From the NCBI RefSeq assembly GCF_001457615.1, contig NZ_LN831024.1, positions 1,710,001 to 1,742,000 of the forward strand: a stretch of 32,000 bases of DNA. The letters are read 5' to 3'. The translations under genes were made by a program, and so were the position numbers. The notes below the pieces were generated by a model. That model ran no database searches, was not told the origin of the DNA, and saw only the letters and a list, made by a program, of their open reading frames with translations. Origin of the DNA: Pseudomonas aeruginosa (GTDB lineage Bacteria; Pseudomonadota; Gammaproteobacteria; Pseudomonadales; Pseudomonadaceae). Of this stretch, positions 1-32,000 are shown piece by piece. Position 1 is the first letter of the stretch. Every line of letters begins with the position of its first letter.

Positions 1-2375
1 ACGCGGTCGGTCAGATCACCCGCGTCACCCGTGGCGACGGCAGCTGGCTGAGCTACGAATACGACGACGCACGGCGCCTGGTAGCGATCGGCAACAACCT
101 CGGCGAACGCCTCGAATACGACGTCGACACCAAGGGCAATCGCACCGCCCAGCGCATCAAGGACGCCAGCGGCAGCCTGGTGCGCCAGCAGCAATGGGCC
201 TACGACGAGCTTGGCCGGCTGCTCCGTGCGGTCGGCGCCGGCGGCCAGACACGCAGCTTCGCCTACGACCTCAACGACAATCCGGTCGGCGAAACCAACC
301 CGCGCCAGTTCGCCCACAGCCAGGCCTTCGATGCCCTCGACCGGCTGGTCGGCCAGAGCGATCCCCTCGGCGGCAAGACCCGACTCGCCTACGACGCCCA
401 GGACAACCTCACCGAGGTCAAGGACCCGCGCGGTGTCACCACCCGCTACGAATACGACGGCCTCGGCAACCTGACCCGACTGGTCAGCCCGGACAGCGGC
501 ACCACCACCTTCGAGCACGACGCCGCCGGCAACGTCATCCGCCGCACCGACGCTCGCGGTGCGGTCACCGAGTATCGCTACGACGCCCTCAATCGGCTGG
601 TCGAGCGCCGCTCGCCGAGCGACCCGAGCCTCGACGTACAGTACCGCTACGACCTCACCGCCGACGGCAACAAGGGCATCGGCCGCCTGGGCGCCATCGA
701 TGGCGCTCGCGACAGCCTGGTGTACCGCTACGACGAGCGCGGCAACCTGGTCGAGCAGGTGCGCAGCATCCGCCTCGACCAGCAGACCCTGCTCGACCGC
801 GTGACCTACCGCTACGACGCGGCCAACCAACTGCTGGAGATCGGCTACCCCTCCGGCCTCGCCATCGGCTACCCGCGCAACGCCGGCGGCCAGGTCGCCA
901 GCGTGACCCTGGCAGTGGGCGACAAGGCGCCGAGCCCCCTGGTCGGGCAGATCGCCTACCTGCCCTTCGGCCCGCTGCAGCGCCTGACCTGGGGCAACGG
1001 CATCGCCCTCAGCCGCGAGTACGACCAGGACTACCAACTGCTGCGGCAGAAGGTCGGCCCCTGGCAGAGCGACTACCAGCACGATGCCAATGGCAATATC
1101 CAGCAGCACCGCCATAGCCTCTGGGGCACCCTGGACTACCAGTACGACCCGCTGGACCGCCTGACCGAGGAACGCGGCGTCCAGGGCGGGCGCAGCTATG
1201 CCTACGACGCGGTCGGCAACCGCACCCAACGCAGCGACAACCCCGCCTCAGGCGGCACCGCCAGCAGCCAGGACTACCAGTACGCGCCCGACAGCAACCG
1301 ATTGACCGCCATCGGCGCGCAAGCGGTGACCAGCGACGCCGCCGGCAACCTCACCCAGGACCGCGCCGCGCGCAAACTGGCCTACGACGCCCAGGGCCGC
1401 CTGCAAAGCGTCAGCCTCGACGGCCAGCAGGTCGCCGAATACCGCTACAACGCCCTCGGCCAGCGCATCGTCAAGCTCACCCCCGAGAGCGTCACCACCT
1501 ACCTCTACGGTCCCGACGGCCAATTGCTCGGCGAAGCCGAACACGACGGCAGCGGCCGGAAACTGCGAGCCCAGTACTACCTGTGGCTGGACAGCCTGCC
1601 GCTGGCCACCATCGACGCCGACTACGACGCCCAGGGCAAGGTCGGCAACCCGACCCTGCTCTACCTCCATGGCGACCACCTCGACACCCCGCGCCTGGCC
1701 ACCGACGCCAGCGGCCAGATCGCCTGGCAGTGGCAGTCCGACGCCTTCGGCCGCGGCGAAGCGCTGAGCCAGGGCAGCACCCAGGTCAACCTGCGCTTCC
1801 CCGGGCAGTACTACGATGCGGAGAGCGGGCTGCACTACAACTACTTCCGCGACTATGATCCGGAGACTGGGCGGTATGTGGAGAGTGATCCGATTGGACT
1901 AAGTGGGGGAGTGAACACATACGGATATGTACAGGGAGCCCCCCTCAACCGTATTGATCCTTTAGGTCTAGCAGCAATAGAGATTGATATTCCTAAATCA
2001 GCATACGATTGGATACCCGAAAATATTCGATTACCTGCGGGAAGACTGTTAGGGGGAGCATTGCTGGTGGCTAGTATTTCCGGAGCTACGCCACAAGCTG
2101 ACAGCGATACAAAAGAGCAAAACTGCCCAAAAGACTGCCCGCCGTGCAAGACAATTAGCGGCAGGATCATTCCTGTTGGAACCTTGGGCTATAGACCATT
2201 AGACATTATTCCAGACGACGAAATGCAACACGGGGTTTATGGATCTCATCACAACATGTTTGTTGCCAATCAGAACCCCAACAATTGCCGATGCTTCTGG
2301 CAGAAGAAAAACTACGTATTAAAACCTGAGCAGCTTCCGAAAAACGCAGTTCCAGTAGAGCCGTTTATAAACTGA
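1..2375 (+). CDS. Rhs/YD-repeat polymorphic toxin, 5'-partial (reading frame open from nt 3; N-terminus lies outside the window)
   Basis: The ORF-track entry 180..2375 stays open upstream to the window edge in the same frame (AVGQITRVTRGDGSWLSYEYDDARRL...). It has many YD repeats (YDxxGNL/RxxDxxG). The end of the Rhs core is canonical: RFPGQYYDAESGLHYNYFRDYDPETGRYVESDPIGLSGGVNTYGYVQGAPLNRIDPLGL. Confidence 0.9.
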   Translation, partial: AVGQITRVTRGDGSWLSYEYDDARRLVAIGNNLGERLEYDVDTKGNRTAQRIKDASGSLVRQQQWAYDELGRLLRAVGAGGQTRSFAYDLNDNPVGETNPRQFAHSQAFDALDRLVGQSDPLGGKTRLAYDAQDNLTEVKDPRGVTTRYEYDGLGNLTRLVSPDSGTTTFEHDAAGNVIRRTDARGAVTEYRYDALNRLVERRSPSDPSLDVQYRYDLTADGNKGIGRLGAIDGARDSLVYRYDERGNLVEQVRSIRLDQQTLLDRVTYRYDAANQLLEIGYPSGLAIGYPRNAGGQVASVTLAVGDKAPSPLVGQIAYLPFGPLQRLTWGNGIALSREYDQDYQLLRQKVGPWQSDYQHDANGNIQQHRHSLWGTLDYQYDPLDRLTEERGVQGGRSYAYDAVGNRTQRSDNPASGGTASSQDYQYAPDSNRLTAIGAQAVTSDAAGNLTQDRAARKLAYDAQGRLQSVSLDGQQVAEYRYNALGQRIVKLTPESVTTYLYGPDGQLLGEAEHDGSGRKLRAQYYLWLDSLPLATIDADYDAQGKVGNPTLLYLHGDHLDTPRLATDASGQIAWQWQSDAFGRGEALSQGSTQVNLRFPGQYYDAESGLHYNYFRDYDPETGRYVESDPIGLSGGVNTYGYVQGAPLNRIDPLGLAAIEIDIPKSAYDWIPENIRLPAGRLLGGALLVASISGATPQADSDTKEQNCPKDCPPCKTISGRIIPVGTLGYRPLDIIPDDEMQHGVYGSHHNMFVANQNPNNCRCFWQKKNYVLKPEQLPKNAVPVEPFIN
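1971..2372 (+). other. Rhs C-terminal variable toxin domain (134 aa) following the DPLGL motif; HNH/Endonuclease-VII-like by motif
   Basis: DPLGL is encoded at 1956..1970. Downstream comes a hydrophobic linker (AGRLLGGALLVASISGA), then CPKDCPPC ... YGSHHNMFVANQNPNNCRC. That is Cys pairs flanking an HH-N-N core, as in zinc-stabilised beta-beta-alpha-Me nucleases. The composition is AT-richer than the core. Confidence 0.5.
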
Positions 2376-2383
2376 GGTTACTC

Positions 2384-2623
2384 ATGAGATATTCAAATGG
2401 AAAAAAAGTAGAGCTGGGAGACAAAATTGATCTTGGCGACGGAGATACAGCTATAATTGTCGGAATCATTGATGAGAATCTCTACTCAGAAGAATACCCC
2501 AAAAGTGATTGGGAATACTTAAAATCAGGACTATTGATGCTCACAAGAGACTCAACACTACTCCACTACCCAAAAATAGAAGACGAGATAAAACTAATAA
2601 GCAGAAAAAATCAAGTAAATTGA
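2384..2623 (+). CDS. putative cognate immunity protein of the Rhs toxin (79 aa, acidic, no recognised family)
   Basis: It starts 8 nt after the rhs stop, with GAGG 5 nt upstream of the ATG. It is on the same strand and very AT-rich (about 38 percent GC in a hand-counted 60-nt line). This position and size are canonical for Rhs immunity genes. Confidence 0.6.
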   Translation: MRYSNGKKVELGDKIDLGDGDTAIIVGIIDENLYSEEYPKSDWEYLKSGLLMLTRDSTLLHYPKIEDEIKLISRKNQVN

Positions 2624-2773
2624 AGGTCTCCAACCATCTTTAAGACCAACTTAAACCTTGTCGCATTCCAGATGGTGTCTTTGATGCTAATTACGGCGAG
2701 CTTGCAAGCATGCTGGCAGGCTTAGTTAAGTCAAACCTCGATATCGAACTGGGGGAGCTGTGGCGCCGGCCCG

Positions 2774-2788
2774 GTCCCCTTTATGGTC
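2774..2788. repeat. 15-bp perfect direct repeat, copy 1 (GTCCCCTTTATGGTC), spanning the tRNA 5' flank and its first nucleotides
   Basis: Identical 15-mer at 3314..3328. With one gap the match extends to 18/19 (..GTC[C]GTA). Confidence 0.8.
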
Positions 2789-2860
2789 CGTAGCTCAATT
2801 GGTTAGAGCATCCCCCTCCTAAGGGGAAGGTTGGAGGTTCGACCCCTCTCCGGGACGCCA
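2784..2860 (+). tRNA. tRNA-Arg (anticodon CCT) with encoded CCA; the 5' acceptor strand does not match the 3' strand
   Basis: D arm GCTC 2793-2796 / GAGC 2806-2809. Anticodon stem TCCCC/GGGGA with loop CTCCTAA (CCT at 2818-2820). Variable loop AGGTT. T arm GGAGG-TTCGACC-CCTCT. 3' acceptor CCGGGAC, G73, CCA ending at 2860. The 5' acceptor 2784-2790 is TGGTCCG, whereas GTCCCGG would be needed for pairing. Confidence 0.8.
2844..2860. repeat. 17-bp direct repeat, copy 1 (tRNA 3' end CCCTCTCCGGGACGCCA), att-like
   Basis: 15/17 identical copy at 4885..4901 (CCCTCTTCGGGACGCTA) in the same orientation. Confidence 0.6.
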
Positions 2861-2910
2861 TTTCATGCTCTGCTCCAGCTTCCCTCGCCGCTTCGACAGT
2901 CCGCTTGCCG

Positions 2911-3136
2911 TCACTTTCTCCGATAGCTTTTCTTGCCGCCCGGCGTCAGGCAGTACACCCCTCCGCGCGGGCCCGTGCAGAACGAGCCGCTGCCACAGGC
3001 ACAGCCCTGCGTCGTGCCTTGCAGACGCTGTACGGCGGGTTGTCCGGTACCTCCGCCGGCGTTGCCGAAGTAGGCCGCGCAACTGCGCTTCGAGGCGCTG
3101 ATGGAGCCGTCGTTGCAGAGGAAGATATCGCAGAGA
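2911..3136 (-). pseudogene. 3' fragment of a GC-rich Cys-rich small-protein gene, interrupted at its 5' side by the MITE-like element
   Basis: The minus-strand frame reads LCDIFLCNDGSISASKRSCAAYFGNAGGGTGQPAVQRLQGTTQGCACGSGSFCTGPRGGVYCLTPGGKKSYRRK*. The first 16 codons of ORF-track entry 2911..3186 are encoded by the inverted-repeat element, so they are not native. Confidence 0.35.
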
Positions 3137-3320
3137 AAAGGGGACAGATTTATTTTTACTACTCTAATTTCAGCGACTGCGCCCACGCTGAACTACTCAA
3201 AGCAAATAACTCGCTAAACCATGCGCCCTTGCCTAGGCATCGCGAAATTCCTTTACGGCATCTGAACTGGAGTCTCCATGCTAGAAAAATTAGAGTGGAG
3301 AAAATAAATCTGTCCCCTTT
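3137..3320. mobile_element. MITE-like nonautonomous element, 184 bp, about 34-bp imperfect terminal inverted repeats, no coding capacity
   Basis: The left end is AAAGGGGACAGATTTATTTTTACTACTCTAATTT (from 3137). The reverse complement of the right end is AAAGGGGACAGATTTATTTTCTCCACTCTAATTT (ending at 3320). They match at 30 of 34 positions. The interior is AT-rich and has no ORF. Confidence 0.55.
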
Positions 3321-3328
3321 ATGGTCGT
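3314..3328. repeat. 15-bp perfect direct repeat, copy 2 (GTCCCCTTTATGGTC), spanning the MITE right terminus and its flank
   Basis: Identical to 2774..2788. Confidence 0.8.
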
Positions 3329-3549
3329 ATGAGGAATGTTCGGGTGGAAGCGTTAAGATCACTAGCGCCGGGGCAGAATCTCTGACAGTACCTATGCGAC
3401 CTACACCAATACTGATGGCACAACCCTGAACCTAACCGCAGGACGGTACGCCGAGCTTTGAAGCATGAACAGCTGGATCCTGAAGTGAATCGTAGCCACA
3501 GAGATGTGGCTATCGGCTACAATCGGCGCCTGTCAGTCTGGAGGATGCC

Positions 3550-4803
3550 ATGTACGCGATGCTCACCGGTGCAACCCTGCTCATATTTGCAGTGGCTGCG
3601 AGGCTTCTAGCGCGTAGCGCCATACACCCCTCGGTCGCTATGCCTATCACCTGGGGGCTAGGTCTCATCGGTGTCAGTCTAGCATCGTTGATAGGGTTCT
3701 ACCGTGTCGAGTCTGATGCACTGCTAATTTTTCTGTTTGGTGTGATGTCATTCTCCCTCTCCGCTGGGTGTTTCTCGTTTCTTTACAACGGTTACTTTCG
3801 TGCGCCGAGTTCAAATTTTCTGTTCGATAGCGAACTTCGGACCAGGGCGCTCGTAATCTTTTTCTGCTTGGCGCACATCGTATTTCTTACGGTAATTTAT
3901 AGAGACTTGTCTTCTATAGCTCCAACACTGCGCGAGGCTGCGTATATGGCGCGCGCCCAGTCTGTATCCGGTGAGCCCGTTTTAAGCTCGCTCTCAATGA
4001 ACTATTTACAGCTTGGACAGACCGTCATACCACTTGTGGTTTTACTATACTTGCGCGGTAAGTGTGGAGTCCTAGGCTTCTTGGCTATATCTGTTCCATG
4101 GATGGGGGTTATCTTGCTCGCAAGTGGTCGAGCATCACTTATGCAGATGCTTGTCGGGTTATTCTTTATCTACATACTTGTCAAGGGGAGTCCTTCTTTA
4201 AAAAGCCTTCTTGTAATAGGTTTGGCAATGTTTTTAGTTATTGCTGTTGGCGCTGTCGCTACATCCAAGATTCAATTTCATGAAGGTGATGGGATCTCGA
4301 CTCTTTTCATAGAGCTCTATCGTCATGTGGCGGGATATGCTTTGCAAGGGCCTGTTCTCTTCGATAGGTACTATCAGGGCTCAATACATTTAGAGCCATA
4401 TTGGTCGCCGCTAAATGGCTTTTGCAGCATATTGGCTACAGTTGGTCTCTGCCAGAAACCCCCTCTTCATCTTGACTTCTATGAGTATGCGCCTGGTGAA
4501 CTCGGCAACGTTTACTCGATGTTCTTCTCAATGTATCCGCACTATGGCGCTTTGGGCGTAATAGGAGTGATGGCTCTGTATGGAATGCTTTGCTCTTATG
4601 CATACTGTAAAGCGAAGAAAGGTAGCCTATACTTTACAGTCCTTTCCTCGTACCTCTTTTCTGCCATTGTCTTTTCCCTGTTCAGTGACCAGATATCCAC
4701 CTCCTGGTGGTTCTACGTCAAGATGACAATAATTCTTGGAATTCTGTGCTTCGTATTCAGGCGAGATCGAATGTTCGTGATCCGCCTTCCACAAGCTGGG
4801 TAA
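3550..4803 (+). CDS. Wzy-like oligosaccharide repeat-unit (O-antigen) polymerase, polytopic membrane protein (417 aa)
   Basis: Strong RBS (GGAGGA) 4 nt before the ATG. There are about 10-12 hydrophobic segments and a large hydrophilic loop near residues 250-310 (HEGDGISTLFIELYRHVAGYALQGPVLFDRYYQGS...). An ASGRASLMQ segment is typical of Wzy/O-antigen-ligase-type proteins. GC is about 45 percent by hand count, against about 67 percent in the flanking core. Confidence 0.6.
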   Translation: MYAMLTGATLLIFAVAARLLARSAIHPSVAMPITWGLGLIGVSLASLIGFYRVESDALLIFLFGVMSFSLSAGCFSFLYNGYFRAPSSNFLFDSELRTRALVIFFCLAHIVFLTVIYRDLSSIAPTLREAAYMARAQSVSGEPVLSSLSMNYLQLGQTVIPLVVLLYLRGKCGVLGFLAISVPWMGVILLASGRASLMQMLVGLFFIYILVKGSPSLKSLLVIGLAMFLVIAVGAVATSKIQFHEGDGISTLFIELYRHVAGYALQGPVLFDRYYQGSIHLEPYWSPLNGFCSILATVGLCQKPPLHLDFYEYAPGELGNVYSMFFSMYPHYGALGVIGVMALYGMLCSYAYCKAKKGSLYFTVLSSYLFSAIVFSLFSDQISTSWWFYVKMTIILGILCFVFRRDRMFVIRLPQAG

Positions 4804-4840
4804 TCATCAGTGGTTTGTATTGTGCTGTATATGGCTTTCG

Positions 4841-5281
4841 TTAGAAATCCCTCTCAAACTCCCTAGCATCTGCATCAATGGCGTCCCTCTTCGGGACGCT
4901 ATGTGCCAAACTTCCGTCGTTCCGCGTTGCAGGAAAGAATATCTCCATACCATATCTCGTATGCATATGCGCCAACTCCATAAGGAGAGAAATTATTTGG
5001 CAATGAGCTAATATTCGAGTGAATTTCATGCTTCTTGCCGTTAATGTGTAGACAGTATTTATTACCTGGGCTCTACCTTGGGGACTCCCCGCATCGCTCC
5101 TGATGTCTCTGAGCTTGTTTTCACCTCTTGGGATTGCCTTGCCGCCTGTCTTCGTCACCATCGGGGCGCGGCAAGCGACTGTTTCCAGTGCCTGACTGTG
5201 TAGAATTCCCATAGAGGCTTGGTACGTCGCCCAGAAGGCTGGATGCTTCGGATGCCGTTTGCATACGCTTGTCACTTCCAT
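4841..5281 (-). CDS. hypothetical protein (146 aa), no recognisable family; its 3' end crosses the att-like repeat
   Basis: ORF of intermediate GC, convergent with the wzy-like gene. Its start codon lies 25 nt from the amiE -35 box. No motif was recognised. Confidence 0.35.
   Translation of the reverse strand: MEVTSVCKRHPKHPAFWATYQASMGILHSQALETVACRAPMVTKTGGKAIPRGENKLRDIRSDAGSPQGRAQVINTVYTLTARSMKFTRILAHCQIISLLMELAHMHTRYGMEIFFPATRNDGSLAHSVPKRDAIDADAREFERDF
4885..4901. repeat. 17-bp direct repeat, copy 2 (CCCTCTTCGGGACGCTA), a degenerate copy of the tRNA-Arg 3' end; candidate attR
   Basis: 15/17 match to 2844..2860. It also sits inside a 7-bp-stem palindrome (GCGTCCC tcttc GGGACGC, 4881..4899) 78 nt after the wzy-like stop. 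Confidence 0.55.
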
Positions 5282-5305
5282 GTTTTACATAACGATACAT
5301 GAACC

Positions 5306-5334
5306 TTGACAGCTCCTTCCGACGGGGCTTATAA
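5306..5334 (+). promoter_or_regulatory. amiE sigma70-type promoter (TTGACA-N17-TTATAA)
   Basis: TTGACA at 5306-5311, a 17-nt spacer, then TTATAA at 5329-5334. It lies about 145 nt upstream of the amiE ATG and is followed by the leader. Confidence 0.6.
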
Positions 5335-5407
5335 GTGGCGCCATCAGGTCGTGCGCATCAGCGTCGATGTCGCGGGACCGAACCTAACGCATACGCACAG
5401 AGCAAAT

Positions 5408-5442
5408 GGGCTCTCCCGGGGTTACCCGGGAGGGCCTTTTTT
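5408..5442 (+). terminator. rho-independent terminator in the amiE leader (target of AmiR antitermination)
   Basis: GGGCTCTCCCGGG-GTTA-CCCGGGAGGGCC followed by TTTTTT. It lies between the promoter and the amiE RBS, matching the published ami operon control logic. Confidence 0.8.
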
Positions 5443-5458
5443 CGTCCCGAAAAAATAA

Positions 5459-6517
<1,059 letters not shown>

Positions 6518-6535
6518 CGGCAGACGCCGCCAGCC

Positions 6536-6560
6536 CGGCGTGCCGTCGTGCGGCACGCCG
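6536..6560 (+). terminator. GC-rich hairpin between amiE and amiB (possible partial terminator or processing site)
   Basis: CGGCGTGCCG-tcgtg-CGGCACGCCG, a 10-bp stem. No clear U-tract follows. Confidence 0.35.
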
Positions 6561-6599
6561 TCTCCGCCATTTCCCCCTGTGGCAGAAGGAGTTTCATCC

Positions 6600-9485
<2,886 letters not shown>

Positions 9486-9527
9486 GCGATCCGGGCCGAC
9501 CAGAACAATAACAAGAGGGGTATCGTC

Positions 9528-10046
9528 ATGATGCTGGGACTGGTTCTGCTGTACGTTGGCGCGGTGCTGTTTCTCAATGCCGTCTGGTTGCTGGGCAAGA
9601 TCAGCGGTCGGGAGGTGGCGGTGATCAACTTCCTGGTCGGCGTGCTGAGCGCCTGCGTCGCGTTCTACCTGATCTTTTCCGCAGCAGCCGGGCAGGGCTC
9701 GCTGAAGGCCGGAGCGCTAACCCTGCTATTCGCTTTTACCTATCTGTGGGTGGCCGCCAACCAGTTCCTCGAGGTGGACGGCAAGGGCCTCGGCTGGTTC
9801 TGCCTGTTCGTCAGCCTCACCGCCTGCACCGTGGCGATCGAGTCGTTCGCCGGCGCCAGTGGTCCGTTCGGCCTGTGGAACGCGGTCAACTGGACAGTCT
9901 GGGCGTTGCTCTGGTTCTGTTTCTTCCTGCTACTGGGGCTGTCCCGCAGCATCCAGAAGCCGGTGGCCTACCTGACCCTGGCCAGCGCCATATTCACCGC
10001 CTGGTTGCCCGGCCTGCTGCTGCTCGGGCAGGTGCTCAAGGCATAG
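9528..10046 (+). CDS. amiS: AmiS, AmiS/UreI-family amide channel (172 aa)
   Basis: Six hydrophobic helices ([38 protein letters not shown]...), last gene of the ami operon. Confidence 0.9.
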
Positions 10047-10054
10047 CAGGAAGT

Positions 10055-10096
10055 CGGAAAGGGATGGCGGCTTGCCGCCATCCCGTCCCTTCCGAA
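10055..10096. terminator. bidirectional hairpin terminator between the convergent amiS and lecB genes
   Basis: The core stem is GGGATGGCGG-cttg-CCGCCATCCC (10061..10084), with extended imperfect pairing on both sides. It sits in the 53-nt gap between two convergent stops. Confidence 0.6.
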
Positions 10097-10099
10097 CTC

Positions 10100-10447
10100 C
10101 TAGCCGAGCGGCCAGTTGATCACCACGACGGCGTCGTTGTAGTCGTTGTCGGTGCCGTCTTCAGAGCCGACCAGGGCGAAGTTCAGCTCGTTGGTCAGGA
10201 TTACCTGTGCCGAGACCAGATCCGAGGGGCGGCCGTTGACGCTGACCTGGACCTGTACCTTGCCACTGCTGCCGGAGTTGAGCACCTGGGTGCCGATGAC
10301 GGCGTTATTGGTGCTTTGCCCGCTGAAGGTCGCGGCCGTCTCGTTGTTGACCAGCACGTTCACCGTCTGGGTTCCGGACGAGTTGGCGAAGGCGGTGACG
10401 CCGAACCGGGTGTTGGCGGGAAGGGTGAACACTCCTTGTGTTGCCAT
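10100..10447 (-). CDS. lecB: fucose-binding lectin LecB (PA-IIL, 114 aa mature)
   Basis: MATQGVFTLPANTRFGVTAFANSSGTQTVNVLVNNETAATFSGQSTNNAVIGTQVLNSGSSGKVQVQVSVNGRPSDLVSAQVILTNELNFALVGSEDGTDNDYNDAVVVINWPLG. Confidence 0.97.
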   Translation of the reverse strand: MATQGVFTLPANTRFGVTAFANSSGTQTVNVLVNNETAATFSGQSTNNAVIGTQVLNSGSSGKVQVQVSVNGRPSDLVSAQVILTNELNFALVGSEDGTDNDYNDAVVVINWPLG

Positions 10448-10470
10448 GGTGTATCTCCACTGAATACCTG

Positions 10471-10490
10471 GCCTGCCTTTTCAGGCAGCC
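10471..10490 (-). promoter_or_regulatory. CT-N12-AG palindrome (las/rhl-box-like) or 5'-UTR hairpin upstream of lecB
   Basis: GCCTGCCTTTTCAGGCAGCC has perfect CTGCC/GGCAG arms, 24-43 nt upstream of the lecB ATG. Confidence 0.3.
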
Positions 10491-10914
10491 GTCTGGCGCG
10501 CGGTATGGCGTGTCGGGAGAAATCCGCAGTCCTTGGCGGCAGGCGATGCGCAGGCAGGAAGGACGCATCGTTCAGCCAATCTACGCCGTCGACCGGGCGC
10601 GACCACTGCTAGAGTTCGCAGGAGGGCTACAGGGGTGTCCTGGCACTGGCGATGCATGGCCCGGTGCCGGACTGCGGCAGCGGCCTGCCGTGCCGGCTCG
10701 TTCGATTGTTACGCTGTCTGTAACGATCTATTGCCGATGCCGGCAGGCCAGGGGCGATTGTCTCGAAATATACTGCGTCACCTGGTCGCCGCAGCGGCGA
10801 CGGCTACCCACTGGCCGTCGTCCGGGTCGCCGGTTCCATCCCGGCCGCGCCAACCCCCGCATTCAGGCCCCGCTGCGGCGACTGCATTCCCGCTGGATTC
10901 GAGGCTCGTACCCT

Positions 10915-11973
10915 ATGACTCCCGATCAACGATTTGCCCGTTGGGTTCAAGTCGCTATCGCGGTATTCGTGTTGCTGTTCGTCTACTTCCTGGTCGCCGA
11001 CCTGTGGATGCCGCTCACCCCGCAGGCCCAGTTGACCCGGCCGGTGGTGCGCGTCGCGCCGCGTGTCAGCGGTCAGGTCGCCGAGGTGCTGGTGTCCAAC
11101 AACGGCCACGTGCAGCCCGGCGAAGTATTGTTCCGCCTCGATCCCGAGCCTTTCCGACTGGCCGTGCGCCAGGCCGAACTGGCACTGGAGGAAGCCGAGC
11201 GCACCAACCGCGAACTGGATGCCGCCATCGCCTCGGCCAAGGCCGACCTCCTGGCCGCGCGCAGCAGCGCCGGCGAGCTGGACAGCGAGGCGCGCCGCAC
11301 CGCCCAACTGGTGCAGCGCCACCATGTGTCGCAGCAGATGCACGAGCAGGTCAGCGCCCAGGCCCAGGCCGCCCGTGCCCGGGTCGCCGCGGCCCAGGCG
11401 CGGATCGGCGAGCTGACCGCGCGACGCGGCACGGCCGGCGAGGACAACCTGCGCCTGCGCCAGGCGCGCAATGCCCTGGCCCAGGCTCGTCTGCAACTGC
11501 AATACAGCAGCGTCCGGGCCGACCGCGCCGGGACCCTGAGCAACCTGCAACTGACCCCGGGCACCTACGTTCCGGCCGGAACGCCGGTGGCGGCGCTGGT
11601 GGACGACCGTATCGACATCGTCGCCGACTTCCGCGAGAAATCGCTGCGCTACGTGCGCCCTGGCGACCGTGCGGCGGTGGTGTTCGACGCGCGTCCCGGC
11701 GAAGTGTTCGGCGCGCGGGTGGCGGCCATCGACGCCGGGGTCAAGGAGGGCCAGTTGGACGCCAACGGCGACCTCGCCGCGCCGGTCACCTCCGACCGCT
11801 GGGTCCGCGACGCCCAGCGCCAGCGCCTGCACGTGGTGCTCGACGAACTTCCCGAAGGCCTGCTGCCCACCGGTGCCAAGGCCACCGTGCAGCTCTATCC
11901 CGGCGACGGCCTGAGCCATCTGCTCGGTCGCGCGCAGATCGTCGCCATCAGCCTGCTGCACTACGTCTACTGA
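10915..11973 (+). CDS. HlyD/EmrA-type membrane fusion (secretion) protein (352 aa)
   Basis: MTPDQRFARWVQVAIAVFVLLFVYFLVADLW is a single N-terminal TM segment. A lipoyl-like hairpin follows (VAPRVSGQVAEVLVSNNGHVQPGEVLFRLDPEPF), then a long Ala/Arg/Gln-rich coiled coil. The ORF-track start at 10438 is an upstream extension with no support. Confidence 0.8.
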   Translation: MTPDQRFARWVQVAIAVFVLLFVYFLVADLWMPLTPQAQLTRPVVRVAPRVSGQVAEVLVSNNGHVQPGEVLFRLDPEPFRLAVRQAELALEEAERTNRELDAAIASAKADLLAARSSAGELDSEARRTAQLVQRHHVSQQMHEQVSAQAQAARARVAAAQARIGELTARRGTAGEDNLRLRQARNALAQARLQLQYSSVRADRAGTLSNLQLTPGTYVPAGTPVAALVDDRIDIVADFREKSLRYVRPGDRAAVVFDARPGEVFGARVAAIDAGVKEGQLDANGDLAAPVTSDRWVRDAQRQRLHVVLDELPEGLLPTGAKATVQLYPGDGLSHLLGRAQIVAISLLHYVY

Positions 11974-11977
11974 CGCC

Positions 11978-13006
11978 ATGCCGGCCAAGCTCGCGATGTC
12001 CGCCAACGACCTGCGTCAGTGCCTGCGCATCGCCGGCGGCGGCACCCTGGGGTTCTTCGTCTGCAAGCTGATGAACTGGGACTACGGCTCGTTCTTCGGC
12101 GTCTACCCGATGCTGCTGCTCGGCCTGACGCCGGTGATCAACCTGCACATCGTCCGCCAGTTCCTCGCCAACTCCGTGGTGATCAGCGTCGAGGTACTGG
12201 TGCTGTACGGGTTGTTCGGCGACCGGCCGCTGCTGATGACGCCTATCGTCTTCGGCCTCTTCGTCTACCGCTTCGCCCTGATGGCGCGCGGCCCGCTGTT
12301 CTTCTTCGGCGCACTGAGTTCGGTGTTCCTCTCGATGCTGCTGCACTTTGCCAGCTATCCGGACGTCGATCTGTTCGACATGCTCGCCAGCAACATGGTT
12401 GCCACCTGGCTGACGGTGGCCATCGCCGTGCTGATGTTCTACCTGTTCCCCGACGTCGAACCGCGGCCGCCGCGCCAGGCGCCGGCCAAGGACGCCCCCA
12501 GCCGGCGCCACGAGACGCTGCTCGGGGCCACGGTGGCGACCCTGTCCTTCGTGGTCTTCCAGACCTTCGACCTGAAGGACTCGCTGTCGGCGCAGATCGC
12601 CTCGATCCTGGTGTTGTTTCCCATGCACTGGAAGGGCGTGCACTTCGCTGGGCGCATCCGCGCCCTCGGTACGCTGCTTGGCTGTGCGCTGGCGGTGGGC
12701 TTGCAGGTGCTGCTCTACGATCACTACGACATCCTGCCCTTCGTCGCCCTGTTGCTGTGGATCTCGGCGATGTTCTGCGCGCGCATCCACATGCTGGAGA
12801 ACGGCGTACCGGGGATCGGTTTCGGCGCGCTGACCACCCTGGCGATCGTCCTCGGCCAGTACCTGACGCCAACCCACGACATGATGTACAGCGTGCTCTA
12901 CCGATTTACCTCGGTGTGCTTCGCGGTGCTGATCACGCTGATGACGGTGCTGGTGATCCACCTGTTCCTCAACCGCTTCGCCGCCACCCGGCACTACAGC
13001 CACTGA
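11978..13006 (+). CDS. FUSC/ArAE-like (DUF2955-type) polytopic inner-membrane protein (342 aa)
   Basis: It starts 4 nt after the HlyD-type stop. It has about 8-10 TM helices split by a charged loop (PDVEPRPPRQAPAKDAPSRRHE). The pairing with a fusion protein resembles AaeAB-type efflux pairs. Confidence 0.65.
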   Translation: MPAKLAMSANDLRQCLRIAGGGTLGFFVCKLMNWDYGSFFGVYPMLLLGLTPVINLHIVRQFLANSVVISVEVLVLYGLFGDRPLLMTPIVFGLFVYRFALMARGPLFFFGALSSVFLSMLLHFASYPDVDLFDMLASNMVATWLTVAIAVLMFYLFPDVEPRPPRQAPAKDAPSRRHETLLGATVATLSFVVFQTFDLKDSLSAQIASILVLFPMHWKGVHFAGRIRALGTLLGCALAVGLQVLLYDHYDILPFVALLLWISAMFCARIHMLENGVPGIGFGALTTLAIVLGQYLTPTHDMMYSVLYRFTSVCFAVLITLMTVLVIHLFLNRFAATRHYSH

Positions 13007-13010
13007 GGCC

Positions 13011-13889
13011 TCAGGCGCGCCGGCCCGGCCAGTTGACCAGCGCGACGCCGAGCATCACCAGCAGCATGCCGCCGATCGCCGCCGGCGCCAGGCGCTCGTC
13101 GAACAGCAGCCAGGAGGCCAGCGCGGTCACTGGCGGCACCAGGTAGAACAGGCTCGCCACCTTCGATGCGGCGCCATGCCGGATCAGCGTGTAGAGCAGG
13201 CCGACGGCGCCGAACGAGAGTCCCAGCACCAGCCAGCCGAGGGTCAGCACGAACGGCGTGCTCCACTGCACCTCGCGGCTTTCGAAAAGCAGCGCGGCGA
13301 GGCCGAGCAGGGCGCCGCTGGCCAGGTACTGGACGACGCCGCCGGTGCGCAGGTCCATGCCGCCGCAGAAGCGCTTCTGGTACAGCGTGCCGCAGGTGAT
13401 CGCCGCCAGCGCCACCAGCACCGCGGCCCAGGCCAGGCCGTCGGCGCCACCGTGGATGCGGCCGAGCACCACCAGGGCTACGCCAGCCAGGCCGAGCGCC
13501 AGTCCCAGCCATTGCCGGCGGCTGACCCGCTCGCCGAGCCAGATGCCGGCCAGGGCCGCGGTAGCCAGCGGTTGCAGGCCGACCAACAGGGAGGTCAGGC
13601 CGGCCGACATGCCGTGCTCGATGGCGAGGAACACCCCGCCCAGGTACAGGCCATGGACCAGCAGGCCGGCGACCGCGACATGCCCGGCCAGCCGTGCCGA
13701 GCCCGGCCAGGGCGCACGGCTGAGCAGGGCGAAGGCGGCCAGCAGGGCGGCCGCGAGGAGCAGGCGGATGGCCAGGAAGGTGAAGGGCTCGGCGTACGGC
13801 AGGCCGAACTTGGCGCCGAGGAATCCAGTGCTCCAGAGCAGCACGAAGAGCAGCGGCATGCCGCTGCCGAGCCAGGCGGGTGTGCGCAT
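13011..13889 (-). CDS. EamA/DMT-family transporter (292 aa)
   Basis: Ten hydrophobic helices in two EamA-like halves. GAGGA lies 6 nt upstream of the ATG at 13889. Confidence 0.85.
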   Translation of the reverse strand: MRTPAWLGSGMPLLFVLLWSTGFLGAKFGLPYAEPFTFLAIRLLLAAALLAAFALLSRAPWPGSARLAGHVAVAGLLVHGLYLGGVFLAIEHGMSAGLTSLLVGLQPLATAALAGIWLGERVSRRQWLGLALGLAGVALVVLGRIHGGADGLAWAAVLVALAAITCGTLYQKRFCGGMDLRTGGVVQYLASGALLGLAALLFESREVQWSTPFVLTLGWLVLGLSFGAVGLLYTLIRHGAASKVASLFYLVPPVTALASWLLFDERLAPAAIGGMLLVMLGVALVNWPGRRA

Positions 13890-13945
13890 GCAAGGTCCTC
13901 GTCGGGAGGTGGCGGGACGGTCGTGGCGCCCCGCGCGTGTCGGTG

Positions 13946-15292
13946 TCAGTCCAGCAGCGAGCGGCCTCGCTCCAGGTAGGCGCGCATTTCCGCCTCGGGC
14001 ACCATGCCGCCGCCGGTGGCCCAGACCAGGTGGGTAGCATTGGCCAGGCGCGCCGAGGTCAGCCCCATGCGTTCGCGATAGCCCTGCGGCTCACGGGTGA
14101 CCCGGGCGATGCCCGGCGCGCCGGCCAGGGCCGAGGGTTCCAGGCGGATGCCCTGGCTGCGCTCGAGCAAGGCGAGCAGGCGGAACAACTCGTCGTCGTC
14201 CACCGTGTAGTAGCCGTCGAGCAGGCGCTGCATGGCGCGGCCGACGAAGCCCGACGGACGCCCCACCGCCAGGCCATCGGCGGCGGTGCGGTTGTCGATG
14301 CCGAAGTCCTGCACCGAAACCTGCTCGTGGCGGCCGGTATAGACGCCGAGGAACATGCAGGGCGAATGGGTCGGCTCGGCGAACAGGCAGTGCACCGCGT
14401 CGCCGAACGCCAGCTTGAGGCCGAAGGCCACCCCGCCGGGACCGCCGCCGACCCCGCAGGGCAGATGGACGAACAGCGGGTGCTCGCTGTCGACGCGGAT
14501 GCCGGCGGCGTCCAACTGGCCGCGCAGTCGCTCGGCGGCGACGGCGTAGCCGAGGAACAGGTCGCGGGAGTTTTCGTCGTCGACGAAATGGGTGTAGGGA
14601 TCGCCGGCCGCTTCGCGGCGGCCCTGTTCCACCGCGACACTGTAGTCGGAGGCGTACTCCACCACCGTCACGCCGTGGGCGCGCAGCTTGTCCTTCTTCC
14701 ACTGGCGGGCGTCGGCGGACATGTGCACGCTGGCCTGGAAGCCCAGCGCGGCGCCGATGATGCCGATGGAAAGGCCCAGGTTGCCGGTGGAGCCCACCGC
14801 TATCCGGTGGCGGGCGAAGAATGCCCGGCAATCCGCCTCGGCCAGCCGCGAGTAGTCGTCGTCGAGGCCGACCAGGCCGTGCTCCAGGGCCAGGCGCTCG
14901 GCATGGGCGAGCACTTCATAGATGCCGCCGCGGGCCTTGATCGAGCCGGAGATCGGCAGGTGGCTATCGCGTTTCAGCCAGAGCCGGCCGGGCAGTTCGG
15001 CGGCGTAATGCTGGCGCAGGGCATCGTGGAAGGTGGCGACCTCGACCAGGTCGGACTCGATGATGCCGCCGCTGGCGGCGGTTTCCGGAAACAGCCGGGC
15101 GATCAGCGGGGCGAAGCGCTGCAGGCGGGCGCTGGCGTCGGCCACGTCGGCGGCGCCGAGGCCGACGTCGGCCAGGGCTTCGGCGCTCGGCGCGATGGCC
15201 GGGTTGAACCACTCGCTCGGGCGCAGGGCGATGAGGTCGGCCAGGCGCGGGAATTCGGCGAGCCAGTCGGCCTTGGATGTTCCGAGAATCAA
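13946..15292 (-). CDS. dsdA: D-serine dehydratase (ammonia-lyase), PLP-dependent (448 aa), TTG start
   Basis: ...[20 protein letters not shown]... carries the PLP lysine motif, and there is a GSTGNLG glycine loop. AGGAG lies 8 nt upstream of the TTG at 15292-15290. The ORF-track entry extends to 15688 with no start or RBS support. Confidence 0.88.
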
Positions 15293-15515
15293 CGGCAGTA
15301 CTCCTGTGGCGGGTAGGGCGGCGAAGGCACAGAGGATATACGCCTGGCCGGCGTTTTTCCTCGTACCCGGCAGGCAAGGCAGAACGCCTCTGCGGCGAAA
15401 GGCTTTGCACACGCGAGAATGTGCCGCATGCTTGATATCTTGAACAAGCGATGCGTATTTTGTACGCGGCCGCCGCCCGGTGCGGCATCCGCGATACCAA
15501 CAAGGATAAGAAGTC

Positions 15516-16859
15516 ATGACTATCGAAGGCCAAGGCTCACTCGCCGAACGGCTGGCTGGAGTTGAAGAAATCGAATGCGTCACCCCCGACCTCAACGGGG
15601 TGCCGCGCGGCAAGGTGATGACCGGCGAGGGCTTCCTCAGCGGCCGGCGCCTGCAGCTCGCCCGTGGCGTGCTGCTGCAATGCATCATGGGCGGCTACCC
15701 GCCGGCGCGCTTCTATGGCAGCGACGATGGCGACCTGGCGCTGGTCGCCGAGCCGACCCAGGTCCATCGCCTGCCCTGGAGCAACACTCCGCGCGCCTTC
15801 GCCATCTGCGATGCGCAGGAACTGGATGGCACGCCGTCCGGGCTGTCCACCCGCGGCCTGCTCAAGCAGGTGGTGGCGCGCTACGCCGCCCACGGCTGGC
15901 AACCGGTGGTGGCCACCGAACTGGAGTTCTTCGTCTTCGCCCCGAACACCGATCCCAACGAGCCGTTCCAGGCCCCGCTGGGGCCGGATGGCCGGCGCGA
16001 GCTGGGCTATTCGGCCTTCAGCGTGTCTTCCAACAACGGCCTGCGGCCGTTCTTCGAGGACGTCTACCGCTGCATGGATGCGCTGGGCCTGGTGCGCGAC
16101 ACCTTCATGCACGAGATGGGCACCAGCCAGTTCGAGATCAACTTCCTGCATGGCGACCCGGTCCTGCTGGCCGACCAGACCTTCCTGTTCAAGCACCTGC
16201 TCAAGGAGGTCGCGCTCAAGCACGGCCTGATCGTGGTGTGCATGGCCAAGCCGCTGGCGAAGACGCCGGGCAGCTCGATGCACATCCACCAGAGCATCGT
16301 CGAACTGGACGGCGGGCGAAACATCTTCAGCGAAGCCGATGGCGAGCCTTCCGCCGCGTTCCGCCACTTCATCGGCGGCCAGCAGGCCTGCCTGGCGGAC
16401 TTCACGCCCTTCTTCGCGCCGCATGTGAACTCCTTCCAGCGCCTCTGCCATCCCTACGCTTCGCCGAACAACGCCTGCTGGTCCCACGACAACCGCGCCG
16501 CCGGCCTACGCATCCCGGCCAGCGGAGCCTCCGCGCGGCGCGTCGAGAATCGCCTGCCGGGCGCCGACGCCAACCCTTACCTGGCCATCGCCGCCAGCCT
16601 GGCCGCCGGTCTCTACGGCCTGGAGCACGAACTGGAGCCGAGCCCGGCGATCCAGGGTGAGTTCGAGGTACCGGAGGAGTTGACCCTGCCTTGCACCATG
16701 TACGACGCCCTGCGGCGCCTGAAAGGCAGCGCGCTGGCGCGCGAACTGTTCGGCAGCGAGTTCGTCGAAGGCTACGTGGCGACCAAGAGCATGGAGCTGA
16801 CCAGCTTCTTCGACGAGATCAGCCCCTGGGAGCGTCGCGTCCTGGCAGCCCAGGCCTGA
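15516..16859 (+). CDS. pauA5: glutamine synthetase-like gamma-glutamylpolyamine synthetase (447 aa)
   Basis: Type III GS-like catalytic domain (TELEFFVF..., [45 protein letters not shown]). The symbol is recalled from the PAO1 PA3356 position and was not verified. Confidence 0.85.
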
Positions 16860-17042
16860 TCCACCGTGGTACTTTCCTAGCCCTGTGTCACCCCCTGCCG
16901 CCTCGCGGCGGCAGGGTCGTGGTGTCGGGTGCCGGCTTCGGCATCCCGCGTCCTGTCCCGGGGCCTCCCCGGGACTCCAACGCTGTGCGAGCCGGGCAGT
17001 CCGCGAGCGGCGCCGGCTCCCTTGTACGGGACCGGAGGTCCG

Positions 17043-18347
17043 ATGCGGCGGATTTTCTTCTCTTTTCGCGCTCTCTATTTCGCTACCCTGCTGATGCTCA
17101 CCGGCTCCGGCCTGCTCAGCACCTACCTGGCGCTGCGCCTGGCGGCGGACAAGGTCGACGGCCTGTGGGTCGGCGCGCTGATGGCAGCCAACTACTTCGG
17201 CCTGGTGCTGGGCGGCAAGGTCGGTCACCGGCTGATCGCCCGGGTCGGCCACATCCGCGCCTACGTCGCCTGCGCCGGGGTGGTCACCGCCGCGGTCCTC
17301 GGCCATGGCCTGCTGCCCTGGCTGCCGGCCTGGATCGCCTTGCGCATGGTGATGGGCCTGGGCCTGATGTGCCAGTACATGGTGATCGAGAGCTGGCTCA
17401 ACGAGCAGGCCGATGCCAGCCAGCGCGGCGCGGTGTTCGGCGGCTACATGGCGGCTTCCTACCTGGGCCTGGTGCTCGGCCAGATGATCCTGGTGGCGCA
17501 TCCGCAACTGGGGCCGGAGTTGCTGATGCTGGTGGCCTTCTGCTTCGCCCTGTGCCTGGTGCCGCTGGCCCTGACCCACAAGATCCACCCCGCAGCGCTG
17601 CGCCCGGCGCCGCTCGAACCACGTTTCTTCATCCGCCGGGTGCCGCAGTCGCTGACCACCGTATTGGTCTCGGGGCTGGTGGTCGGCTCCTTCTATGGCC
17701 TGGCGCCGCTGTATGCCAACCAGTTGGGGTTGCCCAACGAGCAGGTCGGCCTGTACATGGGCGCCTGCATCTTCGCCGGGCTGCTGGTGCAGTGGCCGCT
17801 CGGCTGGCTGTCCGACCGTCGCGACCGCGCCTGGCTGATCCGCGCCTGCGCCATCCTGCTGTGCCTGTTCGCCTTGCCGCTGGCATTGTTGCAACAGATG
17901 CCGCTGGCGTTGCTGCTGGCCCTGGGAATCGCCGCGAGCATGTTGCAGTTCACCCTCTATCCGCTGGCAGTGGCCTTTTCCAACGACCATGTGGAGACCG
18001 AGCGACGGGTTTCGCTGACCGCCATGCTGCTGGTGACCTTCGGCGTCGGCGCCTGCATCGGACCGCTGGCGGCCGGCGCGCTGATGCGGCTGTTTGGCGC
18101 TAACATGCTATATGCGTTCGTCAGCGCCTGCGCGCTGATCCTGGTCTGGCGGGTCCATCCGGAGAAGGTCAGCGGCCTGCACCGGGTCGACGACGCGCCG
18201 CTGCACCACGTGCCGACCCCGGACAACATGACCAGCTCCCCGCTGGTCGCGGCGCTCGATCCGCGGGTAGACGAACAGGCGGTGCAGGAGCAGATGGTCG
18301 ATGGCGAGCCCGACGCGCCGCAGGCCGACGGTGCGACGCAGAACTGA
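17043..18347 (+). CDS. MFS transporter (434 aa)
   Basis: MRRIFFSFRALYFATLLMLTGSGLLSTYLALRL... with 12 predicted TM segments. GGAGG lies 4 nt upstream of the ATG at 17043. The ORF-track start at 16929 is rejected. Confidence 0.85.
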   Translation: MRRIFFSFRALYFATLLMLTGSGLLSTYLALRLAADKVDGLWVGALMAANYFGLVLGGKVGHRLIARVGHIRAYVACAGVVTAAVLGHGLLPWLPAWIALRMVMGLGLMCQYMVIESWLNEQADASQRGAVFGGYMAASYLGLVLGQMILVAHPQLGPELLMLVAFCFALCLVPLALTHKIHPAALRPAPLEPRFFIRRVPQSLTTVLVSGLVVGSFYGLAPLYANQLGLPNEQVGLYMGACIFAGLLVQWPLGWLSDRRDRAWLIRACAILLCLFALPLALLQQMPLALLLALGIAASMLQFTLYPLAVAFSNDHVETERRVSLTAMLLVTFGVGACIGPLAAGALMRLFGANMLYAFVSACALILVWRVHPEKVSGLHRVDDAPLHHVPTPDNMTSSPLVAALDPRVDEQAVQEQMVDGEPDAPQADGATQN

Positions 18348-18388
18348 ACTCCGCTCGCCGCGGGAGCCGATAGGCAGGAGAGGTTGCG

Positions 18389-19000
18389 ATGAGTCCGACG
18401 CTTTCCCTTCACCTGATGGTGCGCAACCTGCCGCCCGGGCAGCGGCGGCCGAAGATCGCCCAGGCCATCGGCGAGGAGAGCGCGGGACGCTTGCAGCGGG
18501 TATTGCTGGAACGCGCCCTGCGCCTGCCCGATCGCGGTTTCAGCGCCCGCATCCTCTGGTTCGACGACGATCTGGACAGCGATCTGCAGGCGCTGGCGGT
18601 GGCATTGGGCTGGAGCCTGATGAGCCAGCCGGCCGGCGACCCCGGCGAGCGCATGCGGCGTATCGCGGCGCTGGGGTTGGCGGAAAGCGAGGCGGTACTG
18701 CTGATTCGCCACGACTGCCCGGTGCTGGACGGCGACTACCTGGAAGCGGCCTGCACCGCCCTGGGCCGCCACCAGGCGGTGCTGGGGCCGGTGGAGCGGG
18801 GCGGCTACGCGCTGCTCGGCCTGACCCGGGTCGACCCGCTGTTGTTCGAGTCGATGCCCTGGGGCGGAGACCGCCTGCTGGCGCTCACCTGCGAGCGTCT
18901 CCGGCAACTGGGCTGGGAGCATCACCTGTTGCCGGCGCTCTGGGACGTCGACCGTCCCGAGGACCTGCCGCGCCTGGCGGCGCTGGGGCTGGTCCTGTGA
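18389..19000 (+). CDS. DUF2064 / TIGR04282-like glycosyltransferase-fold protein (203 aa)
   Basis: GGAGAGG RBS. The motifs IRHDCPVLD and GGYALLGL ... MPWGGDRLL are typical of this family, from memory. Confidence 0.65.
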   Translation: MSPTLSLHLMVRNLPPGQRRPKIAQAIGEESAGRLQRVLLERALRLPDRGFSARILWFDDDLDSDLQALAVALGWSLMSQPAGDPGERMRRIAALGLAESEAVLLIRHDCPVLDGDYLEAACTALGRHQAVLGPVERGGYALLGLTRVDPLLFESMPWGGDRLLALTCERLRQLGWEHHLLPALWDVDRPEDLPRLAALGLVL

Positions 19001-19003
19001 AAC

Positions 19004-19795
19004 TCAGAACAGTTCGTCTTTCTCGAAGCGCCGCGCTTCGCGCTGTAACTGGTAGACGAAGCGATCCACCTGACGCTGGGCGAGGCCGCTCATCTCGCTG
19101 AAGCGGACGCCGGCGAAGGTCGCGTCGAGCTTTTCGTCGAAGCGCACGTGACGCAGTTCGATCGCGCTACTGATCGCGCCCTGTGGCAGCTGGGCGCTGA
19201 AGTCTTCGTAGATCTCGCCGGGATGCAGGCGTTCGGCGACATTGCCGGCGAAGCGCAGCTTGGCGCCGGTGGCGGAGATATCCAGCAGTTGTCCGCTCAG
19301 CGGCGCGCGGAGTTTCTCCCCGGCGATTTCCGCGGCGATCGGCTGGCTCTGCTTGATGCTGGCGCGGTAGGCGTTGCGGCGCTGGTGGTAGAGCACTTCG
19401 GCGGGAAGGGCGGCCCAGTAGCAGGGAACGCCGTCGTGTTCGCCGAACTGCACCGGGCGCTCGCATTCCCAGGCGATACGCACGCCTTCGTGGAAGGCTT
19501 CGACGCGAAACGCCTCGCCATTCTGCAGGAAACGTTCGCCGGTGTTGGGGATGAGTTCGTCCAGCGCGACCATCCCGCGGTCGCGGTCGATGTCCACCAG
19601 GAAGCTCTGGAAGCGCTGGTTGCGATCGGCAAAGGTGATCAGCAGGGAGTCGCGGCTATCCTGCAGCAGGCGCAGGTTGGCCTGGATTTCCACGGGGGCC
19701 TTGAGCACCTTCGGGGGTTGCGGCCCCGCTTCTTCGACGAACGGGTTGGGCACCTTCAATGCTCTCCTGGGGCACGAATGCCTCAATGATAGCAC
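19004..19795 (-). CDS. flgZ: PilZ-domain c-di-GMP effector FlgZ (YcgR-like); a GTG at 19753 is a possible alternative start
   Basis: A YcgR-N-like half is followed by a PilZ domain with RRNAYR (RxxxR) and DISATGAKL (DxSxxG). AGGAG lies 9 nt upstream of the GTG at 19753, which favours the shorter 249-aa form. Confidence 0.8.
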   Translation of the reverse strand: MLSLRHSCPRRALKVPNPFVEEAGPQPPKVLKAPVEIQANLRLLQDSRDSLLITFADRNQRFQSFLVDIDRDRGMVALDELIPNTGERFLQNGEAFRVEAFHEGVRIAWECERPVQFGEHDGVPCYWAALPAEVLYHQRRNAYRASIKQSQPIAAEIAGEKLRAPLSGQLLDISATGAKLRFAGNVAERLHPGEIYEDFSAQLPQGAISSAIELRHVRFDEKLDATFAGVRFSEMSGLAQRQVDRFVYQLQREARRFEKDELF

Positions 19796-19823
19796 TGTGC
19801 CTTGATACGTGTGCTGGTCGGGT

Positions 19824-20294
19824 TCAGGCCTGGCTGAGCGGGCGTTGCCGGCTGCTCGAGGCGGTGCCGCCGCGGCTGTCGTACAGGCTCGGGGCGTCCT
19901 GGCCGCGGAGGATGTTCAGCAGGCTGCCGGTGGAAGCCTGGTTGGCGCGGATGATCCGCCCGTTGCGCAGGTTGGCCTGCTGGCAACGCTCCAGCAGTTC
20001 GCCCAGTTCGTCGCCGCGCGCCAGCAGCTCGGCGCCATCCGCACGCTCGCGGGCGTAGCGGGCAAGGCCTTCGCGGTCGAGGGAAACGCCGGCTTCGCGG
20101 AGGATTTCCGCGCGGGCCCGGCCATTTCGCTCCAGTTGCTGCATCAGTGGCTGCTTGGCCCCGAGAAGCTGTTGCAGGACCGGCAGCTCGCGCCGTTCCA
20201 GGGCCTGGAATTCTTCGTCGACCAACTGCAGGAGTTGGCTGGCGTGGCCGATATCCTCGGCGAACAGATCGAGCAGGGTAGGGGAGTCAGGCAT
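19824..20294 (-). CDS. flgN: flagellar export chaperone FlgN (156 aa)
   Basis: MPDSPTLLDLFAEDIGHASQLLQLVDEEFQALERRELPVLQQLLGAKQPLMQQLE..., located downstream of flgM. Confidence 0.85.
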   Translation of the reverse strand: MPDSPTLLDLFAEDIGHASQLLQLVDEEFQALERRELPVLQQLLGAKQPLMQQLERNGRARAEILREAGVSLDREGLARYARERADGAELLARGDELGELLERCQQANLRNGRIIRANQASTGSLLNILRGQDAPSLYDSRGGTASSSRQRPLSQA

Positions 20295-20348
20295 CTCGGG
20301 CTCGGGAGTTCATTCGGCGTCCAATGTCCTCCAGCGCGTCCTTCGAGG

Positions 20349-20765
<417 letters not shown>

Positions 20766-20816
20766 TTAGAGAAACCCGCCGGGGTAGCGCCAGCGCTACC
20801 GGCCACGGCTTTCCCT

Positions 20817-21554
20817 CTACATATTCACCTCGACCGTGCCGGGTTCTATCACGCGGGCCTTGATTATCCGCTGCGAGCGCAGGTTGCGCACGCGGATCTG
20901 CTGGCCCGGGGCGCCATCGGACAGCGCCTCGCCGGGCATCTTGACGTTGATGGTGGCGGTGCGTGCGAGGATCACCACCTGGTCGCCCTTGCGCACGGCC
21001 TCGGCCTGCTCGAGGAAGACCGGCGCCAGCACCTGGTCGTTGACCACCGGTCGGCGCAGCTTCTGCCCGACGACGCGGGCCGGATCGGTCAGGTAGCCCT
21101 GGGTCAGCAGGCCGACGTCGCGCTCGACCAGGGCGATGTCGGCATCCTCCAGCACGTGCGCGCGCTTGAGTGGCTGCACCGCGACCACTACCTGGCGGAA
21201 CAGTTTCACCTGCGCCGGCATGAAGATGGTCCAGGGCGCACTGCCTTCGCAACTGATGCGCACGGTGACCCTGCCGATCGGTTGTGCCGGACTTTCCTGG
21301 CTGAGCGTCAAGTCCCTGTCGCATTCGGCCAGGCGCAAGCGCGGGTCGACGCGATTGACCTGAATCTGGTAGCGCCCGTCGAGTCCGCTATTCTGCAGAT
21401 ATTCTTCTACCTTGAATTCAAGAAACCCCTGGGTGGAGCCGATAAGTACCTCGGGAGCGGTAAAACCCTGGGCCTGGCTGTTGTTAGCCGCGCACAGGTA
21501 GCCGAGCCCGAGCAAAACGGGTAAAAACCGTAGAGAAGTATGGCTACATGCCAT
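20817..21554 (-). CDS. flgA: flagellar P-ring assembly chaperone FlgA (245 aa from ATG 21554; alternative ATG at 21587)
   Basis: Signal peptide MACSHTSLRFLPVLLGLGYLCAANNSQAQG, SAF/FlgA C-terminal domain (GDQVVILARTATINVKMPGEALSDGAPGQQIRVRNLRSQRIIKARV). The sigma54 promoter position makes the ATG at 21587 essentially leaderless, so 21554 is preferred. The ORF-track start at 21647 is rejected. Confidence 0.82.
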   Translation of the reverse strand: MACSHTSLRFLPVLLGLGYLCAANNSQAQGFTAPEVLIGSTQGFLEFKVEEYLQNSGLDGRYQIQVNRVDPRLRLAECDRDLTLSQESPAQPIGRVTVRISCEGSAPWTIFMPAQVKLFRQVVVAVQPLKRAHVLEDADIALVERDVGLLTQGYLTDPARVVGQKLRRPVVNDQVLAPVFLEQAEAVRKGDQVVILARTATINVKMPGEALSDGAPGQQIRVRNLRSQRIIKARVIEPGTVEVNM

Positions 21555-21598
21555 TATTCGTCGAAAAACTGTCGTTGCCTGTTTCATGCAACGGGTTA

Positions 21599-21614
21599 AG
21601 CAATGGTCGTGCCG
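21599..21614 (-). promoter_or_regulatory. sigma54 (RpoN) promoter of flgA
   Basis: The minus strand reads CGGCACGACCATTGCT, against the consensus TGGCACG-N4-TTGCW, with correct GG/GC spacing. Confidence 0.65.
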
Positions 21615-21646
21615 GAGTCCGGCACGACCGTCTGAGGGGAGCGCCA

Positions 21647-22579
21647 ATGGCCGGTGTTTTGGATTCAGTCAACCAGCGTACGCAGTTGGTCGGACAGAAC
21701 CGTCTGGAGCTGCTTCTGTTCCGCCTGGACGGCAACCAGCTCTACGGCATCAACGTGTTCAAGGTGAAAGAGGTGTTGCAGTGCCCGCGCCTGACGGTGA
21801 TGCCCAAGTCCAGCCCGGTGGTGCGCGGGGTGGCGAACATCCGCGGAGGCACCATTCCGATCCTCGACCTGGCGCTGGCCACCGGCCGCCGCGGGTTGCA
21901 GGACCTGACCAACAGCTTCGCGATCATCACCGAGTACAACACCAAGGTGCAGGGCTTCCTGGTGCGCTCGGTGGAGCGCATCGTCAACATGAACTGGGAA
22001 GAGATCCATCCGCCACCCAAGGGCGCCGGCCGCGAGCATTACCTGACCGCGGTGACCCGGGTGGACAAGCAGTTGGTGGAAATCATCGACGTGGAAAAAG
22101 TGCTCGCGGAGGTCGCACCGACGTCCGAGGAAGTGTCCCACGGAGTGGTGGACGCCGAGACCCAGAGCCGCGCGGTGACCAAGCGGGTGCTGGTGGTGGA
22201 CGATTCGTCGGTGGCGCGCAAGCAGGTAATCCGTTGCCTGGAGGCGGTCGGCGTGGAAATGACCGCGCTCAACGACGGGCGCCAGGCCCTGGAGTACCTG
22301 CAGAACATGCTCTCCGAGGGACGGCGTCCGGAAGACGAGCTGCTGATGCTGATCTCCGACATCGAAATGCCGGAAATGGACGGTTATACCCTGACGGCGG
22401 AAATCCGTAGCGATCCCCGCCTGCAGAAACTGCACATTCTCTTGCATACTTCGTTGTCCGGGGTCTTCAACCAGGCGATGGTGAAGAAGGTCGGTGCGGA
22501 CGACTTCCTCGCCAAGTTCCGTCCGGACGATCTGGCGGCGCGGGTGGTGGAGCGGATCAAGGCGGTGGACGCGGGCTGA
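21647..22579 (+). CDS. cheV: CheV-type chemotaxis coupling protein (CheW domain + receiver, 310 aa)
   Basis: MAGVLDSVNQRTQLVGQNRLELLLFRLDGNQLYGINVFKVKEV... is the CheW-like domain. The C-terminal REC domain reads VLVVDDSSVARK...LMLISDIEMPEMDGY... Confidence 0.85.
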   Translation: MAGVLDSVNQRTQLVGQNRLELLLFRLDGNQLYGINVFKVKEVLQCPRLTVMPKSSPVVRGVANIRGGTIPILDLALATGRRGLQDLTNSFAIITEYNTKVQGFLVRSVERIVNMNWEEIHPPPKGAGREHYLTAVTRVDKQLVEIIDVEKVLAEVAPTSEEVSHGVVDAETQSRAVTKRVLVVDDSSVARKQVIRCLEAVGVEMTALNDGRQALEYLQNMLSEGRRPEDELLMLISDIEMPEMDGYTLTAEIRSDPRLQKLHILLHTSLSGVFNQAMVKKVGADDFLAKFRPDDLAARVVERIKAVDAG

Positions 22580-22655
22580 GCGATCGGCCCTCGACAACAA
22601 TGTGAATACGGGCGACCGGCTGCGTTCCGGTCGCCCAGGGCGAAGAGGCTTATGC

Positions 22656-23480
22656 GTGTCGGCAGCTAATGCGGATTTCGAGTTGTTCAGGGTCTTCCTC
22701 GAGAAGACCTGCGGCATTGTGCTGGGCAGCAACAAGCAGTACCTGGTCTCAAGCCGGCTGAACAAGCTGATGGAGCAGCAGGGCATCAAGAGCCTGGGAG
22801 AGCTGGTGCAGCGCATCCAGACCCAGCGCGGCGGCCTGCGCGAGATGGTGGTGGACGCGATGACCACCAACGAGACCCTGTGGTTTCGCGATACCTACCC
22901 GTTCGAGGTGCTCAAGCAGCGGGTTCTTCCCGAACTGATCAAGGCCAACGGCGGGCAGCGCCTGCGGATCTGGTCGGCGGCCTGTTCGTCAGGCCAGGAG
23001 CCGTACTCGCTGTCGATGGCCATCGACGAGTTCGAGAAGACCAACCTGGGGCAGTTGAAGGCGGGCGTGCAGATCGTCGCCACCGACCTGTCGGGGTCGA
23101 TGCTCACCGCCGCCAAGGCCGGCGAATACGACACCCTGGCGATGGGCCGCGGTCTGTCCCCGGAGCGTCTGCAACGCTATTTCGACGCCAAGGGACCGGG
23201 GCGCTGGGCGGTCAAGCCGGCGATCCGCAGCCGCGTCGAGTTCCGTGCCCTGAACCTGCTGGACAGCTACGCCAGCCTCGGCAAGTTCGACATGGTGTTC
23301 TGCCGCAACGTGCTGATCTATTTCTCCGCCGAGGTGAAGCGCGACATCCTGCTGCGCATCCATGGCACGCTCAAGCCTGGCGGCTACCTGTTCCTCGGCG
23401 CCTCCGAGGCGTTGAACAACCTGCCCGACCACTACCAGATGGTGCAGTGCAGCCCGGGCATCATCTACCGGGCCAAGTAG
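22656..23480 (+). CDS. cheR1: chemotaxis protein methyltransferase CheR (274 aa), GTG start
   Basis: (M)SAANADFELFRVFLEKTCGIVLGSNKQYLVSSRL..., SAM-binding region RIWSAACSSGQEPYSL, then CRNVLIYF. GAAGAGG lies 7 nt upstream of the GTG at 22656. Confidence 0.9.
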   Translation: MSAANADFELFRVFLEKTCGIVLGSNKQYLVSSRLNKLMEQQGIKSLGELVQRIQTQRGGLREMVVDAMTTNETLWFRDTYPFEVLKQRVLPELIKANGGQRLRIWSAACSSGQEPYSLSMAIDEFEKTNLGQLKAGVQIVATDLSGSMLTAAKAGEYDTLAMGRGLSPERLQRYFDAKGPGRWAVKPAIRSRVEFRALNLLDSYASLGKFDMVFCRNVLIYFSAEVKRDILLRIHGTLKPGGYLFLGASEALNNLPDHYQMVQCSPGIIYRAK

Positions 23481-23487
23481 CGCAAGG

Positions 23488-23546
23488 AAGCGGACCCGCG
23501 CCAGGTTGCGCCGGGGGTGACCTGGCAGCCTGGCGCGGGTCCGCTT
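23488..23546 (+). terminator. long perfect inverted repeat downstream of cheR (18-bp arms, 23-nt loop)
   Basis: AAGCGGACCCGCGCCAGG ... CCTGGCGCGGGTCCGCTT begins 8 nt after the cheR stop. No U-tract follows. Confidence 0.45.
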
Positions 23547-23683
23547 GGGACGGGCAGGTGGGACGAGACTTTCGCCCACTGCCCAGGCTCCGAGCGCCAC
23601 GCGCGGCGGCGCCGTCGCAGCCCGCTCGGCACAGGACGGCTGGCTCGGAGCGGGGCAGTTTAGGACTGCGCGATCTAGTTGTA

Positions 23684-23712
23684 TTGACAGATATTTCTGA
23701 TAGTCAGGTGAT
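23684..23712 (+). promoter_or_regulatory. candidate sigma70-like promoter for hsbA-hsbR (TTGACA-N17-GGTGAT) in an AT-rich patch
   Basis: It has a perfect -35 hexamer but a weak -10. It is the only AT-rich patch in the 315-nt cheR-hsbA spacer. Confidence 0.3.
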
Positions 23713-23794
23713 CTGGCAAGTTGCCGCTTTGCCGGGGAACTGCTTACATGATTCAAGCCTTCCCTCGATCCGCCACGCCTACCAGGAGACTTCC

Positions 23795-24100
23795 ATGGCC
23801 ATCACTGCGCTGCCCTCGGCCGATGGGCAAGAGTTGACCATCCAGATCCAGGGGCGCTTCGACTTCGGGGCCCATCAGGATTTCCGCGATGCCTACGAGC
23901 GGGTCGCGATCACTCCGCGACGCTATGTCGTCGACCTGCGCAACGCCACCTACCTGGACAGCTCGGCCCTCGGCATGCTCCTGCTGCTGCGCGACCACGC
24001 CGGCGGCGAGAACGCGCAGATAAGCCTGGCGAACTGTAGCCCGGAAGTGCGCAAGATCCTCGCCATCTCCAACTTCGAGCAGTTGTTCAAGATCAGCTGA
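23795..24100 (+). CDS. hsbA: STAS-domain anti-sigma-factor antagonist HsbA (101 aa)
   Basis: MAITALPSADGQELTIQIQGRFDFGAHQDFRDAY...YLDSSALGMLLLLRD... with an AGGAGA RBS. The ORF-track entry 22880..24100 is an unsupported upstream extension. Confidence 0.9.
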   Translation: MAITALPSADGQELTIQIQGRFDFGAHQDFRDAYERVAITPRRYVVDLRNATYLDSSALGMLLLLRDHAGGENAQISLANCSPEVRKILAISNFEQLFKIS

Positions 24101-24101
24101 A

Positions 24102-25817
24102 ATGAATCCCCCGGCGGCGCGGATCGAGAGCCTGACGATTCTCATCGCCGAGGACAACGCGGCCGACCGCCTGCTGCTGTCGACCATCGTGAGCCGCCAG
24201 GGGCATCGCGTGCTGACCGCCGGCAACGGCCTGGAGGCGGTGGCGCTGTTCGAGACCGAGCGGCCGCAACTGGTCCTGATGGACGTGATGATGCCGGTGA
24301 TGGATGGCTTCGAGGCTGCCCGGCGGATCAAGCAGCAGGCCGGCGAGGAGTTGGTGCCGATCATCTTCCTCACCTCCCTCAGCGAAACCGAGGCGCTGGT
24401 GCAGAGCCTGGAGGCGGGCGGCGACGACTTCCTCTCCAAGCCGTACAACCGGGTGATCCTCGAAGCCAAGATCAACGCCATGGGACGCCTGCACCTGCTG
24501 CAACGAACGGTGCTGGAGCAGCGCGACCTGATCGTCCGGCACAACGAGCACCTGCTCAACGAACAGCGGGTGGCCAAGGCGGTGTTCGACAAGGTGGCCC
24601 ATTCCGGCTGCCTGAACGCCAGCAACGTGCGCTACCTGCAATCGCCCCTCGCGCTGTTCAACGGCGACCTGCTGCTGGCCGCCTACAAGCCGTCCGGCGG
24701 CATGCACGTGCTGCTCGGCGACTTCACCGGCCACGGCCTGCCGGCGGCGATCGGCGCGATGCCGCTGGCCGAGGTGTTCTACGGGATGACCGCCAAGGGC
24801 TATCCGATGGCCGACATCCTCCGCGAGATGAACGCCAAGCTGAAGCGCATCCTGCCGGTCGGCGTGTTCTGCTGCGCCACCTTGCTCAACCTGAGCTTCC
24901 AGCGCGAACTGGTGGAGGTCTGGAACGGCGGCTTGCCGGACGGCTACCTGCTGCGCGCCGCCAGCGGCGAGCGGGTCGCCCTGGTGTCCCGCCACCTGCC
25001 GCTGGGAATCCTCGAACCGGCGGCGTTCAGCGACCGTTGCGAAACCTATCCGCTGGATATCGAAGATCGGATATTCCTGTTTTCCGACGGGGTCCTCGAG
25101 GCCAGCAACAAGGCTGGCGAGATGTTCGGCGAGGCGCGGCTGCTCCAGCTGTTCGAGCGCAATCGCCAGCCGTCCGCGCTGTTCGACGAGATCCAGCGCA
25201 GCCTGGCGCAGTTCCGCGGCGCGGTGCAGGACGACGTGAGCATGCTCGAAGTGCGGCTGCAGCCGGATAGCGGCCTGCAATGCCCGCCGCTGGCGTTTTC
25301 CGATAGCGGCGTGAGCAGTCCGCTGGACTGGTCGGTGAGCTTCGAATTCCGCGCCGAAACCCTCAAGCATTTCAACCCGCTGCCCCATGTGCTGCAACTG
25401 CTGCTCGAGGTCCACGACCTGCGCGCGCGCGGCGGCGCGCTGTATACGGTACTCGCCGAACTCTATTCGAACGCCCTGGAACATGGCGTCATCGGCCTCG
25501 ATTCGACGATGAAGAGCGACGCGGCGGGATTCGCCCGCTATTACCAGGAGCGGGTCAGCCGCCTGCAGGCCTTGCGCGACGGCTACGTGCGACTGCACCT
25601 GGACCTGGCGCCGCATGGCGCGGGGGGGCGTCTGCTGGTGCGGGTCGAGGACAGCGGCGAAGGTTTCGACGTGGAGCGCGCGCTGAATGCTGTGGAGCGC
25701 CAGGAACGCCTCTGCGGCAGGGGTTTGCGCCTGATCCGCGAATTGTCCGATCGTTGCCAGTGGTCGGCCGACGGAAAGGTGGTGTCCGTGGAGTTTTTCT
25801 GGTCGCCTCAGGCATAA
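24102..25817 (+). CDS. hsbR: HsbR: response-regulator receiver + PP2C (SpoIIE) phosphatase + RsbW-like kinase domain (571 aa)
   Basis: REC domain (ILIAEDNAADRLLL...LVLMDVMMPVMDG), PP2C region (GDFTGHGLPAAIGA ... LFSDGVLE), and a C-terminal HATPase-like region (LAELYSNALEHG...VEDSGEGFD). Confidence 0.9.
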   Translation: MNPPAARIESLTILIAEDNAADRLLLSTIVSRQGHRVLTAGNGLEAVALFETERPQLVLMDVMMPVMDGFEAARRIKQQAGEELVPIIFLTSLSETEALVQSLEAGGDDFLSKPYNRVILEAKINAMGRLHLLQRTVLEQRDLIVRHNEHLLNEQRVAKAVFDKVAHSGCLNASNVRYLQSPLALFNGDLLLAAYKPSGGMHVLLGDFTGHGLPAAIGAMPLAEVFYGMTAKGYPMADILREMNAKLKRILPVGVFCCATLLNLSFQRELVEVWNGGLPDGYLLRAASGERVALVSRHLPLGILEPAAFSDRCETYPLDIEDRIFLFSDGVLEASNKAGEMFGEARLLQLFERNRQPSALFDEIQRSLAQFRGAVQDDVSMLEVRLQPDSGLQCPPLAFSDSGVSSPLDWSVSFEFRAETLKHFNPLPHVLQLLLEVHDLRARGGALYTVLAELYSNALEHGVIGLDSTMKSDAAGFARYYQERVSRLQALRDGYVRLHLDLAPHGAGGRLLVRVEDSGEGFDVERALNAVERQERLCGRGLRLIRELSDRCQWSADGKVVSVEFFWSPQA

Positions 25818-25882
25818 TCGCGCTTTCGTCGCGGTGCTCCTAATGGGTAGGGCATCGGAAGTCGACTTCAGGGAGCGATCGA

Positions 25883-26233
25883 ATGTCCGCGCCGCATCTC
25901 GATGATCGTGTTCTGGCTTCGCTGCAGGAGGTCATGGAGGACGAATATCCGGTCCTGCTGGATACCTTCGTGCTCGACTCCGAGGAGCGCCTGCGCAGCC
26001 TGCATGCCGCCCTTCAGGCCGGCGATGCCCAGGCTTTGCGGCATACCGCACACAGCTTCAAGGGAGGCAGCAGCAACATGGGCGCGGTACTCCTCGCCGG
26101 CTACTGCAAGGAGCTGGAGGAAAGCGCCAGGCGCGGCGACCTGCAACGGGCGCCGGCGCTGATCGAACAGATGGAGCGCGAATTCGCCATCGTCCGCATC
26201 CTTTTCAAACAGGAACGTCAGCGCTATCGCTGA
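25883..26233 (+). CDS. hptB: histidine phosphotransfer protein HptB (116 aa)
   Basis: Hpt motif [13 protein letters not shown]. Confidence 0.9.
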
Positions 26234-26316
26234 GGTTTTCGTCCTTTCCGGCGACAAGGTACCGGCCCGATCGAGCCTCCCTGGCGTATAATGCGCCGCT
26301 CGATTTGGAGTCCTTC

Positions 26317-28455
<2,139 letters not shown>

Positions 28456-28516
28456 TATGGCCATTTGCCGGTATTTTCTGACGCCAATCTTGTGACGTCC
28501 TTCGCAAGCGTCTACT

Positions 28517-29713
28517 GTGACGCCAAGCCCTCCAAGAGAAGAGGTGTGCGTGACACAGAAGGACCGGTTGGACGACTCCCGTTCCAACCTCTATGCCGAC
28601 CAATTGAACCGCGGTTTCCGCGGTCTGCGTTTCCTTCCCGAACTGGAGCGTGACTACCGGCGCTACATGCTGGAGGACAGCTTCGCGCTGAAACGCATCG
28701 CCCTCAGCGTCGGCATGCTCGTCTGGCTGGCGTTCATCGGCATCGACCTGCTGATCCTCGCTGGTCCCCCGCTGTGGGGCGTACTGGCGGTGCGCCTTGG
28801 CGTGCTGGTCCTGCTACTGGTCTGCGGCTGCCTGATCATGCTGCGCCGGCACATCCAGCTGATGGTGCCGCTGAGCATCGCCTGCGTCCTCGCCCTTGGC
28901 GTCGGTGCGGCGGCGGTGGTCGGCCTGGCGCATCGGGCGGATCCCGGCTATCCCTACGAAGGCCTGCTGCTGGTCAGTTTCGCCGCCTATTTCCTCGCCG
29001 GCCTGCGGTTGTCGCAGGCATTGAGCTGTGCGTTGGTCGTGCTGCTCGCCTACCTGGGTTTCGAGTGGTGGGCGGGTACCCAGGAGCCGCTGGGCAACAA
29101 CCTGCTGTTCCTGCTGTTCGGTAACCTGATCGGCGCGGTCGGCTGCTACCTGCTGGAGTTCAAGTCGCGCGAGCATTTCCTCATCAGCCGCCTGTTGCGG
29201 GTGATGGCCGACCACGACAGCCTGACCGGCCTGCACAACCGGCGCAGCTTCAACCAGCACCTCGACCGCCTCTGGCGCCAGGCCCAGCGCGAACAGAAGA
29301 CCCTGGCGCTGCTGCTTTGCGACGTCGACCATTTCAAGGCCTATAACGACCGCTACGGACACCAGGCTGGCGATGCGGTCCTGCAGCGCATCGGCGCGGT
29401 GTTCGAGGCGAATGCCAGGCGTCCGCTGGACATGGCGGTGCGCCTGGGCGGCGAAGAGTTCGCCCTGTTGCTGTACGGCGCCAACGAGCACGAGGCGAGG
29501 CTGCGCGCGGAAGCGCTGCGCGCACAGGTCCAGGCGCTGCGCATGGAGCACGAGGCGTCGGACACGGCGCGCGAAGTGACCCTGTCGGTCGGCGTGTCCT
29601 GCCTGTGGCCGACCCCGGGCAACGACCTGAAGCGTCTCTACGATCTCTACGAGCATGCCGATCGCGCGCTTTACGAAGCCAAGGCGTTCGGCCGTAACCA
29701 GGTGGTGGCCTGA
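28517..29713 (+). CDS. hsbD: membrane-anchored diguanylate cyclase HsbD (GGDEF); alternative GTG start at 28550
   Basis: There are 5-6 N-terminal TM helices. The GGDEF domain follows (DSLTGLHNRRSF...RLGGEEFALLL...), with an RxxD-like I-site region upstream of GGEEF. Confidence 0.85.
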   Translation: MTPSPPREEVCVTQKDRLDDSRSNLYADQLNRGFRGLRFLPELERDYRRYMLEDSFALKRIALSVGMLVWLAFIGIDLLILAGPPLWGVLAVRLGVLVLLLVCGCLIMLRRHIQLMVPLSIACVLALGVGAAAVVGLAHRADPGYPYEGLLLVSFAAYFLAGLRLSQALSCALVVLLAYLGFEWWAGTQEPLGNNLLFLLFGNLIGAVGCYLLEFKSREHFLISRLLRVMADHDSLTGLHNRRSFNQHLDRLWRQAQREQKTLALLLCDVDHFKAYNDRYGHQAGDAVLQRIGAVFEANARRPLDMAVRLGGEEFALLLYGANEHEARLRAEALRAQVQALRMEHEASDTAREVTLSVGVSCLWPTPGNDLKRLYDLYEHADRALYEAKAFGRNQVVA

Positions 29714-29863
29714 GTCCATGGCCGATTTTGTCCCTGTGGCTGGCGCCGCCGGTGACTGCGTGACGAGGCGGCGAATGCTAGGTTCGACAGGAAAAAATGC
29801 CAGGCACGGCCGCTCTTCGCAGAGCTGCCGGCCCCACCGCGAGACGACTTCCGGACGGACCCC

Positions 29864-30880
29864 ATGCAGCGCTTGATCCAGGCCAACGGCCAACCGCACT
29901 ACGGCATCTTCCCGAGTGCCCCGCAGCACATCAATTACCGCGATTTCGACTTCCGTTCGCCGATGGGCCGGCGCGTGGGGGCCCTGGGAAAATGGCGACG
30001 CTTCCATCAGTTCCAGTACTTCGGCCTGATCAGCCCGGAGCTGATCGGCGGCTGCGCCCTGGCCCAGCTGAGCTTGCTTGGCGTCGGCTTCGTCTACCTC
30101 TACCAGCCTTCCAGCGGACGCATGCTGGAGCGGCGCTTCAAGCTGCCGCTGGGGTTCGGAACCCGGTTTTCCCAGACCCCGGACGACGGCGTCTGCGAAC
30201 TGCGCCAGGGGCGCAACCTGCTACGCCTGGAGAACCGTATGGCTCACCGGGAGAAACGCCTGCTGGTGGAACTCGACGATGGCACCCGCATCGACGCCTG
30301 CTTCAGCGAGGAGGCGCCGAGCTTCCAGCCGATGTGCCTATGTACGCCGACCGCGGTGAACGGCTGGGTCTACGCGCAGAAGGTGGCCGGCGTGCGCTGT
30401 CGCGGCGACGTGCGCAGCGCCCTCGGCGACCACGACCTGCAGGCGCTGGACGCCTTCGCCCATCACGACTGGTCGGCGGGCTACATGCGCCCGGAAACCT
30501 TCTGGAACTGGGCTTGCCTGTCCGGCGAGGCGGACGGCTTGCGGGTCGGCCTGAACCTGTCGTGCGGAGTCAACGAGACCAGCTTCACCGAGAACTGCTA
30601 CTGGCTGGACGGCGAACTGCTGAAGGTCGACAGCGTGCGCTTCGACTTCGACCGCGACCAGCCGCTGCGGCCCTGGACCATCCGTTCATACGATGGCCAG
30701 GTGGAGCTGCGCTTCGAGGCTCACGGCATGCATCAGGAGCGGCTGAACCTCGGTCTGCTGGCGAGCAACTTCAAGCAGATATTCGGTTGTTTCAGCGGTG
30801 TGCTGCGTCCGCGAGGTCGTGCCGAGGTGAGGATCGAGCGGCTCTGGGGCTTCGTCGAGGACCAGTACGCGAAGTGGTAG
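29864..30880 (+). CDS. DUF2804-like protein (338 aa)
   Basis: MQRLIQANGQPHYGIFPSAPQHINYRDFDF...FQYFGLISPELIGGCALAQLSLLGVGFVYLY... The family is assigned from memory of the PAO1 PA3342 position. Confidence 0.65.
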   Translation: MQRLIQANGQPHYGIFPSAPQHINYRDFDFRSPMGRRVGALGKWRRFHQFQYFGLISPELIGGCALAQLSLLGVGFVYLYQPSSGRMLERRFKLPLGFGTRFSQTPDDGVCELRQGRNLLRLENRMAHREKRLLVELDDGTRIDACFSEEAPSFQPMCLCTPTAVNGWVYAQKVAGVRCRGDVRSALGDHDLQALDAFAHHDWSAGYMRPETFWNWACLSGEADGLRVGLNLSCGVNETSFTENCYWLDGELLKVDSVRFDFDRDQPLRPWTIRSYDGQVELRFEAHGMHQERLNLGLLASNFKQIFGCFSGVLRPRGRAEVRIERLWGFVEDQYAKW

Positions 30881-30944
30881 ACAGGGCCTGGCCTGGGCAT
30901 ATCGTGCGACAATTTGTCATTGTACGGGGGGGAATTGGACGGGC

Positions 30945-30969
30945 ATTATTAGCCGACTAATAATTAGTC
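30945..30969. promoter_or_regulatory. overlapping palindromic operators upstream of the MarR-family gene
   Basis: ATTATTAG-ccga-CTAATAAT at 30945..30964 has perfect 8-bp arms. It overlaps GACTAAT-a-ATTAGTC at 30955..30969. Both lie 29-53 nt upstream of the ATG, in an AT-rich patch. Confidence 0.5.
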
Positions 30970-30997
30970 AAATGAAATATCGGACCTCCTTTTTCCT

Positions 30998-31432
30998 ATG
31001 GCTCAGACAGACAAGCACTATTTCGGCACCTTGCTAGCCCAGACTTCCCGTGCTTGGCGCGCTGAACTCGACCGCCGCCTCAGTCACCTCGGCCTGTCCC
31101 AGGCGCGCTGGTTGGTGTTGTTGCATCTGGCGCGCCATCGCGATTCGCCCACCCAGCGCGAGTTGGCCCAATCGGTCGGGGTCGAAGGCCCGACCCTGGC
31201 GCGGCTGCTCGACGGCCTCGAGTCCCAGGGCCTGGTACGGCGCCTGGCGGTGGCGGAGGACCGGCGGGCCAAGCACATCGTGCTGACTCCCAAGGCCGAT
31301 GTGCTGATCGCCGATATCGAGGCCATCGCCGCCAGCGTTCGCAACGACGTACTGACCGGCATCGACGAGTCCGAGCAGGCGCTGTGCCAGCAGGTGCTCT
31401 TGCGAATCCTGGCGAACCTGGAAAAGCGCTGA
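30998..31432 (+). CDS. MarR-family transcriptional regulator (144 aa)
   Basis: Winged-helix region LSQARWLVLLHLARHRDSPTQRELAQSVGVEGPTLARLLDGLESQGLVRRLAVAEDRRAKHIVLT. Confidence 0.85.
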   Translation: MAQTDKHYFGTLLAQTSRAWRAELDRRLSHLGLSQARWLVLLHLARHRDSPTQRELAQSVGVEGPTLARLLDGLESQGLVRRLAVAEDRRAKHIVLTPKADVLIADIEAIAASVRNDVLTGIDESEQALCQQVLLRILANLEKR

Positions 31433-31542
31433 GCACTGCGTCACGAAATTCCGCTAGAATCGCCATTTTTATGGCATCACCTCCTGGGCTTTCGTCCGAA
31501 AGCCCTCTACAGAGGTTTTCGTCGGTTTTCTGACGAAAAATC

Positions 31543-31572
31543 TTGACCGTTTCCACGGCATTCCTCTATTCA
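31543..31572 (+). promoter_or_regulatory. candidate sigma70 promoter for the FimV-like gene (TTGACC-N18-TATTCA)
   Basis: Hexamers read by eye, about 140 nt upstream of the ATG at 31709. Confidence 0.3.
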
Positions 31573-31708
31573 GTGATGGCAAAAAGCCATGTCTTGCGCC
31601 ATGTGGTGCGTTCAGCCCTGTACGGGGCGAAATTCGGGCTAACGTGAAATAGATGTAGCAGTCGACCGCTGGCCGGCTGTGTGCTCGAAGTGCGGAGAAA
31701 AGAACGGA

Positions 31709-32000
31709 ATGCCCGGTAAAGCCTTGCGTGTCATGTTGTGTGCCTGGTCGTGCCTGTTGGCCGGGCAGGCGAGCGCCCTGGGAGTGGGAGACATCACCCT
31801 GCATTCGGCGCTCAACCAGCCGCTGGATGCGGATATCGAACTGCTCGACGTCGGCGATCTCGGCGCGGACGAGATCGAGGTCCGCCTGGCGGGCGCCGAC
31901 GTCTTCGCCGCGGCCGGGGTGGAACGCTTGCAGTTCCTCAACGAGCTGCGTTTCAGTCCGGTGCTCCAGGGGCGCGGTGGCAATCGCATCCATGTGTCCT
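31709..32000 (+). CDS. FimV-like protein, 3'-partial (N-terminal 97 aa only); absent from the ORF track because it has no stop in the window
   Basis: My own translation gives MPGKALRVMLCAWSCLLAGQASALGVGDITLHSALNQPLDADIELLDVGDLGADEIEVRLAGADVFAAAGVERLQFLNELRFSPVLQGRGGNRIHVS. It has a signal peptide plus the FimV N-terminal signature (LG.G.I...S.LNQPL.A.IEL). Confidence 0.75.
   Translation, partial: MPGKALRVMLCAWSCLLAGQASALGVGDITLHSALNQPLDADIELLDVGDLGADEIEVRLAGADVFAAAGVERLQFLNELRFSPVLQGRGGNRIHVS

Follow-up and report, generated by a model that had tools for sequence, protein, structure and literature searches.

Rhs proteins of Pseudomonas aeruginosa include RhsP2, which carries an ADP-ribosyltransferase tip, Tse5, with a pore-forming tip, and RhsT, with an Ntox43 domain. 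They belong to the Rhs/YD-repeat polymorphic toxins, in which C-terminal displacement has been described (Jackson et al. 2009, PMC2935791; parts of Zhang et al. 2012, PMC3482391). The rhs gene analysed here lies at the left end of a 32,000-nt stretch of P. aeruginosa DNA (contig NZ_LN831024.1, positions 1,710,001 to 1,742,000), hereafter the window. It shares with the displacement toxins a YD-repeat shell, a core ending in DPxGL, a short variable tip of different composition and an adjoining candidate immunity gene, as well as the occurrence of unrelated tips on the same core, with exchange inside the conserved core end. Unlike the catalogued tips, however, its tip domain falls in no Pfam or NCBIfam toxin family, and the toxin table of PMC3482391, in parts 2 and 3 of its section 5, lists no family with the pattern CxxC...Y/R/D...GxH...Q...CxC. 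Unlike the displacements of Jackson et al. 2009, no displaced orphan tip is found downstream in the window.

The locus sits upstream of amiE and adjoins a tRNA-Arg gene, and differs from the PA14_43100-equivalent locus given for rhsP2 (PMC11751169). Literature searches retrieved neither a described P. aeruginosa rhs gene at the amiE-proximal locus nor a description of the toxin domain. We propose, with a probability of roughly 0.6 for the proposal as a whole, that the locus carries an acquired cassette encoding a cytoplasmic toxin delivered by type VI secretion, together with an adjacent immunity protein.

The rhs core and the composition boundary

The rhs reading frame (that of ORF 180..2375, open from the left edge of the window onward) gives, from this edge, a translation of 790 aa. 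YD/Rhs repeats were recognised by Pfam RHS_repeat (11 stretches, E=9.4e-52) and by NCBIfam YD_repeat_2x (E=7e-45), and the core end by NCBIfam TIGR03696, Rhs_assc_core (E=1.4e-23; 83.2 bits, for a cut-off of 32.5 bits), over residues 581-656, i.e. nt 1743-1970. The PxxxxDPxGL aspartyl autoprotease motif is found in this core end, where DPIGL and DPLGL both occur. With a shell, an autoprotease core end, a variable tip and a downstream immunity gene, the locus has the make-up of an Rhs polymorphic toxin. Its tip comprises 134 aa (1971..2372, stop codon at 2373-2375) and includes CPKDCPPC and then GVYGSHHNMFVANQNPNNCRC, just as an earlier note on this DNA had quoted it.

In 150-nt windows, G+C content is 0.65-0.75 until approx. 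1800 and 0.41-0.52 across 1851 to 2400. The earlier note, from hand counts, had described the core as about two-thirds G+C and the sequence from about 1855 as below one-half; a recount returned the same figures (40/60 in the first line of the window, 28/60 at 2161-2220), and the maximum-likelihood change point in third-position G+C content (GC3) lies at nt 1854. GC3 is 0.92 before this point vs 0.43 after it, and codons ending in G or C number 565/617 before vs 75/173 after (Fisher p = 1.4e-39); chance is excluded as the origin of this drop. Segment by segment, GC3 falls from 0.92 in the core to 0.50 at 1854-1898 and 0.375 at 1899-1970, with 0.44 in the tip and 0.32 in the downstream ORF. The change point precedes the end of the DPLGL motif by 39 codons. 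Only 16 of these last 39 core codons end in G or C, as against at least 32 in every 39-codon window inside the core, which bears out the earlier claim that the core end ahead of DPLGL is written in foreign codon usage. In the core, none of 55 arginines is encoded by AGA or AGG, whereas these codons specify 3 of the 5 arginines of the tip and all 3 of the downstream ORF.

Table 1. Features of the amiE-proximal rhs locus, in positions of the window.
Feature	Position	Strand	Basis
rhs core, 3' part (YD-repeat shell), native high-GC codon usage	3..1853	+	Pfam RHS_repeat, NCBIfam RHS_core / YD_repeat_2x, GC3 0.92
Core-end segment YDPETGRYVESDPIG, foreign codon usage	1854..1897	+	GC3 0.50; base-for-base equal in allele L045
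Rhs-associated core domain, allele-specific last part, closing with the DPLGL autoproteolysis motif (1956-1970)	1898..1970	+	L045 mismatch from 1898, TIGR03696, GC3 0.375
Tip linker, 47 aa, with Gly/Ala/Leu-rich hydrophobic stretch at 2031-2087	1971..2111	+	pLDDT <50, sequence not conserved
Predicted toxin domain, 87 aa and stop, unannotated family	2112..2375	+	Profile search, conservation over 85 members, AlphaFold
Putative cognate immunity gene; product of 79 aa (pI 4.9) lacking TM segment and signal peptide	2384..2623	+	Homologous ORF downstream in 43/45 loci, GC3 0.32
tRNA-Arg(CCT) at the end of the AT-rich cassette, G+C at least 0.6 beyond; context, not shown as part of the cassette	2785..2860	+	ARAGORN; Rfam RF00005, 50.6 bits

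Alleles and nested junctions in the core end

L045, an allele likewise from P. aeruginosa, combines a core 97.5% identical over positions 1-1930 of the window with an unrelated, Ntox16-like tip, which is paired with an ankyrin immunity gene. It is identical to the window across the AT-richer segment 1854-1897, first mismatches at 1898 and is divergent from there on. Because L045 matches through 1897, the composition boundary at 1854 and the allele boundary at 1898 are two nested junctions, and the former is not a junction between present-day alleles. The tip replacement by recombination within the core end that the earlier note had read from the composition switch is thus upheld as regards the foreign cassette and the exchange of tips, but is refined as regards the junction between alleles: their alignment maps it to 1898, and the unrelated tip of L045 contradicts a tip uniform across alleles. 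In L001, an allele that also occupies this chromosomal site, the tip is a 57%-identical member of the toxin family and is accompanied by an immunity gene of its own. In a further one, L002, the tip allele of the window is frameshifted, and the toxin is therefore not kept intact in all strains. The tRNA-Arg(CCT) gene is present in L002 and missing from L001 and L045.

Toxin-family members in GC-rich hosts usually show a GC3 break somewhere within the final 20-60 codons of the core, in keeping with the published model that a tip moves together with a core fragment whose length varies (PMC2935791). Arrays of additional core-end fragments lie downstream in two toxin-family loci (L015 and L003); in the window and in L045, tblastn detected no additional copy of core end, toxin or immunity gene. 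No near-identical donor of the cassette was found by BLASTN against all loci examined, the best matches, of 70-78% identity, being in other pseudomonads. We read positions 1854-2640 as a horizontally acquired Rhs tip cassette, grafted onto a native P. aeruginosa core by homologous exchange in the core end. Alternatively, the composition switch could reflect local selection or mutation bias in a vertically inherited gene and be no recombination scar, and segment 1854-1897, common to two alleles with different tips, is indeed not specific to the tip in the window. However, GC3 halves within a few codons, AGA/AGG and other A/T-ending codons missing in the core start abruptly, unrelated tips sit on a core that is 97.5% identical, four classes of Proteobacteria have the same toxin family on scaffolds (Rhs, VgrG and PAAR) that are unrelated, and core-end fragments are arrayed downstream in L015 and L003. 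We accord vertical inheritance next to no probability.

The tip domain, its family and its immunity partner

The last 87 residues of the tip define, by sequence comparison, a widespread family of presumed toxins without description in the databases scanned (Pfam, NCBIfam, PADLOC, PHROGs). A first search returned 63 matches and a profile search 307 clusters (50% identity), in all of which the domain closes the protein at its C-terminus. The 42 family loci are distributed across Gamma-, Beta-, Alpha- and Epsilonproteobacteria; the 307 clusters range over Pseudomonas, Burkholderia, Neisseria, Aggregatibacter, Xanthomonas, Enterobacter and environmental MAGs. Five residues (C59, G91, H93, C108 and W110, in tip numbering) are invariant in 85/85 members, and C56, G64, Y74, R75, D78, N95, A99, Q101, P103, C106, F109 and F132 are nearly so. 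At E<=10, Pfam has no match to the tip or its domain, nor to any of 25 family members. For tip, domain and immunity protein, NCBIfam, PADLOC and PHROGs yielded nothing beyond a meaningless 15-bit match to blaTHIN. Sequence matches in the PDB from single and profile searches, to ODF3/CFAP (E 0.27) and to HopBF1 (E ~1 over 23 residues), were judged to be due to chance. Across Pfam, NCBIfam, PADLOC, PHROGs, PDB and Foldseek, no relative of known function emerged by sequence or by fold.

Long members of the family have Rhs and teneurin-like YD shells, and the domain is carried by a VgrG-DUF6531-Rhs protein (L009), a PAAR-like-DUF6531-Rhs protein (L026) and a PAAR-like protein without Rhs (L044). 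Such VgrG-Rhs, PAAR-Rhs and PAAR carriers would be delivered by type VI secretion. Since the N-terminus of the Rhs protein lies outside the window, we infer its delivery by this route from its relatives. The N-terminus of the L045 protein has a signal-like peptide and DUF6531, with no PAAR.

The downstream ORF starts 8 nt past the toxin stop codon, with GAGG 4 nt upstream of its ATG. An HMM of its product has a match no more than 500 nt downstream of the toxin gene in 43 of 45 loci; of the other two, one is cut by the end of its contig and one has a partial match. All 43 homologues begin with MKY, MRY or MNY followed by polar residues. The protein has no match in Pfam, and a word-indexed search with it returned five close relatives only; the family becomes visible only through synteny. 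Its pI of 4.9 may be set against 8.4 for the toxin domain. The earlier note had implied a pairing of this ORF with the toxin, and the recurrence of the same family directly downstream argues for it. The ORF is, as judged from synteny, the cognate immunity gene, and we propose that its acidic 79-aa product would neutralise the domain by 1:1 binding.

Predicted fold and candidate mode of action

Two independent AlphaFold runs predicted the same all-beta topology, with pLDDT >90 over the domain and, apart from one 3-residue helical turn, strands throughout (domain model: pLDDT 92.7, pTM 0.79). In these models C56xxC59 lies ahead of strand 59-61 and C106xC108 in the turn that joins strand 93-101 to strand 108-117, a zinc-ribbon-like placement. 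The two Cys pairs would hold the domain together, CxxC before the first strand and CxC in the turn of the long hairpin, one face of which is predicted to present H93, N95, A99 and Q101 opposite C108 and W110. Foldseek searches with both models against the PDB (best E 0.67 and 1.4) and with a trimmed model against BFVD gave nothing below E 0.6, and the TM-score was never above 0.38.

On the strength of the local string GSHHN...N...N between CxxC and CxC, the earlier note had likened the tip to zinc-stabilised HNH/EndoVII (beta-beta-alpha-Me) DNases of the SHH/GHH/AHH clades. There is some likeness to EndoVII-type HNH toxins (NGO1392-like/Tox-SuFu-Nuc, Tox-SHH, Tox-GHH, AHH), which are also small C-terminal toxins with two Cys pairs flanking a His-bearing beta-hairpin and with a basic domain and an acidic immunity partner, a charge pattern typical of nuclease-immunity pairs; in the parts of PMC3482391 that treat them, Cys pairs surround the catalytic hairpin (CxxC, DH, CxxC, Q in the NGO1392-like family). 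However, the tip and 25 members match none of the Pfam HNH, Tox-SHH, Tox-GHH and AHH models at E<=10, nor does NCBIfam offer a match, and the tip has no EndoVII match in Pfam at that threshold either. The second His of SHH, position 94, is Y in 36, H in 30 and L in 9 of 85 members, and the preceding residue at position 92 is S in 41, P in 27 and D in 13, so that the xHH hallmark is missing from the family; no conserved His occurs downstream of H93 over the 85 members. In HNH/EndoVII toxins the dyad, given as [SG]HH, H in PMC3482391, goes with a metal ligand (His, Asn or Glu) further downstream. The invariant His opens a 9-residue strand, at the opposite strand end from that of the HNH toxins, and in both high-confidence models the hairpin is not followed by an alpha-helix. 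The beta-beta-alpha-Me fold is thus missing from the predictions, and the best 50 Foldseek PDB matches listed include no nuclease of the HNH or His-Me finger type. An HNH/EndoVII identity is accordingly very improbable. Readings as HIT-like, deaminase-like, sortase/YkuD-like or minimal-kinase domains were dropped by reasoning from motif order, domain size and the lack of a fold match.

Functional analogy, and this only, may be drawn with the rRNase domain of colicin E3 (approx. 90 aa) and its immunity protein Im3 (approx. 80 aa), a toxin without Cys pairs. The two systems have in common an all-beta domain with conserved His, Arg and Asp and an acidic immunity protein. Unlike colicin E3, the tip and its partner leave Pfam Cytotoxic and Cloacin_immun unmatched, and no fold match was returned from the PDB by Foldseek. 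For Tox-ColE3, parts of PMC3482391 give an all-beta fold and conserved residues R, D, E and H.

The cysteines invite another explanation, a disulfide-stapled toxin (C56-C106, C59-C108) acting in the periplasm or on the envelope. C59 and C108 are present in 85/85 members, C106 in 79/85 and C56 in 75/85, to which four with the spacing CxxxC may be added; C56 and C106 are lost only jointly, in six of the 85, which represent at least three lineages independent of one another. Joint loss of one pair while the other is invariant fits poorly with a simple structural Zn(Cys)4 site and is the pattern expected for disulfide partners, which would argue for a periplasmic over a cytoplasmic life. Yet immunity proteins of envelope-acting type VI effectors are exported, whereas 43/43 immunity homologues are without signal peptide, lipobox or TM segment; the layout of CxxC and hairpin turn also fits a zinc ribbon. 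An envelope toxin thus appears improbable. Toxicity might instead reside in the linker, which would insert in the inner membrane and depolarise it as the Tse5 fragment does, the C-terminal domain being a mere scaffold or targeting device. Its hydrophobic stretch LPAGRLLGGALLVASISGA has a best Kyte-Doolittle 19-aa window of 1.35. A comparable segment after the cleavage site is found in 72% of 104 family members, whose median linker is 45 aa, and some are glycine-zipper-like (e.g. GGIGAGVGGVIGGIIGGGGG in P0013); the P. aeruginosa Rhs protein Tse5 has a pore-forming C-terminal fragment (parts of PMC10684867). Against this, the linker is conserved neither in sequence nor in length and 28% of members are without a hydrophobic window, selection is focused on the 87-aa domain, where five positions are invariant and about 15 nearly so, and the immunity protein, predicted to be soluble and lacking a TM segment, co-occurs with the domain. 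The linker of the unrelated Ntox16-like tip of L045 is also hydrophobic, which suggests a role in delivery instead of a toxic activity; a stretch that the earlier note had thought unusual for a soluble nuclease tip thus turns out to be common. We see little likelihood of a toxic linker.

The preferred reading is therefore that of a cytoplasmic toxin freed from its shell by autoproteolysis. Cleavage at DPLGL/A would release the 134-aa fragment as a 47-aa linker and an 87-aa all-beta domain, and the linker would probably help the domain to reach or cross the inner membrane. Its target is most likely cytoplasmic and its action most likely enzymatic, through His93 together with Arg75, Asp78, Asn95 and Gln101, and possibly on nucleic acid. 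More tentatively, and here doubt outweighs confidence, the domain might found a toxin class of its own, a new fold in which a Cys-stapled all-beta enzyme is centred on Cys59, His93 and Cys108, with an activity unlike that of nuclease, NADase, ART or deaminase effectors, and the variable Gly/Ala-rich linker might be a generic device for self-insertion across the inner membrane.

If its activity proved to be that of an ordinary RNase or DNase, one more annotated family would be gained. New antibacterial activities come in large part from Rhs tips, and it was by characterising orphan domains of this kind that several effector mechanisms first came to light. A pair as compact as this one, with a toxin of approx. 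85 aa and an immunity protein of approx. 80 aa, is suited to quick genetics, biochemistry and crystallography, and its invariant residues offer targets for mutation. The locus is also a clean natural case of nested exchange junctions in the Rhs core end, which helps to place the sites of tip recombination.

Composition switch and tip exchange at the rhs gene end

The part of rhs in the window encodes 11 Rhs/YD repeats (Pfam RHS_repeat, E=9.4e-52) and ends in a stretch of markedly different composition. In 150-nt windows, G+C is 0.65-0.75 up to about nt 1800, 0.41-0.52 over 1851-2400 and 0.35-0.40 in the small ORF behind the tip, returning to at least 0.6 from about nt 2750; hand counts in an earlier note (40/60 in the first line, 28/60 at 2161-2220) were exact. 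Third-position GC (GC3) is 0.92 in the core; it drops to 0.50 at 1854-1898 and 0.375 at 1899-1970, the tip having 0.44 and the small ORF 0.32. The maximum-likelihood GC3 change point is nt 1854, across which GC-ending codons go from 565/617 to 75/173 (Fisher p = 1.4e-39), so that the drop which the earlier note saw inside the core end is real and sharp. Only 16 of the last 39 core codons end in G or C, the minimum for any 39-codon window inside the core being 32, and the share of AGA/AGG among Arg codons is 0/55 in the core, 3/5 in the tip and 3/3 in the small ORF.

Features of the rhs region and N-terminal modules of toxin-family proteins from other loci
Feature	Position (window nt)	Strand	Remarks
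rhs ORF (3' part)	in frame from nt 3, stop 2373-2375	+	begins before the window's left edge
Rhs-associated core domain	1743-1970 (residues 581-656)	+	TIGR03696, E=1.4e-23
DPLGL motif	1956-1970	+	terminates the core domain
Tip, 134 aa	1971..2372	+	directly after DPLGL
Small ORF, 79 codons	2384..2623	+	8 nt past tip stop; GAGG 4 nt 5' of ATG
tRNA-Arg(CCT)	2785-2860	+	3' of small ORF
ydcA-like gene	2909-3131	-	5' end cut off by insertion at 3132
MITE-like element, ~190 bp	3132-3326; TIRs 3137-3170, 3287-3320		34-nt TIRs, 91% complementary
Oligosaccharide repeat-unit polymerase (Wzy-like)	3550-4803		in insertion 3132-5300; TIGR04370, E=3e-27
amiE (aliphatic amidase)	5468-6517		ami operon onward
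N-terminal module, locus L009			VgrG-DUF6531-Rhs
N-terminal module, locus L026			PAAR-like-DUF6531-Rhs
N-terminal module, locus L044			PAAR-like, without Rhs shell

A search with the core end recovered a protein (P0206) from another P. aeruginosa genome, whose locus L045 is 97.5% identical to window nt 1-1930. The tip there is unrelated, matching Ntox16 weakly (E=2e-05), and an ankyrin-repeat gene follows it. In a three-way alignment L045 and the window are identical through nt 1897 (DPIG of DPIGL), including the AT-richer 1854-1897, and diverges from nt 1898. The compositional and present-day allele boundaries thus lie 44 nt apart, implying that exchange took place two or more times inside the conserved end of the core. 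The tip replacement proposed earlier is therefore supported as regards a foreign cassette, an unrelated tip being found on a 97.5% identical core, but the allele junction mapped by this alignment is at 1898 and not at 1854.

Upstream of amiE, two further P. aeruginosa loci share this chromosomal site. L002 carries the window's tip allele (98.8% identity), with a linker frameshift and an intact immunity gene; the tip of L001, 57% identical, belongs to the same toxin family and is accompanied by an immunity gene of its own. In other GC-rich hosts of the family the position of the GC3 change point varies within the last 20-60 core codons, and in Neisseria and Pasteurellaceae loci it falls at the linker/toxin boundary. 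This fits the published model, in which core fragments of differing length move together with the tips and homologous recombination in the core brings them in (PMC2935791); the recombination scar is therefore genuine but ordinary for Rhs loci, and that the composition switch arose without recombination is scarcely credible. No displaced orphan tip was found downstream of rhs in the window, nor a near-identical donor of the cassette among the fetched loci, where the best DNA matches (70-78%) are in other pseudomonads. Extra core-end fragments do occur in arrays: those in Iodobacter (L015; 7356-7530, 9067-9177 and 10563-10673) all lie 3' of an intact tip ending at 6240 and point to an orphan-tip array of the kind expected under the displacement model. 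In Pseudomonas sp. TTU2014-080ASC (L003) one copy (3698-3840) lies upstream of the tip beginning near 5775.

The L045 counterpart of this rhs is, in its N-terminal part (2669-6000), a GC mosaic (0.42-0.65, vs 0.69 in the core), with a signal-peptide-like start and DUF6531, split into several ORFs; PAAR was not found in it. Frameshifted versions of this rhs are present in several P. aeruginosa assemblies, with the frameshift in the tip linker in L002 (1-628) and around window nt 1800-1900 in P0062, P0213, P0215 and P0305. These could be real pseudogenes keeping immunity, or assembly errors.

Variable surroundings of rhs beside the amidase operon

In the window and in L002, the two loci that share this tip allele, the AT-rich cassette (6 of 8 Arg codons AGA/AGG, none in the core) is directly followed by tRNA-Arg(CCT), at 1037-1112 in L002; this gene was not found in the fetched parts of L001 and L045. 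ARAGORN also called a 94-nt tRNA-Arg(ACG) at window 18772-18865, which the Rfam tRNA model did not match at its gathering threshold; the call is probably either spurious or due to an atypical gene. The 15-nt sequence GTCCCCTTTATGGTC occurs twice as an exact direct repeat, one copy (2774-2788) overlapping the start of tRNA-Arg(CCT) at its 5' end and the other (3312-3326) forming the outer end of the MITE-like element; it may be what remains of a solo TIR, or else a favoured target. Copies of this element are found in L001 (94-291 and 879-1073), where a 195-bp copy joins core position ~127 to a tip remnant, most of rhs being deleted, and densely downstream of the L045 rhs (at least six full or partial copies, 9127-14846).

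Relative to L002, which has 208 unrelated bases instead, window 3132-5300 is a 2.17-kb lower-GC insertion that places an O-antigen-type polymerase gene between tRNA-Arg and amiE, outside any polysaccharide cluster. In L002 the ydcA-like gene is not truncated (112 aa; NCBIfam PRK10040, E=8e-67). In the matching regions of L001 and L002, Pfam identified CN_hydrolase, an AAA ATPase, a periplasmic-binding-like protein (AmiC) and AmiR/ANTAR. Since amiE and the ami operon lie downstream, the rhs locus is part of a variable region adjoining the amidase operon.

The toxin family and its partner gene

The tip query matched 63 proteins, and two alignments (A1, A2) confine conservation to the last 87 residues. 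A profile search over 1.84 billion representatives yielded 307 clusters at E<=0.001 (166 of them at <=1e-10), in all of which this domain forms the extreme C-terminus; long members are Rhs or teneurin-like YD proteins. Its C-terminal placement on VgrG, PAAR-like and Rhs carriers marks the domain as a mobile module of polymorphic toxins with a link to type VI secretion, spread over 42 species-level loci of Gamma-, Beta-, Alpha- and Epsilonproteobacteria.

A word-indexed search found five relatives of the small-ORF protein, all close. By synteny, the ORF directly 3' of the toxin is a conserved family of ~76-95 aa with the consensus MKYxxGxxVxLGDxVxL...GVVVxxID...W.YL..GVMI....GLIHY...D..LI.R, and its HMM matches within 500 nt downstream of the toxin in 43 of 45 loci, while of the other two, one lies at a contig end and one matches the toxin only in part. 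The pairing suspected from the sequence is thereby supported, and we put the probability of the toxin-immunity assignment, with 2384..2623 as the cognate immunity gene, at about 0.9. The immunity proteins are acidic (pI 4.9 for the small-ORF protein, vs 8.4 for the toxin domain) and have no signal peptide or TM segment; Pfam offers no family for them, only scattered weak matches to small SH3/KOW-like barrels. Both families are absent from Pfam (2025 copy), NCBIfam (2026), PADLOC and PHROGs, and no description was found in the literature or in the covered parts of the 2012 toxin catalogue.

Predicted fold and putative mode of action

The tip had been read as a Cys-framed nuclease of the HNH/SHH type. 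Pfam gave no family at E<=10 for the tip, the toxin domain or any of 25 family members, and NCBIfam, PADLOC and PHROGs no match for the toxin. Across 85 divergent members C59, G91, H93, C108 and W110 are invariant, G64, R75, A99, Q101, P103, F109 and F132 at least 95% conserved, and C56, Y74, D78, N95 and C106 at least 85%. Where "SHH" has its second His, 36 members carry Tyr, 30 His and 9 Leu, and the residue in front of the dyad is Ser, Pro or Asp; the xHH hallmark, given in PMC3482391 as defining the SHH, GHH and AHH clades, is therefore no feature of this family. AlphaFold models of the full tip (35 sequences; pLDDT 91-97 per 10-residue block from residue 61) and of the trimmed domain (62 sequences; mean pLDDT 92.7, pTM 0.79) share one all-beta topology around a long hairpin (93-101 and 108-117), with a 3-residue turn as the sole helical element. 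No beta-beta-alpha-Me fold is predicted, and the invariant H93 begins the first hairpin strand, whereas the His of His-Me fingers stands at a strand end. The HMM searches and the fold prediction, on which the earlier note had itself made its interpretation depend, both contradict it, and an HNH DNase is highly improbable. The confidently predicted model has no detectable neighbour by Foldseek in the PDB (two models; best E 0.67 and 1.4, TM <=0.36) or BFVD (best E 0.7), and the motif set is not described for any family in parts 2 and 3 of section 5 of the 2012 catalogue's toxin table. A relation to HopBF1 was dismissed, the sole match in a profile search of PDB sequences (23 residues, E ~1) being judged chance.

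The two Cys pairs of the framing are real: a CxxC (56-59) precedes the first strand and a CxC (106-108) lies in the hairpin turn, a placement like that in zinc ribbons. C56 and C106 are, however, lost jointly in 6 of the 85 members. The nearest relative of each of these six is a four-Cys member, so that the loss occurred in three or more independent events. Such joint loss suggests cysteines related in pairs rather than one indivisible Zn(Cys)4 site, and could mean two disulfides, or a dispensable C56/C106 pair beside an essential Cys59/His93/Cys108 centre. Joint loss of one pair beside the invariant C59/C108 would suit a disulfide-stapled toxin of the periplasm, but the immunity proteins lack export signals and such a toxin is unlikely. 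Immunity proteins generally reside where their effectors act; a cytoplasmic immunity protein thus makes it probable that the toxin acts in the cytoplasm.

The hydrophobic stretch after the cleavage site, which had seemed unusual, is no oddity of this allele: 72% of 104 members have a 19-residue window of mean hydropathy >=1.0 (39%, >=1.6; best value here 1.35), and a similar Gly/Ala-rich segment follows the cleavage site of the L045 tip. The linker joining cleavage motif and domain is not conserved (median 45 aa, ~30% Gly plus Ala), and its recurrence on that unrelated tip likewise makes a linker-based pore former improbable; its probable role is in delivery, through contact with the inner membrane or passage across it, rather than in toxic activity.

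Enzymatic action in the cytoplasm is the reading we favour, with some reserve; that the substrate is nucleic acid is a tentative suggestion, less probable than its converse. The Rhs shell would enclose the tip, and autoproteolysis at DPLGL|A would release the 134-aa fragment. After delivery the linker would engage the inner membrane and the 87-aa domain act in the cytoplasm, its putative functional centre being the central hairpin face (H93, N95, Y/F97, A99, Q101) with R75, D78, Y74 and the C59/C108 pair; the acidic immunity protein would block the domain through direct binding. Architecture and evolutionary process are textbook Rhs biology. As many Rhs tips are still uncharacterised, the toxin-immunity pair is not surprising in kind, and it is a good, tractable candidate for a new effector activity.
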